Assembly (NCBI GenBank): GCA_004322275.1 | Contig: SCTA01000027.1 | Location: 880-64,879, forward strand | Source of the DNA: a bacterium | GTDB taxonomy: Bacteria; Desulfobacterota; Deferrisomatia; Deferrisomatales; BM512 | Length of the DNA: 64,000 nucleotides | Direction of reading: 5' to 3' | Shown here: positions 1 to 64,000 of the stretch, one piece after another | Position numbering within the stretch: position 1 is the first letter of the stretch | Layout of the letters: every line of letters starts with the position of its first letter | The notes under the pieces: generated by a model | Told to the model about the DNA's origin: nothing | Database searches by the model: none | Seen by the model: only the letters and a program-made list of their open reading frames with translations | Position numbers and translations under genes: made by a program

Positions 1-944
1 AGATACGAGAGGTCATAGCCTCCGCCCTCCAGAAAGGGGTAGATCTTCTGATCTTCGATCAGGAACTCACCCCCGCGCAGGCCCGCGCCATCTCCGAGCT
101 GACCGACGTGCGCGTCATCGACCGCACCCAGCTCATTCTGGACATCTTCGCAAAGCGCGCCCACACGCCGGACGGCAAGATACAGGTCGAACTGGCGCAG
201 CTCCGCTACATTCTGCCGCGCCTCGCCGGAAAGGGCATCTCTATGAGCCGCCTTATGGGCGGCGTGGGCGGAAGAGGCCCCGGCGAATCGAAGCTGGAAA
301 TGGACAGGCGCAAGGTGCGCGACAAAATATCCCAGCTTGAAAAGCGCCTCGAAGGCTTCTCGAAGGGCCGAGTGGAACGCAGAAAAAAAAGGACCCGCGC
401 GGGAGTTCCCATAGTCTCGATAGTTGGCTATACCAACGCCGGAAAATCCACGCTTCTCAACGCCCTGACGGCCTCGGATGTCTTCACCGAGGACCTTCTC
501 TTCGCGACTCTCGACACCTCCACGCGAAGGTTGCGCTTCCCTAAGGAGCGCGAGGTCATAATCACCGATACCGTCGGATTTCTGCGCGACCTCCCCAAGG
601 GGCTCGTCGGGGCCTTCAAGGCCACGCTGGAGGAGCTTGACGACGCGAACCTCCTCCTTCACGTGGTGGATATCTCTAACCCCGCCTACGAAAAGCAGAT
701 AAGTTCCGTCGAGGCGCTTCTCGGCGAGCTAGGCCTCGGCCAGAAGCCCGTGATACTGGTGTTCAACAAGGCCGACCGGCTGCCCAGGGAGCTTGCCGAG
801 GAACTCGGGCGCAAGGAGAACGCGATAGTCATGTCCGCCAAGGACCGTTCCACCTTCGCGCCCCTCCTGAACGAGATGGAGAGAAGATTCTGGCAGGAAG
901 CCGAAGGGGCGGCAAACGTCCCCGGAAGCGACGAGGTCCACTGA
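1..944 (+). CDS. hflX: GTPase HflX, C-terminal part (5' end lies upstream of the window)
   Basis: The frame is open from nt 3 (..LLIFDQELTPAQARAISELTDVRVIDRTQLILDIFAKRAHT..). GTPase motifs are GYTNAGKST (G1), DTVGF (G3) and NKAD (G4). Confidence 0.9.
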   Translation, partial: IREVIASALQKGVDLLIFDQELTPAQARAISELTDVRVIDRTQLILDIFAKRAHTPDGKIQVELAQLRYILPRLAGKGISMSRLMGGVGGRGPGESKLEMDRRKVRDKISQLEKRLEGFSKGRVERRKKRTRAGVPIVSIVGYTNAGKSTLLNALTASDVFTEDLLFATLDTSTRRLRFPKEREVIITDTVGFLRDLPKGLVGAFKATLEELDDANLLLHVVDISNPAYEKQISSVEALLGELGLGQKPVILVFNKADRLPRELAEELGRKENAIVMSAKDRSTFAPLLNEMERRFWQEAEGAANVPGSDEVH

Positions 945-1435
945 TGGCTTCGCAGAATAAAACCGTCAAGGAAACCCAGGTGATCCTCGCCCGCATCATG
1001 CAGCCGCAGGACGCCAACCCCGCCGGAAACGTCCACGGCGGCACGGTGATGAAGATAATCGACGACGCGGCCGCCGCCGTCGCTATGCGCCACGCGCGCT
1101 CCAACGTAGTGACGGTCTCCATCGACCGCCTCGACTTTCACGAGCCGGTCTACGTGGGCGACCTCATCACCCTTCACTCCTCGATGAACTATGTAGGCAG
1201 AACCAGCATGGAGGTCGGGGTGAGGGTAGAGGCGGAGAACCTCAGGACCGGCGTTGTCCGCCACACAGCTTCCGCTTACCTTACCTTCGTCGCTCTTGAC
1301 GACAAGCTGCGGCCTCTACCCGTGCCGGGACTGATTACGGAGACCCCCGAGGAGCAAAAGAGATTTGAAGAGGGGAGACTCCGGCGCGAGGAGCGGATAA
1401 AGCAGGCCAAGGCGAAAAAGGAGTCCAAAAAGTGA
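944..1435 (+). CDS. acyl-CoA thioesterase (hotdog fold)
   Basis: 163-aa ORF with MQPQDANPAGNVHGGTVMKIIDDAAA, typical of acyl-CoA hydrolases. Its ATG overlaps the hflX stop (TGATG). Confidence 0.8.
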   Translation: MASQNKTVKETQVILARIMQPQDANPAGNVHGGTVMKIIDDAAAAVAMRHARSNVVTVSIDRLDFHEPVYVGDLITLHSSMNYVGRTSMEVGVRVEAENLRTGVVRHTASAYLTFVALDDKLRPLPVPGLITETPEEQKRFEEGRLRREERIKQAKAKKESKK

Positions 1436-2475
1436 AAACCAGATTTGAACCGAACGGAATCGCGACGGGCATTGGAAGTTTTCCCTTCAAAGACCCCGAG
1501 GAGGCGGTAAGAACCGTTCTCAAATACCTCCCCGAGTGCCCCTTCTGGCCGCAGCTTCCGAGACTCAGCCGCCTGGAAGGCATGACGGAGCAGTACGTCG
1601 AGGGATTCCCCGGTCTGGTAGAAACTTCCGGCTCCGAAAGGGTAGACACGGTCGGCAAGGGGCAGTCGGAGCTTCCGGCCTTTTACGAAAAAGCACTTTC
1701 GGGGAGCCTCGAAGGTTTTTCTCTGCCTGAGGAGAGGGCGAAGGGGTTTTACGCCTTCGAGAAAATCCTCGAAAAAGAACGCCCCCAAAACCTGAAATTC
1801 GTAAAGGGCCACGTCACCGGGCCGGTAACCCTCGCCTCCGGCCTTAAAGACCAAAACGGCAGGGAACTCGTCAACGACGAGACCTTCCGCGAGGCCGTCG
1901 CCGTTAAGATAGCTAAAAACGCCCTCTGGCAGGTCAGGCGTCTTGAAAGATTCGGCGTTCCGGTGGTGATCTTCCTCGACGAACCGGTGATGGAGGTTTT
2001 CGGCTCCGCCTTCTCGACGCTGGACAAAGAAACGGTGCTTTCCCTGTGGGAGCCGTCTTTAAAGGCTCTTGACGAGGCGGGCGCGATCTCGGGAATCCAC
2101 TGCTGCGGCAACACCGACTGGGAGCTGCTCTTCGACAGCGGAGTCGGAATCGTCAACTTCGACGCCTTCAACTATGTCGAAAAGATGCTGCTCTACGCCG
2201 ACAAGGCGAAGTCCTTCATGGATAGGGGCGGCGCGCTCGCGTGGGGCATCGTTCCCACGAGCCCGGAGATTAAAGAGGTAAGCGCCGGGGATCTCCTGAA
2301 AAAACTGAACGAGGGGTTTTCGGCTTTCGAGAAGAAAGGCATTCCGCTGGATCTTCTGCGCAGGCAGTGCCTTCTCACGCCATCTTGCGGCATGGGAAGC
2401 CTCTCGGTCGAGGACACGGTGGACGTTTTGAAAAAGCTTTCCGAGCTTTCAAGGATGTTTCGCTCACAATACTAA
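1432..2475 (+). CDS. MetE C-terminal-like / UROD-fold protein (cobalamin-independent methionine synthase family), function uncertain
   Basis: 347-aa ORF with a GIHCCGNTDW metal-site-like motif. Size and N-terminus resemble short MetE-like proteins. Its GTG overlaps the upstream stop (GTGA). Confidence 0.5.
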   Translation: MKTRFEPNGIATGIGSFPFKDPEEAVRTVLKYLPECPFWPQLPRLSRLEGMTEQYVEGFPGLVETSGSERVDTVGKGQSELPAFYEKALSGSLEGFSLPEERAKGFYAFEKILEKERPQNLKFVKGHVTGPVTLASGLKDQNGRELVNDETFREAVAVKIAKNALWQVRRLERFGVPVVIFLDEPVMEVFGSAFSTLDKETVLSLWEPSLKALDEAGAISGIHCCGNTDWELLFDSGVGIVNFDAFNYVEKMLLYADKAKSFMDRGGALAWGIVPTSPEIKEVSAGDLLKKLNEGFSAFEKKGIPLDLLRRQCLLTPSCGMGSLSVEDTVDVLKKLSELSRMFRSQY

Positions 2476-2490
2476 TCAGGAGAAGGACTT

Positions 2491-2874
2491 ATGAAACAGA
2501 TGACTCATCTCAAGATCAGTCCTACCCTCGTGGGCAAAATCGAATGCGTCGAGCCTGAAAATGCGATAGCCACCCTAAAGGCGACCCCGGAGATGTGCGC
2601 CGACGAGCGGGGGCTCGTCCACGGCGGCTTTACCTTCGGCCTCGCCGATTACGCCGTCATGGTCGCCGTCAACGACCCCAACGTGGTTCTCGGTTCCTCG
2701 CAGGTAAGGTTCCTTCGCCCCGTCACGGCGGGTCAGACGATGCGGGCCGAGGCTCAGGTGACCAGCGCCGAGGGCAAGAAGCGCATCGTGAAAGTTACAG
2801 TCACCGTCGAGGGGCAGCCGGTGATGGAGGGCGAGATGACGGCTTTTGTGCTTCCGAAACACGTACTCGATTAA
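2491..2874 (+). CDS. PaaI-family hotdog thioesterase
   Basis: 127 aa with GLVHGGFTFGLADYAVMVAV, typical of the PaaI/YdiI family. Confidence 0.75.
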   Translation: MKQMTHLKISPTLVGKIECVEPENAIATLKATPEMCADERGLVHGGFTFGLADYAVMVAVNDPNVVLGSSQVRFLRPVTAGQTMRAEAQVTSAEGKKRIVKVTVTVEGQPVMEGEMTAFVLPKHVLD

Positions 2875-3092
2875 CAGCCGCGGCTTCCTCTTTCGGCGAA
2901 TGGTTGCGTCGTTTCTCGGGCGCTCCCGTCGTAGTGACGCTACTGCCTGCGACCACGCGCCCTGCGGACTCCTTGCCCTTCGCCGAAATAGATTGCCGCA
3001 TTTGGGGAGCCCTGCCGCCTGGCTTTCGCTGCACGTCTCTTGAAACCGGGGTTCTCGCGACGTTTTTTAAAAAGTCTCTGAAAAAGCCTTTA

Positions 3093-3119
3093 GCCGCAAG
3101 CCCGCCTTGCGGCTTTTTT
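3093..3119 (+). terminator. rho-independent terminator after the hflX-thioesterase operon
   Basis: Stem gccgcaag / cttgcggc with loop cccgc, followed by TTTTTT. Confidence 0.6.
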
Positions 3120-3159
3120 CGTTTATCCGCGCCGTGTTCCGGCAGGTATACTTGCTCTG

Positions 3160-4101
3160 TTGCCTGAAAAAACCATTACCGGAGCTGATGGCTTTATGAA
3201 AGACAGACTTCTTTGCGTTCAAAAGCGGGTGGGGGAATCCCTGCTTGGAAAAGAGCAGCAGATCAAGCTGGCTCTGGCCTGCATTATAGCCCGGGGCCAC
3301 CTTCTCATCGAAGACCTGCCGGGAGTCGGCAAGACACTCCTGGCGCAGGCGCTCGCGAAAGCCTTGGGGCTCGGGTTTTCGAGGGTGCAGTTCACCAGCG
3401 ACCTTCTGCCCGCCGAGATTCTCGGAGTCAGCACTTTCGACAGAAACACAGGGGCGTTCGTCTTCCATCCCGGCCCGATCTTTTCGCAGGTCGTCCTCGC
3501 GGACGAGATTAACCGGGCTACCCCCAAGACCCAGAGCGCCCTCCTCGAAGCGATGGAGGAGCGTCAGGTCACCATTGAGGGCGCCACGAGGCCCCTGCCG
3601 CGCCCCTTTTTCGTGATGGCCACCCAGAACCCCGAAGATCAGGCGGGAACCTTTCCGCTGCCCGAGAGCCAGCTGGACAGGTTTCTCATGCGCCTTCGCC
3701 TCGGCTATCCCGACGCCGAAGCCGAGAGAAGGCTCTGGAGGGAGCCGGACAGGAGGCTCGCCCTCGAAGGTATGGAACCCTGCACCGGACCGGGCGGCGT
3801 CGAGGAATTCCAGCGGGCCGCTGACGGAGTCCACGTTTCGGATAACCTTCTCGATTACGTCAGAAGGCTGGTGGATTACACGCGCAACTCACGGAAGTAC
3901 CGGTTCGGCCTCTCACCGAGAGGCGGGGCGGCGGTAATCCGTTCGGCGCGGGCTCTGGCGCTGCTGGACGGGCTCGATTACGTCGGCCCCGAAGAGATTC
4001 AGGGGGTTTTGCCCTACGTCGCCGGTCATCGCCTCCACCTCGCCGAAGGGGAGGGCGCGGAAGCGGATATCGGGGAACTCATCAAGGCGGTTCCGGTTTG
4101 A
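3160..4101 (+). CDS. MoxR-family AAA+ ATPase
   Basis: Walker A is LIEDLPGVGKT and Walker B is VVLADEINRA. FFVMATQNP and LRLGYP are typical MoxR motifs. An alternative ATG at 3196 is possible. Confidence 0.9.
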   Translation: MPEKTITGADGFMKDRLLCVQKRVGESLLGKEQQIKLALACIIARGHLLIEDLPGVGKTLLAQALAKALGLGFSRVQFTSDLLPAEILGVSTFDRNTGAFVFHPGPIFSQVVLADEINRATPKTQSALLEAMEERQVTIEGATRPLPRPFFVMATQNPEDQAGTFPLPESQLDRFLMRLRLGYPDAEAERRLWREPDRRLALEGMEPCTGPGGVEEFQRAADGVHVSDNLLDYVRRLVDYTRNSRKYRFGLSPRGGAAVIRSARALALLDGLDYVGPEEIQGVLPYVAGHRLHLAEGEGAEADIGELIKAVPV

Positions 4102-4121
4102 CTTTAAAGGACTGAAACACG

Positions 4122-5075
4122 GTGCGGGGCGAAAAAGTGCGCGGCTTCAAGCTGGAAAACCTTCTCCCGAAAAGAGAAGCCGAACCCGGGCCGATAATCC
4201 TCGACCGCCACAGGATTTACCTTCTTCCGACCGGCGAGGGGGTGGCCTGCGGCTTCATCGTGCTCGCGCTTATCCTCGGCTCGGCCAACTACAACACCAG
4301 CCTGGGGATGATTCTGGCCTTCCTCATCGCGGGCATAGCCCTCATGGGGATGATTCACACCCACCGCAACCTCTCGGGGCTCTCGGTGACCGTCTACGAC
4401 GCGCCCCCGGTCTTCGCGGGTTCGCCCGCCCATTTCAAGGTATCGATCGAAAATCTCGAAGGACCCGACCGCTACAGCCTCACAATTTCCGGCAGTGGTC
4501 CGCGTATCGTCCTCGACTGTCCCAAAGGCGCTACAAATAGCACCATGACGGTCGATACGGCGAAAAGAGGGATATTGCCGCTGGGCAGGATTACGCTCGA
4601 AACCGGACACCCGATGCGCCTTTTCCGCGCCTGGTCGCCCCTGAATTTCACCGCCGTCGCCGTCGTCTACCCTTCTCCCTCTTCTCCGAGGCCCCTTCCG
4701 GAAGCGGGCGAGGCGGTTTCGGGCGAGGAGAGCGGAAGGCAGGCCAAACGCGGGGTCGAGGATTTCGCGGGGCTGCGCGACTACGTTCCGGGAGATTCGC
4801 TCAGCAGGGTCCACTGGAAGAGTTCGGCTAGAAGCGGCACCCTTTCGGTCAAGGAATTCCACGGGGAGGGGGCTGGCGTTTTACTCTTCGACTTCAACTC
4901 GCTTAAGGGGATGGGCGAAGAGGCCAGGCTTCGGGTGCTTTGCAGATGGATACTGGACGCCGAAAAAGCGCGCCTCCACTACCGTCTCAACCTTCCCGGC
5001 GTTTCGATCCCGGCGGGGGGCGGCCCGGCGCACAAAAGCCGCTGCCTTTCGGCGCTGGCGGGTTACGGCCTGTGA
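4122..5075 (+). CDS. DUF58 domain protein (MoxR-associated)
   Basis: Two N-terminal TM helices and the DUF58 signature GLRDYVPGDSLSRVHWKSSAR. It sits immediately downstream of MoxR. Confidence 0.85.
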   Translation: MRGEKVRGFKLENLLPKREAEPGPIILDRHRIYLLPTGEGVACGFIVLALILGSANYNTSLGMILAFLIAGIALMGMIHTHRNLSGLSVTVYDAPPVFAGSPAHFKVSIENLEGPDRYSLTISGSGPRIVLDCPKGATNSTMTVDTAKRGILPLGRITLETGHPMRLFRAWSPLNFTAVAVVYPSPSSPRPLPEAGEAVSGEESGRQAKRGVEDFAGLRDYVPGDSLSRVHWKSSARSGTLSVKEFHGEGAGVLLFDFNSLKGMGEEARLRVLCRWILDAEKARLHYRLNLPGVSIPAGGGPAHKSRCLSALAGYGL

Positions 5076-7042
5076 TTCCCCGCGCTCCCGATCCCGTACG
5101 GCCGCTGGCGGTGCTCCTCGCCGGTCTCGGGCTGGCGTGGTTTCCCCATTCCTCGGCACTTCCCCTCTGGATTTCCCTTGTCTTCGGCTCTCTCCTCGTC
5201 CTTCGCCTTTTGCTGGCGCTAAGGGAAATGCCCCTGCCGGGAAGAAAAATTTTGCTCCTGCCGACTATCCTCTGCTCGGGATGGGCGATCTTCGGTTTCC
5301 GCCCCTTTTTCGGCGGCCCCGGAGCTTTCATGCTCCTCTCCACCATGTGCATCCTGAAGCTTTACGAGATGAACACCCGGAGGGACCGTACGATAGTCGT
5401 GCTTCTGGGTTACGTCATAGTCGCCACGAGGTTTCTGACCGGGCAGTCCCCCCTGACCGGCCTCTGGATGCTCCTTCTGGTGGCGCTTTTCACCTTTGTC
5501 CTCGTCGAGTACGCCGACGAAACGGGGGGAAGGACAGCCGGGACGAATCTTCGCATAGCCCTCCGGATGCTTTTTTACTCTCTGCCCGTAGCGGCTCTTC
5601 TCTTCGTCATCTTCCCGCGCCACGGCGGCCCGCTGTGGGTGCTTTCCTCAAACCGCTCCGCCATGACCGGACTTTCGGAGGAACTGACGCCGGGAAACAT
5701 CACAAAACTTAGCCAGAGCGACGAGGCGGCCTTTACCGCGACTATTGAAACCGGACTTGCGGAGGCGGGGGTGCTTTACTGGCGCGGCCCGGTATTCGAT
5801 TACTTCGACGGCAATACCTGGAAGAGCACGAAAAAAGACGAACCTCCGGCCGCGGAACCGGTAATCCCGAAGGCCGGAGAGATTGTCCAGAGGGTTTCGC
5901 TGGAGCCCAGCAACCAGAGGTGGCTCTTCGCTCTCGACAGGCCTCTTTCGGCGAATTCAGTAAACTATCCGGGGCGTGACGGCACCCTTCGCTCCCGCGA
6001 CAGAAACAGAAAGAGAATCGACTACACAGCGGTATCGTCGCCCGAGACCGGGTATTTTCCACTGACCCGCGAGGAGGAAAACAGACAACTGGCGCTGCCC
6101 GAAAACCTGAGCGAAAGGGTTCTGGAACTTGCGAAAAGCTTCCGGGAGGGGGGCGCGGACGACAACGAGGTACTGGAAAGGATTCTCAAATTCTTTAAGG
6201 AGGGGGGATTTCTCTACACCCTTGCGCCGCCGGAGTATCAGGGTGATTTTATCGACGGGTTTCTCTTCGGTGAAAGAAAGGGGTTTTGCGGGCACTTCGC
6301 GGCGTCGCTGGGGGCGCTCCTTCGCGGGGCGGGAATACCGGCGAGGGTGGTGACCGGGTATCTCGGCGCGGAGCAAAGTCCGGGCGGAAATTATCTTCTC
6401 GTTTTGCAGGAACACGCCCACGCCTGGAACGAAGCGTGGATAGCCGGAAGGGGGTGGGTCCGCGTCGATCCCACGGCGGTGGTCAGTCCCGAGAGGCTGA
6501 CAAGGCCGATCGACGTCGCGGCCTCCCTTGAAAGCGGCGGTATTCGCTTCGGTATGGAAGGCGGCGATTATTTCAGCGGTTTCGCGGGGAAGATGCGTCT
6601 GGCTTTTTATTCCTTCGGCGATTGGTGGAACAGCTGGATCGTAGGTTACGACCTTTCCAGACAAAGAGAGCTTTTACGCTCTCTCGGGGCTGGAGGAGCG
6701 AGCAGGGCGCTTCTCCTTTCGATCTCCCTCGCGCTCCTTTTCCTCTGGCTCCTTGCGGTGGCAGTTCTCTACGCGATACGGGAGAGAGCGCGGCTGGACC
6801 CGGCCGAGAGGCTTTGGAGGGGATGGGTAAAACGGCTGGACAGGCGCGGCCTGGGCCGCAACCCAAGGGAAGGACCGAGGGACTTCACCGCGAGGGTCGC
6901 AACCGCAAGACCGGGAGTTTCAAGAGAGGCGGGGGAGATAGGCGAGCTTTACTCGCGCCTCCGCTACGGAAAACCGGCTTTGGACACAAAGGTTTCAGAC
7001 CTGCGGGAGGCGATCCGGAAATTCCCCTGGAAGAAACTTTGA
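5072..7042 (+). CDS. transglutaminase-like membrane protein (TgpA-like: DUF3488 N-terminal membrane domain plus transglutaminase core)
   Basis: The Cys-His-Asp core context is GFCGHFAASLGALLRGAGIPARVVTGY .. HAWNEAW .. VRVDPT, with a multi-TM N-terminus. The GTG at 5072 overlaps the DUF58 stop (GTGA). The ORF-track start at 4940 would overlap DUF58 by 136 nt. Confidence 0.85.
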   Translation: MIPRAPDPVRPLAVLLAGLGLAWFPHSSALPLWISLVFGSLLVLRLLLALREMPLPGRKILLLPTILCSGWAIFGFRPFFGGPGAFMLLSTMCILKLYEMNTRRDRTIVVLLGYVIVATRFLTGQSPLTGLWMLLLVALFTFVLVEYADETGGRTAGTNLRIALRMLFYSLPVAALLFVIFPRHGGPLWVLSSNRSAMTGLSEELTPGNITKLSQSDEAAFTATIETGLAEAGVLYWRGPVFDYFDGNTWKSTKKDEPPAAEPVIPKAGEIVQRVSLEPSNQRWLFALDRPLSANSVNYPGRDGTLRSRDRNRKRIDYTAVSSPETGYFPLTREEENRQLALPENLSERVLELAKSFREGGADDNEVLERILKFFKEGGFLYTLAPPEYQGDFIDGFLFGERKGFCGHFAASLGALLRGAGIPARVVTGYLGAEQSPGGNYLLVLQEHAHAWNEAWIAGRGWVRVDPTAVVSPERLTRPIDVAASLESGGIRFGMEGGDYFSGFAGKMRLAFYSFGDWWNSWIVGYDLSRQRELLRSLGAGGASRALLLSISLALLFLWLLAVAVLYAIRERARLDPAERLWRGWVKRLDRRGLGRNPREGPRDFTARVATARPGVSREAGEIGELYSRLRYGKPALDTKVSDLREAIRKFPWKKL

Positions 7043-7126
7043 CCCGACCCCAAAACCCGCTTTTCTTAACACCGCCGGAAGGGGTAACCTCTCCGTCGGC
7101 AGGAATTTACCATCTGTGAAAGAGGA

Positions 7127-7927
7127 TTGACCGCCTTGAAACGCATTGCAGGTATTTTACTTTTCGCTCTAACGGTTTTATGTATCGCCCTTCCGGCTTT
7201 GGCCGCACAGAAGGCGATACCGGCCTCCCCGGCGGCTCCGGCTCCGGTTCTCCCTACCTACCTTCCCGGCGAAGAGCTGGAAAATCTCCGGACGCAGGGC
7301 GACAAAGGGGATTTAAAGACGCAGTTTCGCCTCTTTCGGATCTACGGGGAGGGGAAAGAAGCGCCGATGAACATGGCCGAATCCGCGAAATGGGCTCAAA
7401 AATCCGCCGAACTGGGGAACGAGTACGCGCAGGTGACCACCGGCGTGCTCTACGGCATCGGAATGGGGTTTCAGCCGGACGTCGCCAAGACCGAGAAATA
7501 TCTGAGAAAAGCCGCCCAGAAGGGCAACCCGCTCGCCGAGGCCGGACTCGGGTATCTTTATGGTCAGGGGGTAAGCGTACCTCTGGACTACAAGGAATCC
7601 TTCAAATGGCTTGAAAAGGCGGCCAACAAGGGAAATCCCGTCGGTCAGGCGGGGCTCGGGAAGGTTTACGCCGATGGGCTCGGGAAGCCGAAAGACCCGA
7701 TAAGGGGCTACATGTGGTATGAGGTTTCCGCCGCGACCCTGAAAGAGGCGAAAGCCGCGAAACCGAAAGGCGACTGGGAAGACGTGACGCCGATTCTCTA
7801 TTCGCGGGGAATGCTTCTGGATCAGGTCAACTCCATGAAGAACCTGGCTGGAAAAGAGATGTCGCAGGCCCAGATCGACAAGGCCAAAAAGCTGGCGGCC
7901 GACTGGCTGAAAAAGAGCAAGAAATAA
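7127..7927 (+). CDS. Sel1-repeat (SLR/TPR-like) secreted protein
   Basis: Signal peptide ILLFALTVLCIALPALAA and repeated A.KGNP.A...LG.LY..G motifs. The TTG at 7136 has better SD spacing (gagga). Confidence 0.8.
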   Translation: MTALKRIAGILLFALTVLCIALPALAAQKAIPASPAAPAPVLPTYLPGEELENLRTQGDKGDLKTQFRLFRIYGEGKEAPMNMAESAKWAQKSAELGNEYAQVTTGVLYGIGMGFQPDVAKTEKYLRKAAQKGNPLAEAGLGYLYGQGVSVPLDYKESFKWLEKAANKGNPVGQAGLGKVYADGLGKPKDPIRGYMWYEVSAATLKEAKAAKPKGDWEDVTPILYSRGMLLDQVNSMKNLAGKEMSQAQIDKAKKLAADWLKKSKK

Positions 7928-7955
7928 ACCTTTAAAAGGCGCGGACAAAACATCC

Positions 7956-9056
7956 TTGTTCAGAAAAATCTACCTCGATTTCGTCTGGAAAAACCTTAAA
8001 GGCGGCCGCCTGCTGTGGCTGACCTCCCTTTCCTGGCGCTACCTCGCGACCCACCTTTCGATGGCGGCCCAAAAGCCCCTCTGCGGCCCCATCCTGGGGA
8101 CGCTGGTGACGAATTACAATTGCAACCTCGACTGCCTCATGTGCGACCTTCCCCCACGCTCGGCGGAGCTGAAAAAGGCCGGAAGAAAAGAGTTTTCGAC
8201 GGAGGAGATGAAGGAAGTGCTCGACCAGATGGCCGCTCTCGGCATTCTGGGCGTCGGCTTCACCGGCGGCGAACCCCTTCTCAGAAAAGACATCTTCGAG
8301 CTTCTGGCCCACGCGAAAAAACTCTCGATGATAACCCACCTCAACACCAACGGAACCCTTCTGGACGAGGCGAGGGCGAGGCTGGTGCTGGAGGCGGGGG
8401 TCGATTCGCTGAACATCTCGGTGGACGGCGCGACGGCGAAGACTCACGACTCGATACGCGGCGTGCCCGGCTCCCATGAAAAGGCCGTGGGGGCGCTGAA
8501 ACTGATGGCGAAGTTAAGAAGGGAAGCGGGGAAAGGACCACGCCTGAAAGCCGTCTGCGTCGTTCAGGAGAAGAACTGCCACGAGGTTGAGGCGCTGCTC
8601 GAAGAGGGCGAATCATGGGGCATAGACGTGGTCGAATTCATCCCGAGGCAGAACTTCACCGGCGAGGAGGAGCTCGTTCCCGACGAAAAGGCGCGGGAAG
8701 AGCTTGTCGCCGCAGGCAAAACTCTTCTCCGGAGGAAAAAGGAGGGGGCGAAAATAGAGAATTCGGCGGGCATGCTTAAGCTCTTCGAGCCGACCTTCAG
8801 GGGCAAGCCCTCGCCCCTCAAGTGCTACTCCGGCTACAACTCACTCACCGTGGACTCTTTCGGAGAGATTTTCACCTGCGTTCCCTACATGAACTGGAAT
8901 ATCTCCGAGGGAAACGTCAAGGAAACAGACCTCAGAACCTTCTGGAACTCCGGCAAATTTTCCGAGCGCCGGAAAGAGATTTCCAACTGCAGGCGCTGCA
9001 CCCTCAACTGCCAGGCGGAGCTGAATATTCTCTTTCGCCCCTTCTTCAAAACCTGA
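7956..9056 (+). CDS. radical SAM / SPASM-domain protein
   Basis: CNLDCLMC (CxxxCxxC) cluster, GGEPLL motif and a C-terminal Cys-rich region (C..C.....CRRCTLNC). Confidence 0.8.
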   Translation: MFRKIYLDFVWKNLKGGRLLWLTSLSWRYLATHLSMAAQKPLCGPILGTLVTNYNCNLDCLMCDLPPRSAELKKAGRKEFSTEEMKEVLDQMAALGILGVGFTGGEPLLRKDIFELLAHAKKLSMITHLNTNGTLLDEARARLVLEAGVDSLNISVDGATAKTHDSIRGVPGSHEKAVGALKLMAKLRREAGKGPRLKAVCVVQEKNCHEVEALLEEGESWGIDVVEFIPRQNFTGEEELVPDEKAREELVAAGKTLLRRKKEGAKIENSAGMLKLFEPTFRGKPSPLKCYSGYNSLTVDSFGEIFTCVPYMNWNISEGNVKETDLRTFWNSGKFSERRKEISNCRRCTLNCQAELNILFRPFFKT

Positions 9057-9072
9057 ATCCGGTTTTAGAAGC

Positions 9073-9162
9073 GTAGGGTGTGTCAGCCGCGAAGCGGCGT
9101 AACGCACCAAACAATTAATCGACAATGATAATGATGCGTTACGCTTCGCTAACGCATCCTAC
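9073..9162. repeat. REP-like doublet (two imperfect palindromes in inverted orientation, GTAG heads pointing outward)
   Basis: Unit 1 is 9073-9108, gtagggtgtgtcagccgcgaagcggcgtaacgcacc. Unit 2 is 9133-9162, reverse complement gtaggatgcgttagcgaagcgtaacgcatc. A 24-nt AT-rich spacer separates them, between convergent genes. Confidence 0.6.
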
Positions 9163-10223
9163 CCGGCTTTGGTGCGCGTTCCGGTAGGGAGGGGCAGGGC
9201 GAGCCTTCGCCCTATCGCCGGGAAGGCTTCGCAGGAGGTCCAGCAGCCGGGGCACTCGCCCCTCTGTATCCTGTCAAAGAGGAGTTTCGAGGAGGGGAGG
9301 TTCCAGAGAGTCTCCAGATCGTAAGCGCAGTCCCTGATATTTCCGAGGGGCTCGCTCAGGATGGTGCAGGGATAGAGAACGCCGGACTGGTTCAGGAAGG
9401 CCGAAGCCGAAAGAGCCGCGCAGGGGATCGGGGATTTTCCCGTCCCGCAGTAGTAGCCGACACCTTCCGCGTACCGCCTTTCAAAGACCGAAAGGGGCGA
9501 CAGGCCGAGGGGGCGAAGGCGGTGGAGCCTCGCAAATTCCCTTGCTATCCCGTCCATGTCCGGCTGGGTTACTCCGGCGTTACCGTAGTAGTGATCCGAG
9601 CGGTGGGGTATGTTGAAATGAAAATCCACCGGAGAAACGCCGGGAAGTACTTCCCGGACCGCTTTTAGCGTCTCCTCGAAGAGCCCGAGGTTCTTTTCCG
9701 AAAGGGTCATGCCGAAAAAAACGCCTACTCCCGGCAGGGTTTTCAGCAGCCGGAAGGTTTCCAGAGCCCTGTCGAAGGTTCCGGGAAGCCCCCGAAGTTC
9801 GTCGTGAAGCTCCCTCGGGCCGTCGAGGCTCACCGTGACGACGAGGCTCGCCCCGGTAATTTTAATAATCCGCGAAGCGGTGCTGAAGACTTTCTCCGGC
9901 ATAGTCCCGTTGGTGGGAAAGTGCAGGTAAGCCAAAGCTCTGCAATTTTCGATTATTATATCTAAAACCTCGTCCAGATCCTCTCGAAGGAATATCTCGC
10001 CTCCGGTAACGTCCACCCAGGAGAAGCGGTTCGATTTCTCAAAAAATTTACGTATCTCGGCGGTCGAAAGCTCGTCCTCTTCCCTGGCCCAGATAAAGCA
10101 GTTCTTGCACCGGCAATTGCACTTGCAGGTGAGGGCGAAGTTCAGCTTGTAGGGGAAATCGAGGCGGCTTCTTGAGGAGGCGAGGACCCTTCCCGCGAGT
10201 TTCAGGAGCGGTAAAACACCCAT
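9159..10223 (-). CDS. radical SAM / SPASM-domain protein
   Basis: CKCNCRCKNC contains CxxxCxxC, followed by GGEIFL and a C-terminal Cys cluster (CPGCWTSC). It starts 1 nt after the upstream GT9 stop. Confidence 0.8.
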   Translation of the reverse strand: MGVLPLLKLAGRVLASSRSRLDFPYKLNFALTCKCNCRCKNCFIWAREEDELSTAEIRKFFEKSNRFSWVDVTGGEIFLREDLDEVLDIIIENCRALAYLHFPTNGTMPEKVFSTASRIIKITGASLVVTVSLDGPRELHDELRGLPGTFDRALETFRLLKTLPGVGVFFGMTLSEKNLGLFEETLKAVREVLPGVSPVDFHFNIPHRSDHYYGNAGVTQPDMDGIAREFARLHRLRPLGLSPLSVFERRYAEGVGYYCGTGKSPIPCAALSASAFLNQSGVLYPCTILSEPLGNIRDCAYDLETLWNLPSSKLLFDRIQRGECPGCWTSCEAFPAIGRRLALPLPTGTRTKAG

Positions 10224-10224
10224 G

Positions 10225-11466
10225 CTAGACCTGTGCCCCCTCCGGGGATGCGCCGCCTGTAGTGAGGTCCCTGTTTTTCTTGAAGGGGCCGGAGATAAGC
10301 TTGCCGGAGGGAAAATACTCTCTTTTAATCGCCGAAAAGACGGTTTCCGGCTCTATCGCCAGCATGCAGTCGGGTTTGCGGCAGCCGGAGAGCTTCCTGT
10401 TGGTGTTGGTCAGGCAGGGGCTGCAGTGCGGTTTCGTATAGAAAACCACGTCGCTTTTCCCCACCGGCCCGTACAGGAAAGGGGTGTTCGGCCCGAAGAG
10501 GCCGACTACGGGGGTTCCCATAGCCGAGGCGATGTGAACCGTAGCGGTGTCGTTGGAGACGACCAGTTCGGCCCTGCGGCAAAGCGCGGCGAGCCCCTTT
10601 ACGGAGAGTTTGCCCGCGGCGTTGAAGGCTGTGCTCTCGCTCGCCGCCACCACGTCGTCAATTATCGATTTTTCGCCCGGAATGCCGGTTACCAGGGTTT
10701 TGGCTCCGAATTCCCGGAATAATTGCGCGCTGAGGTATCCGAAGCGCTCCGAGGGCCACCTGCGTATCGGCAGGTTGCTGCTGGAACCGGGATGCATCAC
10801 GACCATCACGTCGGAGGGCGAGATGCCCGCCTCTTTTTCGAGGGCTGCGGCTTCGGCCATGTGACTGTCCGTCAGGTCTATCTCGCGCTCGGGGTTGTCC
10901 GGGGAAGCGCCCGCGGTTTCGGCGAGCCTCATGAAGATCCGCCACATATGGGCCGTTTCCTCGTAAGGTACGGCTTTCGTGTAGACCTTTACTCTGGACG
11001 GGCCGTGCGCGGCGAAACCGACCCTCTCGGGCGCGCCGAGCAGGGCGCTTATCAGCGTCGAGATGTTCGCGAACTGCTCGAAGTCTATAATCAGATCGTA
11101 ATTGGCGGCCTTTAAAACCGGCAGGGTTTTTTTCATTGAAAAAAGGAAATCCACGATCGTGTCGGAAGCGAGAAAGTGGCTTTCGTGAAGGCCCTTCGTG
11201 CCCGCCAGTATCCCTTTGTTGGTGTCAAGGGTCAGGAAGTCTATCCGCGCCCCCGGAAATCTCTTACGCAGGGCTCGCAGCGCCGGAAGAATCATGACGA
11301 TGTTGCCGATGCCGTGAAATTTGATGAGGAGAATGTTCTTTACCTCATCGGCGACCGGACGGGCCTTCTTCGGGGAAGGCAAAAGCAGCGGAGCCGTCCT
11401 CAAGAGGAGGTTGCCCAGCAAACTGTCAAGAAATCTGGCGAAACGTAATTCGGAGTCTCTTTTCAA
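10225..11466 (-). CDS. glycosyltransferase family 9 (heptosyltransferase-like)
   Basis: ILLIKFHGIGNIVMILPALRALRKRFP at the N-terminus and ELVVSNDTATVHIASAMGTPVVGLFGP at the C-terminus are typical GT9 motifs. The TTG start is uncertain. Confidence 0.85.
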   Translation of the reverse strand: MKRDSELRFARFLDSLLGNLLLRTAPLLLPSPKKARPVADEVKNILLIKFHGIGNIVMILPALRALRKRFPGARIDFLTLDTNKGILAGTKGLHESHFLASDTIVDFLFSMKKTLPVLKAANYDLIIDFEQFANISTLISALLGAPERVGFAAHGPSRVKVYTKAVPYEETAHMWRIFMRLAETAGASPDNPEREIDLTDSHMAEAAALEKEAGISPSDVMVVMHPGSSSNLPIRRWPSERFGYLSAQLFREFGAKTLVTGIPGEKSIIDDVVAASESTAFNAAGKLSVKGLAALCRRAELVVSNDTATVHIASAMGTPVVGLFGPNTPFLYGPVGKSDVVFYTKPHCSPCLTNTNRKLSGCRKPDCMLAIEPETVFSAIKREYFPSGKLISGPFKKNRDLTTGGASPEGAQV

Positions 11467-11766
11467 TTTTTCATACCATAAAAAAATACCGCAAGAATGG
11501 AACCGAAATAGTTATCACTTCCCGGCAAAGGTAGCCAGATGTTTTTAGCGGCGGGGAAGGCGTAAAGCGCATGACCGCACACTTTTAAAAAATTATGGAA
11601 CAAGGTCGCCTTATCCGTTGTCTGCTGTAATCTATTTATAAGGGTTAAGTGGAAATAACCAGCAATCTTGGAGGCTTTTATCAACGGAGATGTCATGACC
11701 GCAGACGCCTTAAGGAAATTTCGCAGTGAAAAACGGTTTTGATACCGGAAACCCCGGAGCAGTCCG

Positions 11767-14700
11767 GTGAACAAGTCGTTCGATTTGTTCCGGAATTTAT
11801 CGGTAGCGACGATTTTCGCCGTAGCCGGGCTGACTTTGTCCTGCTCCTCCCTGAATGAATATACCTTCTTTTTTGAACACAAATCCCTGGCAATCCCTTT
11901 TACCGGGTTTCTTGCCATTCAGGCCGGGCTAATCGTTTTTTTGCTCGTACAAAAGAGGCAGGCGGCGAACAGGGACAACGTTTTGCGCAAAAGCGAGGCG
12001 AAGTACAGAACGCTCTTCGATAATATGACTCCGGGCTTCGCCCTCCACGAGATGATTCTTGACGACGATGGTTCCCCGGCCGACTACCGTTTTCTTGAGG
12101 TGAATCCGGCCTTTGAAAAAATCGCGGGCTTCCCGGCCGAAAAACTGATCGGCAGGACCGCCAGGGAGACTTTTCCAAACATCGATGAAAACCTGATCGA
12201 CACCTGCGGAAGAGTCGCCCTTTTGGGGGAACCATGCGATTTTGAAAGTTATTTCGCGGACCTCGGTAAGTACTACGAGACGCGGGTCTACTGCCCGGAA
12301 AAGGGGAAATTCGCCCTGGTCATCGCCGACGTCACCGAGCGCAAACTCGCCGAAAGAGCGCTTCAGAAAAGCGGTGAAAGGCTTAAGGAAGCCCAGAGAA
12401 TGGCTTCAATCGGAAGCTGGGAGCTCGACCTGTTTACCGGAAAAATGATCTTTTCCGACGAGGTTTTCCGCATTCTGGAACTCTCCCCCGCCAGCTCCGG
12501 AAACATGCTCGAATTCTTTTTGGACAGGGTCCACCCCGACGATAGAAGAGAGGTGACTCTCGCCTTCAATAAATCCGTCGAGGAAAAAAAGCCTTACGAC
12601 ATAACCCACCGGGTTCTTTTCGGCGACGGGCGGATAAAATACATTCACGAAAGGGGCGAGACGAAATACGACGAAAGAGGAATCGCGACAATCACCCTTG
12701 GGACTATACAGGACGTCACCGAGAGGAAAAAAGGCGCCGACGCCCTGAGGGAAAGGGAGCGTCAACTATCGACTCTGATGGACAATCTACCGGCCATGGT
12801 CTACAGGTGCCTTAACGAAAAAGAATGGCCAATCACCTTCGCCAGCACGGGCTCTATCGAGTTGACGGGGTACGGCCCGGCGGATTTCACCGGGGGGCAA
12901 GTCCGGTACAACGACGTAATTCTGCCCGAGGACAGGGAGGATGTCTGGAACGAGGTTCAAAAGGCCCTTTCGCTAAAGCGGAAATTCGAGCTCACTTACC
13001 GCATCAGGACCGCCGACGGAGAAATAAAATGGGTCCGGGAAACCGGGCAGGGGATCTTCGACAGGGAAGGAAAGGTAATCTCTCTCGAAGGGATATGCTC
13101 GGATGTAACCGAGAGGCGGAAGATTAACGATACCCTCCGCTTTATCGCCATGTGCGGAAACGGCGGCGAAGAAGAGAATTTCCTGGCCTCGCTCGTTAAA
13201 TATCTTTGCGAGACTCTCGGCGTGGAATGCGCCTTCGTCCACGAGCTCATTCCTGAAAGCGAAAGAGCCCGCACGGTCAGCATATTCAACGACGGCCGGA
13301 CGGCTGAAAATTTTGAATACGCCCTGGCGGGAACTCCAAACGAAATCGCCCTCGGAATGCCGAGCTGCACGTATCCCAAAGGTCTCCGGCTGATGTTCCC
13401 GCAGGACGTTCTGATAAACAAGATGGGGGCGAAAAGCTACGCAGCCGTGTCTTTGCTCAACTCCGCAGGCAAACCCTTCGGTCTTGTGGGGGTAATGGGA
13501 AAGGCCCCAATAAAAAAGCCCGAGCTCGTCGAGTCCATTCTTAAAATCGTGGCGGTAAAAGTCGCCCAGGAACTGGAACACCGGCAAAATTCAATCGAAC
13601 TGAAAAAATATCAGGAGCATCTCGAGCAACTGGTGGACGAGCGCACCCACAAGCTCGCCATGGCCCTCGAAAGCGGCCATTTCGACATCTGGGCGTGGGA
13701 CGGCGAAACCGACACCTTCTATACCACGCAGGGCGCCGACTTGCGCACAAAGGGGATTGAGGTCGACAGGTTCGGAAAGACGAAAACAGCCAGGTTCTAT
13801 GCAAAAGTGCATCCCGACGACCTGCCGACGGTCAGGGAAAACTCGGTAAACGCGATTGAAGGAAAGGCCGACAGCTGGAACAACGAATTCCGCTACTTTG
13901 GGGAAGGGCGGGGCTGGTTCTGGGTAAGCACGATGGGGCAGGTTATCGAACGCGGTCCCGACGGAAGGGCGAAAAAAGCCATAGGGCTCATAAGCGACAT
14001 ATCCGGGCGCAAGAGAACGGAAACGGTCCTCAAGGAGCAGACTGAAAGCCTTAACGCGATCTTCGATTCCTCTCCTCTCGTCATGATGCTTCTTAAGGAA
14101 GACGGAAGCGTCGAGAACGTGAATCAGGTCGGGGCCTATCTGACTGACGAGAAAAAAGAAAACCTGATCGGCAGGCAGCCCGGCGACGTACTGGGGTGCG
14201 TTGAGGTTGCCGATGGAAAACTTTGCGGTACGAATAACAGGTGCGGGTGTTGCGCCCTGAGAAAGAGCTTTACGGAGAGCCTCGGCAACAAAGCGTCGTT
14301 CGACAAAAACGAGATAAGTCTGAGCCTTGTCCGTGACGGCGGAGTCGAGGAGAGGGAGTTCCTCATGACCAGCGCTTATATAAACCTTTCCGGAGGTGAG
14401 CGGGTACTTGTCAGCCTGGATGACATCACCGAACAAAAAAAGATGGAAAAAGCCATTCTGGAAGCCAGAGAGGTCGCTGAAAGCGCGAACAAGGCCAAGA
14501 GCACCTTCCTGGCCAAGATGAGCCATGAGATACGCACGCCTATGAACGCCATACTTGGCTATTCGCAACTCATGCAAAAGCTCCCGGCGATGAGCGAAAC
14601 GGGGATAAATTACTCCCGCATAATCAGCCAGAGCGGCGAACACCTCCTCAGTCTGATAAATGACATACTTGAGATGTCGAAGATTGAAGCCGGGTACGTG

Positions 14701-15882
14701 ACGACGGTTCCGGAGGCTTTTTCCTTTACCGCCCTCATAGACGAAATCGAGACGGTGTTCAGCTTCCGCACAAAGGAAAAAGGTCTCTCACTGATAGTGA
14801 AAAAGGCTGAAAATCTGCCGGAGACGTTGATAAGCGACCAGAAAAAGATTCGCCAGGTGCTGGTAAACATTCTAGGAAACTCTCTGAAGTTTACCCAGCA
14901 GGGCCACATCGAGGTAAACGTAGGATTTAAAAACCTTGAGGGCGGCAAGGTTGAAATCATGGTGGATATTTCCGATACCGGCGCCGGGATATCGAAGGAC
15001 GAAATCGGAAAGGTTTTTTCCCCCTTCGAGCAGACGAAGAGCGGAAGCGACAAGGGTGGTACCGGCCTCGGGATGTCGATCAGCCGCCAGTACGCCCTGA
15101 TGCTCGACGGCGACCTCACCATAGAGAGCGAGGAGAGCGCCGGGACAACCGTGCATTTCACCTTCAAGGCCGAGACGGTGGAAAAACAGGCATCCCCCAA
15201 TCCCGAAGCTCCGGCGCTCATGAAAGCACCGGGAGTTAAAAAGAGTCGCTACGATCTGAAGATTCTTGTCGCCGACGATCTGGAGATGAACCGCCACCTG
15301 CTTTCTAAAATACTCGAAAGAGCGGGATTTACGGTCAAAACGGCGGAAGACGGGCCGGCAGCCATAGACGTCTTCAGGTCCTGGAAACCCGATGTAATCC
15401 TGATGGACAGAAGGATGCCGGAAATGGACGGCCTGGAGGCGGCGGCGAAAATAAGGGCGCTTCCCGGCGGAAAGGCCGTCAGGATCATACTGGTCACCGC
15501 GAGCGACAGGGAAGAGGGAGGAAAGGAATATCTGGAGGCGAGGATCGACGGCTTTATCGGGAAACCCTTTACAAGGGATGAAATCATCAAGGAGATAGAG
15601 CGTCTGCTTCCTTCGCTTCCTGATTATTCCTCCGAAGAGGTCTCCTTGCCGACACAGGCACCCCAAAGAGATTTCTTTAAAGAGGCCTCCTCGCTTCCTG
15701 AAAGCCTTGTCGAGAGGCTGAAGGAGCATATAGAAATCGGCGACGCCACAGCCTTTATTTCATTGGTGGAAAAAGATATCCGGCCCGTTAATCCCGGGCT
15801 GGGAGATTACCTCCTCCGCCTTGTCGGAAGGTACGATTACTCAAAAATCATGTCCTTGTTTTCCCCGAAGGAATCACTATGA
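11767..15882 (+). CDS. hybrid sensor histidine kinase (TM, multiple PAS/GAF-like modules, HisKA, HATPase_c, receiver)
   Basis: H-box SHEIRTPMNAILGY; N box ILGNSLKFT; G boxes DTGAGI and GTGLGMSI; receiver ILVADD..ILMDRRMPEMDG. PAS-like S-box segments are repeated. SD ggag lies 7 nt upstream of the GTG. Confidence 0.9.
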   Translation: MNKSFDLFRNLSVATIFAVAGLTLSCSSLNEYTFFFEHKSLAIPFTGFLAIQAGLIVFLLVQKRQAANRDNVLRKSEAKYRTLFDNMTPGFALHEMILDDDGSPADYRFLEVNPAFEKIAGFPAEKLIGRTARETFPNIDENLIDTCGRVALLGEPCDFESYFADLGKYYETRVYCPEKGKFALVIADVTERKLAERALQKSGERLKEAQRMASIGSWELDLFTGKMIFSDEVFRILELSPASSGNMLEFFLDRVHPDDRREVTLAFNKSVEEKKPYDITHRVLFGDGRIKYIHERGETKYDERGIATITLGTIQDVTERKKGADALRERERQLSTLMDNLPAMVYRCLNEKEWPITFASTGSIELTGYGPADFTGGQVRYNDVILPEDREDVWNEVQKALSLKRKFELTYRIRTADGEIKWVRETGQGIFDREGKVISLEGICSDVTERRKINDTLRFIAMCGNGGEEENFLASLVKYLCETLGVECAFVHELIPESERARTVSIFNDGRTAENFEYALAGTPNEIALGMPSCTYPKGLRLMFPQDVLINKMGAKSYAAVSLLNSAGKPFGLVGVMGKAPIKKPELVESILKIVAVKVAQELEHRQNSIELKKYQEHLEQLVDERTHKLAMALESGHFDIWAWDGETDTFYTTQGADLRTKGIEVDRFGKTKTARFYAKVHPDDLPTVRENSVNAIEGKADSWNNEFRYFGEGRGWFWVSTMGQVIERGPDGRAKKAIGLISDISGRKRTETVLKEQTESLNAIFDSSPLVMMLLKEDGSVENVNQVGAYLTDEKKENLIGRQPGDVLGCVEVADGKLCGTNNRCGCCALRKSFTESLGNKASFDKNEISLSLVRDGGVEEREFLMTSAYINLSGGERVLVSLDDITEQKKMEKAILEAREVAESANKAKSTFLAKMSHEIRTPMNAILGYSQLMQKLPAMSETGINYSRIISQSGEHLLSLINDILEMSKIEAGYVTTVPEAFSFTALIDEIETVFSFRTKEKGLSLIVKKAENLPETLISDQKKIRQVLVNILGNSLKFTQQGHIEVNVGFKNLEGGKVEIMVDISDTGAGISKDEIGKVFSPFEQTKSGSDKGGTGLGMSISRQYALMLDGDLTIESEESAGTTVHFTFKAETVEKQASPNPEAPALMKAPGVKKSRYDLKILVADDLEMNRHLLSKILERAGFTVKTAEDGPAAIDVFRSWKPDVILMDRRMPEMDGLEAAAKIRALPGGKAVRIILVTASDREEGGKEYLEARIDGFIGKPFTRDEIIKEIERLLPSLPDYSSEEVSLPTQAPQRDFFKEASSLPESLVERLKEHIEIGDATAFISLVEKDIRPVNPGLGDYLLRLVGRYDYSKIMSLFSPKESL

Positions 15883-16979
15883 AAAGCCAGAGTTTGCCCC
15901 AAGGGGCCAGAATAATGATTGTCGACGACACCCCGGAGAATCTCACCCTTCTTCGCGAGATTCTTTCGGAACACGATTTCGAGGTCTCGGCGCTGCCGAG
16001 CGGCTCTCTCGCCCTGCAGGCCGCAAACAAGGTTCCTCCCAATCTTCTGCTTCTGGACATAAATATGCCCGAGATGAACGGTTACGAGGTCTGCAGGAGG
16101 TTCAAGGAAAGCGAAAAGCTTCAGGAGATTCCGATAATCTTCCTGAGCGCCCTTTCCACCACGGAGGACAAGATTAAGGCCTTCCACCTCGGCGGCGTGG
16201 ATTACATAACGAAACCCTTTAATTCCGAAGAGGTGCTTTCGCGCGTCGAGACCCATCTTAAACTCCGGGCGCTGCAGGAGAAGCTGGAGTTTCAGAACGA
16301 CAATCTGAGGCACATCGTAGAGGAAAAGGTGCGCGAGATATCGGAAGCGCAGCTCGGGACGATCTTCGCCCTCGCGAAACTGGCCGAGAACCGCGACGAG
16401 GACACCGGAGACCACCTCGAACGGGTGCGGGATTACTGCCACATCATCTCTACGCGCCTCTCCGAATCCTCTCCCTACGCGAGAGTTATTTCTAGGGAAT
16501 TCACCGACTGCATCAAGCATGCCTCGCCCCTCCACGACATAGGCAAGGTCGCCATGCCCGACAGCATCCTTCTTAAGCCCGGCAAGCTTACCGAAGAGGA
16601 GTTCGAGGTCATGAAGACCCACACGACCATTGGGGCTGAAAATCTCAAGGTCGTCCACGAACGCTGCCCCGGAAACGCCTTCATCAAGATGGGAATCGAG
16701 ATAGCTCTCTATCATCACGAGAAGTGGAACGGCGAAGGCTACCCGAGGGGGCTCAAGCGCGAGGAAATTCCGCTTTCGGCGAGGATAATGGCACTGGCCG
16801 ATTTCTACGACGCGCTCCGGTCGGACCGCTGCTACAGGCGAGGGCTGGACCATATGGTGGTAAGGGAGATGGTGGAAGCGGGGAGGGGGAGTCATTTCGA
16901 CCCCCACGTCGTCGATGCTTTTTTCGCCGATGAAAGCTGCTTTGAAAAGGCGGATTACTCGCTCTCTCCCGTTTCCTGA
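15879..16979 (+). CDS. response regulator with HD-GYP domain (predicted c-di-GMP phosphodiesterase)
   Basis: Receiver IMIVDD..LLLDINMPEMNG, then HDIGKV and HHEKWNGEGYPRGL (HD-GYP). Its ATG overlaps the kinase stop (ATGA). Confidence 0.9.
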   Translation: MKSQSLPQGARIMIVDDTPENLTLLREILSEHDFEVSALPSGSLALQAANKVPPNLLLLDINMPEMNGYEVCRRFKESEKLQEIPIIFLSALSTTEDKIKAFHLGGVDYITKPFNSEEVLSRVETHLKLRALQEKLEFQNDNLRHIVEEKVREISEAQLGTIFALAKLAENRDEDTGDHLERVRDYCHIISTRLSESSPYARVISREFTDCIKHASPLHDIGKVAMPDSILLKPGKLTEEEFEVMKTHTTIGAENLKVVHERCPGNAFIKMGIEIALYHHEKWNGEGYPRGLKREEIPLSARIMALADFYDALRSDRCYRRGLDHMVVREMVEAGRGSHFDPHVVDAFFADESCFEKADYSLSPVS

Positions 16980-16995
16980 CGGACATGCGGTCAGG
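16975..16995. terminator. short hairpin shared by convergent genes (weak terminator candidate)
   Basis: cctgac / gtcagg 6-bp stem with a 9-nt loop. The two arms contain the stop codons of the HD-GYP gene (16977-16979) and the ABC-F gene (16991-16993). The T-run is poor. Confidence 0.3.
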
Positions 16996-18898
16996 AGCGT
17001 TTTTCTTCAAGCTCCTCCCAGCGGGCGAAGTGGTTTTTGATGGTTTCGTCCAGCGCCGGGAGTTCTCGGGAAAGGGCTTGAATCTCCTGCCTTCCTCCAG
17101 CCAGAGAGGAGGGTGAGGCGAGCAGCTTTTCGACCTCGCCCTTGCGGATTTCGAGGCGCTCTATCTCGCGCTCCAATTCCTCCAGTTCCCTTTTTTCCCT
17201 GAAACTGAGTCCGGCCTTTTGCGCGCTTTTTTCCTTCGCGGGTTTTGCTTCGGGAAGCTGTTTCGGAGCGGCTTTCACTTCCTCTTCCCTGCGCGCCCTC
17301 GTGCGCGAGAAGGCCGAGTAGTTGCCCTCGTAGAAGACCACCCGGCCCTCACCCTCAAAGTGGAGGATTCCGGTGGCGACCTTGTCGAGAAAGTACCTGT
17401 CGTGGGTGATTATGAGCGCTGAGCCGGGAAATTCGGCCAGCGACTCGTCAAGTATCTGAAGGGTGGGGATGTCGAGGTCGTTTGTGGGCTCGTCGAGCAC
17501 CAGGACGTTCGCCCCCTTGAGAAGCAGCTTCGCCAGCAGCAGCCGCGCCCTCTCGCCGCCGGAGAGGGTGGAGGCGGGCTTTAGCTGATCGGCGCGGGAG
17601 AAGAGAAAGTCCTCCAGATAGCCGACCTTGTGGCGCTTCTCCCCCTTCCCGCCGCCGGGAGCCACCCAGTCGTCTTCGGTCAGGTTTTTCTCGACGCTGA
17701 GAGAGTCGTCGAGGCCGCTACGGGCCTGATCGAGGTACCCGATGAGGGTGTGCTTGCCTATCGTCACGCTTCCCGAGGCAGGGGGGAATTCGCCGAGGAG
17801 GGTGCGGACGAGGGAGGTCTTGCCGCAGCCGTTGGGCCCCAGAATGCCGACGCGCTCGCCCTTCCTGAGGTGAAAATCCAGCCCTTTTACGAGGGTTTTA
17901 CCGCCCAGTTCTATCGTCAGGCCGCTCGTCTCGATAATCGTCCCCCCGAGGCGTTTCCCGGTCTGGAAATCCAGTGAAAGATCGCGGCTTACGGTGGTTT
18001 TGACCTGCTCTTTAAGCTCCCCGGCGCGGTCGATGCGTGCCTTTTGCTTGGTCGTCCGCGCCTTGGGGCCGCGGGAGAGCCACTCCTCCTCGCGCCGAAG
18101 GAGGTTCGCGAGGCGAGACTGGCTTTTTTCCTCCTCCATAAGCCTTTTCGCCTTCTCTTCGAGATAGTCGCCGTAGCCCCCGGAGTAGCGGGTGAGGGCG
18201 GAGTCGTCCAGCTCGATTATCCCCGTCACCACCCGGTCGAGAAAATAACGGTCGTGGGTGATGAGAAGGAGCGCCCCCGGATAATCGCGGAGGTGCTCCT
18301 CAAGCCATTCGACTGTTTCGGCGTCTATCTGGTTTGTCGGTTCGTCGAGGAGGAGAAGATCGGGCTGTTCGAGGATTATTCCGGCGAGAGCCACTCGCTG
18401 GCTCCAGCCGCCGGAGAGGGTCTTCAGCTTCGCGGAGGGGTCGGGGATCGAGAAGCGGGTGCAGATCTCCTCTATGCGGTGGCCGATGGTCCACGCCGAG
18501 TGGTGGTCGAGCCAGGAATGTATCTTTTCCTGCTCGTCCAGAAGCTTTTGCAGTGCCTCGCCCTTCGCCGACGAAAGCTCCTCCGATATTTTCTGATGCC
18601 TTCCGAGTTTCTCCCTTGCTTCGCCGAGGTAGCTTTCCAGAATCTCCCTTACGGTCTTCTCCGGGTCTAATGCGGGCTTTTGCGGAAGGTAGGCGAGGGA
18701 GAGGCCGCGCCTCTTGGAGATCGTCCCCGCGTCGGCGTCTACGAGCCCCACGAGAATCTTTAGAAGAGTCGATTTGCCGGAGCCGTTCTTTCCGATTATC
18801 CCCAGCCTCTCGTACTCGTCGAGGGTGAAGGAGATATCGCCGAAAAGAGTCGTCGGACCGAAACTCTTTGAAAGACCCGCAACGTCGAGAACGCTCAT
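16991..18898 (-). CDS. ABC-F family ATPase (Uup/YheS-like, two ABC domains plus C-terminal coiled coil)
   Basis: Two Walker A motifs (GKNGSGKST, GPNGCGKTS) and two LSGG signatures. The start was chosen at MSVLDVAGLSKSFG (ATG 18898) rather than the ORF-track start at 19024. Confidence 0.9.
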   Translation of the reverse strand: MSVLDVAGLSKSFGPTTLFGDISFTLDEYERLGIIGKNGSGKSTLLKILVGLVDADAGTISKRRGLSLAYLPQKPALDPEKTVREILESYLGEAREKLGRHQKISEELSSAKGEALQKLLDEQEKIHSWLDHHSAWTIGHRIEEICTRFSIPDPSAKLKTLSGGWSQRVALAGIILEQPDLLLLDEPTNQIDAETVEWLEEHLRDYPGALLLITHDRYFLDRVVTGIIELDDSALTRYSGGYGDYLEEKAKRLMEEEKSQSRLANLLRREEEWLSRGPKARTTKQKARIDRAGELKEQVKTTVSRDLSLDFQTGKRLGGTIIETSGLTIELGGKTLVKGLDFHLRKGERVGILGPNGCGKTSLVRTLLGEFPPASGSVTIGKHTLIGYLDQARSGLDDSLSVEKNLTEDDWVAPGGGKGEKRHKVGYLEDFLFSRADQLKPASTLSGGERARLLLAKLLLKGANVLVLDEPTNDLDIPTLQILDESLAEFPGSALIITHDRYFLDKVATGILHFEGEGRVVFYEGNYSAFSRTRARREEEVKAAPKQLPEAKPAKEKSAQKAGLSFREKRELEELEREIERLEIRKGEVEKLLASPSSLAGGRQEIQALSRELPALDETIKNHFARWEELEEKRS

Positions 18899-18995
18899 AA
18901 GTGCCTGTATTTCCTTAAAGGCGGTTCCGATAACCGTGAAATGAAATTCGCAGCGACAAATTACTATTTCAAGGTGGCCTTGGCAACAAACGATG

Positions 18996-19035
18996 CAAAA
19001 CAAAAAAGGGTTACGGCTTATCACCGTAACCCCTT
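18996..19035 (-). terminator. rho-independent terminator downstream of the tRNA-Arg/Ser cluster
   Basis: On the minus strand: aaggggttacgg tgataag ccgtaaccctt followed by ttttgtttt. Confidence 0.55.
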
Positions 19036-19043
19036 GATTTTAC

Positions 19044-19120
19044 TGGCGCGCCCGGCAGGATTCGAACCTGCGACCCTCGGATTCGTAGTCCGATACTCTA
19101 TCCAGCTGAGCTACGAGCGC
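19044..19120 (-). tRNA. tRNA-Arg (anticodon ACG)
   Basis: The reverse complement GCGCTCGTAGCTCAGCTGGATAGAGTATCGGACTACGAATCCGAGGGTCGCAGGTTCGAATCCTGCCGGGCGCGCCA folds as a cloverleaf. The anticodon loop is CTACGAA and CCA is encoded. Confidence 0.95.
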
Positions 19121-19188
19121 GTGAAGGCGTGTTTAATAATATTTTTGCATCCGCATGGCAATCTTTATTTTACACGAAAAAGAAAGAT

Positions 19189-19278
<90 letters not shown>

Positions 19279-19310
19279 GCAATTTTGCGAACTCTTATTC
19301 GATTGTCAAA

Positions 19311-19403
19311 TGGCGGAGAGAGAGGGATTCGAACCCTCGGTACCCGTATTTGGGTACACACGCTTAGCAGGCGTGCACCTTCGGCCGACTCGGTCATCTC
19401 TCC
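19311..19403 (-). tRNA. tRNA-Ser (anticodon GCT)
   Basis: The reverse complement is GGAGAGATGACCGAGTCGGCCGAAGGTGCACGCCTGCTAAGCGTG..long variable arm..GAGGGTTCGAATCCCTCTCTCTCCGCCA. The anticodon loop is CTGCTAA. Confidence 0.95.
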
Positions 19404-19443
19404 GCACAGGAGGGCGGAATATTACAGTTCGACTCCCGCCCCG

Positions 19444-20343
19444 TCAAGCCAGAATCTTAACCAGCGTTTCGCGAAGGCCGGTATGGTCGAAGGAAAAACC
19501 CGTGGCTTCGAGTTTCTCTGCGCTGGCCTTGTGGCTCAGCAGCACCAGATCGGCCATTTCTCCTACTACGAGGCGGGCGGCGAAGGAGGGGGGACGAAGC
19601 CTCGCGGGCGGGCCGAGCATCTCTTCTATAGCGCTTGTAATCTCTTTCTGGCGGGCGGGGTGAGGGGAGACGAGGTTGAAGATTCCCCTGGCCTCAGGAT
19701 TTTCCAGAAGGCTCCTGACGGCCCTCGCGAGGTCTTCGACGTGTATCCAGCTCATCCACTGCTTGCCGCTGCCCTCGGGAATCTTACGCGCCTTTTTCGC
19801 CTCGGTCACCAGAGGCGGAAGCGCCCCGCCCTCCTTGCCCAGCACCAGCCCGAAACGTCCGATGATTACCCTCGCCCCTTTTTTCTCGGCTGCGAGGGCG
19901 GCCTCCTCCCATTCGCGGGTGAGCTTCGCCAGAAAGTTGTCGCCGTAGGGTGAATTTTCGGTGAGAAGGTTTTCCCCGCCGTCGCCGTAGGCCCCCACCG
20001 CCGAGGCGCTGAAGAGGACAAAATCCTTTCCCTCCGGTATCGCCGCAACCACGTTTCGCGTCGCTTCGATCCTGCTTTCGCGAAGTAGCCTCTTCTTTTC
20101 CCGCGTCCATTTCTCGTTCAGCGGCTCTCCGGCGAGGTTTACGCATCCGTCGCAGGAGGCGAGGGTTTTCGTCCACTCTCCGGGAACCGTCGGGTTGCCG
20201 ATCAATATCTTTGACCCCGGAAAAGCGCTCCGGGCCGATTCCTCAGTCCGGCAGAGCGAAATGGTCTCGTGCCCCCCCCTGCCCAGTTCCCGCGCTATCT
20301 CTCGGCCAGTAAAACCCGAAGCTCCGGTGATGAATACCTTCAT
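19444..20343 (-). CDS. TIGR01777/YfcH-family NAD-dependent epimerase-like protein (SDR with DUF1731 C-terminus)
   Basis: MKVFITGASGFTGREIA Rossmann motif and a C-terminal GFSF segment typical of the family. The start is at the internal ATG 20343. Confidence 0.8.
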   Translation of the reverse strand: MKVFITGASGFTGREIARELGRGGHETISLCRTEESARSAFPGSKILIGNPTVPGEWTKTLASCDGCVNLAGEPLNEKWTREKKRLLRESRIEATRNVVAAIPEGKDFVLFSASAVGAYGDGGENLLTENSPYGDNFLAKLTREWEEAALAAEKKGARVIIGRFGLVLGKEGGALPPLVTEAKKARKIPEGSGKQWMSWIHVEDLARAVRSLLENPEARGIFNLVSPHPARQKEITSAIEEMLGPPARLRPPSFAARLVVGEMADLVLLSHKASAEKLEATGFSFDHTGLRETLVKILA

Positions 20344-20527
20344 TTTGATCGCCGCCTGTTCAGGTTTGGATTTGATAAGACTAGAAAAAGTAATGTTAGC
20401 ATAATTTTTCAAAGCGGGCCTCGTCACTCGCTAATTAACCCTTGCGGGACTCCGGGCTCCAATTACACTCTTTTGAGAAGAAAAATTTCCTGAAGCAAAG
20501 CATCGGCAACAAAGGGAAGGACGTCGC

Positions 20528-21331
20528 ATGATACGGGAACCGGTTGTCGCGGGCCAGTTTTACCCGGCGAAGGAAAAAGAGCTTCGGGTCTACCTCGAAA
20601 ACGAAATGGAGGCGGCGGGCCACGAGAAAGAGGCGCTCGGCATAATAGCCCCTCACGCCGGTTACTATTACTCGGGTAGCACGGCCGCGAAGGTCTTCGG
20701 CGCGGTGAAGATTACCCGCACCGTTCTCCTCCTCGGGCCGAATCACACCGGACACGGGCACAGGGCAGCCGTCTATCCCTCCGGCGCCTGGCGGACTCCT
20801 CTGGGCCTTGTCAGCGTCAACGAAGAGCTTGCGAGGATGGTGGAGGAATCGTCGAGGGTATTCACCTTCGACTTCACCGCCCACGCGCAGGAGCATTCAA
20901 TCGAGGTGCTTTTGCCCTTCCTGCAGGTGAGCCAGCCCGGCTTCGACATGGTCCCCATCTCCTTCATGCTAAGCGACGCTGGAGATATAAAAGAGGCCGG
21001 GGAAGCGCTCTACAGGGTAGTGACGGAATGGGGAGAGCCGCTGCTCATGGTTGTCTCCAGCGACATGACCCACTACGAATCGCAGGAAAACGCGATGAGG
21101 AAGGACGCCCTGGCCATAGCCCACATCGAGAAGATCGACCCGGAGGGACTACTTCGGACGGTAGCCTCCAGCAACATCTCGATGTGTGGGGTTATCCCCG
21201 CCGCCGTCATGCTTTACGCCGCAAGAAAACTCGGCGCTGTGAAAGGGGAGAAAGTGGCCTACTCCACCAGCGGAGAGAAGAGCGGGGATTTTCGCCATGT
21301 CGTGGGTTATGCGGGAATGGTAATTACCTGA
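20528..21331 (+). CDS. AmmeMemoRadiSam system protein B (Memo-like)
   Basis: N-terminus MIREPVVAGQFYP, then IAPHAGYYYSG and VVSSDMTHY, typical of the Memo/AmmeMemoRadiSam B family. Confidence 0.85.
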   Translation: MIREPVVAGQFYPAKEKELRVYLENEMEAAGHEKEALGIIAPHAGYYYSGSTAAKVFGAVKITRTVLLLGPNHTGHGHRAAVYPSGAWRTPLGLVSVNEELARMVEESSRVFTFDFTAHAQEHSIEVLLPFLQVSQPGFDMVPISFMLSDAGDIKEAGEALYRVVTEWGEPLLMVVSSDMTHYESQENAMRKDALAIAHIEKIDPEGLLRTVASSNISMCGVIPAAVMLYAARKLGAVKGEKVAYSTSGEKSGDFRHVVGYAGMVIT

Positions 21332-21374
21332 TTTTAAGGAAATGCCTCATTTTCAGGGAATGGGAAAAACCCGC

Positions 21375-21403
21375 TTGACTTCAAAACCCCGCTACTCTAT
21401 AAA
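21375..21403 (+). promoter_or_regulatory. sigma70-type promoter for the tRNA-Gln/tRNA-Glu pair
   Basis: TTGACT (21375-21380), a 17-nt spacer, TATAAA (21398-21403), 12 nt before the tRNA 5' end. Confidence 0.55.
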
Positions 21404-21415
21404 ATGCCTCCTCGT

Positions 21416-21489
21416 TGGGGGATCGTCCAATGGCAGGACTGCGGATTCTGATTCCGCCTATGAGGGTTCGAATCCTTCTCCCCCAGCCA
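21416..21489 (+). tRNA. tRNA-Gln (anticodon CTG)
   Basis: TGGGGGATCGTCCAATGGCAGGACTGCGGATTCTGATTCCGC...GAGGGTTCGAATCCTTCTCCCCCAGCCA. The anticodon loop is TTCTGAT. Confidence 0.95.
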
Positions 21490-21493
21490 AAAA

Positions 21494-21571
21494 GGTCTCT
21501 TCGTCTAGTCCGGCCTAGGACACCGGCCTCTCACGTCGGCGACACGGGTTCAAATCCCGTAGGGACCACCA
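21494..21571 (+). tRNA. tRNA-Glu (anticodon CTC)
   Basis: GGTCTCTTCGTCTAGTCCGGCCTAGGACACCGGCCTCTCACGTCGGCGACACGGGTTCAAATCCCGTAGGGACCACCA. The anticodon loop is CTCTCAC. Confidence 0.9.
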
Positions 21572-21578
21572 AACGAAC

Positions 21579-21619
21579 GCGCCCCATCGGCTTAATGCCG
21601 GTGGGGCGCTTTTGTTTTG
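21579..21619 (+). terminator. rho-independent terminator after tRNA-Glu
   Basis: gcgccccatcggc ttaat gccggtggggcgc followed by ttttgtttt. Confidence 0.7.
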
Positions 21620-21629
21620 TCGAAAGAGT

Positions 21630-21795
21630 GTAGGTCAGCTTGAGGAACGAAAGCTGACAATACATTGAATGTTCTGATTTTTGTTTTGAGTTTTCGTAAC
21701 GAATGGGGGGAACGATGAATTACCGGCGGGCTCGGATAGGGAAAAAGGAGAAACAGCTAAGGAATTGTCGGCTTTAGTTCCTCAAGCCGACCTAC
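21630..21795. repeat. REPIN-like element: two 30-nt GTAG-headed hairpin units in inverted orientation flanking a 106-nt spacer
   Basis: The left unit is gtaggtcagcttgaggaacgaaagctgaca (21630-21659). The right unit, reverse complement of 21766-21795, is gtaggtcggcttgaggaactaaagccgaca. They match at 27 of 30 positions, and two of the three differences are a compensatory A-T to G-C change in the 8-bp stem. Confidence 0.65.
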
Positions 21796-21803
21796 GCGAT
21801 TGA

Positions 21804-22484
21804 CTACGGGCTGACCTGTCTGTTGAGGGCGGCGCAAAGGAGCAGGAATACCGTTACGGCGTACACGGCGAGCCAGGCGCGCCATTCCTTGTGCTTTTTC
21901 AGCACCCTTCCGATGTCGTAGCTGGCGGGCTCTGGCGGCCAGTTCTCCAGCGAGGGGACAAACCTGGGGACTCTGGCGCAGTAGCCGAGGAACTCCTCAC
22001 CGTAAACCCCGAGAAGATACTTCTCTTCCTTGCGGACCAGCCCTGCGTAGACCAGCGGGAAGAGTACGGCCACGGCCGCTATGAGCACGGGACTTCCTGC
22101 CATGATCGTGATTCCGAGCCCCATGATGAAGCTGCCTACGTAAAGCGGGTTTCGCGTAAGCGCGTAGGGGCCGCAGGTGGCGAGCTCCTTGTTTTTGACT
22201 ATGACGCCGGAGGACCAGGCCCGTATCCCGGCTCCGAGTACGGCGGCGGGCAGCCCCAGCGCGATTGACCAGAGCGTCGGCCCCGCGCCGATGACCGCTT
22301 TTGGAAGCTGCGCAAGAAAGGGAAATCTGGAAGGCAGGGCCAGAATGGGCAGAAGAAGCCCGAAGAGAAAGCCTATAGTTACCCTATTGTTGACGAATAC
22401 CCTTTGGAACAGGCTGTTTTCGTTAAATTCGCCGACGTCGATTTCTTTTTGTTTGCCGCCGGCAAATTTAAGTCCCTGAATCAT
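21804..22484 (-). CDS. isoprenylcysteine carboxyl methyltransferase (ICMT/PEMT) family membrane methyltransferase
   Basis: Multi-TM protein with LATCGPYALTRNPLYVGSFIMGLG, typical of the family. Confidence 0.75.
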   Translation of the reverse strand: MIQGLKFAGGKQKEIDVGEFNENSLFQRVFVNNRVTIGFLFGLLLPILALPSRFPFLAQLPKAVIGAGPTLWSIALGLPAAVLGAGIRAWSSGVIVKNKELATCGPYALTRNPLYVGSFIMGLGITIMAGSPVLIAAVAVLFPLVYAGLVRKEEKYLLGVYGEEFLGYCARVPRFVPSLENWPPEPASYDIGRVLKKHKEWRAWLAVYAVTVFLLLCAALNRQVSP

Positions 22485-22610
22485 TTGATAAAAGCCCCCG
22501 CAAAAGAAAAAAAACGGTACGATAGACTCTTTGCCGCCTTATTGACGCTGGCCGCTGATGCAATGACTTGCAATTATAACGCTCTCAACCGTTTTTACAA
22601 CTCCGGCAAC

Positions 22611-22651
22611 AAAAAATCCCTTCCTCTTGACAGAGGAAGGGGCGCTTTTTT
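22611..22651 (-). terminator. rho-independent terminator downstream of glnS
   Basis: On the minus strand: cccttcctct gtca agaggaaggg followed by atttttt. A- and T-runs on both sides allow bidirectional function. Confidence 0.6.
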
Positions 22652-22689
22652 GTCTCGGTTGCCTGGTGTTACGGCTTTACTTGATTTCT

Positions 22690-24387
22690 TCAGCCCTGTT
22701 TGACTGCTTTCGCCCAGGAATCGCGCAGGGTGACGATGCGGTTGAATACCGGCGCTTGGGGGGTGTGGAGCTTTCTGTCGGCCACGAAGTAGCCGAGCCG
22801 CTCGAACTGGACTCTCGTTTCGGGTTCGACTTCCGCAAGAGAAGGCTCCAGCTTGCAGTGCGTGACGGTTTCGAGGGAGTCTTTGTTGAGGTAGTCGGTG
22901 TATTTCTCGTCGCTTTTGAGGGCGCCGGGGTTTTGTATGCCAAAGAGTCTGTCGTAGAGGCGGACGGTCGCGTCTATGGCCTTTGCCGCGCTTACCCAAT
23001 GAATCGTCGCCTTTACCTTCCTGCCGTCGGGCGCGTCGCCGCCCCTCGTGGCGGGGTCGTAGGTGCAGCGGAGCTCTACTATCTCGCCCTTCTCGTCCTT
23101 TACCACCTCTTCGCACTTGATGAAAAAGGCGTAGCGCAGGCGAACCTCTTTGCCGGGGCTCAGACGGAAGAACTTCGGCGGCGGATTCTCCATGAAATCT
23201 TCCCGCTCGATATAAAGTTCTCTGCCGAAGGGTATCTTACGCGAACCGGACTCGGGTTTTTCGGGGTTGTTTACGGCTTCGAGGTATTCGGTCTGCCCCT
23301 CGGGGTAGTTGGTAAGCACTACCTTTAGCGGCTTTAGCACCGCCATCCTGCGCTCGGCCCTTGCGTTCAGGTCTTCCCGCAGGCAGTGTTCGAGGAGCGC
23401 CATGTCCACGAGGCTGTCTTTTTTCGCTACTCCTATTCTGTCGCAGAAGTCCCTTATCGACTCGGGAGTGTAGCCCCGGCGGCGAAACCCCGCGATGGTG
23501 GGCATTCTCGGGTCGTCCCAGCCTTCCACGAGTTTTCCGGTGACCAGCTCGATCAGCTTTCTCTTGGAGAGAACGGTGTGGCTGAGATTCAGCCTCGCGA
23601 ACTCGATCTGGCGGGGAGGGGAGGGGAATTCGTCCTTCAACCCCTCGACGAACCAGTCGTAAAGGGGCCTGTGATCCTCGAACTCAAGGGTGCAGATGGA
23701 GTGAGTGATTCCCTCCAGAGCGTCGGACTCGCCGTGCGCCCAATCGTACATCGGGTAGATGCACCACTTGTCGCCGGTGCGGTGGTGGGTGGCCCTAAGG
23801 ATGCGGTACATGATCGGATCGCGCATGTTTACGTTGCCGCTGGACATATCTATCTTCGCGCGAAGGACGTAAGCGCCGTCGGGGAACTCGCCGTTTTTCA
23901 TCTTCTCAAAAAGGTCGAGGTTTTCTTCAATTGCGCGGTTTCTGTAAGGGCTTTCTTTGCCGGGCTCGGTGAGCGTGCCCCTCGTCTGGCGTATCTCGTC
24001 GGCGGTAAGAGAGTCCACATAGGCTTTGCCCTGCTTTATGAAATGGACGGCGAAGCGGTAAAGGTCGTCGAAGTAGTCCGAAGCGTAGAAGAGGTTGGTC
24101 CAGTCGAAGCCTACCCAGCGCACGTCCTCCATTATCGAATCGACGTACTCCTGCTCTTCCTTGGCGGGGTTCGTGTCGTCAAAGCGCAGGTTGCAGGTGC
24201 CGCCAAAGTCGCGGGCTATGCCGAAATTGAGGCAGATGGACTTGGCGTGGCCGATGTGGAGGTAGCCGTTGGGCTCGGGAGGGAACCGCGTGGCGACCCT
24301 GCCGTCGTTCTTGCCGGCTTTCCTGTCCTCCTCGATGATCCTGTATATGAAATTGGATGATTCCAAAGGCTCGTTTACGGACATCAC
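22690..24387 (-). CDS. glnS: glutamine--tRNA ligase
   Basis: HIGH region [14 protein letters not shown], a KMSKS-like VLSKRKL, and [13 protein letters not shown] at the N-terminus. 565 aa. Confidence 0.95.
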
Positions 24388-24479
24388 GATTTCCTTTCGA
24401 TGCAGGTATTAACCAATCGGGTAAGTCTATCACAAGTGCAATATCGGGTAATCACCCCGTTAAAAAAATCGGAAAATTT

Positions 24480-25160
24480 TCATTTTTTGAGCAATAAATA
24501 GCGTTCCCGGACCCTTCCGAGGCTTGAAAGCAGGTTCGACTTGATTCCGCTGTGCTCCCCCTCCAGTCCGTCAAGCAGTTTCCTGACCGTCTCCCTCCTG
24601 AAATCCGGAGGAAAACACGGGCGCGAAGAAGTGTCGCAGGGGAAACCGGCTACGGCGGCGTAATCCTGAATCTCTCTCCAAAACACCCGGCAAAGCGGGC
24701 GGATAAAGGCGATGTTGCATCCCACGGTCTCGAAGGGCGGCAGGGTTTTAATCTCACCTTCAAAAAATTCGGACACAAGGAGGGTCTCCACGAGGTCGTC
24801 GGCGTTGTGTCCGAGGGCTATCCTGTTGAAACCTCCGCTATCGGCGGTCTCGTAAAGGATGTTTTGCATATCGTAGGGGGAAGGAAATTCAACGCCGGGG
24901 CAGCTAACGCCTGTGACCTGGCAGTGTTCCCTGAGGGGGGAAAGGTCGAAGCCGGGGTGGTGGAGGGTGACCGCCGAGAGGGTGAAGCGTACAGGGGACT
25001 TGCTTTTGAGTTTTTCAAGGGCGTGGAGCAATGACCATGAGCTTTCGCCGCCCGAAAGGGCGACGAGCACCCTGTCGCCCTCGCTTATCATCTTAAAATC
25101 GCTGATAGCCCGCCCGGTCTTCCGGGTGATTTTTCCGAGCAGTCTGCCGGGGAGTTCCAT
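24480..25160 (-). CDS. PP-loop ATPase (TtcA/TilS-like adenine-nucleotide alpha-hydrolase)
   Basis: VLVALSGGESS PP-loop motif and GHNADDLVETLL, typical of TtcA-like enzymes. Confidence 0.7.
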   Translation of the reverse strand: MELPGRLLGKITRKTGRAISDFKMISEGDRVLVALSGGESSWSLLHALEKLKSKSPVRFTLSAVTLHHPGFDLSPLREHCQVTGVSCPGVEFPSPYDMQNILYETADSGGFNRIALGHNADDLVETLLVSEFFEGEIKTLPPFETVGCNIAFIRPLCRVFWREIQDYAAVAGFPCDTSSRPCFPPDFRRETVRKLLDGLEGEHSGIKSNLLSSLGRVRERYLLLKK

Positions 25161-25163
25161 AAC

Positions 25164-26153
25164 CTAAAAAAACGCTCTGGTGCCCAGCATCTCGACAAAA
25201 CTCTCGATGCGCGTTTTGGTGCGGGCATCCAGAGGCATGGGACGGTCGCCCTCTATCGTCAAAACAGGTACGCCGAGAGTCTTGCGGAAAATTACGTCCT
25301 CCATCTGGCGAAAACAGAAGGACTGGACGTAGTGGATTATCCCGTCGATTTTCCTTCGGGCGGTTTCCTTTTTTATGTCCTCTATCCGGCCGAAAACGTC
25401 ATAGGGGTAGGTGAATTTCGAGTAAGCGCCGACAAGGGAATCCTCGAAGTAGGGGAGTGAGAACTGGCGCTGCACCTCGTTGAAGACGACCCTCGCCCCT
25501 ATCCCTTCGATGTAGTCGTAGAAATCGTCGTAAACGGTGGGGACGCCGATGTAGCCGAGCCGGATATCCTCTTTCAGGGGGCCCCTCGCGGCGGCTTCCT
25601 TTATAAAGTCCTCGACCACCCGCGAATAGTTTTCCGGGTCGGAGAGAAAATCGCTGGCCGAGACGAGATGCAGGTGGTTTTCAAAGCCGGTGACCTTGTT
25701 CTCCTCCCAGGTCAGGCGGTCTACCTCACTGGCAAGTTTCCGGGGTGCGTCGAGGTGCTTCTTCCACTCCTCGGCGCTCTTTATATCCGTTCCGAGTCTG
25801 GAACAGAGACGCTCTATCTCACTCCGGAGCGTCTCGGGCGAACGGTCGTAGGGGTAGGCGAAGGGGAAAGTCTTCATCCCTTCAAACTGGAGTATCTCTA
25901 TAAGGGCCTGGGTGTTGGAGCAGTCGCCCGCCATGACTCCTACCACGCCTTCAACCTTCTCGTCGCGGGCGGCGGAGTAGATTCCTTTTATCCAGCCGCA
26001 GCAGGTGCCGGGAAATCCGGCTATTTCCGCCGCTTCGATCCATTCCCTCCGCTTTTTGGAAGTTATGAAAACATTGTTGAGATCGACGGGCGTATTGCCC
26101 GAGGCGAAGATAGCCTCGACGGGAATTGTCGTGGTGATGCCGATTTTTCCCAA
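25164..26153 (-). CDS. 2-hydroxyacyl-CoA dehydratase family protein (HgdB/BcrC/BadD-like)
   Basis: 329 aa. N-terminus GITTTIPVEAIFASGNTPVDL plus conserved Cys (GTCCGWIKG, GDCSN), characteristic of the family. Confidence 0.7.
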   Translation of the reverse strand: MGKIGITTTIPVEAIFASGNTPVDLNNVFITSKKRREWIEAAEIAGFPGTCCGWIKGIYSAARDEKVEGVVGVMAGDCSNTQALIEILQFEGMKTFPFAYPYDRSPETLRSEIERLCSRLGTDIKSAEEWKKHLDAPRKLASEVDRLTWEENKVTGFENHLHLVSASDFLSDPENYSRVVEDFIKEAAARGPLKEDIRLGYIGVPTVYDDFYDYIEGIGARVVFNEVQRQFSLPYFEDSLVGAYSKFTYPYDVFGRIEDIKKETARRKIDGIIHYVQSFCFRQMEDVIFRKTLGVPVLTIEGDRPMPLDARTKTRIESFVEMLGTRAFF

Positions 26154-26157
26154 GGTC

Positions 26158-26475
26158 TCACTCGTCTTTTATGAAGCCGGTGTAGATGACGTAGGCGGAG
26201 AGGGCTATGGTAGCGCCAAGGAAGATGAAGATGGTCGCATTCGGAGCGCCTGTGTCGGTCAAAGTATATTTTGCGATGACTACCCCCGACATCACGAGGA
26301 CCAGCAGCAGAAAGATCAGGCGCTGCTTCATCATCACCATGAGGATCAGGAACGCGATGAAGATGCCGACTCCGGTGGGGCTGGTGATGTACTCCATCAG
26401 CCTTTCATTGTTGAAATTTTCAAGAGAGGAGGAGGCCTCCCCACTGGAGAAAAACTCTGAGATGGAATCAAACAT
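26158..26475 (-). CDS. small membrane protein, unknown function
   Basis: 105 aa with roughly three hydrophobic helices. Its stop lies 4 nt from the HgdB-like start. Confidence 0.5.
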   Translation of the reverse strand: MFDSISEFFSSGEASSSLENFNNERLMEYITSPTGVGIFIAFLILMVMMKQRLIFLLLVLVMSGVVIAKYTLTDTGAPNATIFIFLGATIALSAYVIYTGFIKDE

Positions 26476-26572
26476 GTCCTGCTCCTTATTCTGGCTTGAA
26501 CACTGGAACTATACCAAAAAAACGAAGTGCGGGCCATAATTCTAAGGTCTTCGCCGTTTGGTATTTTCAGAA

Positions 26573-26599
26573 TAAAAAAAGCCGGACGCGAAGTCCGGC
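26573..26599 (-). terminator. rho-independent terminator after rpmB
   Basis: On the minus strand: gccggac ttcgc gtccggc followed by tttttttt, about 25 nt past the rpmB stop. Confidence 0.7.
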
Positions 26600-26624
26600 T
26601 TTCAGGATGGATTTTTTGTGTTCT

Positions 26625-26816
26625 TCAGGCGGCTTTTTCGATCTTGCCCGAGCGGATGCATCTGGTGCAGACGCGAATCTGCCTTGCGCCCTTGTCGGTC
26701 TTGACGCGGACGTTCTGAAGATTGGGGTTTAAGATGCGCTTGGTCTTGTTGTTTGCGTGGCTGACGTTGTTCCCTACCGAGGGCCCCTTGCCACAGATTT
26801 CGCACTTCCTGGACAT
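26625..26816 (-). CDS. rpmB: 50S ribosomal protein L28
   Basis: [27 protein letters not shown].. is the canonical L28 N-terminus. 63 aa. Confidence 0.95.
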
Positions 26817-26917
26817 CTCTATTTCCTCCTCAACGGGTACTGACTTTTTGGAGCGGCCTTAGTAACACGGGTTGCGGGGCTTTTGCAAGAAAAAATGGTA
26901 ATCCCGGGCGGCTGTTC

Positions 26918-27679
26918 CTAAAAAGGATTCCACCAGCTCTTCTTCTCCGCGCCGAGCCTGTACTGTCGCTTGCCGCTCTTGAAATCCCCGAGCTGGTCTT
27001 CGAGCTCTATGATACGCTTTTCCTTCTCCTTGACCTGCTGGCGGAGGGTCTGCACCTGCTCTTTTAGTTTTTTTATTACCGTGTCGCGGGCGTCGGAGCC
27101 CGAGATGGCTGATTTCAGGTTGCGTATGGCGGGGGACTCGTTGGAGGTCTCCTCCGCCGGGGGTATTTCGCCTGTTTCCGCGACAAGCGGCTGCGCGGAT
27201 TGATCGGGCGCGGGCGCGGGGTGAAAATCCCTTGAATAATGTTTCAGGCGAAGGTGAAGGTTTGGCGGCAGGCGAAGAGCTACCGGCTGGCCGACGGAAT
27301 ATTTGCCCTCAACCATCGCGCAGGGATGAAAATGGAAAACTACGGAGTCGATGAGCGCCTGCAGGAAAGCAACGTCTTCGCTGTTTTTCGTGTGGAATAC
27401 TATATCGCAGGCCACCGGTTCGGCAGGGATGTCGTAGATTAGAAGGGTGACCACGAGGCATCCTTCTTCGCTTTGGACAATCTCTATTCCCAGTTCGGCT
27501 TCCGAGGCCTTTTTGAGGTCGGGCACCTTTATCAGGAAATGAGGTCTTCCGGAGCGGTCAATCTCTCGAAGGTATTGCTGTCTATCGAGTAGTTCTGCGG
27601 CTTCCCTGCTGATCTCTAGCATCGTTCCCTGACAGGACGGCGCAATGGGCCGATCCGAAGTGATGGATTCGCCGTGCAA
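26918..27679 (-). CDS. hypothetical protein with a C-terminal coiled coil
   Basis: No motif recognised. The C-terminal heptad-like segment is KKLKEQVQTLRQQVKEKEKRIIELEDQL and the protein ends in KKSWWNPF. An alternative start is the ATG at 27622 (MLEISRE). Confidence 0.5.
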   Translation of the reverse strand: MHGESITSDRPIAPSCQGTMLEISREAAELLDRQQYLREIDRSGRPHFLIKVPDLKKASEAELGIEIVQSEEGCLVVTLLIYDIPAEPVACDIVFHTKNSEDVAFLQALIDSVVFHFHPCAMVEGKYSVGQPVALRLPPNLHLRLKHYSRDFHPAPAPDQSAQPLVAETGEIPPAEETSNESPAIRNLKSAISGSDARDTVIKKLKEQVQTLRQQVKEKEKRIIELEDQLGDFKSGKRQYRLGAEKKSWWNPF

Positions 27680-27714
27680 AGCCGGGTGATATTACCGCTA
27701 AATTTGCAGACGTT

Positions 27715-28407
27715 TCAACCCCCGAACTCCCTCGACTCCCCTACGCCCAAAACCACCAGCTTTGCCGGGAGATTTTTGAGGTGGGAGGCGAAGCTGTCGG
27801 CGTTCTGGTCGAGAACTTCATAGGTTGCATAGTGCATCGGGATGGCGAATTTCGGTCCGACGAACTCTACGGCCTTAGCAGCGTCCCTGGCTCCCATCGT
27901 ATAGATGCTTCCGATGGGTAGCATCATTATTTCGGGGCTCTCCATCTCCCCGATAAGCTTCATGTCTCCGAAGAGAGCCGTATCACCGGTGTAATAGACC
28001 TTCTGACCGCCCATCGCGATTATGAAGCCGCAAGGGTTTCCGGTGTATTCCGCCCCCTTGTCCACGAAGGAGCTTGAGTGGACGGCGTTGGTCATTTTGA
28101 CGGTGCAAAAGTCATAGCGGCGCTCCCCCCCGTGGTTCATGGGATGGACAAGAGCCCCCCGCCGCTGGCAATACATGGCGAGCTCGAAGGGGGCGACTAT
28201 GGGTGCCTGGTATTTTTTGGAGATTTCAATCGCGTCGCCGAGGTGGTCCCGGTGTCCGTGAGTGACGAGAACGATATCTATCTGGTCGTAATCGGTGGGT
28301 TTCGACTTCGCCTTCGGGTTGCCCCCGAACCAGGGGTCTATCAGCACCTGGCGCGAGCCGTCGTCAAAATGAAAATTGGAGTGGCCGTTGAAAGTTATTT
28401 TCAGCAT
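27715..28407 (-). CDS. metal-dependent hydrolase, MBL fold (UPF0173 family)
   Basis: MLKITFNGHSNFHF.. and VLVTHGHRDHLGD (HxHxDH). Confidence 0.85.
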   Translation of the reverse strand: MLKITFNGHSNFHFDDGSRQVLIDPWFGGNPKAKSKPTDYDQIDIVLVTHGHRDHLGDAIEISKKYQAPIVAPFELAMYCQRRGALVHPMNHGGERRYDFCTVKMTNAVHSSSFVDKGAEYTGNPCGFIIAMGGQKVYYTGDTALFGDMKLIGEMESPEIMMLPIGSIYTMGARDAAKAVEFVGPKFAIPMHYATYEVLDQNADSFASHLKNLPAKLVVLGVGESREFGG

Positions 28408-28561
28408 GGGGAGTTGCCTTTCTTTACCGTTGTTTATTTTATTTTTAAGTATTATGAAGGAAAACCGCTTGCTCGACAGGGGCAGGGGGTTTTTCCTTGA
28501 CCATTTTTTTATTCTAAACTGAAATATACTTTTTTGGGGTATTTAGACAAATCAAAACGGA

Positions 28562-29980
28562 GTGAGTGACGTGACGCCAGAGAAGATGAAGCTCCTTACC
28601 GGCCTTAGCCTCTTGCCCTGCCATGAGCCGAAGTCGGTTTACAAATGCATCGCATGCGAAAAGACCTACAGCCTCGACAGGCTGCTGTACACCTGCCCGG
28701 AGTGCAAAAGCCTTCTTCGCATCGTCGACGAGAATTTCAGCGCCCTCAAAGCCCGCAGCGGCAAGGAGTGGAGGCAGGTCTTCGACCTTCGCCGGTCGCT
28801 GGACGTGGCTGGGCTCAGGGGAATATTCCTCTTCCACGAACTTATACTCCCCCACATTCCCCTTGAGGACGTTATCTTCCTCGGGGAAGGGCACACCCCT
28901 CTCATCCGCGCCAACGGCGAGCTCTGCGAGTGGCTGGGAGCCGACTTTCACGTCAAGAACGACGGGCAAAACCCCAGCGCCTCCTTCAAGGACCGGGGCA
29001 TGGCCAGCGCCATCTCCTTCCTGAACAACTACATCAAGAGAAACAAGCCCGATACGGTTCTGGGCATCTGCGCCTCGACGGGAGACACCTCCGCCGCCGC
29101 CGCGCTCTACCTCTCCTACCTTCCCAAGAGCGCCGTAAAGTCGGTCGTGCTTCTCCCCAAGGGCAAAGTCACTCCCCAGCAGCTCGGGCAGCCCCTCGGA
29201 AGCGGTGCGACGGTGGTCGAGATACCGGGGGTCTTCGACGACTGCATGAAGATCGTCGAGCAGCTTGCAGAAAAGTACGACGTTTTTCTCCTGAACTCCA
29301 AAAACCCCGTACGCATAACCGGGCAGAAATCCTTCGCCTTCGAGGTCGCACAGCAGTCGGGCTGGAAGACCTCCGGCCTCACTGTGGCCGTACCGATAGG
29401 CAACGCGGGCAACGTCACGGCGATAATGGAAGGGTTTCTGGACCTTGAGAATCTCGGGATTATCGACGGTCTGCCGGTGATTCTCGGGGTGCAGAGCCAC
29501 CACGCCAACCCCGTGGCCAGATGGAGGGATACCGGCGAGTACCATCCCATGACGGTCAGCCCCAGCGTCGCCCAGGCCGCGATGATAGGAAACCCGGTCA
29601 GTTTCCCAAAGGTGAGGGGGCTCGTCGAAAAATACTTCAAGGAGAAATTCACCGCCGTGACGGTCACCGAGCAGGAGATCATGGACTCCATGCTCTTAAG
29701 TAATCGCCACGGCCACGTCGTCTGCACCCAGGGAGGCGAGGCGATAGCCGGTCTCAAGAGGGCTCTGGCCGAGGGGAAGGTCTCGCGTAACGGCCGCTTC
29801 GTCTGCGACTCCACAAGCCACCAGCTAAAATTCGCCGGGTTCCAGCAGGATTATTTTGAAGGCAAACTGGTTGAGGGATTCGGCGTCGAAAGCAAGCCCG
29901 AACTGGTGAACAAACCGGTGGGAATGGAGGCGGACGCCGGTTCGATCGCGGCGAAGCTGGGGCTCAAACCGAGAAAGTAG
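28562..29980 (+). CDS. thrC: threonine synthase (long form with N-terminal zinc-ribbon)
   Basis: N-terminal Cys pairs CIACEK..CPECKS and the PLP-lysine motif NPSASFKDRG. The exact start is uncertain (28562, 28571 or 28586). Confidence 0.9.
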   Translation: MSDVTPEKMKLLTGLSLLPCHEPKSVYKCIACEKTYSLDRLLYTCPECKSLLRIVDENFSALKARSGKEWRQVFDLRRSLDVAGLRGIFLFHELILPHIPLEDVIFLGEGHTPLIRANGELCEWLGADFHVKNDGQNPSASFKDRGMASAISFLNNYIKRNKPDTVLGICASTGDTSAAAALYLSYLPKSAVKSVVLLPKGKVTPQQLGQPLGSGATVVEIPGVFDDCMKIVEQLAEKYDVFLLNSKNPVRITGQKSFAFEVAQQSGWKTSGLTVAVPIGNAGNVTAIMEGFLDLENLGIIDGLPVILGVQSHHANPVARWRDTGEYHPMTVSPSVAQAAMIGNPVSFPKVRGLVEKYFKEKFTAVTVTEQEIMDSMLLSNRHGHVVCTQGGEAIAGLKRALAEGKVSRNGRFVCDSTSHQLKFAGFQQDYFEGKLVEGFGVESKPELVNKPVGMEADAGSIAAKLGLKPRK

Positions 29981-30096
29981 CAGCGGATAAAAAAGAGTAT
30001 CGGGATTGCGGCAGCCGAAGTTTGCAGACTAAAAAAGACGCAATCACTCCACTTGCAATGCCTGCTTTGGCTGTGCTATCTTCTGCGCTCCAAATC

Positions 30097-30172
30097 GGGG
30101 CTGTAGCTCAGCTGGGAGAGCGCCTCGTTCGCAACGAGGAGGTCGTCGGTTCGATCCCGATCAGCTCCACCA
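30097..30172 (+). tRNA. tRNA-Ala (anticodon CGC)
   Basis: GGGGCTGTAGCTCAGCTGGGAGAGCGCCTCGTTCGCAACGAGGAGGTCGTCGGTTCGATCCCGATCAGCTCCACCA, with a G3:U70 pair. The anticodon loop is TTCGCAA. Confidence 0.95.
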
Positions 30173-30184
30173 ATCAATAAAAAA

Positions 30185-30206
30185 GCCCCCGCAAAACGGG
30201 GGCTTT
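30185..30206 (+). terminator. hairpin between tRNA-Ala and tRNA-Thr (weak terminator or processing signal)
   Basis: gcccccg caaaa cgggggc followed by only ttt. Confidence 0.35.
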
Positions 30207-30216
30207 CGACCTTGAA

Positions 30217-30292
<76 letters not shown>

Positions 30293-30300
30293 ATAAAATC

Positions 30301-30337
30301 AAGGGGTTAGGCTAATTGCCTAATCCCTTATTTTTTT
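30301..30337 (+). terminator. island-borne hairpin plus T-run directly after the intact tRNA-Thr
   Basis: aaggggttaggc taat tgcctaatccctt followed by attttttt. Confidence 0.5.
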
Positions 30338-30358
30338 GCAGTCACCTAGGCAGTCACC
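30338..30358 (+). promoter_or_regulatory. pair of direct GCAGTCACC repeats (candidate integrase arm-type sites, attL side)
   Basis: gcagtcacc tag gcagtcacc with 12-nt periodicity. The same arrangement is found at 35712-35732. Confidence 0.45.
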
Positions 30359-30662
30359 AAAAGGATCAATTTCTCCTAACAACTCCCTACCGGATGAAGT
30401 TGTAAGGCTCAATCTTTGCCCTAAAAAAAGGAGGCGTGAGGTTTTTGGTTTTCCATAAAAAGAAGAGGAGGAGGGTGTTCGACTTTCGCCCATAAAAAAA
30501 GAAGCGGGGATAGGGGGGCACCCCATGAAATGAAAATGACTTTCAATCCATGAACCTCACTTAATTCCGGGGCAAAAATATAAAAGGCAACCTGAAGGGG
30601 GAGAGATTTTTCCACTCTCTCTATATCTTCGATTATTTTAAAAAAGATTGTTTTACTGTTGC

Positions 30663-31058
30663 TTAGTACTCTCCGGGGAATACGATAGAATTGGCAACAC
30701 ACGAAAAACTGTCAATTTTTTCTCCTGTCCTATTGTCATAAACATATAAAGAAGGAATAAAAACATTAAAGCTAGCATTGCAAAACTGGTTTACAACTGG
30801 ATGCATTATTTCATCCCTTTTTGTGTAAGGAATATTTTCATATTCACTACGGTTGTTTAAATATATTCTAAGATTGCCACCACCTTTAAGTATATAATCT
30901 GCATCAAAATACATATTATTGTTTTTCAATGCAGCGATTACCAAAGGCTTAATCTTTCTCTTCTGGTCATTGCTTACAAACGTAAAACTACCCGGCAAAT
31001 ACGGCATAGTTTGCGCCACTATAGTCCAAATAATAACTATAATAGTTAAAATGCCCAT
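30663..31058 (-). CDS. island cargo: small membrane-anchored protein, unknown function
   Basis: ATG at 31058 preceded by ggaggg 7 nt upstream. N-terminal TM helix MGILTIIVIIWTIVAQT. The coding sequence is strongly AT-rich. Confidence 0.55.
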   Translation of the reverse strand: MGILTIIVIIWTIVAQTMPYLPGSFTFVSNDQKRKIKPLVIAALKNNNMYFDADYILKGGGNLRIYLNNRSEYENIPYTKRDEIMHPVVNQFCNASFNVFIPSLYVYDNRTGEKIDSFSCVANSIVFPGEY

Positions 31059-31174
31059 ATTAATTCCCTCCAAAGAATTGCAAACGGCAATAAGGCGACG
31101 TTCCGACGCACAGCGACCGAACGAGCTTGTTTTTCATGGCCGCCCCTCCCTCGAATGAGATTACGGCAAGAATA

Positions 31175-31399
31175 TTAGCGCGTAATGCCGATTTTGTCAG
31201 AAACTTCTTTGCAACCGTCGCCCATGCCTTCAAAACCCATCCGAAAAGGCCACAAAGCGCACGTTTTTGAGGTGCAGAACGCGACTTCGTGAACCGACTG
31301 CATACAGTGGACGCAAAATTCCCGTATCGCCGTTTTTCGCGTCAAAAGCCGCGTTTTCTTGTTCCCGCCAACTGTCAGAAAAGTATGTTTAATTGCCAT
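31175..31399 (-). CDS. small Cys4 zinc-ribbon protein common in phage/island modules
   Basis: ATG at 31399 with aggggg SD. The motif is CVHC..(x11)..CTSKTCALWPFRMG. Confidence 0.6.
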   Translation of the reverse strand: MAIKHTFLTVGGNKKTRLLTRKTAIREFCVHCMQSVHEVAFCTSKTCALWPFRMGFEGMGDGCKEVSDKIGITR

Positions 31400-31751
31400 G
31401 ATTTTCCCCCTGTCTTTTCTGCTCCCTGTCAACATCCGCCCAGGCTATCCCTTCGGCCTCTTCGCGTACCCTCTTGTTCGGCCCCTCCATTGCGCTCCAT
31501 ACGACAAGCTGCCAAAGCTCAAGCCGCCAGCCTTCAAGCCTCTTGTAATCATCCGGGCGCGTGATGCTCTCGGGGGTCGGGTAGGGCTTGGGGCGAAGGC
31601 TTTTCTTCAGTTCGTCTTTTTGAGCCTTCACCTTTTCGACAAGTTCAGAGGGTAAGGGGTGATCAGCTACGATCCACAAGCGGTCACCTTCAAGAATGAT
31701 TGCGCCGCCTTCGGCCTCCACCTCTTCAAAAAGTTCCTTCACCGTGTTCAT
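31389..31751 (-). CDS. island hypothetical protein
   Basis: ATG at 31751 with gggagg SD, overlapping the DUF3631 stop (ATGA). No motif recognised. Confidence 0.6.
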   Translation of the reverse strand: MNTVKELFEEVEAEGGAIILEGDRLWIVADHPLPSELVEKVKAQKDELKKSLRPKPYPTPESITRPDDYKRLEGWRLELWQLVVWSAMEGPNKRVREEAEGIAWADVDREQKRQGENHGN

Positions 31752-33265
31752 ATTGATACCTCCCATCCACCCTTTTTATCTGCAACACCGCCACAACCCG
31801 CGCCAGTGGCGGGTTTTGGCGTTGCGTTTTGGTTTTCGTTTTCGCAACGTGTCGGACTATCCGCAACAGGTTTTTCCGCTTGGGAGTAGGGTTGTGTAAC
31901 TGTGGCGGATATTTCAGGGGGTGAGGTGAGATAACGAGAAAAAGCCTCTTTGAATTGATCGAGAGTGAAACCCTTGGGAGTGTTCCCGTACCCTATTCTG
32001 ATTGTCTTAGATATGATTCCGTATTCCTTTAGGCGGGAAGAAACCTGCCGGGGTGAAATTGGCTTGCCCCTGTTATAGGTTGCCCACGATTTTTCATCGT
32101 CGGCGCAAAGGGCTTGAATCAAATCCGCCGTGCTTATCTTGTCAGCTCTCTTCGCGTCGAATATCTCCTGAATGTCGGCAAGTAGTTCAGTCCCTATGCT
32201 TTGGAGCGGACTTTCAGCGCCGGAAAGCGTAAGGGCCGCTCTCCGGGCTTTGTCTGGCCAAATACCGCCAGCAATATCGGCAATGGCTAATAGCGGCTCC
32301 CAGTTGTCTTGCGCTCTGTCGTGGAGACTGGCCGGGAGGTCAGGCCGCGCACTTCTAACGGCTTCGCGGCAGTCTTCCGCGCATCGGGCCAACCTTGACG
32401 CCAAGGAGGGGAAAAGTCCGGTTTCCGCATAACGTAACCGCTCTGTATTTTCATTGGGAAGTTTCCGGCGCAAAACCAGAGTGATTGAACGATCCATAAT
32501 GGTATCGGCAAGGTGGCCGATACCGGACAGGGCTTTCGCCCCCCATAAGCTGAAACGTGTAGGGGTGTGGTTGTCTCCAACCGTTCTTATCGTATAGGCA
32601 CTGCTTCGCGTGTGACCGGCGTTTACTATCCCACGCAACTCCTCATTGTCCCGCATGAAGGCGTCCACCTCATCGATAAGGAGTGTCGGGCTCCATGCGT
32701 CAATGGTTCGGAAAAATGCCGCCGGGCTTATGTTGCTCGCCATTAACGGCTTACACACTACCTGTTGAAGGAGAGTAAGCAGCTGTGTTTTTCCGCATCT
32801 CTTTTCAGGCGCGGTAATGACCGCAAAGGGGGCAACCTGGACAACATCGATGAACCATGTGAAGGCAACCCAGAGGGCTGCTGCGTCCGCCGTCTCTTCG
32901 GCGCATACAATAAACCGGCGGACAGTTGCCGAAAGGTCGGAAAGGAGGGTTGAGAGGTCAACAGGATCGGGCCACGGCTCAACCTCGTCAAAGGTTATGT
33001 TTCCCTTTTCCTCTTCGCCTTTGGCCCCTCTTACAAGCCGGTCAAGGGTTGAAACCTGAACGCCAAGTTTTTTAGCTTCCTCCTTCCTTACCCTGTCGTA
33101 ATCGAATGGAGAAAGATCGGAAAGCCTTTTTACTTCCTCTAGATCGCTTGAGCGGCTTTCAATATTGGCCTGTAACGGGTTTTCGTGAGGGGTTGAGGGT
33201 TCTTGCATAGGAGCCCCCAGAGTATCAGCGTTGGGGGCTTCGCCGTTTAAGGGGTTCATGTTCAA
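31748..33265 (-). CDS. DUF3631 domain P-loop protein (island replication/primase-associated family)
   Basis: Walker A APEKRCGKT and Walker B TLLIDEVDAF. LRGIVNAGHTR, LADTIMDRSI and DNWEPLLAIADIAGGIWP resemble DUF3631. Confidence 0.8.
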   Translation of the reverse strand: MNMNPLNGEAPNADTLGAPMQEPSTPHENPLQANIESRSSDLEEVKRLSDLSPFDYDRVRKEEAKKLGVQVSTLDRLVRGAKGEEEKGNITFDEVEPWPDPVDLSTLLSDLSATVRRFIVCAEETADAAALWVAFTWFIDVVQVAPFAVITAPEKRCGKTQLLTLLQQVVCKPLMASNISPAAFFRTIDAWSPTLLIDEVDAFMRDNEELRGIVNAGHTRSSAYTIRTVGDNHTPTRFSLWGAKALSGIGHLADTIMDRSITLVLRRKLPNENTERLRYAETGLFPSLASRLARCAEDCREAVRSARPDLPASLHDRAQDNWEPLLAIADIAGGIWPDKARRAALTLSGAESPLQSIGTELLADIQEIFDAKRADKISTADLIQALCADDEKSWATYNRGKPISPRQVSSRLKEYGIISKTIRIGYGNTPKGFTLDQFKEAFSRYLTSPPEISATVTQPYSQAEKPVADSPTRCENENQNATPKPATGAGCGGVADKKGGWEVSI

Positions 33266-33269
33266 CCCC

Positions 33270-33470
33270 TTACGCTTCGGAGGTGGATTGCTTTAGGTTC
33301 GCCTCGATGAAGGCTTTAATGTCTTCCGGGCGATAGCGGACACAAGCGCCGGATATGCGGACGTGCTTGGGGCCTCGCCCCTGGACGCGCCATGCCTGTA
33401 AAGCCCTTGGGGTCAGGTTCAGAAGTGAAGCGGCTTGCTTTTCATTAAGGAGAGAGTTTTGTGATTCCAT
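33270..33470 (-). CDS. AlpA-family helix-turn-helix DNA-binding protein / excisionase
   Basis: 66 aa. LLNEKQAASLLNLTPRALQAWRVQGRGPKHVRI....RYRPEDIKAFIE is the typical AlpA/Xis fold pattern. Confidence 0.85.
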   Translation of the reverse strand: MESQNSLLNEKQAASLLNLTPRALQAWRVQGRGPKHVRISGACVRYRPEDIKAFIEANLKQSTSEA

Positions 33471-33558
33471 TGCGTTTTGCCTCCATAACTTTGGTTTACG
33501 ATATGAAGGCGATTCTATTCGCTGGCTAATGATGAATATAGGAAGCGAAAATAGAAAT

Positions 33559-34338
33559 TTACTTCCGTAATTCCTCTTTTAACTGCGTTAAATAATTTCT
33601 AGCAGCTTCTAAGACTTCTTTAAAAACCTCTTCTCCCATCTCATCTTTACGGAAATCCCCCTGTGCTGGTTTTATGAAAATTTCATGAATATATTGTCTT
33701 ACTGTACGATCAGTAATGCCGTATTTTTGTCCGACTTTTTCATCTGCATATTCTCCCTTTAATCTTTTATCCCTGCGCATTTGCATCGCTTCATTAGCAA
33801 TTCTCAGTTTTATGTCAAAGCTATTAAATTTATTTATTTCTTTTTGTCCAATTTCAAGTGATTCATTCATGTACATTGCGATTGGTGTTTTTGTAATTGC
33901 CTCACAGGAATACAAAATAAATTTTTTAGCATCCTCTGGCAATTTAATATCTTTGCCCAGAGGTCTTACATATAAGCCAGATGGCAAGATAATATCTGCG
34001 CCTAGCTGTAGGGAAACAATCTGGCTCGTAGCGTTCCACATAAAAAGTGGATTTCTTGTACCTTCGTATCGCTGTAGAAATACGCTTATATTAAGTGCCT
34101 TAATTAACACAATTCTTAGTACTTTGTAATTGTGTAGTCTAGCTTGTAACATAGTCTGTATAACTGTATTCATATAATGCGCAATGGTATTATCTGTAGC
34201 GGTAATTATGTTTTCGTAGCTATCAAATTCATTGTATTCAATTGTAAGTTCTTCAATCATGCTTTTTGCGATTTCTTTTATGATTTCGTTTGCAATTACT
34301 TCGTACTTTTTTTTAAATTCCTTCAAATATTTGCCCAT
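33559..34338 (-). CDS. island cargo: AT-rich 259-aa protein with a C-terminal HTH-like segment, unknown function
   Basis: ATG at 34338 with ggagg SD 5 nt upstream. EKVGQKYGITDRTVRQYIHE looks like an HTH. No other motif recognised. Confidence 0.65.
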   Translation of the reverse strand: MGKYLKEFKKKYEVIANEIIKEIAKSMIEELTIEYNEFDSYENIITATDNTIAHYMNTVIQTMLQARLHNYKVLRIVLIKALNISVFLQRYEGTRNPLFMWNATSQIVSLQLGADIILPSGLYVRPLGKDIKLPEDAKKFILYSCEAITKTPIAMYMNESLEIGQKEINKFNSFDIKLRIANEAMQMRRDKRLKGEYADEKVGQKYGITDRTVRQYIHEIFIKPAQGDFRKDEMGEEVFKEVLEAARNYLTQLKEELRK

Positions 34339-34400
34339 TTAATCCTCCGCTTCCGGTAAGCCCACGCTCTAAAGTCTCAAAATTACGGCCTTCTAGAAGC

Positions 34401-35633
34401 CTATTTAATTAGCCTCAAGCCTTGCGCCGCTTCCATCATTCTCTCGCCGTGGTCTTCAAGGGCTTTCCGCGCCGGGTCTTCGCCCAAGCGGGCGTAAATG
34501 GCCGTTGTAGAGGGTTGCGTATGGCCTAGAACCTTGCCGATCAGCGGAAGGCTTGCGCCGCTTGTGGCAAGCCAGCTTCCAACCGTGCGCCTTAGATCGT
34601 GAAGGCGTACATCTTCAAGTTCCGCCTCTTGGCGTATTCGTCGCCAACTCTTCCCTATGTTGACGAGGTGCGTTTTTTCCTTCCTTCCGGGGAATACATG
34701 GGGGTTGCCCTCTTCTCTTGGAAGTTTGTCAAAAAGAGCCTTTGCAGGGGCGCTCAGGGGTATGTAGTGGACGCGCCCCGCCTTGGTGTCAGGTAGCCTC
34801 AGTTCATTGCGCTCAAAGTCAAGGTCTTCCCACTTGGCGTTAAGAAGCTCGCTTTTTCTCGCCCCGGTAAGGAGGTAAGCGAGAATCAAGGCGCGGATAT
34901 AAACATTCGGTTCTTTGTTGATTGCTAGCGCCAGTTTCGGCAACTCTTCGGGCTTTATCCATCTATCCCGCTTTACCTCCCGAAAGGTTTGAACATCCCG
35001 CGCCGGGTTACTGTGTGCATCCGGCAAAAAACCCCACTCCCGCGCCTTCTCAAAGAGAACCGACACAAGGGCAAGAACGCGGTTCGCTTCATATTGCCCG
35101 CTTTCTCCTATCTTGTGATGAAGGGAGGCAACGTCAGAACGCCTAATAGCCTTGATTTTGAGAGTTCCCCAAGCTGGCAGTATATGGAGCTTGATTCGCC
35201 GCTTGTCTTCCTTGCCGGTCTTCTTTTGCGCCGCATGGCGCTCAAGATATGCCTCGCAAAGTTCGGATATATTGCGGTCGTCTTTCTTCCTTTCACGGTC
35301 AGCTAAAGGGTCTACTGGATCAGCGTTAAGCGCATCGGCTGTTGCTATTTTGCCTCCAAGTGCCTTGGCCGCTGCCCTTGCTCCATCTAGGGTGAGGGTA
35401 GGGTATGGTGTATCAAACTGTATAAGACGTTTGCGCCCTTCAACTTCATACGCGAATACCCAAACCTTCTTGCCGCTTGGATACACCCTTAAACCAAGCC
35501 CCGTAGCGTTTAAATCCCATTTTACACAACGGGGTTCTATTCGCTTTCCTTCTGAGTCGGTTTTTATCTCGCATTCATATTGGAATGACTGAACAATCTT
35601 TTGAGTTAGCTGGACTGCGTTACGCCTTGCCAT
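34401..35633 (-). CDS. int: tyrosine-type site-specific integrase (P4-like, N-terminal DUF4102-type arm-binding domain)
   Basis: N-terminus with GLGLRVYPSGKKVWVF. Catalytic region with ARKSELL (R), HDLRRT (H-x-x-R) and LGHTQPSTTAIY (H, Y). Confidence 0.9.
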   Translation of the reverse strand: MARRNAVQLTQKIVQSFQYECEIKTDSEGKRIEPRCVKWDLNATGLGLRVYPSGKKVWVFAYEVEGRKRLIQFDTPYPTLTLDGARAAAKALGGKIATADALNADPVDPLADRERKKDDRNISELCEAYLERHAAQKKTGKEDKRRIKLHILPAWGTLKIKAIRRSDVASLHHKIGESGQYEANRVLALVSVLFEKAREWGFLPDAHSNPARDVQTFREVKRDRWIKPEELPKLALAINKEPNVYIRALILAYLLTGARKSELLNAKWEDLDFERNELRLPDTKAGRVHYIPLSAPAKALFDKLPREEGNPHVFPGRKEKTHLVNIGKSWRRIRQEAELEDVRLHDLRRTVGSWLATSGASLPLIGKVLGHTQPSTTAIYARLGEDPARKALEDHGERMMEAAQGLRLIK

Positions 35634-35711
35634 TTTTCACCGCCTTTTTTAACGGTTGCGACTTATTAGGTGACTTCACCAAAACAGGTTTTCAAAATCA
35701 GTGAACCTCAA

Positions 35712-35732
35712 GCAGTCACTATAGCAGTCACC
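35712..35732 (+). promoter_or_regulatory. pair of direct GCAGTCAC(T/C) repeats (candidate integrase arm-type sites, attR side)
   Basis: gcagtcact ata gcagtcacc with 12-nt periodicity. An inverted copy, ggtgact, lies at 35669-35675. The sites sit between the integrase start and attR. Confidence 0.45.
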
Positions 35733-35847
35733 TGAATATAACGCAAGGCATGGTATGCCATGAAAAACCATGAAGGCTAGAATGTTGAATTATAGGGATT
35801 TTATTGGAGAATGGAGAATTGCAAAGTATGGCGTGATAGCATGATAC

Positions 35848-35897
<50 letters not shown>

Positions 35898-35904
35898 TTC
35901 ATTC

Positions 35905-35947
35905 AAAAAAAAGCCTGCGCCATCGGTTGCGCGGGCTTTTTGCTTTT
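35905..35947 (+). terminator. rho-independent terminator after the displaced tRNA-Thr 3' fragment (probably the native tRNA terminator)
   Basis: gcctgcgc catcggtt gcgcgggc (8-bp stem including one G-U pair), followed by tttttgctttttt. Confidence 0.65.
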
Positions 35948-36056
35948 TTAACAAGCGGTTATGAATTTTCCCCACCTTTCCTTGTTTTCCGGAAAATCCG
36001 TCGTACCCTAAGATTGACAATCCAGTCCCTTATATTATTGCCGCAAGGAGGGAGAG

Positions 36057-37160
36057 GTGCTCCGGTTTCGCTTTGCCGCCGTTTTTGTCTGCGCCCTTTT
36101 GATCCCGGCCGCCCTTTCCCTCGCGGCGATAAACCCTCTCGATCCCGGCCTCGCCGTGGCAAGGGCTTACGGGGGTAAAAAACTCCCCAACAATGCAGCT
36201 TCCTCTCTTTGCATCGATTGCCATTCCTACAACCCGACTGCGGGTTACGGCTCCCATTTCGTCGCTTACATCGACCCGTCAAGCAACAAGCTCCGTTCTA
36301 CCAACTCGGGAGGAGGCTGGGAGAAAGCGGCCTTCGGAATACGGAACGAGGGAGAATTTTTCAAGATATCAAAATGGGATTCGGGATGTCTGGGGGCAGG
36401 CGGGGTCTCGAAGTACGCCGACGCCGCGACCTGGAGAACGGTAATTTTTGATACCGGCTCCCCTTTGGGATCAGAGGTGCCGGGCAAGAAGTTTGAATCG
36501 TCAAAGGGAGCGATGGCCCAGGCCGAGCTTATCTGCGAATCCTGCCACAGCATGCTTTTTTCGGTCCCCGGCACCGCCCTTCTGCTCTCTAAAATCACCG
36601 ACGGCGACGACCAGACGAATCCTTTGGAGGGAAAGACTTCCCCTCTCTGCGTCGGCTGCCACGGCTTCCTGTATCAGGACAACAAAGCCAACTCGGTAAA
36701 CCCCAACTGGGACGATCCTAGAAACGAGTGCGAGATTACGGGGAACAAAAGAGGGAACAACGAAATACACCTGGCTTCCTACAAGAACTATCCCCAGAAC
36801 CACCACGTGATGACCGGAGACAACATCGTCAACTCTCTGGCTGAGCATGGACTCCTGAGCAGACCCGTCACCGTCGTTGCCAGTGAGATGGTGAGAAAGC
36901 CGATAAATACAAAAAACGGCCCCTATCTCATCACCCCTCCCCTAAGTCCGATGAAATACCCTTCCGAGGACGGAGCCCTGAACTGCATGACCTGCCATAC
37001 GCCGGGACATTGGGGAGAGCTGTCTATCGGCGCGACGATTCTCATCGGCGAAGACCTTTCGGACCTGGAGCCGGGACTCGGGCTTAACCGGATAAGCGAC
37101 GGCAGGGGGCAAGGAAAGTTCAGGGACGCCAATTTTTGCCAGCTTTGCCATACGCAGTAA
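36057..37160 (+). CDS. secreted multihaem c-type cytochrome (5 CxxCH)
   Basis: Signal peptide plus CIDCH, CESCH, CVGCH, CMTCH and CQLCH. Confidence 0.8.
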   Translation: MLRFRFAAVFVCALLIPAALSLAAINPLDPGLAVARAYGGKKLPNNAASSLCIDCHSYNPTAGYGSHFVAYIDPSSNKLRSTNSGGGWEKAAFGIRNEGEFFKISKWDSGCLGAGGVSKYADAATWRTVIFDTGSPLGSEVPGKKFESSKGAMAQAELICESCHSMLFSVPGTALLLSKITDGDDQTNPLEGKTSPLCVGCHGFLYQDNKANSVNPNWDDPRNECEITGNKRGNNEIHLASYKNYPQNHHVMTGDNIVNSLAEHGLLSRPVTVVASEMVRKPINTKNGPYLITPPLSPMKYPSEDGALNCMTCHTPGHWGELSIGATILIGEDLSDLEPGLGLNRISDGRGQGKFRDANFCQLCHTQ

Positions 37161-37174
37161 TGCGGAGGAATAAT

Positions 37175-38503
37175 ATGTTCCGGTGGTTTTTGGCCCTTGC
37201 GGCCATCATAATCGCGGCGGATGCCCTGGGAGCCGTAAACGGCTCGCACCACGACATGCAGGTGAGCGAGACGGGGGAGGGGTGGGCTTGCTACTACTGC
37301 CACGCCACCTACAACTCCGTCATCGAGAGCGCCTATTACGAGGAAGAGCCCGATAACGGAAACGGCCTCGGGCCGGTAGGCGTAATCTGCTACGCCTGTC
37401 ACGACGGCACCGCCTACCCGGACGCGCGAATAGAGGAACTTGACGGAAACATAGGGCTCCCCGCGCTTCTTCACGGCCACGGGTCTTCGCTGTCGAACAT
37501 GGAAACCGCGACGAACGGCCTTGAGGGCCAGTCCAACCTTGCGGTCAGCGGACTTCTGCCCGCGAGAGTTAAATACACCGGCAAGATGGACTGCACTGCC
37601 TGCCACGACCCCCACAACTCCGATTACCCCCCGTTTCTGCGCATGCCGCTCGAAACGCTCTGCCAGTCCTGCCACAGCGGCAGCGACGGTAAAGGTATGG
37701 GGCGGTGGACAACGGTAGAGGATTCGGGTCAGCAAAACGGTTACCATCCCGTGGGCATGCCGGTGGTGGAGAGCAAACTCGATTTCACGAGGGAGATGGC
37801 TTCGGAAAAAGCCTTTCACGGCCCGGAATCGTTCTTTAACGTCCCCGCGCCGGACAAAACCGCGCTGATGAATCCCGACACCCACTGGGAGATGGGCGGA
37901 CACCTCTTCGGCCCCAAGAAGACAGTCTCCTGCCCGACCTGCCACTCGGCGCACCTCTCTACGGAAAACCTGTTGGTGGCGGAGGTGTCGAGCAATCCGG
38001 TAAGGATGCTGTGCATGGGCTGCCACGGAAAAGAGGTCTTTTCAAACACTCCCGGCAAAACCCCCAATTACCACCCCGTCTTCGAGGAATCGGCGGAGCC
38101 TTACGAACATGACCATTCGACACACGGCGACGTGGGAGACCCCACAATTCCTTCGGAAGGATTTTTTGACCTCTCGGTAAAAATCCCTTCCCCATGGCCT
38201 GTCGGCACAGAGGGGGAGCTTGCCTGCCAGACCTGCCACGTCTCCCACAACGGCAGGGCGGGAGCAAAGTGCCTCCGGGGCTCCCCGGACAAGAACGTCA
38301 GCATCTGCAACGACTGCCACGGCTACCAGGAACAGAGATCTTCAAGCATGGGGCATCATCCGACTTCGGCGACGCCCGTAAAGACCACGGATTCCGACAC
38401 TCCTTCCTGGAACGAAGGGAAGGGGACTCCCGGCTACCTCGGCGACGGTCTTCAGTGCATTGATTGCCACGTGGGTCTCTCACGAAGCGCCCACAACTGG
38501 TAA
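37175..38503 (+). CDS. secreted multihaem c-type cytochrome (9 CxxCH)
   Basis: ATG at 37175 with ggagga SD. Signal peptide MFRWFLALAAIIIAADALG. Haem motifs are CYYCH, CYACH, CTACH, CQSCH, CPTCH, CMGCH, CQTCH, CNDCH and CIDCH. Confidence 0.85.
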   Translation: MFRWFLALAAIIIAADALGAVNGSHHDMQVSETGEGWACYYCHATYNSVIESAYYEEEPDNGNGLGPVGVICYACHDGTAYPDARIEELDGNIGLPALLHGHGSSLSNMETATNGLEGQSNLAVSGLLPARVKYTGKMDCTACHDPHNSDYPPFLRMPLETLCQSCHSGSDGKGMGRWTTVEDSGQQNGYHPVGMPVVESKLDFTREMASEKAFHGPESFFNVPAPDKTALMNPDTHWEMGGHLFGPKKTVSCPTCHSAHLSTENLLVAEVSSNPVRMLCMGCHGKEVFSNTPGKTPNYHPVFEESAEPYEHDHSTHGDVGDPTIPSEGFFDLSVKIPSPWPVGTEGELACQTCHVSHNGRAGAKCLRGSPDKNVSICNDCHGYQEQRSSSMGHHPTSATPVKTTDSDTPSWNEGKGTPGYLGDGLQCIDCHVGLSRSAHNW

Positions 38504-38514
38504 GGAGTTACAAA

Positions 38515-39789
38515 TTGAAACTGCGAAGGTTTGCATTTATCGGTTTGTTTGCGCTGCTGGCGGCTCTGGAGGGCTGTGCTCCAAGGGGCGTAGAGGTCAC
38601 TCCCACCGGCATAAACACCCCGGAACTTAAAGGGGCCTTTATAAAGGACGAGGTCGTTTTCATCTCCTGGGGAGCCGTGCCGGGGGCGGAATCCTACGAT
38701 CTCTACGTTACTTGCCCCGGCAAGGAGACGGTCAAAATATGCCGTATCTCTTCTCCTCTTTACAAGGGACCGGCGACAGGGGAACCGGCCTGTTCCTACA
38801 GGATAGTTTCCGTAGCCTCGGACGGTTCCGAAAGCGCCCCTTCCGTAGAGATAACCCCGACAACGAAAGAGGCGGAGCAGGAGAAAAAAAGAGCCGTATC
38901 CTGCCGCTTGCTGGTAAAGGCCGGAACGCTTGACTCCTACCTTAAGGACGGCGTCAGGCATAAATTCACGGAGCCAACCGATATCGTCTCTATTGACGGA
39001 CACCTCTACGTAACCGATTCGGGAACGAGATCCGTAATAGTTATCGACCAGCAGGGTGCCTTCATCCGCTCTCTGGACGCGAAATCCCTCGATTACAAGG
39101 AGGCCTGGGGGACTCCGTGGGGAATAGGCGCCGCGCCGGACGAGAGCAAAGTCGCGGTCACTTTTATCGGCAGCCAGAAGGTGAGGGTGTTCTCCTCCGG
39201 CGGCGAGTTGCTCAGGGATATCGGGATACCGGCGCCCAAAGCAGGGCAGAACCCCCGCGTGCCCCATTTGATGGATGTGGACATCGATTCGGCGGGAAAT
39301 ATGTGGGTCAGCGACGCTGCGAACGCCAGAATCGTCAAACTGGACGAAGAGGGCAACACGCTTTTCGACATCGACAGTTCTTCTCCTACGGCGACGGGAA
39401 AACTCATCAGAATTCCCACCTTTCTCGATTGCGACACCGATACCGGCAACGTGCGCGTAGTGGATTCCAAGAGTTCCACCACCCACGTCATAAGCAAGGA
39501 AGGGAAGCTGGTAAAGGACGAGACCAGGCCGCCTGCGGGAGCCGGGCTTCAACTGCCGAAGGGGATATGCCGTACCCGCGAGGGCGAGTATCTGGTGGTG
39601 GACGGACTTCTTCGCAACATACAGGTTTACAGCAGCGACGGCACCCTTTGCTCGACCTACAACCGCGAACACCTTGAGACTTTGGGAATAAAAGCCCCGG
39701 TCTCGATCGCCGCCGACGCGGCCGCCAGCAGGCTTTTCATCCTCTCGAAGCTGTACGGCAAGATACACATACTGGAACTGACGAAGTAA
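38515..39789 (+). CDS. NHL-repeat beta-propeller protein with an N-terminal Fn3-like domain and a lipoprotein-like signal
   Basis: TTG at 38515 with aaggag SD. The signal ends in ..LAALEGC. Repeated NHL-like motifs are LYVTDSGTRSVIVID, MWVSDAANARIVKLD, VRVVDSKSS and YLVVDGLLRNIQVY. Confidence 0.8.
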   Translation: MKLRRFAFIGLFALLAALEGCAPRGVEVTPTGINTPELKGAFIKDEVVFISWGAVPGAESYDLYVTCPGKETVKICRISSPLYKGPATGEPACSYRIVSVASDGSESAPSVEITPTTKEAEQEKKRAVSCRLLVKAGTLDSYLKDGVRHKFTEPTDIVSIDGHLYVTDSGTRSVIVIDQQGAFIRSLDAKSLDYKEAWGTPWGIGAAPDESKVAVTFIGSQKVRVFSSGGELLRDIGIPAPKAGQNPRVPHLMDVDIDSAGNMWVSDAANARIVKLDEEGNTLFDIDSSSPTATGKLIRIPTFLDCDTDTGNVRVVDSKSSTTHVISKEGKLVKDETRPPAGAGLQLPKGICRTREGEYLVVDGLLRNIQVYSSDGTLCSTYNREHLETLGIKAPVSIAADAAASRLFILSKLYGKIHILELTK

Positions 39790-39793
39790 GCCC

Positions 39794-40645
39794 TCAGTTC
39801 CTCAGGGTCTTTTCGTCCTTAACGTAAGTGTAGGGTATTTGAAGGTAATTGAAGGCTTTGGGCGCAGGCGTTTCGGAAAAGACTTCCGAGAGGTTAAGTC
39901 CGACGCCGACAAAGAGGTTTCTCTCCTTGTCGTCCGTTCCCCCATGCCCCATGAAGTTTCTCGTGTAATACCCTCCAAGGAATTCGACGAACCTGAGCGG
40001 CGAATCCTCCAGCGAATCGAAGCCCGAGAGCTTGAAGGCGAGCAGATATTTCAGATGTTCGTAGTCGGTGGTCGGGTCGCGGCTGACTTTCGTCAGGGAA
40101 GGGGTGTACTCGACGCGAAGGTCCAGGAATTCGCCCGCTTCGGGGTAGCGCTCCAGAAGGTAACCGGCCGAAGCGCCAAGTATGTTGGAGTAGATATCCT
40201 GGGGAGAGAGGCCGAAATCGCTGAATGAATCCCCTATCTCCATGCAGGTGGTGAAGATCAGCGAGGTTCCCGCGCCGAGTAGCGCCGCCTCCCCGTCGCC
40301 GTACCCCCATTTCTTGAATACCCCCGAAGACATCCTGCCCATGAAGTAGCCGGTGTAAAGGTGACCGGTCTTGTCCGCTCCGCCGTGCTTGGTGCCCGAA
40401 CCGAACCATCCTTCCGAACGCACGTGAGGGCTGTTTTCTCCATACTCCCACATTATCGCGCCGTAGGTCAGAACACCCCCTACGGCTACGGCATTGAAGA
40501 CGACAACTTTTTGATCAGGAGTCAGAAAGCCGGAGTCTTCCGCCGCCATCTCCCGGGCGACACAGGGAGCGGCTGCAAAACATGACAAAACAGATAAAGT
40601 AATGACTGTTTTGCCCAATACTGTCGTTACATAATTAGCTGCCAT
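39794..40645 (-). CDS. envelope protein, DUF2279-like (periplasmic lipoprotein / outer-membrane protein), function unknown
   Basis: Signal peptide, then GGADKTGHLYTGYFMG, which resembles the DUF2279 DK..H motif. Its start overlaps the upstream stop by 1 nt (TGATG). Confidence 0.4.
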   Translation of the reverse strand: MAANYVTTVLGKTVITLSVLSCFAAAPCVAREMAAEDSGFLTPDQKVVVFNAVAVGGVLTYGAIMWEYGENSPHVRSEGWFGSGTKHGGADKTGHLYTGYFMGRMSSGVFKKWGYGDGEAALLGAGTSLIFTTCMEIGDSFSDFGLSPQDIYSNILGASAGYLLERYPEAGEFLDLRVEYTPSLTKVSRDPTTDYEHLKYLLAFKLSGFDSLEDSPLRFVEFLGGYYTRNFMGHGGTDDKERNLFVGVGLNLSEVFSETPAPKAFNYLQIPYTYVKDEKTLRN

Positions 40646-41280
40646 CAGCTATTATTTTCAAGGGTGTCCATCTTGAGACCCGAAGAAGAGATTATGCCCC
40701 AGTCGAAAGGACGCCCAACGGAATTTTCTTTTTTATCTATGTAAACGAGGGCTTGTATCGCCAAATTCATAATATCAATTAAGTCTGAACCATTTTTAAG
40801 TGCCGTGACGAGCTTTATTTCAGTTCCAATTCTTCGGGGAGCCGTGAGGACGTCGAGTATCGGCAGCTCCCGGTAACTCTCTCCGTGGGCTTCCGAAGCG
40901 TAAAAAGAGTTCTCGAAAGACCCGTCCTCAAGGATTCCGCCGAGAAGTATGTATGCGAGCTGATGAGCTTCGGGGTGAGCCCGGAACCACGCTTTGCCTT
41001 CCTGCTGGAACATATCGTAATCGCTTTGGAAAGTGCTCAATACGTAAGACTTCATCTCAGGGTACGGAACGGGGTTTTCCCGGAAAAGATGGCTCAGTTT
41101 TCTGCTGATTTCAATGCCTACCGCGCTGCCTCCGGTGGACAGCAGGCCGCTTTCGCCAAGGGGGTAGAGTTTCCTTGCAAAGCGAACCTCGACGTTGTCT
41201 GCGTCGTCGTGAACCTCGACGCGACGGTCGGCGAGAAAGAGAATCCCTTGAGGAGATTTGACTGCGATCAGTTGAGACAT
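40645..41280 (-). CDS. hypothetical protein, possibly a proteasome-type Ntn-hydrolase fold
   Basis: The N-terminus MSQLIAVKSPQGILFLADRR resembles the T-T-I-V-A-V-K..G-V-V-L-A-A-D pattern of proteasome beta/HslV/Anbu subunits, but with Ser at the nucleophile position. There is no SD. Confidence 0.4.
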   Translation of the reverse strand: MSQLIAVKSPQGILFLADRRVEVHDDADNVEVRFARKLYPLGESGLLSTGGSAVGIEISRKLSHLFRENPVPYPEMKSYVLSTFQSDYDMFQQEGKAWFRAHPEAHQLAYILLGGILEDGSFENSFYASEAHGESYRELPILDVLTAPRRIGTEIKLVTALKNGSDLIDIMNLAIQALVYIDKKENSVGRPFDWGIISSSGLKMDTLENNS

Positions 41281-41585
41281 CGAATGCGCTCGCCAAAAAG
41301 GTAATTATTTCAAAGAGTATAGCGAAGATGAAAGGTTTTGACATCCGCTGCGAACCATTTACCTTAAGAACACAAAAAGGAGGGGATGTCCGGCAGGAAG
41401 GCTTTTCGAGACGATTATCAACCCGCTTTCCATACTCAACGTCTGATAAGATATATTATGTTAACATTGCTATGTCCGAGCGGCTTGCGTGTGAATGAGA
41501 AGAACGTTTGTTGCCTCCAACATCGTTATTAGCGGCTACCGCTACCCTATCGGACGAGTGTAACTTTTGAGGAGAAATTTCAGGA

Positions 41586-42941
41586 TTATATTTTCAAAAA
41601 GGAAGCGATGAAGTATCCGTCACCTTCGTAACCGGGAAGGTTGAGCGGAAGGCGGACACCTTCGCTCCCGATGCAGGAGAAAGGAAGGCCGGGCAAGACC
41701 TTTGCCGGTGAAAAATTACGGTTGTTCTCAAGAAACTTTTCAGCCACGAACCGGTTTTCAGGCGCCAGAAGGCTGCAGGTCGAGTAGACGAGCTTCCCCC
41801 CGCGTTTTACAAGTTCCGACCCCTTCTGAAGAAGTTCTCGCTGAACCTTCGAGAAAGAGAGGATATCGGCTTTTTTCCAGCGCCACGAAACGTCGGGATT
41901 CCTTCTCAGTGTGCCTGTCGAGGAGCAGGGAGCGTCAACCAGCACGACGTCGTAAGGCGCTGATCCGGCTACCTCTTCGTAAGCGGAGAGGGGCTTGATG
42001 ATGGTCGCGCCGGACCTCCTGATCCGCTCGTCCGAGCGAAGGAGCCGAAGCCTTGCGTTGTCGTGAGCTACGATTAACCCCCTGTTTTCCATCAGGGCGG
42101 CGAGGGCGAGGGACTTGCCGCCGCTTCCCGCGCACAGGTCAAGCACCTTTTGGCCCGGTTTCGCGCCGCAGGCGAGGGCGATAAGCTGGCTCCCCTCGTC
42201 CTGAATCTCGAAGAGTCCTTCCTTGAAAGATGGGAGTCCGGCCACGTTGACAGCGCCGGGAATCATGAGGCCGGTTGGAGAAAATTCGGAATAATCCGAA
42301 GCTATTCCTGAACTGTAGAGATCGCGTTTCAGTTCCTCGCGGCCTGTCTTCAGGGTGTTTGCGCGTATCTGCAGCGACTGGCGCTTTTTACCTTCCAAAA
42401 GCTCGGAAAGAGCCTCCCCCACGGTTTTCCAGGGGCCGAAGTCAAGCCAGAAAGAAGGAATTGAAAGGTAGGAGGAGAGCGCGTCTTTCGCCTCTACCGG
42501 AAGCTCAGACAGGGAAGTTGCGGTTTCTTCGCAAAACGACGAAAACCACCTCTCCCGAAGCTCATCCGCCCGCTCAAGAGCGGATTTATAATCGTAATTC
42601 GTAAAGTACTCGCAGGGCCGAAGTTCCGGCTTAATCTGGTCCAGATACCCTAGCCCCAGAAGAACTCCCGGCTCGCGGACTCCGCCGGTGGCTTCGGTTA
42701 AGGCTTTGAGACTCCGCGCAAGTCCGTAGACTCCCATCCCGAGCAGAGCGCGGTCGTTTTTCCCCATCCGAAGCGCCCTCTGGTGGTTTTGCACCTCGGC
42801 GTCCAGAGGCCCCCTTGAGGAGAGGATGAACTCTTCGACAGGCCCGGCGGCGGAAAAAATCCGTTGGGCGTAAGAGGGGTTGGGAAGTTTGTCCCCTTCC
42901 CTTCTCCACCATCTGTAACTGCCCATGAGGTCTGTTTTCAT
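41586..42941 (-). CDS. RsmB/NOP-family SAM-dependent RNA (cytosine-C5) methyltransferase
   Basis: VLDLCAGSGGKS (SAM site), VLVDAPCSSTGTLRRNPD and LVYSTCSL (the two catalytic Cys motifs). Confidence 0.85.
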   Translation of the reverse strand: MKTDLMGSYRWWRREGDKLPNPSYAQRIFSAAGPVEEFILSSRGPLDAEVQNHQRALRMGKNDRALLGMGVYGLARSLKALTEATGGVREPGVLLGLGYLDQIKPELRPCEYFTNYDYKSALERADELRERWFSSFCEETATSLSELPVEAKDALSSYLSIPSFWLDFGPWKTVGEALSELLEGKKRQSLQIRANTLKTGREELKRDLYSSGIASDYSEFSPTGLMIPGAVNVAGLPSFKEGLFEIQDEGSQLIALACGAKPGQKVLDLCAGSGGKSLALAALMENRGLIVAHDNARLRLLRSDERIRRSGATIIKPLSAYEEVAGSAPYDVVLVDAPCSSTGTLRRNPDVSWRWKKADILSFSKVQRELLQKGSELVKRGGKLVYSTCSLLAPENRFVAEKFLENNRNFSPAKVLPGLPFSCIGSEGVRLPLNLPGYEGDGYFIASFLKI

Positions 42942-44119
42942 TTTAAAAGGGTAAGTTCGCCGCCGAAGCAGACGGCCGTGGGGCTGGAAATATCTTCCGG
43001 CCAGGAGTCGTAAAGGACGAAGCCCGCCTCGCCGCCCTCGCGCAGGCCGGGAAATCCGCTCAACCTTGCGGCGAGGGAAGCCGCGTTTCCGGCAAGAGAG
43101 TTCAAGTCAGCCCCGAGGGAGACAAGCGCCGAAACCTCGCTGAAAAATCCGGAGACGTGCGAAACCCCCGGAGTTCCGGCGTCGCTTCCGGGCAGGAGCT
43201 TCGCGCCGTGCGAAATCCCCTTCGATATATCCTCTCCGTGGCGCTTTGCGGTGATTTCAACGACTTTCTTCTGGTTCGGGCCAAGAGAGGGATTGCCGCT
43301 GAGGCTTGACCAGGCGACGAAGGTAGGGGTCCAGAAGCTTTCACTGGCCGAGAGCTTTTCTATCTCGCCCTCTTTCGGCCAAAAAGCGTGCTCGACGCTC
43401 TGGGGGGCGGAGTCCAGAACCGCCCCGAGGGTACCGTTGACGTGAATCATGGTCCCGAGTCCTAGAGAGCGTGAAAAGCGTGTGAGTTCAGAAAGTTCGC
43501 CGGGCGTGAACTGCTCTTTTCCGGTCTCGCCGGGCACTTCGAGGCTGTTCAGCCCCGAGGCCAGTATCTTTATCTGCCTTGCACCTCTCTTCGCGCCTTC
43601 CTCGATGAGGGAGAAACCTTCTTCGACGGTTTCTGCGCCCCTTCCAAGAAACCCCCCGTAAAGTCCCTTTTTGAAGAGCGGTCCGGCGGAGGGAAAAACC
43701 TTCGCGTAGCGGCCGGGATTTTTATCAGCCAGTTCGGCGGCCTTGAAAGCGAGGCCGCGAGGCGTTCCGCCATCCCTCACCGCGCATATCCCCGCCCGCC
43801 TGTACTCCTCAAGAAGGTTCATGACCCTTTCGAGTGCTTCCTCGTCGTCAAACCCCGCGACCCTCTTCCTTTCCGAGGGATCGAAGGAGCCGCCGAGGGA
43901 GAGATGAACGTGGCAATCGACGAGTGGTTCCAAGGCAAAAGGAGGGGAAAGGACCGGGATGCCCTCGGGCAGCGGCGGCGGCTCCCCTGCCCCGCTCCGG
44001 ACCACTTGCCCGTCTCTTACGTAAAACCAGTGGTCGGCGATTTCCTTGCCCCCGGCGAGGGCGAGCGCAGGCCTAAGAAGAAACTCCTTCATATCAGCCG
44101 TCTGAACCGTAGAAATCAA
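42938..44119 (-). CDS. amidohydrolase-family metal-dependent hydrolase
   Basis: LVDCHVHLSLGG (HxH) with downstream His/Asp positions. An alternative start is the ATG at 44092, 1 nt after the rsmD stop. Confidence 0.7.
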   Translation of the reverse strand: MISTVQTADMKEFLLRPALALAGGKEIADHWFYVRDGQVVRSGAGEPPPLPEGIPVLSPPFALEPLVDCHVHLSLGGSFDPSERKRVAGFDDEEALERVMNLLEEYRRAGICAVRDGGTPRGLAFKAAELADKNPGRYAKVFPSAGPLFKKGLYGGFLGRGAETVEEGFSLIEEGAKRGARQIKILASGLNSLEVPGETGKEQFTPGELSELTRFSRSLGLGTMIHVNGTLGAVLDSAPQSVEHAFWPKEGEIEKLSASESFWTPTFVAWSSLSGNPSLGPNQKKVVEITAKRHGEDISKGISHGAKLLPGSDAGTPGVSHVSGFFSEVSALVSLGADLNSLAGNAASLAARLSGFPGLREGGEAGFVLYDSWPEDISSPTAVCFGGELTLLK

Positions 44120-44651
44120 AGACGGTGCGACCGTATTTGCGGGTCTCGATCAGATGGAAAGGCTTTACCGGCTCCCAGAAGCTCTCCTTGGCCTCTCTCT
44201 GGACGACGACTGTTCCGCCTACTGCAAGAAGCGGGTTTTCGGCGAGCGCTTCCATCGCCGCGCGCTGAAGCTCCAGGCCGTAGGGCGGCGCGACAAGTAT
44301 CACGTCAAACTTCTCCCCGGCTTTAAAGAGACTCGGTATTACCTTGAGGCAGTCGCTCTCTATGACCTTCGCCTCAGCCCCGAGGGCGAGAGCGTTTTGC
44401 CTGATATAAGAGGCGGATCTGGGGCTCTTCTCTATGAGCACGGCTTTTTGGGCGCCGTTGGAAAGAAGCTCGAAACCTATCGCTCCGCTGCCGGCAAAAA
44501 GGTCCAGCACAAAGGTCCCCTGAAGTCTCGGGCGCAAGATGTCGGCGAGGCTTTTCCTCAGGCGGGACAAAAGCGGCCTCGTCTCCTCCCCTTCGGGAGC
44601 GAAAAGCGCCTTCCCCCTGTATTTACCCGAAATAATCCTGATCTTTCCCAT
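44094..44651 (-). CDS. rsmD: 16S rRNA (guanine966-N2)-methyltransferase
   Basis: RIISGKYRGKAL, LDLFAGSGAIGFELLS and VAPPY motifs. 185 aa. Confidence 0.85.
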   Translation of the reverse strand: MGKIRIISGKYRGKALFAPEGEETRPLLSRLRKSLADILRPRLQGTFVLDLFAGSGAIGFELLSNGAQKAVLIEKSPRSASYIRQNALALGAEAKVIESDCLKVIPSLFKAGEKFDVILVAPPYGLELQRAAMEALAENPLLAVGGTVVVQREAKESFWEPVKPFHLIETRKYGRTVFDFYGSDG

Positions 44652-44753
44652 AACTCACAAATAGCCAAAATCGCCGTCAAAGGGTTGAATTAACGATCTT
44701 CCATGCTATAACCAATCAGGCTACTACACATCACTCGAATGGAGGAAGGGCAC

Positions 44754-45497
44754 ATGAAAAAAGTTGCGTCATTATTTTTCGCCACTCTTATGATATTAGC
44801 CTCTTTTTCGGTTTCGGCGTTAGCCGCCGACAGCGGTTTTGACTCCATTCCCAAGCTCTTCGGCACCTTCACCCCCCAAAAGGGAGTCTGGGCTGAGTAT
44901 GAAGTGATGGAAAAGAAAACCCAAAAGAAAATTACCATGAAGATGTCGGTCGTGGACGTCATGGAAAAAGATTTCTGGTACGAGGTCAAAAACGTCGAGG
45001 ACAGCAGCACCAACATCATAAAGATGCTCGTTACCGGAGATCCGAACGACCCGGCCAACATAAAAAGGCTGATAATGAAATCAGGCGACACCCCGGCCCA
45101 GGAGATGCCCGTCGATTTCGTAAAGATGGGGAGGAAGATGGCTGTGCACATGTTCCAGACCCGTAGCGGCGTTCCCGAGGACAAAACCGGTCTCACCGTA
45201 AAGGAACTGGGCGAAAAGGAAGTGACGGTTCCGGCCGGCACCTTCAAGGGAGCTGAAAAACAGATACTCTCCGCCGAAGGAAAGGTTCTGGCCAGCTACA
45301 TCTTCAGCGCCGAAATACTTCCCTTCGGCGTAATCTTCTCCGACAGCGACGATTCGGTTATGAAACTCCTCGCCCACGGAAAAGACGCGGTGTCGGCCAT
45401 TACCGAAGAGCCGGTCATGATGGAAAGACCGCCGATGATGCCGGAGATGCCTCGCGGCATGCCCATGGGAATGGGAAACCACAAAGAAGCAAAATAA
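44754..45497 (+). CDS. secreted protein with a Met-rich C-terminal tail, unknown function
   Basis: ATG at 44754 with ggaggaaggg SD. Signal peptide MKKVASLFFATLMILASFSVSALA. The C-terminus is MMERPPMMPEMPRGMPMGMGNH. Confidence 0.6.
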   Translation: MKKVASLFFATLMILASFSVSALAADSGFDSIPKLFGTFTPQKGVWAEYEVMEKKTQKKITMKMSVVDVMEKDFWYEVKNVEDSSTNIIKMLVTGDPNDPANIKRLIMKSGDTPAQEMPVDFVKMGRKMAVHMFQTRSGVPEDKTGLTVKELGEKEVTVPAGTFKGAEKQILSAEGKVLASYIFSAEILPFGVIFSDSDDSVMKLLAHGKDAVSAITEEPVMMERPPMMPEMPRGMPMGMGNHKEAK

Positions 45498-45513
45498 CGG
45501 TCTTTACGCCAAA

Positions 45514-45548
45514 TAAAAAGGCCCGGCGAATGACCGGGCCTTTTTTTG
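45514..45548. terminator. bidirectional rho-independent terminator between convergent genes
   Basis: aaaaa ggcccgg cgaatga ccgggcc ttttttt. Confidence 0.7.
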
Positions 45549-45565
45549 TTTATCGAGAGACGCTC

Positions 45566-45985
45566 TTAGAGCATATCCAGGCCGTTGAAAAAGAATCCCT
45601 TTTCGCACGCGGCGGTTTCGTGGGCGTCGGAGCCGTGGACGGAGTTCTTCTCCATGTCCAGCGCGAAAAGCTTCCTGATGGTGCCTTCGGCGGCCTTCTC
45701 GGGGTTGGTCGCTCCCATTACCTCGCGCCACTTGGAGATGGCGTTCTCGCGTTCGAGAAGGAGCGCTACGATGGGGCCGGAGGACATGAAAGAAGTAAGA
45801 TCGCCGAAGAAGGGGCGCTCCTTGTGTACTGAGTAGAAAGCCTCGGCCTGCTCGCGGCTGAGTTTCAGTTTCCTCATGGCGCGGATGGTGAAACCTTCCT
45901 CTTCGATGCGGGCGACAATCTTTCCGATAATGTTTCTCGCCGTCGCGTCGGGCTTTATCATGGCGAGTGTCTGTTCTATAGCCAT
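45566..45985 (-). CDS. ndk: nucleoside-diphosphate kinase
   Basis: [14 protein letters not shown].. and NSVHGSD (active-site His). 139 aa. Confidence 0.95.
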
Positions 45986-46047
45986 TTTCCCTGGTGCTCC
46001 TTGTGTGTTTGCTGTCGCGGTTGTCTTATGCCTTTAATCTTTTGTGC

Positions 46048-47403
<1,356 letters not shown>

Positions 47404-47594
47404 TTACTTGACGCAGGGGCCGAAGTCAAGCGGAAGGCTTAAAAATAATTGCGTTCGTCTTAAAAAAGCCCGGCTGACGGCAACCCCCGGATGCCCACGC
47501 AAACGGCTTCGCACAACCTTGACACTTGTTTTGATTTTCGTTTTGCCTCAGGATAACGTTGAATGTCTTTTGCTTCCCGCCGAGAGGATAAAAC

Positions 47595-47990
47595 ATGAAA
47601 ACATTCACCCTTGGCACCAATACAAGGCAGTGTTTTATAGACGTTACCCAAAACGTATCCGGAATAGTCGGCGAATCCGGGGTATCCGAAGGGATATGCG
47701 TCGTATACGCTCCGCACACCACCGGCGGCCTTGCGATAAATGAAAACGAAGATCCCAACGTAAGCCGCGATATTCTCGAGTTTCTGAAAGACATGATTCC
47801 CGCCGGCTTCGCCTTCCGACACTCGGAGGGCAACTCCGACGCTCACGTCATGGCCACCCTCATCGGATCGAGCGTTACCGTTCCCATAACCGGCGGCAGG
47901 CTGGCTCTCGGGACCTGGCAGGGTATCTATTTCGTCGAATTCGACGGCCCCAGAAGCAGACGCTGCAACGTGACCGTTATCGGCAAGTAG
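47595..47990 (+). CDS. YjbQ/UPF0047-family protein (secondary thiamine-phosphate synthase)
   Basis: 131 aa. VYAPHTTGGLAINENEDPNV and GTWQGIYF are typical of the family. Confidence 0.85.
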   Translation: MKTFTLGTNTRQCFIDVTQNVSGIVGESGVSEGICVVYAPHTTGGLAINENEDPNVSRDILEFLKDMIPAGFAFRHSEGNSDAHVMATLIGSSVTVPITGGRLALGTWQGIYFVEFDGPRSRRCNVTVIGK

Positions 47991-48008
47991 AAAAACGGAA
48001 AAATCACG

Positions 48009-49052
48009 ATGATTTGTCCCGTTCCCATGGTGCGCGCAATGCGCGGCGGACTGGTGGAGAGCCTCCACAGGGGCCACCTCGCCGTGGCGAGGCCCGACGG
48101 AGCACTCCTCGACGCGCTCGGCGACCCCGATTTCCCCACCTTTCTTCGCTCGGCGGCTAAGCCCTTTCAGGCGATACCGGTGGTGGAAGACGGAGCCTTG
48201 ACGCGCTTTAGCCTCACTTCCGGGGAACTCGCCGTCATGTGCGGCTCCCATTCCGGCCAGTCTTTTCACGTCGAGGCCGTCCTTTCGATACTCTCGAAGA
48301 TCGGCGTGGAAGAAGCGGCGCTTCTTTGCGGCGTACACCCTCCAAGCCACAAACTCACTGCGAAAAGACTTCAGGAATCCGGCGAAAAACCCCGGCCGAT
48401 ACACAACAACTGCTCCGGCAAACACGCCGCCATGCTGGCCCTTTGCGTCTTTCACGGCTGGGATACGGAGGATTACGTTAATCCCGGACACCCTGTACAG
48501 ATACACATAAAAAAGGTTGTCGCGGAGTGCCTTGGCCTTTCTCTCGAAGAGCTGGGCGAAGGCACCGACGGCTGCGGCGTCCCGGTCTTCCGGGCTCCCC
48601 TCAGGGCGGTCGCGAGGGGCTACGCACGCCTCGCCTGGCCGAAGGGCGACGACACCCTCCCCGAGAAGCGCGTAAAGGCTATGCACCACCTTGTAAAGGC
48701 CTGCGTGGAGAATCCGGAGATGGTCGCGGGGGACGAGCGCATATGCACCGACGCGATGAGAGCCGCTCCCGGCAGGGTCTTGGCCAAGACCGGGGCCGAA
48801 AGCTCTTACGGCCTGTCAATTCTCGAAGCGGGAGTGGGGATTGCCTTCAAGATAGAGGACGGCTCGATGAGAGCGCTCCCCCCCGCCGTGGTAGAGATAC
48901 TCATTCGCTCGGGGACACTGCGAAGCACGGAAGTGGCTACCCTCTCGGCCTACCACCGGCAGATCATCAAAAACCACCGGAAGGAAACCGTAGGGGTGAT
49001 AGAGCCCTGTCTGAAATGGCACGGACTGGACAGGCCGGACCTGAGGAAGTGA
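48009..49052 (+). CDS. asparaginase (L-asparaginase II family, PF06089-like)
   Basis: VESLHRGH, RSAAKPFQA, MCGSHSG and NNCSGKHAAML motifs. Confidence 0.8.
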   Translation: MICPVPMVRAMRGGLVESLHRGHLAVARPDGALLDALGDPDFPTFLRSAAKPFQAIPVVEDGALTRFSLTSGELAVMCGSHSGQSFHVEAVLSILSKIGVEEAALLCGVHPPSHKLTAKRLQESGEKPRPIHNNCSGKHAAMLALCVFHGWDTEDYVNPGHPVQIHIKKVVAECLGLSLEELGEGTDGCGVPVFRAPLRAVARGYARLAWPKGDDTLPEKRVKAMHHLVKACVENPEMVAGDERICTDAMRAAPGRVLAKTGAESSYGLSILEAGVGIAFKIEDGSMRALPPAVVEILIRSGTLRSTEVATLSAYHRQIIKNHRKETVGVIEPCLKWHGLDRPDLRK

Positions 49053-49053
49053 A

Positions 49054-50016
49054 TCAACCCCCGAAGTAGGGATGTAATTCCGGGTAATAGCAGACCAGAG
49101 GATCGCACTCCCTGCCGAAGCGCGAAGCGTAGGCTTCAAGCGCCTCCACCCTTCCGAGCGCCGGATTGTCGATGAAGCGGCGCACCATCTTTACGTTCGC
49201 GACCTTCCCGGAGGTAGGCCCTCCCCTTCCCACCAGCTTCTGAACCGCCACCCCTCTTTCGATAAGCGGCCCTATGGCGCAAAGGCCGCAGGAAAAGCGC
49301 CTGTCGCAGGAACTCCACCTCTCAAAGCGCCTTCTCAGCGGATGGTCTTTAGCAGCGCTTACCCTCTGCTCTATCTCGCAGGGCCAGCGCTTGTCCGGGG
49401 CGGTGTGCTGGAAAAAGCAGTGCGCCTCCTCGTTGGGGCACTTTCCTACCAGCACGAAAGCCTCGAAGGTAAGACCGGGCAAAGCCGCCGTTATCTCTTC
49501 CGTTTCACCCAGCGTCAGGTGGCGGGGCAAAACTGCTCTGCTGATGCCGAGTCCGGCGAAAAAATCGAAAGCGCTCGCGTTCAGCGTCCCGGCCATCGTC
49601 GAAAGGGTGATTTCAAGGGGGATTTTGGCTTCGCGGATATTAACGATAAGTCCCGGATCCCCGGCGATTACCCCCTTCACTCCGTATTCCGCCGCCCTCT
49701 TCGCCAGTCCGAGAAGTTTCTTCTGTATCTCCGGCGGATTCTGGGGGGCGTTCATCGTCAGGTAGACGGGAACGTTTCGCGAGGCGGCGAGGGCTACGGC
49801 CTTTGCGAATTCCTTTTCGGAGGAGAACTGGGCCGAGGCGAAGGTGCGCTGGTTCGGGCTTATCCGCCCGGAAACCCAGTCGTCGGGCAGGACTCCGCCG
49901 TAGAGCTCGTCGGCGCCGGCCTCGATCAGGGGGAGTGTCTCTTCAGGATTGTCGAAGGGGGAAAGAAGAAGGGGTTTCTCGATTTTTTGTCGCATGGGAC
50001 GGTGCCCTTTCGCCAC
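49054..50016 (-). CDS. peptidase U32 family protein
   Basis: AGADELYGG near the N-terminus, a TIM-barrel-like pattern and a C-terminal Cys cluster. An alternative start is the ATG at 49995. Confidence 0.75.
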   Translation of the reverse strand: MAKGHRPMRQKIEKPLLLSPFDNPEETLPLIEAGADELYGGVLPDDWVSGRISPNQRTFASAQFSSEKEFAKAVALAASRNVPVYLTMNAPQNPPEIQKKLLGLAKRAAEYGVKGVIAGDPGLIVNIREAKIPLEITLSTMAGTLNASAFDFFAGLGISRAVLPRHLTLGETEEITAALPGLTFEAFVLVGKCPNEEAHCFFQHTAPDKRWPCEIEQRVSAAKDHPLRRRFERWSSCDRRFSCGLCAIGPLIERGVAVQKLVGRGGPTSGKVANVKMVRRFIDNPALGRVEALEAYASRFGRECDPLVCYYPELHPYFGG

Positions 50017-50022
50017 GGCTGC

Positions 50023-50811
50023 TCACCGCATGTTGCGCGGTTTCCAGAGCTTTTCGTAACGGTAGTTCCACTCTTCCTTCGTCTCGTCGGCTTCGAGGAC
50101 GTCGCCTACGACGACTAGGGCCAGACTGGGCTCGGCGGAGACGGAGCCGACGTTGAAAGGGTCTCTATCCCCCACTCTTACGGCTATATCCTCAAGCGTT
50201 CCTTTGGTAACGGTCTCGCCGTCCGCGCCTATCCGCTCCAGAATGGCGATTCCCGTGGACGGCGGATAGGAATGGAGAAGCTCCCGCACCAGTTCTTCCA
50301 GGGGAAGGTTTATCATGTAGAGAATGAGGGTCTTGCCGGGGCCGCCGTAGTCGGAAAGCCTGACCCTGCCGCTTTTGGTTATCGCGCGCGGGCTCGTCAC
50401 CACCGTGCAGTGGGCGACTCCCGCCATGTCGTAAGTCTTCTTTAGAAGCGCGGCTGCGGCGCTGTGAGCCCCGACTCCGGGAATTACTACGGAGCGGTCC
50501 CTGAAATAGCCGACGAAGGACTGGAAGGGGGAAAAGGTCGAAAAGTCGCCGGGGACAAGGAAGGAGACGCTGCCGCGGGCGAGCCGCTCCTCGATCCACG
50601 CAACGAGGGTTTCGTAATCCATCGTGAAGGGGCTCGACACCTCTTTCCCCTCAAGGTATTCCGAGAAGGTATCGACGAAAAGCGCGGGAGAGAGTATCGC
50701 GACGCTCTCCCGTATGGCTTTAAGCCCGGCTATCGTCAGAAGGTCCGGGTCGCCGGGGCCGCAGGAGACGAAATATATTTTGTTGAAATCAGCCACCGAA
50801 AAGCCGCGCAA
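50023..50811 (-). CDS. tetrapyrrole (corrin/porphyrin) methylase family protein, CbiF/CobM-like
   Basis: IYFVSCGPGDPDLLT SAM-binding motif. The start is uncertain (ATG 50811 or GTG 50796). Confidence 0.7.
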   Translation of the reverse strand: MRGFSVADFNKIYFVSCGPGDPDLLTIAGLKAIRESVAILSPALFVDTFSEYLEGKEVSSPFTMDYETLVAWIEERLARGSVSFLVPGDFSTFSPFQSFVGYFRDRSVVIPGVGAHSAAAALLKKTYDMAGVAHCTVVTSPRAITKSGRVRLSDYGGPGKTLILYMINLPLEELVRELLHSYPPSTGIAILERIGADGETVTKGTLEDIAVRVGDRDPFNVGSVSAEPSLALVVVGDVLEADETKEEWNYRYEKLWKPRNMR

Positions 50812-51790
50812 AGAAGCCTTTTTGGGTTTCGCCCTGCTCTATCTGGCCCAGAGTAACCTTGGTCTCCGACCCCTTGTAGCCCACCTTTACATGAACGTTG
50901 AGGTTTGAAAGATTCACCCCTTCGTTCAGGGTTATCGTCAGGGGAAGGGTGATGGTTCTGGTAACGGCTCCGCCCTTTTTGTCCCTCTGGATAGTGAGGT
51001 CCAGGGAGCGCTCCTCCACGGCGGAGGCGAAAACGCTCCCGGCCGGAGCGGCGGCGGGCGCGGCGGGCTTTTGAACCGGCGAAGCAGGCGAAACGGGGGG
51101 TGCAGCAGCCTGCACCGGCGCAGGGGCGGTCTCGGAAGGCGCCGGCGCGGGTTTTTCCTCGGGAGCAGGCGCCGGGGCGGCGGCCTTTCCTGCGCTTCCC
51201 TTCTGCTGTTTCTGGCGAAGGTCCTCAAGCACCTGTTTGCAGATCGCCCTCATCGCCTCCATTATACCGGTTCCGGCGGCGGCGTTCGTCTCGAAATCGG
51301 GCACTCCGCGGTGGTTCAGTTCGCGGCGCATCTCCTCGACGCTCATGATGTTGGGCATGTCGCGCTTGTTGTACTGAATGACGAAGGGGATGGTCTCGGG
51401 GTCGAAGCCGTGGACTTTAAGGTTCTCGTAGAGGTTCTGGAGGGATTCCTCGTTTTGTTCCCTCATGCCCACCTGGGAGTCCGCCACGAAGACGACGCCG
51501 TCGGCACCCTTCAGAACGAGCTTTCTGGTGGTATTGTAAAAAACCTGTCCGGGAACCGTGTAGAAGTTGAATTTCACCCGGAACCCGCCGATTTTTCCGA
51601 AATCCACGGGAAAAAAGTCGAAAAAGAGGGTGCGGTCGGTTTCAGTCGCGAGACTGACCAGTTTTCCCTTGTTCTCGGGGTTAATTTTTGAATGAATACA
51701 CTGGATGCTTGTGGTCTTGCCCGACAGTCCCGGTCCGTAATAGACGATTTTGGCAGACATTTCACGGGCCGCGTAATTGATTATCGCCAT
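50789..51790 (-). CDS. MglA/SofG-family small GTPase with a long C-terminal extension
   Basis: KIVYYGPGLSGKTT P-loop, TLFFDFFPV, VPGQ (G3) and YNKRD (G4). These are followed by a Pro/Ala-rich linker, a ~70-aa domain and the terminal KGFFARLFGG. Confidence 0.8.
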   Translation of the reverse strand: MAIINYAAREMSAKIVYYGPGLSGKTTSIQCIHSKINPENKGKLVSLATETDRTLFFDFFPVDFGKIGGFRVKFNFYTVPGQVFYNTTRKLVLKGADGVVFVADSQVGMREQNEESLQNLYENLKVHGFDPETIPFVIQYNKRDMPNIMSVEEMRRELNHRGVPDFETNAAAGTGIMEAMRAICKQVLEDLRQKQQKGSAGKAAAPAPAPEEKPAPAPSETAPAPVQAAAPPVSPASPVQKPAAPAAAPAGSVFASAVEERSLDLTIQRDKKGGAVTRTITLPLTITLNEGVNLSNLNVHVKVGYKGSETKVTLGQIEQGETQKGFFARLFGG

Positions 51791-51802
51791 TGGATACCCT
51801 TT

Positions 51803-52543
51803 TTAAGTCTTTTTCAGATATATCAAAAACTCGACGTTCCCCTTTTTGGCCCCCGTTATCGGAGACGTGGTTTCGCCGAGTACCTCAAAACCTAATAATT
51901 TAGCATTATTGCATACTTTCTCAAGGGCTTTTTTTCTTAACGCTGAATCCTTGACGACTCCGCCTTTGCCCACCTGCCCTTTTTCGACTTCAAACTGGGG
52001 CTTGACCAGAGCGATTACGGACGCTTTTGGTTTTATAAGATTAAAAACTCCCGGCAGGACGAGATCCAGAGAAATAAAGGAGGCGTCGATTACCGCCAGG
52101 TCGCAAAGCTCCCCGAGTTCTTCCGCGGTAAGGTGGCGAACGTTGCAGCGCTCCACGCTCACCACCCTTTTGTCTTCTCGGAGTTTCCAGGCGAGTTGCC
52201 CGTACCCCACGTCCACGGCGTAGACCTTTTTTGCCCCCCTTTGCAGGAGGCAGTCCGTGAACCCGCCGGTGGAGGCTCCCACGTCTACGCAAACCATCCC
52301 CTCGGGATTAACCGGAAAGGCGTCGAGAGCCGCTTCCAGTTTGAGCCCTCCCCTGCTGACGTAGGGGTTGTGCTCGCCCTTTTGCCTTATTCCGGATTCG
52401 GGGTCGACCAGTTGCCCGGCCTTCGCCGCCGTGTGATCCCCGACGATTATAGTCCCCGCCATTATCATCGCCTGCGCCCTGGACCGCGTCGGGGCGATAC
52501 CTCTTTCCACCAGAAGCTGGTCAAGCCGTATCTTTCCGCTCAC
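51803..52543 (-). CDS. tlyA: TlyA-family rRNA (cytidine-2'-O)-methyltransferase
   Basis: S4-like RLDQLLVERGIAPTRSRAQ and FtsJ-type VDVGASTGGFTDCLLQRGA. Confidence 0.9.
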   Translation of the reverse strand: MSGKIRLDQLLVERGIAPTRSRAQAMIMAGTIIVGDHTAAKAGQLVDPESGIRQKGEHNPYVSRGGLKLEAALDAFPVNPEGMVCVDVGASTGGFTDCLLQRGAKKVYAVDVGYGQLAWKLREDKRVVSVERCNVRHLTAEELGELCDLAVIDASFISLDLVLPGVFNLIKPKASVIALVKPQFEVEKGQVGKGGVVKDSALRKKALEKVCNNAKLLGFEVLGETTSPITGAKKGNVEFLIYLKKT

Positions 52544-54423
52544 CTTCCCGCTTCCGTGACGGCTTTGAAAATCCCCTCCTCGTCCAGGCCGATCTCCTTT
52601 TTCAGCTCGATTTGAGAGCCGTGGGTGACGAAGCGGTCAGGGAGGCCGAGTCTTTTTACCGGCCGGCAAATGGAGTTGTCGGCGAGAAGTTCGAGCACGG
52701 CGCTTCCGAACCCACCCTGAAGGACGTTTTCTTCAACCGTAACGACCCCCTTGCACGATTTGGCCAAGCCAATTATGGCCTCCTCGTCGAGGGGCTTGGC
52801 GAAGCGGGCGTCGAACACGGAGACCTTCACGCCTTCTTCCTCAGCGCGCTTTACGGCCTTTTGCGCGGTGGCAAGGCAGGTGCCGAGGCAGAGAAGCGCT
52901 ACCGACCCCTCGCCACCGTCCTTCAAAAGGTTCCCCTTGCCTACCGGCCAGACCGAAGGAGTCTTATCCATCTCAACGCCTACGGAGTGTCCTCTGGGGT
53001 AGCGCAGGGCACAGGGGGTACCGAGGCTGAGGGCGGTGGCGAGCGCGTTTACAAGTTCGTTTTCGTCGGAGGGGGCCATTACCGTCATGCCGGGTATGTG
53101 GCGAAGGTAGGAGATGTCGAAAGCCCCGTGGTGGGTGGGACCGTCGGCGCCCACCAGCCCGGCGCGATCGAGCGCGAAGACGACGGGAAGCTCCTGAAGG
53201 GCCACGTCGTGGACGATCTGGTCGTAAGCCCGCTGCATGAAGGTCGAGTAGATTGCGACTACGGGCTTTAACCCTTCCGCCGCCAGACCCGCAGCGAAAG
53301 TGACGGCGTGCTCCTCGGCGATGCCTACGTCGAAAAAACGCTCGGGAAGCTGCGCTTCAAAGCCGGAGAGTCCCGTCCCCTCGGTCATCGCGGCGGTAAT
53401 GGCGACGATTCTGGGGTCCTTTTTCGCCATTTTGAGGAGCGCCTCGCCGAATACCGCCGTGTAGGAAGGTGCGCACCCGGCGGTGACTTTGGACTCGCCG
53501 TTCTTGATGTTGAAGGGGCCTACTCCGTGGTAGGTGACCGGCCTCGACTCGGCGGGCAAAAAACCCTTGCCCTTCTTCGTCACGACGTGAACCAGCACGG
53601 GCTTCTGGTATTTGGCGATGTTGCCGAAAGCCTTCAGAAGGTGGCTCATGTTGTGGCCGTCTATGGGGCCGAAGTAGGTAAACCCCAGTTCCTCGAAGAG
53701 CATTCCGGGAGAGATCAGACCCTTGGCGTGCTCTTCCATCTTTTTGGCGATTCTGGCCATGGATTCGCCGCCCGGTATAGACTTCAGGACCCCGCGCACG
53801 TCCTTTCGCACCTTGAAATAAAACTCGTTGGAAAGGACGCGGGAGAGGTACCCGGAGAGCGCCCCAACGTTCCTGGAGATGCTCATCTCGTTGTCGTTAA
53901 GGACGACGATAAGATCGCGGTCCTCGTGGCCGGAATTGTTGAGCCCCTCAAAAGCCATCCCCGAATTCATCGAGCCGTCGCCGATAACGGCTATCACCTT
54001 GTTTCGCTTATTCGTCAGGTCTCTTGCGGCCGCCATCCCGAGAGCGGCGGAGATTGAGGTGGAGGAGTGGCCGGTGCCGAAGGAATCGTAGGGGCTCTCG
54101 GAGCGCTTCGGAAAGCCGCTGAGACCGCCGTACTGGCGGATTGTCCTGAACTCTTCCTTCCTTCCCGTGAGTATCTTGTGGACGTAGCTCTGATGGCCTA
54201 CGTCCCAGATGATCCTGTCCTCGGGGGTTTTGAAGACCGCGTGCAGGGCTATCGTCAACTCAACCACGCCGAGGCTGGAGGCGAGGTGTCCGCCTATCGG
54301 GGAGAGTTTTTCGAGGATGAAATCCCTCACCTCGTCCGACAATTTCTCAAGGTCCTCGCGGGAAAGGGTCCGAAGGTCGCGCGGGGACTTTATTTTCGGC
54401 AGGATGCAGTAGGAGTCCTTCAT
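52540..54423 (-). CDS. dxs: 1-deoxy-D-xylulose-5-phosphate synthase
   Basis: Start MKDSYCILPKI.. (ATG 54423, overlapping the ispA stop as ATGA). GHSSTSISAALGMA and the TPP motif GDGSMNSGMAFEGLN. Confidence 0.95.
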   Translation of the reverse strand: MKDSYCILPKIKSPRDLRTLSREDLEKLSDEVRDFILEKLSPIGGHLASSLGVVELTIALHAVFKTPEDRIIWDVGHQSYVHKILTGRKEEFRTIRQYGGLSGFPKRSESPYDSFGTGHSSTSISAALGMAAARDLTNKRNKVIAVIGDGSMNSGMAFEGLNNSGHEDRDLIVVLNDNEMSISRNVGALSGYLSRVLSNEFYFKVRKDVRGVLKSIPGGESMARIAKKMEEHAKGLISPGMLFEELGFTYFGPIDGHNMSHLLKAFGNIAKYQKPVLVHVVTKKGKGFLPAESRPVTYHGVGPFNIKNGESKVTAGCAPSYTAVFGEALLKMAKKDPRIVAITAAMTEGTGLSGFEAQLPERFFDVGIAEEHAVTFAAGLAAEGLKPVVAIYSTFMQRAYDQIVHDVALQELPVVFALDRAGLVGADGPTHHGAFDISYLRHIPGMTVMAPSDENELVNALATALSLGTPCALRYPRGHSVGVEMDKTPSVWPVGKGNLLKDGGEGSVALLCLGTCLATAQKAVKRAEEEGVKVSVFDARFAKPLDEEAIIGLAKSCKGVVTVEENVLQGGFGSAVLELLADNSICRPVKRLGLPDRFVTHGSQIELKKEIGLDEEGIFKAVTEAGR

Positions 54424-55319
54424 CAGTTTTTCCTGGACGCTACGAATCTTGCGAGAGCCCGCAGGGGTTCGCCCCTCTCCCCGAAACGCTCCGTGGCCGC
54501 TACCGCTTCGGCGGTAATCTCTTCGAGCCTCCTGCGCGCCTCTTCGAGCCCCAGAAGCGCGGGATAGGTGGCTTTTTTGTTTCCTTCGTCGCTCCCCACC
54601 GGTTTTCCCAAGGTCGCGGTGTCTCCCGTGACGTCCAGAATGTCGTCGGCGATCTGGAAAGCCAGCCCCACCCTGTCCGCGTAGCGCGCCAAAGCCTTCT
54701 CCTCCTCTACGCCCGCTCCGGCGGCTATCGCACCGGTCAGCACCGAAGCCCGTATGAGCGCGCCGGTCTTGTGGGTATGGAGAAATTCGAGGGCGGGCAG
54801 CAGGAGCGTCTTCCCCTCGCTCGCTATGTCCAGAGCCTGCCCCCCCGCCATCCCCCTTCCCCCGGAGGATCTGGCTATCTCGTAGATGCACCTTAAAAGC
54901 ACCTGCGGAGGGTATTTATCAGCCATCGCGGGCGAGGAGAGCATGGTAAAGGCGTCGGCCAGAAGCGCATCTCCCGCGAGAATCGCCATCGCCTCGCCGA
55001 ATTTTATGTGGCAGGTGGGCTGCCCGCGGCGAAGGTCATCGTCGTCCATCGACGGAAGATCGTCGTGGATGAGACTGTAGGTGTGGATCATCTCTATGGC
55101 GGTTCCGAAGGGCAGCGACGGGGTTCCGTCGCCCGAAACGGCTTCGGCCGCAGCGTAGGCGAGCGCGGGGCGGAAACGCTTGCCGCCCGCGAAGAAGCTG
55201 TAGCGCATCGCGGCGAAAAGGTCGCAGGCCAGCCCCTCCTCCGGAGGAAGAACGCCGTCGGCGAGTTCATTCACGAGTCCGGATGTTTTCGCCAGATAAC
55301 CGTCGAGATCGAAAGTCAT
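54423..55319 (-). CDS. ispA: farnesyl-diphosphate synthase (polyprenyl synthetase)
   Basis: FARM LIHDDLPSMDDDDLRRG and SARM FQIADDILD. Confidence 0.9.
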   Translation of the reverse strand: MTFDLDGYLAKTSGLVNELADGVLPPEEGLACDLFAAMRYSFFAGGKRFRPALAYAAAEAVSGDGTPSLPFGTAIEMIHTYSLIHDDLPSMDDDDLRRGQPTCHIKFGEAMAILAGDALLADAFTMLSSPAMADKYPPQVLLRCIYEIARSSGGRGMAGGQALDIASEGKTLLLPALEFLHTHKTGALIRASVLTGAIAAGAGVEEEKALARYADRVGLAFQIADDILDVTGDTATLGKPVGSDEGNKKATYPALLGLEEARRRLEEITAEAVAATERFGERGEPLRALARFVASRKN

Positions 55320-55325
55320 TTTATG

Positions 55326-55577
55326 CTACTGTCCGCCTTCTTCTTCCGAAAAGTCCTCTTCCGTCAGTTCGCCGCTTGCCCGCCTTCTCAGAAGTTTAAC
55401 CTTCCTCTCGGCCTCGTCCAGCCGCCGGTGGCATTCCTTGCTTATCTCAACGCCGCGCCGGAAGGTCTCCATCGCCTCTTCCAGCGGAAGGTCCCCGCCC
55501 TCAAGCGAGTAGACCACCTTCTCAAGCTCTTCTATGAGTTCCTCGAACTTTTTGGGCTCGGGCTTCTTTTTAGTCAT
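55326..55577 (-). CDS. xseB: exodeoxyribonuclease VII small subunit
   Basis: 83 aa, FEELIEELEKVVYSLEGGDLPLEEAMETFRRG. The gene order xseB-ispA-dxs is the classic one. Confidence 0.9.
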   Translation of the reverse strand: MTKKKPEPKKFEELIEELEKVVYSLEGGDLPLEEAMETFRRGVEISKECHRRLDEAERKVKLLRRRASGELTEEDFSEEEGGQ

Positions 55578-55633
55578 GGCGATTATTCATGCTCCCTTGC
55601 GAATCACACACTTAAAAGGAGGCGGCAGTAAAG

Positions 55634-56521
55634 TCAAGGGGTTTCGGTCAGCCGAAGGACCGAATCGGGATCGACTTTTACCCCGCAAACGTAAGTCGAA
55701 AAGTGCAGGTGAGGACCCGTCGAGCGGCCGGTGGAGCCGACAAGTCCGACCGTCTCTCCGGCGGATACGCTCTTGCCCTCCGGGACCTTTATCTCCTGCA
55801 TATGAAAATACCCGGAAATGACTCCGCAGCCGTGGTCTATAAAGACGGTGTTGCCGGTGTAGAAAAAATCCCCGGTGAGAGCGACCCGGCCGCCGGAGGA
55901 GGCCTTTACCTCAGAACCCGCCGCGCCCGCTATGTCTATGCCGCCGTGGTAGCTGCCCCTCTTGCCGTTGTAGTAGCGGTCGAGGCCGAAGGGGCTGGAA
56001 TGAACGCCGGAAAGGGGCGTCGTCCAGCGAGGCTGCCAGTCGATGTCCTCGCTTCTAAGTCCAAGCGCCGCCGAGATTATCTCTTTCTCTCTTAAAGCTC
56101 TTTCGAGGTCTTCCTTTGACAAGGTTACCTTGGATTCGTCGACGGTGAGGCGCTGTTCGGGAAATTTTTTGTCTGAAACGGTGATTTCCTTTGAGCCGAG
56201 GGGGGATGGTTTGTCACCGGAGCCGCAGAAAAGTCTGAGAGTCCTCTTGCCGGGCGTCTCTTCCCTGTCGATCGCGAGGAAACCCTTCCATGCGCCGTCC
56301 CCGGAGGGGCGCAGCGGAAACTTTCTGCCGTCCAGCTCGGCCCATACCCTGCCCGTGGGACTTTCGTCTTCGACGCTGACCAGAAAGGCATCTCCTCTGG
56401 CGGGTTTCTCCTCTGAAAGGCGGATTCCGGCATGGGCCTTCGCGGAGGAAAGGGAGGCCGCCGAAAGACACAACAGTAAAAGCGCAACGAAGAGGCGATA
56501 CCTGAGAGGTTTGTTCAGCAA
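55634..56521 (-). CDS. M23-family metallopeptidase
   Basis: Signal peptide, then HGGIDIA and GSTGRSTGPHLHF (the HxxxD and HxH motifs). Confidence 0.85.
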   Translation of the reverse strand: MLNKPLRYRLFVALLLLCLSAASLSSAKAHAGIRLSEEKPARGDAFLVSVEDESPTGRVWAELDGRKFPLRPSGDGAWKGFLAIDREETPGKRTLRLFCGSGDKPSPLGSKEITVSDKKFPEQRLTVDESKVTLSKEDLERALREKEIISAALGLRSEDIDWQPRWTTPLSGVHSSPFGLDRYYNGKRGSYHGGIDIAGAAGSEVKASSGGRVALTGDFFYTGNTVFIDHGCGVISGYFHMQEIKVPEGKSVSAGETVGLVGSTGRSTGPHLHFSTYVCGVKVDPDSVLRLTETP

Positions 56522-56539
56522 TTTTATTCCAACCGGTTG

Positions 56540-58507
56540 TTATTTAAGAAACTTCGCAACTGCGCCGGTGATGGCGGTTGCGACGCTGTCGCGGTAGGCG
56601 GCGGAGCCGAGAAGTTTTTCTTCCTTCGCGTTTGATATGAAAGCCGTTTCCACCAGCACCGAGGGCATTACCGCGCCGGTGAGGACGTAGAAGGGGGCCC
56701 TCTTGACTCCGAGATTCCTTACCGAGCCGTGGTTTTTAGCTACCGCCGTGACCAGCTCGCTCTGGATAATCTTCGCCAGCCTCTGCGATTCGGGAACCTT
56801 CATGCCCAGAAGGACGTCCGCGAGAAGGTGTTCCGTCTCGGCCACAGTGTCCTCGGAGTTGGCGTTTTCCATCGCGGCGACCTTGCGCGCCGAGCGGTCG
56901 GAGGAGCGGTCGAGGTAATAGGTCTCTATCCCCCTCGCCTTTCTGGACCTGCTGGCGTTGGCATGAATGGAGATGAAGAGGTCGGCGCCGAAGGCGTTCG
57001 CCATTGCGGTTCTGCTGGACAAAGAAAGGGTTTCGTCCTTTTCCCTGGTGAGCTTGATCACGCAGGGTATTGTCGTTTTGAGGAGGTCTCTCAGCGCCTT
57101 GGCGATTTCAAGGGTGACGTTCTTTTCCATCAACCCCGATTTTCCTATTGCGCCGGGGTCGGCGCCGCCGTGTCCGGGGTCTATGAGTATCCGTATCTCT
57201 TTTTGCGGGGCTTCCTGTTTCGCCTGCTGGGAGACGATGATGTCGGTCACCGGGGGCATGGCGAGCGAAGCGACAACGGGGCCGCTCTCGTCGATCATCA
57301 CCGGCTTTTCCTCCGCCGCTACGGGTTTTTCCTCGGGCGCTTTCGCGCTTTGGGCTACAGGCTGTGCGGTCTCCGGAGGAGCCTTGACGGGGTCCGGGGC
57401 CGCCGCCGTTTTTGCGGCTTCCGCCGTAGCGGCCTGTTTCGGTTCGGAGTCCATAAGCTTTTGAAGATCGGCCTTTTCCTCGCTGACCTCCCTGACCGCG
57501 ACTTCCGGAATGGAGACGGAAGGAAGAGGGGGAGCGGCGAGGGGACTTACCGGTATTGAGGGATCCGGCCTGAGGGGGAGGTCGTCCAGCGCGAGAATCT
57601 GGTGGCGCTCCTCCTCGGTGGGCGCCTTGCAGACCTTGGATTCCTCTATGAGGTGAGCCACGATGTCCGCGTCGCTCTTCATCTGCGGGTCGTGAAAGAC
57701 GTCTATGACGACCCGGTAGGGGTCGAGGAGGGGGAAGATCGTGTATTTCGCGGGGGCGTCCAGGTCCAGAACCACCCTTGCCGTATCCTGAGAGTATTGG
57801 CCGACGCGGATTCTGGTGACAAGGCCGTCGCTGACGGTCCCGTTCTCCAGACACCCCCCGGCGAGCTTTACCTTGGTCAGATCTACGAATATTCTCGCCG
57901 GTTTGTTGTTGAGGGGGTCTTCGGGAAGGGATTCCGCCACGAAGGAGGCCCTGCCGCCGAGCTCGAAGATGATTCTCGTGTAGGCGGGGGCGGACCAGTA
58001 ACGCACCTTTGAAAGAAAAGTGCCCTTTCCCGCTTCCTTTATCCTCTTTTTGGCGGTGCCCGCCATGTCGCTCTTCGGGTATTCCTTCAATATCCGCTGC
58101 AGCAGTTCCTTTTGCTTCTTTACGTCGCCCTTCCTCTCCCAGAGGGCCGCCGCCCGGAAGAGGCCGTCGTCGGCGAGGTTGGACTTTCTGAAGGATTTGG
58201 CGATTTTGAGATAGTTATCCGAAGCCTTTGCGAAGTCGTCTTCGAGGCCCGATATCTTCCACGCTTTGTCGTAGCAGATGCCGTACATGTAAATGGCGTC
58301 GTCGCGCTTGTCGCTGCTGCTTTTGCCCGCCGCCGCGTAAGTCTTCGCGAGCTGCCGCCACTCTTCGGCTATTGAATTTCGCTTATCGTCGGCGTTTAAA
58401 GACAGGTAATCCGCCCGCGCCTTGTCGTAGGTAACCGCTTTTGCGGCGGAAGCGGCAAAAAAGGCTGCGAGAATGATTAAAAGAAATATTTTTTTACCGT
58501 TTACCAA
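56540..58507 (-). CDS. N-acetylmuramoyl-L-alanine amidase with an N-terminal TPR (CpoB/YbgF-like) domain, an AMIN domain and a Pro-rich linker
   Basis: Amidase_3 motifs IDPGHGGADPGA and FISIHANA. The AMIN-like segment is RYWSAPAYTRIIFEL. The N-terminal TPR segment ends in ..ILKEYPKSDMAGTAKKRI. Confidence 0.85.
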   Translation of the reverse strand: MVNGKKIFLLIILAAFFAASAAKAVTYDKARADYLSLNADDKRNSIAEEWRQLAKTYAAAGKSSSDKRDDAIYMYGICYDKAWKISGLEDDFAKASDNYLKIAKSFRKSNLADDGLFRAAALWERKGDVKKQKELLQRILKEYPKSDMAGTAKKRIKEAGKGTFLSKVRYWSAPAYTRIIFELGGRASFVAESLPEDPLNNKPARIFVDLTKVKLAGGCLENGTVSDGLVTRIRVGQYSQDTARVVLDLDAPAKYTIFPLLDPYRVVIDVFHDPQMKSDADIVAHLIEESKVCKAPTEEERHQILALDDLPLRPDPSIPVSPLAAPPLPSVSIPEVAVREVSEEKADLQKLMDSEPKQAATAEAAKTAAAPDPVKAPPETAQPVAQSAKAPEEKPVAAEEKPVMIDESGPVVASLAMPPVTDIIVSQQAKQEAPQKEIRILIDPGHGGADPGAIGKSGLMEKNVTLEIAKALRDLLKTTIPCVIKLTREKDETLSLSSRTAMANAFGADLFISIHANASRSRKARGIETYYLDRSSDRSARKVAAMENANSEDTVAETEHLLADVLLGMKVPESQRLAKIIQSELVTAVAKNHGSVRNLGVKRAPFYVLTGAVMPSVLVETAFISNAKEEKLLGSAAYRDSVATAITGAVAKFLK

Positions 58508-60510
58508 GAAAATTTCCCCAGTTTGTCAAGTCCCGCAAGGGTTACCGTAAGATAGGTCCGATGGTCGTATTTGTCTTTTTCAAGCAAGTAAACCAGAGTG
58601 TGGGTTATTGTCATCTCCCAGCACGGATGCTTTAATAAAAGCGCGTAAGTCGTTTCGAGACTCTTTTTGTCAAACTGCGAATATCTGTTTCTATAGTGTA
58701 GCGAAGCGAAGTCCGTAAATCCATAAGTAAAACCGCCGTCAATGTAATCGGCTTCGTCTTTAACGAATCTCCTCGCTATATAAAGTTCGTCTCCCTTCTT
58801 GTTCAAGCCTTTTATCTGCGAAGCCCACCTCAGCCACCCGTTTTCTTCTTCGGTATCGTATACGCCGTCTCCCGTAATCCTGAGCGACGCAAAAGGCCGG
58901 AACTCGGCCTCCGCCCGTACCGGGAGCCATTCCCTGAAAACCCCCTCGTCGCCCTGACCTTCCGTCAGCCGCAAGGGGCGTCTTACGTCGAGAGAGAAAA
59001 AATCCCTTCCGTCTTCGGGTGCGAGGATGCTTGTCTTCAGCCCGAGCGTGGTAAGGGACATCTCCTCGAAGATATCCTCGTGGTCGAAAAAGGGGGCTTC
59101 CTCCTCTTCCCTGCCCCTTCCGTCCCAGCGGTAGAGGGCGAAAGGCTCCACTATATGCGTCCAGCCGCCCCAGGTATCGTAGAGGGCGAGGTGCGCCGAC
59201 AGCTCCGTCCAGGGCGCTCCCTGAACGGCATTCGCGCCTTCGAGGGAGTAATAATTGTAACGGTATCCGGCGGAAGCCTTGGCCCCCGCGCCCAGATCTC
59301 CCACGCCGAGGGAAAACCCCTGATTTATCCTGTACCTTTGACCCTCGACCCCTTCGTTTCTGGTGAAATTGTCCGCCGAGAACTCCGTGAAGCTGAAGAG
59401 CGGCCCCCAAACAGGAGTGTCCCTTCCCATGAACCCCACCGAGGGGAGCTTTTGCAGTACCTCGTCCTGCGGGTCGTGGAAGGACTCGGTCCAGAGTCCG
59501 AGGCCGTAATAAGTCCCGTAACCGGCGGTGTGAGCCCCGTAAATCCGGCTTTTCTTCAGGGCTACGCCCCTCTCTTCGAGGGTATTGCCGAGGTCGCGGT
59601 AAGCGTCCTTGTCGGTCACGTAATCTATCTGGATGTCGAGGGTCTTGTCCTCCGAGAAACGAGAATTGTGGTCGGCCTTTATTTCCGCCCTGTTGTCCGA
59701 GCCGTCTTTGTCCTGCAGGAATTTCAGGTCCAGCTCGCCCTCGTGACCGGCGGCGAGAATGTAGCGCAAACGGGCGTCCTCGCTCCACCCTTTTTCGCTC
59801 ATGTAGCCCAGAGTGAAGAGAAGATCGGCGTTATCCGCGAAGGCGTAGTAGAAAGGGACGAGGGCCTCGAACCCTCTCGTGCCCGAGTAGCCCAGCTTCG
59901 GCGGAAGAAGGCCGGACTGTCTTTTCAGTTTTACGGGGTAGAAAAAATAGGGGAGGTAGAAGGCGGGAACCCTCTCGACGCGAAAGACGCCGCCTCCCCC
60001 CGTCAGGTAGCCCTCGATCTCCACCTCCATCCAGTCGGCGTCGATAGACCACGAGGGAAAGACCTTTTCGCAGGCGGTAAAGGAGGCCTCTTCGGCCCGG
60101 TAGGAGAATTCCCCGGTTCGCTGCAGTTTTTTCGCGCTTATCGTATAGCCGCTCTCGGCGAGATAAAGCTCCCCTCCGAAGATGTCGCCTTCGAGAGTGT
60201 CCACGCTCAGCCGGACGCTCTCGCACTTAATCCTGTTGCCGGAGGCGTCGGAGATAGCGACCCCTCCCCCCGCGCTTATCTCACCCTTCACCCGGTCGTA
60301 AGTGACGCTTCTGGCGGTGAGAACCCTTTCCCCCCACTCTATCTTTACCTCTCCCTCGGCCTTTACGGAATCGGCGGTAACTTCGAGGTTTCCGGAGAGG
60401 AAATTTACCGGCGCGGCGGCGCGGCTGTCCGTAAAAGTCGCGGCGAGAGAAGCCCCTGCGAAAAAGAGCAGGGCGAAGGCCGTAAGGGCGGCTCTTTTCA
60501 ACCAACCCAC
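58501..60510 (-). CDS. lptD: LPS-assembly outer-membrane protein LptD
   Basis: Signal peptide, an OstA-like N-terminal domain and a large beta-barrel region rich in alternating aromatic residues. 669 aa. It lies in the folC-lptD-amidase context. Confidence 0.8.
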   Translation of the reverse strand: MGWLKRAALTAFALLFFAGASLAATFTDSRAAAPVNFLSGNLEVTADSVKAEGEVKIEWGERVLTARSVTYDRVKGEISAGGGVAISDASGNRIKCESVRLSVDTLEGDIFGGELYLAESGYTISAKKLQRTGEFSYRAEEASFTACEKVFPSWSIDADWMEVEIEGYLTGGGGVFRVERVPAFYLPYFFYPVKLKRQSGLLPPKLGYSGTRGFEALVPFYYAFADNADLLFTLGYMSEKGWSEDARLRYILAAGHEGELDLKFLQDKDGSDNRAEIKADHNSRFSEDKTLDIQIDYVTDKDAYRDLGNTLEERGVALKKSRIYGAHTAGYGTYYGLGLWTESFHDPQDEVLQKLPSVGFMGRDTPVWGPLFSFTEFSADNFTRNEGVEGQRYRINQGFSLGVGDLGAGAKASAGYRYNYYSLEGANAVQGAPWTELSAHLALYDTWGGWTHIVEPFALYRWDGRGREEEEAPFFDHEDIFEEMSLTTLGLKTSILAPEDGRDFFSLDVRRPLRLTEGQGDEGVFREWLPVRAEAEFRPFASLRITGDGVYDTEEENGWLRWASQIKGLNKKGDELYIARRFVKDEADYIDGGFTYGFTDFASLHYRNRYSQFDKKSLETTYALLLKHPCWEMTITHTLVYLLEKDKYDHRTYLTVTLAGLDKLGKFSW

Positions 60511-61778
60511 CCTTCGCGCCTGAGAATTGACCTCGCCTGGCCGACGAGGGTAAGCGAGCCGGTTATAAGGACGAGGTCGCCCTTTCCCGCAAGCTCCAGC
60601 GCAGTTTTATAGGCGTCCGAAAGAGTCTCGGAGACCCTCGCCTTTATTCCCACCCCTTCGCTCAGCGCCCCCAGCTCCGCCGGAGAGATAGCCCGCCTGC
60701 TGTCGGAACGGGTGAGGATTATCTCGTCGGCGAGGGGGGCGAGGTCGCGGACGATGGAGAGGGCGTCCTTGTCGCCGAGTATGCCAAGGACAAGTATCAG
60801 CCTCTCTCTCGGGAAGCCGCTTTCAAGCGCCTTTGCAAGAGCCCTGGCGGCGTGGGGGTTGTGCGCCCCGTCCAGAAGTATTCTCGGCCCCCTCCCGAAA
60901 AGTTCCAGCCGCCCGGCCCACCTGACGTTTTTAAGGCCGTTTCGGATTGCCTCTTCGCCGATGGTTACGCCGGAGGAGACGAGCCCCTCGACAAGCGCCA
61001 GCGCCACCGCGAGATTATCCTTCTGGTAGGAGCCGGGGAGGCCGAGTTCAAGGTTCTTTAACGAAATGTTCATTCCCCTGTAATTGTAAAGGCCGGACTT
61101 TTCCTCTACCGTGAAGTCCCTGCCCATGACGTAAAGAGGCGTTTCCAGCTCTTTGGCCACTCTCGAAATCTCATAGAGAGCCTCGCCCGTCGCGCCTGTC
61201 GCGAGGGGAACCCCCTTCTTGGCGATGCCTGCCTTTTCGCGGGCTATGAGCGTTTCCGTTCCGCCAAGCTGCTCGGCATGTTCGAGGGAGACGTTTGTTA
61301 TTGCGCACGCCTTTGGAGTGATTATATTTGTCGAGTCGAGCCTGCCGCCCATTCCCACTTCAATTACGGCGAAGTCAGCCTTTTCCCTTGCGAAATACAA
61401 GAAGGCTACCGCGGTTATTATCTCGAACTGGGTCATGCCGGAGAGGGCCGGGTTCGCCCTGACGGCTTCGAGGACCTCTTCGAGGAGTCCGGGCAGGGCT
61501 TCGTCGGGCATTAAAGAGCCGTCGATTCTCATCCGCTCTCCGAAAAATTCAAGGGGCGGAGAGGTGTAGAGGCCGGTTCTTCTGCCGGAGGCGGTAAGGA
61601 TGGAGGAGGTCATGGCGCAGACGCTCCCCTTCCCGTTGGTGCCCGCGACGTGCGCGGCCGGGTATCTTTTCTCGGGATTGCCGAGGGCGTCCATGCAGGC
61701 GGATATTCGGGAGAGGCCGAGATTGATGCCGAATTTGTCCAGAGAATCTATAAAATCAAGGGCTTCTTTTGGCGTCAT
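60498..61778 (-). CDS. folC: bifunctional folylpolyglutamate synthase / dihydrofolate synthase
   Basis: Mur-ligase P-loop HVAGTNGKGS. 426 aa with a typical FolC layout. Confidence 0.9.
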   Translation of the reverse strand: MTPKEALDFIDSLDKFGINLGLSRISACMDALGNPEKRYPAAHVAGTNGKGSVCAMTSSILTASGRRTGLYTSPPLEFFGERMRIDGSLMPDEALPGLLEEVLEAVRANPALSGMTQFEIITAVAFLYFAREKADFAVIEVGMGGRLDSTNIITPKACAITNVSLEHAEQLGGTETLIAREKAGIAKKGVPLATGATGEALYEISRVAKELETPLYVMGRDFTVEEKSGLYNYRGMNISLKNLELGLPGSYQKDNLAVALALVEGLVSSGVTIGEEAIRNGLKNVRWAGRLELFGRGPRILLDGAHNPHAARALAKALESGFPRERLILVLGILGDKDALSIVRDLAPLADEIILTRSDSRRAISPAELGALSEGVGIKARVSETLSDAYKTALELAGKGDLVLITGSLTLVGQARSILRREGWVG

Positions 61779-61818
61779 TTATAACAGTGACTCCACTTTT
61801 CCAGTGTTTGCTGTACAT

Positions 61819-61965
61819 TTAAGAGGCTGTTTAAAAACGTCGAGAGAGCCCCGGTTTCAAGGAGACGCACAGCAAGAAGCGAGACATAACCGTGTGTTAG
61901 GCGAGCGAGAAGCGAATCGCGACGCAGAAAACACAGGTTCGCAACAGTTTTCAACAGCCTCTTAA
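61819..61965. repeat. nested inverted repeats (structured element) in the folC/fusA intergenic region
   Basis: The outer arms are ttaagaggctgtttaaaaac (61819-61838) and gttttcaacagcctcttaa (61947-61965). The inner arms are aaccgtgtgtt (61888-61898) and aacacaggtt (61930-61939). Confidence 0.4.
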
Positions 61966-62053
61966 CGGTTAGTACCAAAAATTCCGGCTGTCTGTCTACA
62001 AAAGGCCGCGCGAAGAAAATAAAATTTCAAGATTTGGAGCGAACTTTTTTTTA

Positions 62054-62083
62054 TTGACATTACGGGGCGCGTATTCATAAAAT
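62054..62083 (+). promoter_or_regulatory. sigma70-type promoter candidate for fusA
   Basis: TTGACA (62054-62059), an 18-nt spacer, TAAAAT (62078-62083), about 110 nt upstream of the ATG. Confidence 0.4.
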
Positions 62084-62192
62084 TCGCGCCTTTTACGGGT
62101 CCGGGCATCCGGCCCGCTGTTAGAACAAAATCGTTAACGAAAAGACGAGAATATAATAGAGGAAGATGCCCCAGGGGCAACAGGTGTAAAAA

Positions 62193-64000
62193 ATGGACGA
62201 ACAGATTTTAAAAACCAGAAACATCGGCATTTCGGCCCACATCGACTCAGGCAAGACTACGCTCACCGAGCGCATTCTTTTTTATACCGCGCGCATCCAC
62301 GCGATTCACGAGGTCAAGGGCAAGGACGGCGCGGGCGCCACCATGGACTTCATGGAACTGGAAAAGGAGCGCGGAATCACGATAACCTCCGCCGCCACGA
62401 ACTGCGAGTGGGACGGTTACCACATCAATATCATCGACACCCCCGGGCACGTTGACTTCACCATCGAGGTCGAGCGCGCCCTCCGCGTGCTTGACGGGGC
62501 CATCCTGGTTCTCTGCTCGGTCGGCGGCGTCCAGTCCCAGTCGATAACCGTCGATCGCCAGATGAACCGCTACAAGGTTCCCCGCATCGCTTTCATAAAC
62601 AAGTGCGACCGCACCGGCGCGAACCCCTACCGCGTCGTCGAGCAGATCCGCGAAAAGCTCCAGCAGAACGCGGTGATGATGCAGATTCCCATCGGGCTTG
62701 AAAACGACATGCAGGGCGTGGTTGACCTCATCGCGATGAAGGCTCTCTACTTCGACGGTCCCAACGGCGAAGATATCCGCATTGAGGAGATTCCCGCGAA
62801 TCTCGCCGAGGAGGCCAAGACCCGCCGCGAGGAGATGCTCGACGCCGTCTCGATGTTCTCCGACGACCTCATGGAGGCCGTCCTCGAAGGCACCGCGACC
62901 GAAGAGATGATAAACGCCGCCATCAGGAAGGGAACCCTGGCCATCGCCCTGACTCCCGTCTTCATCGGCTCGGCATACAAGAACAAGGCCGTCCAGCCCC
63001 TGCTCGACGCCGTCTGCAAGTTCCTTCCCAACCCCGACGACGTAGAGAACAAGGCTCTCGACCTCGACAATAACGAGGCGGAGGTGATCGTTCACCCCGA
63101 GGCGGACAAAGACACCGTCGCCCTCGCCTTCAAGCTCGAAGACGGCCGCTACGGACAGCTCACCTACGTCCGGGTCTATCAGGGCACGCTGGGCAAGGGA
63201 GACACCATCGTCAACGCCCGCACCGGCAAGAAGCACAAGGTCGGCAGACTGGTGCGCATGCACGCCGCCGAGATGGAGGAGATAGAGCGTTCCTCCTCCG
63301 GCGACATAGTCGCGGTCTTCGGCATAGAGTGCGCCTCCGGCGATACTTTCTGCGGCCCGGACGTGCATTACACGATGACCTCGATGCACGTGCCGGAGCC
63401 GGTCATAAGCCTCGCCATCGCGCCGAAGGACAACAAGGCACAGATAAACATGTCCAAGGCCCTCGGAAGATTCACCAAGGAAGACCCCACCTTCCGCACC
63501 TTTATCGATCCCGAATCCAACGAGACGATCATCCAGGGCATGGGCGAGCTTCACCTCGACATCTACGTCGAGCGCATGAAGCGCGAATACGGCGCCGAAG
63601 TCATCATCGGCCAGCCGCAGGTCGCCTACCGCGAGACGGTCACCCAGAGGACCAACTTCGACTACGTCCACAAAAAGCAGACCGGCGGCAGCGGCCAGTA
63701 CGGTCGCGTGGCCGGTTTCATGGAGCCGATGGAAGAGGGCGAGTACGAATTCGTCGACTCCATCGTGGGCGGTTCTATTCCGAGAGAATTCATCTCCTCC
63801 TGCGACAAGGGCTTCAAGGCCTGCCTCAAGAAGGGCTCCCTTATCGGCGCCCCCGTCACCGGAGTGAAGATGACCATAAACGACGGCGCCTCCCACGCGG
63901 TCGACTCCTCGGACAACGCCTTCCAGTCAGCCGCCATCGGAGCCTTCCGCCAGGCTTACTCCAAGGCCAGCCCCCAGATACTCGAACCCATAATGAAGGT
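62193..64000 (+). CDS. fusA: elongation factor G (3' end beyond the window)
   Basis: This ORF is not in the ORF track because it has no stop in the window. The ATG at 62193 gives [45 protein letters not shown].., and the frame is open to nt 64000. Confidence 0.95.

Follow-up and report, generated by a model that had tools for sequence, protein, structure and literature searches.

ORF259, a rare AT-rich gene between int and alpA in a small tRNA-Thr island, as a candidate DNA-binding regulator of the excision switch

A small genomic island of 5,655 bp between two att repeats is inserted in a tRNA-Thr(CGT) gene within the window, i.e. the whole 64,000-nt stretch of DNA that was analysed. The host has a 2.9-Mb genome, and the window, at 56% GC, carries multihaem cytochrome genes. 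The following features delimit and make up the island:

30243-30292, plus strand: attL, the 3' 50 nt of tRNA-Thr(CGT), an exact direct repeat
30663-31073, minus strand: orf136, a second AT-rich orphan of 136 aa with an N-terminal hydrophobic segment, at the tRNA-proximal end (GC 33.1%)
31748-33265, minus strand: DUF3631 P-loop protein (PF12307, E 1.7e-49)
33270-33470, minus strand: alpA-like gene of the HTH_17 type, 66 aa (PF12728, E 8.2e-9)
33559-34338, minus strand: ORF259, 259 aa with an ATG start, the AT-rich slot gene in the int/alpA interval
34401-35633, minus strand: tyrosine integrase (int) with Arm-DNA-bind_3 and Phage_integrase domains (Pfam E 5.1e-26 and 7.7e-11)
35848-35897, plus strand: attR, an exact copy of attL (50 nt, 100%), direct repeat

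The integrase has 2486 homologues at E<=1e-40, and its named relatives come from Deltaproteobacteria, Chromatiaceae, Binatia and similar groups. The DUF3631 protein is presumed to serve island replication; neither a primase nor a Toprim domain was detected in it, and in the related islands L014 and L018 DUF3631 is fused to or lies beside a primase. A family search of orf136 gave no match. It is likely an accessory gene, and by analogy its position would correspond to the accessory/defence locus described for the PICMI satellites (PMC10803314). No island ORF matched a structural or packaging family, and relatives of the integrase, the replicase and ORF259 were absent from the IMG/VR contigs and phage records searched.

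An earlier note on this DNA had described ORF259 as a 259-aa frame with GGAGG five nucleotides before its start, 62 nt after int on the same strand and followed by an excisionase gene. The ORF list and the sequence agree with this in every respect: the start reads GGAGG-ATTAA-ATG, which spaces the Shine-Dalgarno (SD) sequence 5 nt from the ATG, the int stop (34401) and the ORF259 start (34338) are separated by 62 nt, and a gap of 88 nt leads to the start of alpA (33470), whose product is of the AlpA/excisionase type. The reported AT-richness also stands, since ORF259 has a GC content of 33.3% (GC3 29%) versus 52.1% for int, 54.7% for alpA, 53.0% for the DUF3631 gene, 56-60% for flanking host genes and 56.4% for the whole window. 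Its supposed uniqueness within the island does not, as orf136 is just as AT-rich. A 137-aa ORF is open on the strand opposite ORF259. Neither tandem repeats nor iterons were found in or beside the gene, and an Rfam search of its AT-rich DNA returned no family.

By the sequence criteria that follow, ORF259 is a genuine, conserved yet extremely rare gene. Searches that covered 1.84 billion cluster representatives and 5.8 billion proteins in clusters found only two homologues (P0002 and P0003, ~40% identity), and none was found in IMG/VR, GTDB genome contigs, JGI metagenome contigs, 60 relatives of the host, or phage and plasmid records. Both keep the frame, and comparison within the family gave pN values of 0.27-0.38 versus pS values of 0.67-0.75; pN far below pS indicates purifying selection. 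At the sequence level, the gene is an orphan: neither Pfam, NCBIfam and PADLOC nor the PDB yielded a match for it, and the public protein collections that were searched contain only two relatives. Both relatives share the AT-richness and lie in related mini-elements directly upstream of alpA or a xis-like gene, although the family comprises three members, the relatives stem from two very short contigs and a constant place upstream of alpA therefore rests on n=3. The two contigs, L006 and L007, are ~66% identical in their ORF259-family coding DNA. In L007, the homologue begins 10 nt after the 3' end of an int whose last 20 aa are 85% identical, whereas L006 has replaced the replication module but kept the ORF259 homologue and the DNA block downstream of it. 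A profile search of 400 genomes of the phylum repeatedly returned NifU proteins (E ~0.002-0.008). These were rejected as chance matches, reflecting a likeness of the BFD-like [2Fe-2S] domain 'CECFGVTDRQIRRAI' to 'YGITDRTVRQYI'.

Three segments of the protein stand out within the family:

33682-33741, minus strand: helix-turn-helix (HTH) core near the C-terminus of ORF259, codons 200-219 (EKVGQKYGITDRTVRQYIHE)
33805-33867, minus strand: possible second HTH-like motif, codons 158-178 (NESLEIGQKEINKFNSFDIKL), with S-L-x-I-x-Q-K-x-I conserved in the family
34027-34059, minus strand: TRNPLFMWNAT, codons 94-104, the best-conserved stretch in the helical N-terminal part

The HTH core, which coincides with the segment that the earlier note had singled out as HTH-like, contains residues invariant in all three members (G203, Y206-G207-I208, D210-R211-T212, R214-Q215 and I217). 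AlphaFold2 predicts an HTH at residues ~175-222, the sole confident part of ORF259, with a pLDDT of 74-88 that extends over the core at residues 200-219. The second HTH-like motif is tentative because of its low pLDDT; its counterpart in P0002 gave a sub-threshold GerE/LuxR match (E 0.0029). T-x-N-P-L-F-M-W-x-A-T is likewise invariant in three of three members and matched no known motif. As a whole, the model is too poor to assign a fold (pLDDT 49.6 when built from one sequence, 46.7 when built from the three-sequence alignment). Foldseek found nothing below E 1 for it in the PDB, with compact alignments only to small HTH domains (TnpE 2rn7, homeodomains and the DnaA DNA-binding domain).

Sequence searches gave a similar picture. 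ORF259 matched no Pfam or NCBIfam family and, at E<=1, none of the defence models of PADLOC-DB 2.0, and a profile of its C-terminal domain found nothing in the PDB. Its only sequence matches in the PDB, to AcrIIA26 (E 2.4) and designed helical repeat proteins (E 0.03-0.6), reflect its helical, low-complexity composition. Across Pfam, PHROG and Foldseek, the sub-threshold matches of the family are to DNA-binding and transcription families. P0002 scored 17.6 bits for GerE (cut-off 23.5) and 13.5 bits for Sigma70_r4 (cut-off 24.1), neither of which matches ORF259 of the window, while phrog_836, a 'late transcriptional activator', was hit weakly by two of the three members (E 0.0032-0.043) over only ~40 residues. 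Pfam Mor did not match the family even at E<=10. Two further PHROG matches, one to a DnaD-like loader at E 0.047 and the other to a small terminase at E 0.14, came from single members and are at chance level. No enzymatic, toxin or membrane domain was found in ORF259, which leaves the HTH as its sole recognisable feature.

The DNA on either side of ORF259 and within int contains several elements that may belong to the same system:

33534-33561, minus strand: 28-nt block TAAATTTCTATTTTCGCTTCCTATATTC, whose first letters are the ORF259 stop codon, near-invariant in an alignment of the three family-bearing elements
33513-33556, no strand assigned: imperfect inverted repeat TTCTATT(TT)CGC ... GCGAATAGAA before alpA, a candidate operator
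35535-35544, plus strand: third copy of the motif, TTCTATTCGC, within the 5' part of int
33479-33510, minus strand: predicted RNA hairpin in which the alpA SD (GGAGG) pairs with an upstream CCUUC (fold of 33465-33565, minus strand)
34339-34400, minus strand: int-ORF259 spacer, in which a weak hairpin follows the int stop and TTGAGA resembles a -35 element

The 28-nt block occurs once in the window at up to three mismatches, and a conserved 24-nt DNA block was not found in metagenome contigs. The motif TTCTATT(N0-2)CGC has three copies in 64 kb, all of them in the island and two inverted before alpA, a count reached in none of 2000 shuffles. The right arm of the inverted repeat overlaps a -10-like TAGAAT (33512-33517). 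L038, an island that has a similar AlpA (71% identical to that of the window) and no ORF259 homologue, likewise contains one copy of the 10-mer GCGAATAGAA, so the motif could instead be a site for AlpA or Int. Yet, L038 possesses an operator-like array of its own, four copies of TGGTAACAA, which is unlike that of the window and accompanies a different slot protein despite the similar AlpA; this argues that such arrays are tied to the slot gene and not to AlpA. Apart from L038, no clear operator arrays were found in the other int/alpA islands. The predicted fold before alpA is stable (-23.4 kcal/mol, z -3.1, matched by 0 of 200 shuffles), and the same SD-pairing hairpin is predicted in L007. 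In the spacer between int and ORF259, a segment at 34361-34402 is conserved with positions 110-151 of L006 (blastn, 84% over 42 nt), and the terminator-like hairpin after the int stop (34387-34401) is not significant as a fold (z -1.0). The L006 counterpart of the conserved segment reads as a good promoter (TTGAGA-N17-TATAAA). For the window, an own ORF259 promoter in the 62-nt spacer was considered and found unconvincing, because the -10 position there reads ACCGGA.

The occupant of this slot varies between related islands. In six further ones, L014, L016, L018, L019, L038 and L040, a single unrelated ORF of 190-308 aa without known family abuts alpA on the same strand, and those of L016, L018 and L019 overlap int by 4 nt (ATGA or GTGA). 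No homology was detectable among these slot proteins or between them and ORF259, so that a shared function is argued from position alone. By eye, the slot proteins of L019 ('VGGWLPDGMADYL') and L038 ('FYQIS..NPINP', 'WDADDIKRLF') bear some likeness to ORF259; this is not claimed as homology because the hhalign probabilities are below 1%.

Taking the HTH and the link to alpA together, ORF259 may be a DNA-binding protein of the integrase-contiguous (icg) type that serves the alpA excision switch as a cofactor or regulator, a reading suggested by sequence and gene order to which we give roughly even chances. A role in island excision, as a DNA-binding helper or regulator, is in any case more likely than one as an anti-phage weapon. 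Of the two roles offered at the outset, a helper-sensing regulator or a single-gene defence determinant, the regulator-type part is thus favoured, and the defence part found no positive evidence. ORF259 would accordingly be the 'integrase-contiguous gene' of its island, an element-specific and fast-evolving DNA-binding protein composed of a helical N-terminal part, the C-terminal HTH and, at its end, a conserved helix with a possible role in dimerisation. In the integrated island, it is probably co-transcribed with int and could act on the alpA switch to bring about excision and replication. Conceivably, an int promoter near attR drives a low, constitutive int-ORF259 transcript, whose read-through into alpA would be translationally silent because the hairpin pairs the alpA SD. 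ORF259 may then bind the inverted TTCTATT..CGC / GCGAATAGAA sites that flank or overlap TAGAAT, as well as the third site at the 5' end of int, and the bound protein could either set the activity of the alpA promoter or help to build an Int/AlpA excision complex. A transcript starting from the TAGAAT promoter, in contrast, would yield translatable alpA since it lacks the anti-SD arm. The strong AT-richness of the whole family is not explained by this model.

As the main alternative, ORF259 could be accessory cargo, i.e. a single-gene anti-phage, anti-defence or host-modulating determinant that was acquired recently or repeatedly in a variable region and uses its HTH for sensing or autoregulation. 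We regard this as unlikely, though it is the strongest competitor. It draws on the GC content of ORF259, ~20 points below the island core and equalled only by the likely accessory orf136, on the mutually unrelated slot proteins of related islands and on islands such as L020, which passes from int directly to alpA without a slot gene. It also fits the variable region after int, where close int relatives carry a type I R-M system with an AAA_15/21 ATPase, Sel1 proteins or toxin-antitoxin (TA) modules (HicAB, RelB/ParE, PIN, MqsA-like). The TA modules and the type I R-M/AAA_15 genes make 'cargo next to int' real in this integrase family; the initial view of a defence hotspot beside int is to that extent correct, while ORF259 itself is better described by its place directly upstream of alpA. 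Where such cargo is present, as in L038 and L040, it lies between int and a separate single ORF that still abuts alpA. The lack of a PADLOC match, with the HTH as sole recognisable feature, speaks against cargo, as does a conserved non-coding block downstream of the gene in three elements whose other modules differ. Moreover, a simple recent import is made less plausible by AT-richness that is kept in relatives at ~40% identity. The defence hotspot of PICMIs lies between prim and the target gene, at the end opposite the slot gene iolg, which is a core gene there (PMC10803314). An AT-rich orphan next to an integrase should hence not by default be taken for defence cargo.

A more far-reaching version of the regulator model would make ORF259-type slot proteins the input device of minimal int-alpA-replicase islands. 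Such a constitutive protein would hold the alpA promoter with its C-terminal HTH via a private, cassette-borne operator. The fast-evolving helical domain at its N-terminus would detect a product of a helper phage or helper plasmid and thus pick the helper that can activate the island, and selection, for instance for silencing or for weak expression through rare codons, would keep the cassette AT-rich. Taken as a whole, this seems quite improbable; if true, it would provide a mechanism for the iolg/icg genes in PICMI excision.

Another core DNA-binding function, as a partner of the DUF3631 ATPase in origin binding or replication initiation or as a small-terminase-like or packaging-redirecting protein, appears very unlikely. 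A missing replication partner is conceivable, since the DUF3631 protein of the window has no primase domain, unlike its relatives, in which one is fused to it or lies beside it, and the PHROG matches to a DnaD-like loader and a small terminase point the same way. Yet, these matches are at chance level with one member each, iterons or tandem repeats are missing, L006 retained its ORF259 homologue and the block when its replication module was replaced, and ORF259 lies upstream of alpA, outside the alpA-to-replicase block. That the frame of ORF259 is open by chance, and that the true role of this AT-rich DNA with its long A/T runs is non-coding (origin, silencer-bound spacer or RNA), is hardly tenable: the opposite strand is open for 137 aa too, but 259 open codons are unexpected where stop codons are frequent, the SD is good and correctly spaced, the homologues keep the frame with shared protein motifs and pN well below pS, and neither an Rfam match nor iterons were found.

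Small int-alpA-replicase islands, among them PICMIs, PICIs, P4-like elements and IMEs, are widespread carriers of defence genes and other cargo, and for Gram-negative bacteria little is understood of how they sense a helper and set off excision. Several of the regulators known from mobile elements resemble ORF259 in part. Mor/C proteins of Mu-like phages (phrog_836), which measure ~130-140 aa, share the C-terminal HTH pattern (profile positions ~79-122 of 133, best E 0.0032); with ~40 matched residues and no Pfam Mor or PDB match, the likeness is one of HTHs only. Stl/Rpr repressors of SaPIs and Gram-positive PICIs fall into a size class of ~200-270 aa and are, like ORF259, all-helical with an HTH, encoded next to int and extremely diverse in sequence between islands, and a seat on the promoter of the excision/replication operon, as proposed for ORF259, is common to both. 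However, Stl is transcribed divergently from its target operon, and its HTH is N-terminal, whereas ORF259 is co-directional with alpA with its HTH at ~175-222 of 259, and no sequence or fold similarity was found between ORF259 and Stl/Rpr. The SaPI/PICI-type master repressor of the earlier note hence does not carry over beyond an analogy.

PIME1 encodes a LuxR-family regulator beside alpA, on which excision, replication and transfer depend as they do on int and alpA (bioRxiv 10.64898/2026.01.12.698999). ORF259 would resemble it as a further HTH regulator that neighbours alpA within the int-to-replicase region. In contrast to ORF259, which is co-directional with alpA, below the Pfam threshold and connected to GerE through P0002 only, the PIME1 regulator is divergent from alpA and a true LuxR member. 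PIMEs are also much larger (~22 kb versus 5.66 kb) and conjugatively mobilised, with tra genes.

The closest positional counterpart is found in the PICMI satellites of Vibrionaceae (PMC10803314, Barcia-Cruz et al. 2024). Their slot is nearly ubiquitously occupied by an integrase-overlapping (iolg) or integrase-contiguous gene (icg), a positional class already described there with 13 families. Likened by position, ORF259 is likewise the only gene that separates int from alpA, with all three in one orientation; iolg overlaps int by 4 nt, as in L016, L018 and L019, or the gene is contiguous with int, as ORF259 with its 62-nt gap. Slot families are mutually unrelated in PICMIs as well as across the islands studied here, and ORF259, with PHROG matches only at E>0.003, shares with iolg/icg the lack of a recognisable family. 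PICMI115 (6.1 kb) and the ORF259 island are both minimal in size and follow the same order, i.e. target gene, accessory gene, replicase, alpA, slot gene and int, and, in keeping with the lack of capsid-remodelling and packaging genes in PICMIs, no ORF of the ORF259 island matched a structural or packaging family. In PICMI115, iolg appears to be constitutively expressed with int, and its deletion abolished excision, although a polar effect on int is possible because complementation used int plus iolg (PMC10803314). Since this deletion blocks excision rather than inducing it, unlike the loss of Stl, we lean slightly, by analogy, toward a positive or architectural role of ORF259 over Stl-like repression.

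Some features set the two systems apart. PICMIs reside in Vibrionaceae next to fis (an optional marker), whereas the ORF259 island occupies tRNA-Thr(CGT). Of the co-located int, alpA and prim by which MacSyFinder defines PICMIs, int and an HTH_17 alpA-like gene are present in the island, and its replicase is a DUF3631 P-loop protein without detectable primase domain, whose relatives in L014 and L018 do have a primase fused or beside them. Helper induction and packaging are PICMI features, while the ORF259 island is known here from its genes alone. Neither an HTH nor a GC content ~20 points below that of the island is reported for iolg in the portion of PMC10803314 considered here. Taken together, ORF259 would represent a new family of the iolg/icg positional class from a non-Vibrio host and with another replicase backbone, and it adds to this class a recognisable DNA-binding domain together with a co-travelling conserved DNA block that carries candidate sites.

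ORF259 lies within an island of 5,655 bp, between the integrase gene int and the excisionase-type gene alpA. The earlier note had described it as an AT-rich orphan gene with a good Shine-Dalgarno (SD) sequence, and its coordinates, SD, spacing from int and AT-richness were all reproduced.

The island and the genes around ORF259
30243-30292 and 35848-35897: limits of the island, a perfect 50-nt direct repeat corresponding to the 3' portion of tRNA-Thr(CGT)
34401-35633, minus strand: int, tyrosine integrase gene (Pfam Phage_integrase, E 5e-26; Arm-DNA-bind_3, E 8e-11)
33559-34338, minus strand: ORF259, 259 codons, preceded by GGAGG-ATTAA-ATG
33270-33470, minus strand: alpA, HTH_17 AlpA/excisionase-type gene, 66 aa (E 8e-9)

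ORF259 starts 62 nt after the end of int on the same strand, and alpA starts 88 nt 3' of ORF259. The GC content of ORF259 is 33.3% (GC3 29%) versus 52% for int, 55% for alpA, 53% for the DUF3631 gene (the presumed replicase) and 56-60% for flanking host genes. The contrast with the rest of the island thus holds for these three genes but not for orf136 (136 aa, 30663-31073, GC 33.1%), the sole other island gene that is equally AT-rich. The latter encodes a hydrophobic N-terminus and has the replication module to one side and the intact tRNA to the other. Downstream of the replicase, at 31175-31435, the island also encodes a small Cys4 zinc-ribbon protein (C-x2-C ... C-x4-C, then L-W/H-P-F/Y-R-M-G) that shares 41% identity with its counterpart in the island of genome G151 (locus L014, 11434-11607). 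With about even confidence, we read ORF259 as an element-specific DNA-binding protein of the excision switch at alpA, acting either as a promoter regulator or as an Int/AlpA cofactor, and corresponding to the integrase-contiguous genes (icg) of the PICMI satellites of Vibrionaceae.

[quoted passage not shown]

Slot ORFs immediately preceding alpA, in the same orientation, in related islands
L014: 262 aa, with a 65-aa ORF ahead
L016: 241 aa, overlapping int by ATGA
L018: 251 aa, overlapping int by GTGA
L019: 190 aa, overlapping int by GTGA
L038: 201 aa, GC 38.6% versus 51%, with four TGGTAACAA half-sites behind it
L040: 308 aa, with HicAB ahead

None of these six slot proteins belongs to a Pfam family, and no kinship was detectable with ORF259 or among those compared; in L020 int adjoins alpA directly with no slot ORF. 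The L038 island (10773-11738) combines an int and an AlpA that are 59% and 71% identical to those of the window with a different AT-rich orphan before alpA; its half-sites TGGTAACAA/TTGTTACCA form two palindromic pairs that, as read from sequence, have the form of a textbook operator array.

Other members of the integrase family carry cargo after int: a Sel1 protein, an AAA_15/21 ATPase and a type I restriction-modification system in L034 (int 84% identical), an MqsA-like toxin-antitoxin module in L036 (78%), and RelB/ParE with a PIN-domain protein in L042 (P0014, 55%). At L034 (2064-8865; this int also has a Logan variant) the integrase is the closest full-length relative of that of the window; a secreted Sel1-repeat protein follows it, and the ATPase, HsdM and HsdR are encoded on the opposite strand, so the integrase family of the window also carries defence cargo. 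A post-int cargo region and a single hyper-variable gene abutting alpA therefore coexist in this family. The cargo hotspot beside int that the earlier note had invoked is borne out for this integrase family by these three loci, but the window island has only the slot gene abutting alpA and no post-int cargo region. The defence hotspot of PICMI lies between prim and the target gene, at the site of up2 (PMC10803314), a position held in the window by orf136 and not by ORF259. Being at this accessory locus, orf136 is the better candidate for island cargo, and we consider it unlikely that ORF259 is a defence gene or cargo of another kind.

The protein itself belongs to no family in Pfam, NCBIfam or PADLOC, and PDB sequence searches gave noise only. 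Matches of the ORF259 family to PHROG were all sub-threshold; the only one found in more than one member was phrog_836, annotated 'late transcriptional activator', with E 0.0032-0.043 over some 40 residues that span the HTH. One relative, P0002, likewise has sub-threshold matches to GerE and sigma-70 region 4. The AlphaFold2 prediction fails along the greater part of the protein (mean pLDDT 49.6 and 46.7); it is all-helical and confident (74-88) only at residues ~175-222, where it forms a helix-turn-helix in agreement with the HTH-like segment noticed earlier near the C-terminus. Foldseek returned nothing significant with this model, its compact alignments being solely to small HTH domains. 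ORF259 thus likely binds DNA, and no other function can be read from the protein. That it does so for a core function other than the alpA switch appears improbable.

Among 5.8 billion clustered proteins, word-indexed searching matched ORF259 only to itself. Exhaustive phmmer against 1.84 billion cluster representatives gave a single relative, P0002, a protein of 211 aa that is 45% identical across residues 79-259 (E 3.5e-26); P0003 (233 aa) emerged from a profile search. IMG/VR, GTDB genome contigs, JGI metagenome contigs, 60 host relatives, 400 genomes of the host phylum, and phage and plasmid records yielded no relatives. Weak profile matches in phylum genomes, recurrent at L025 and L028-L032 (genomes G004, G014, G310, G016, G008 and G018), were rejected as the NifU BFD-like [2Fe-2S] domain ('CECFGVTDRQIRRAI'), a trap for profile searches using this family. 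The three members share the motifs T-x-NPLFMW-x-AT, P-x-D-x-K-x-F, SL-x-I-x-QK-x-I and G-x-x-YGI-x-DRT-x-RQ-x-I as well as a C-terminal LEAA...L..L.EE.RK helix, while the N-terminal ~80 residues and two insertions vary. Non-synonymous divergence among them is 0.27-0.38 per site versus a saturated 0.67-0.75 at synonymous sites; the frame is hence under purifying selection, ORF259 is a real, conserved gene, and its being a non-gene is scarcely credible. Both relatives are AT-rich too (GC 40% and 38%; neighbours 47-57%), so that low GC is a long-standing property of the family and not a sign of recent import into the window genome.

The earlier note had asked whether homologues always sit beside integrases. 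Both relatives precede an alpA- or xis-like ORF, and an integrase end is seen beside the copy in L007. There, the homologue begins 10 nt past the last 20 codons of an integrase 85% identical to that of the window, and after the homologue comes the beginning of an alpA-like ORF that diverges after ~19 codons. As an IS110-family transposase gene (3-1050) ends 17 nt ahead of these 20 codons, this int appears truncated by IS insertion, or else the short contig is chimeric. In L006, a different small xis-like ORF comes after the homologue, then an ORF that has just its first ~12 codons (MNPLNGEAP) in common with the DUF3631 gene of the window, and then a winged-helix protein that replaces DUF3631. 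L006 (1391-2217) matches the window at the DUF3631 gene start (33233-33270; 95% over 38 nt) and at the orf125/orf86 overlap (31409-31462; 54 nt, 87%), with a 57-aa ORF and the winged-helix protein, and no DUF3631, between the two stretches. It thus looks like an even smaller mosaic relative of the window island, which suggests that modules are exchanged at short conserved junctions. The 28 nt from the ORF259 stop codon on (TAAATTTCTATTTTCGCTTCCTATATTC, 33534-33561) differ hardly at all among the three elements, the coding DNA of the L006 and L007 homologues is only ~66% identical, and L006 also keeps ~42 nt immediately before the gene region (34361-34402). Since these flanks are conserved despite the module swaps, the gene travels as a cassette with its flanking non-coding DNA, linked to alpA/xis.

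A repeated motif and a predicted SD-sequestering hairpin are located before alpA. The motif, TTCTATT(N0-2)CGC, has three copies in the 64-kb window, all within the island; at least three copies occurred in 0 of 2000 island shuffles.

Candidate control elements
33513-33522 and 33545-33556: motif copies 1 and 2, an inverted pair in the ORF259-alpA spacer
35535-35544: motif copy 3, in the 5' part of int
33479-33510, minus strand: second hairpin of the alpA leader (predicted), in which the alpA GGAGG pairs with a CCUUC upstream of it

The left arm sits inside the conserved block accompanying the ORF259 family, and the right arm overlaps a -10-like TAGAAT whose -35 is poor, judged by sequence. GCGAATAGAA also occurs once in L038 (8428-8437, just downstream of int), which has no ORF259 homologue and whose AlpA is 71% identical; ORF259, AlpA or Int may be the binder. 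The 101-nt leader (33465-33565) has a predicted fold of -23.4 kcal/mol (z -3.1) that beats 200 of 200 shuffles, and the predicted SD hairpin is retained in L007 (~1812-1841). An int/ORF259 read-through transcript would not permit AlpA translation, the SD being paired, while a transcript initiated just past TAGAAT would be without the anti-SD arm. AlpA may accordingly be translated solely from transcripts of its own promoter, with int read-through contributing none. ORF259 would be transcribed together with int and would bind the motif; any sign given to its regulatory effect is likewise an inference.

The closest known arrangement is that of PICMI, in which the slot is occupied by an integrase-overlapping (iolg) or contiguous (icg) gene. 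PICMI115 (6.1 kb) carries int, iolg (ATGA overlap with int), alpA, up1, prim and up2; 21 of 35 subfamilies have an overlapping iolg, 4 a contiguous icg and 3 nothing (PMC10803314). These genes sort into 13 families with no kinship to one another and no known function, and in PICMI115 deletion of iolg abolished helper-induced excision, packaging and transfer; the authors name the role of IOLG an open question (PMC10803314). The window island resembles PICMI in small size, gene order and the lack of morphogenesis genes, and would have PICMI architecture as read from its genes alone. Membership is not established, because the island has no detectable primase domain, lies in a tRNA and not beside fis, resides in a host that is not a Vibrio, and shows no sign of a phage link (no relatives of int, replicase or ORF259 in IMG/VR contigs or phage records). 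The SaPI-type master repressor invoked earlier is a looser analogy, since orientation and HTH placement differ from those of Stl. A second precedent is PIME1, where a LuxR-family regulator adjoins alpA; excision and replication depend on this regulator as well as on int and alpA (bioRxiv 10.64898/2026.01.12.698999).
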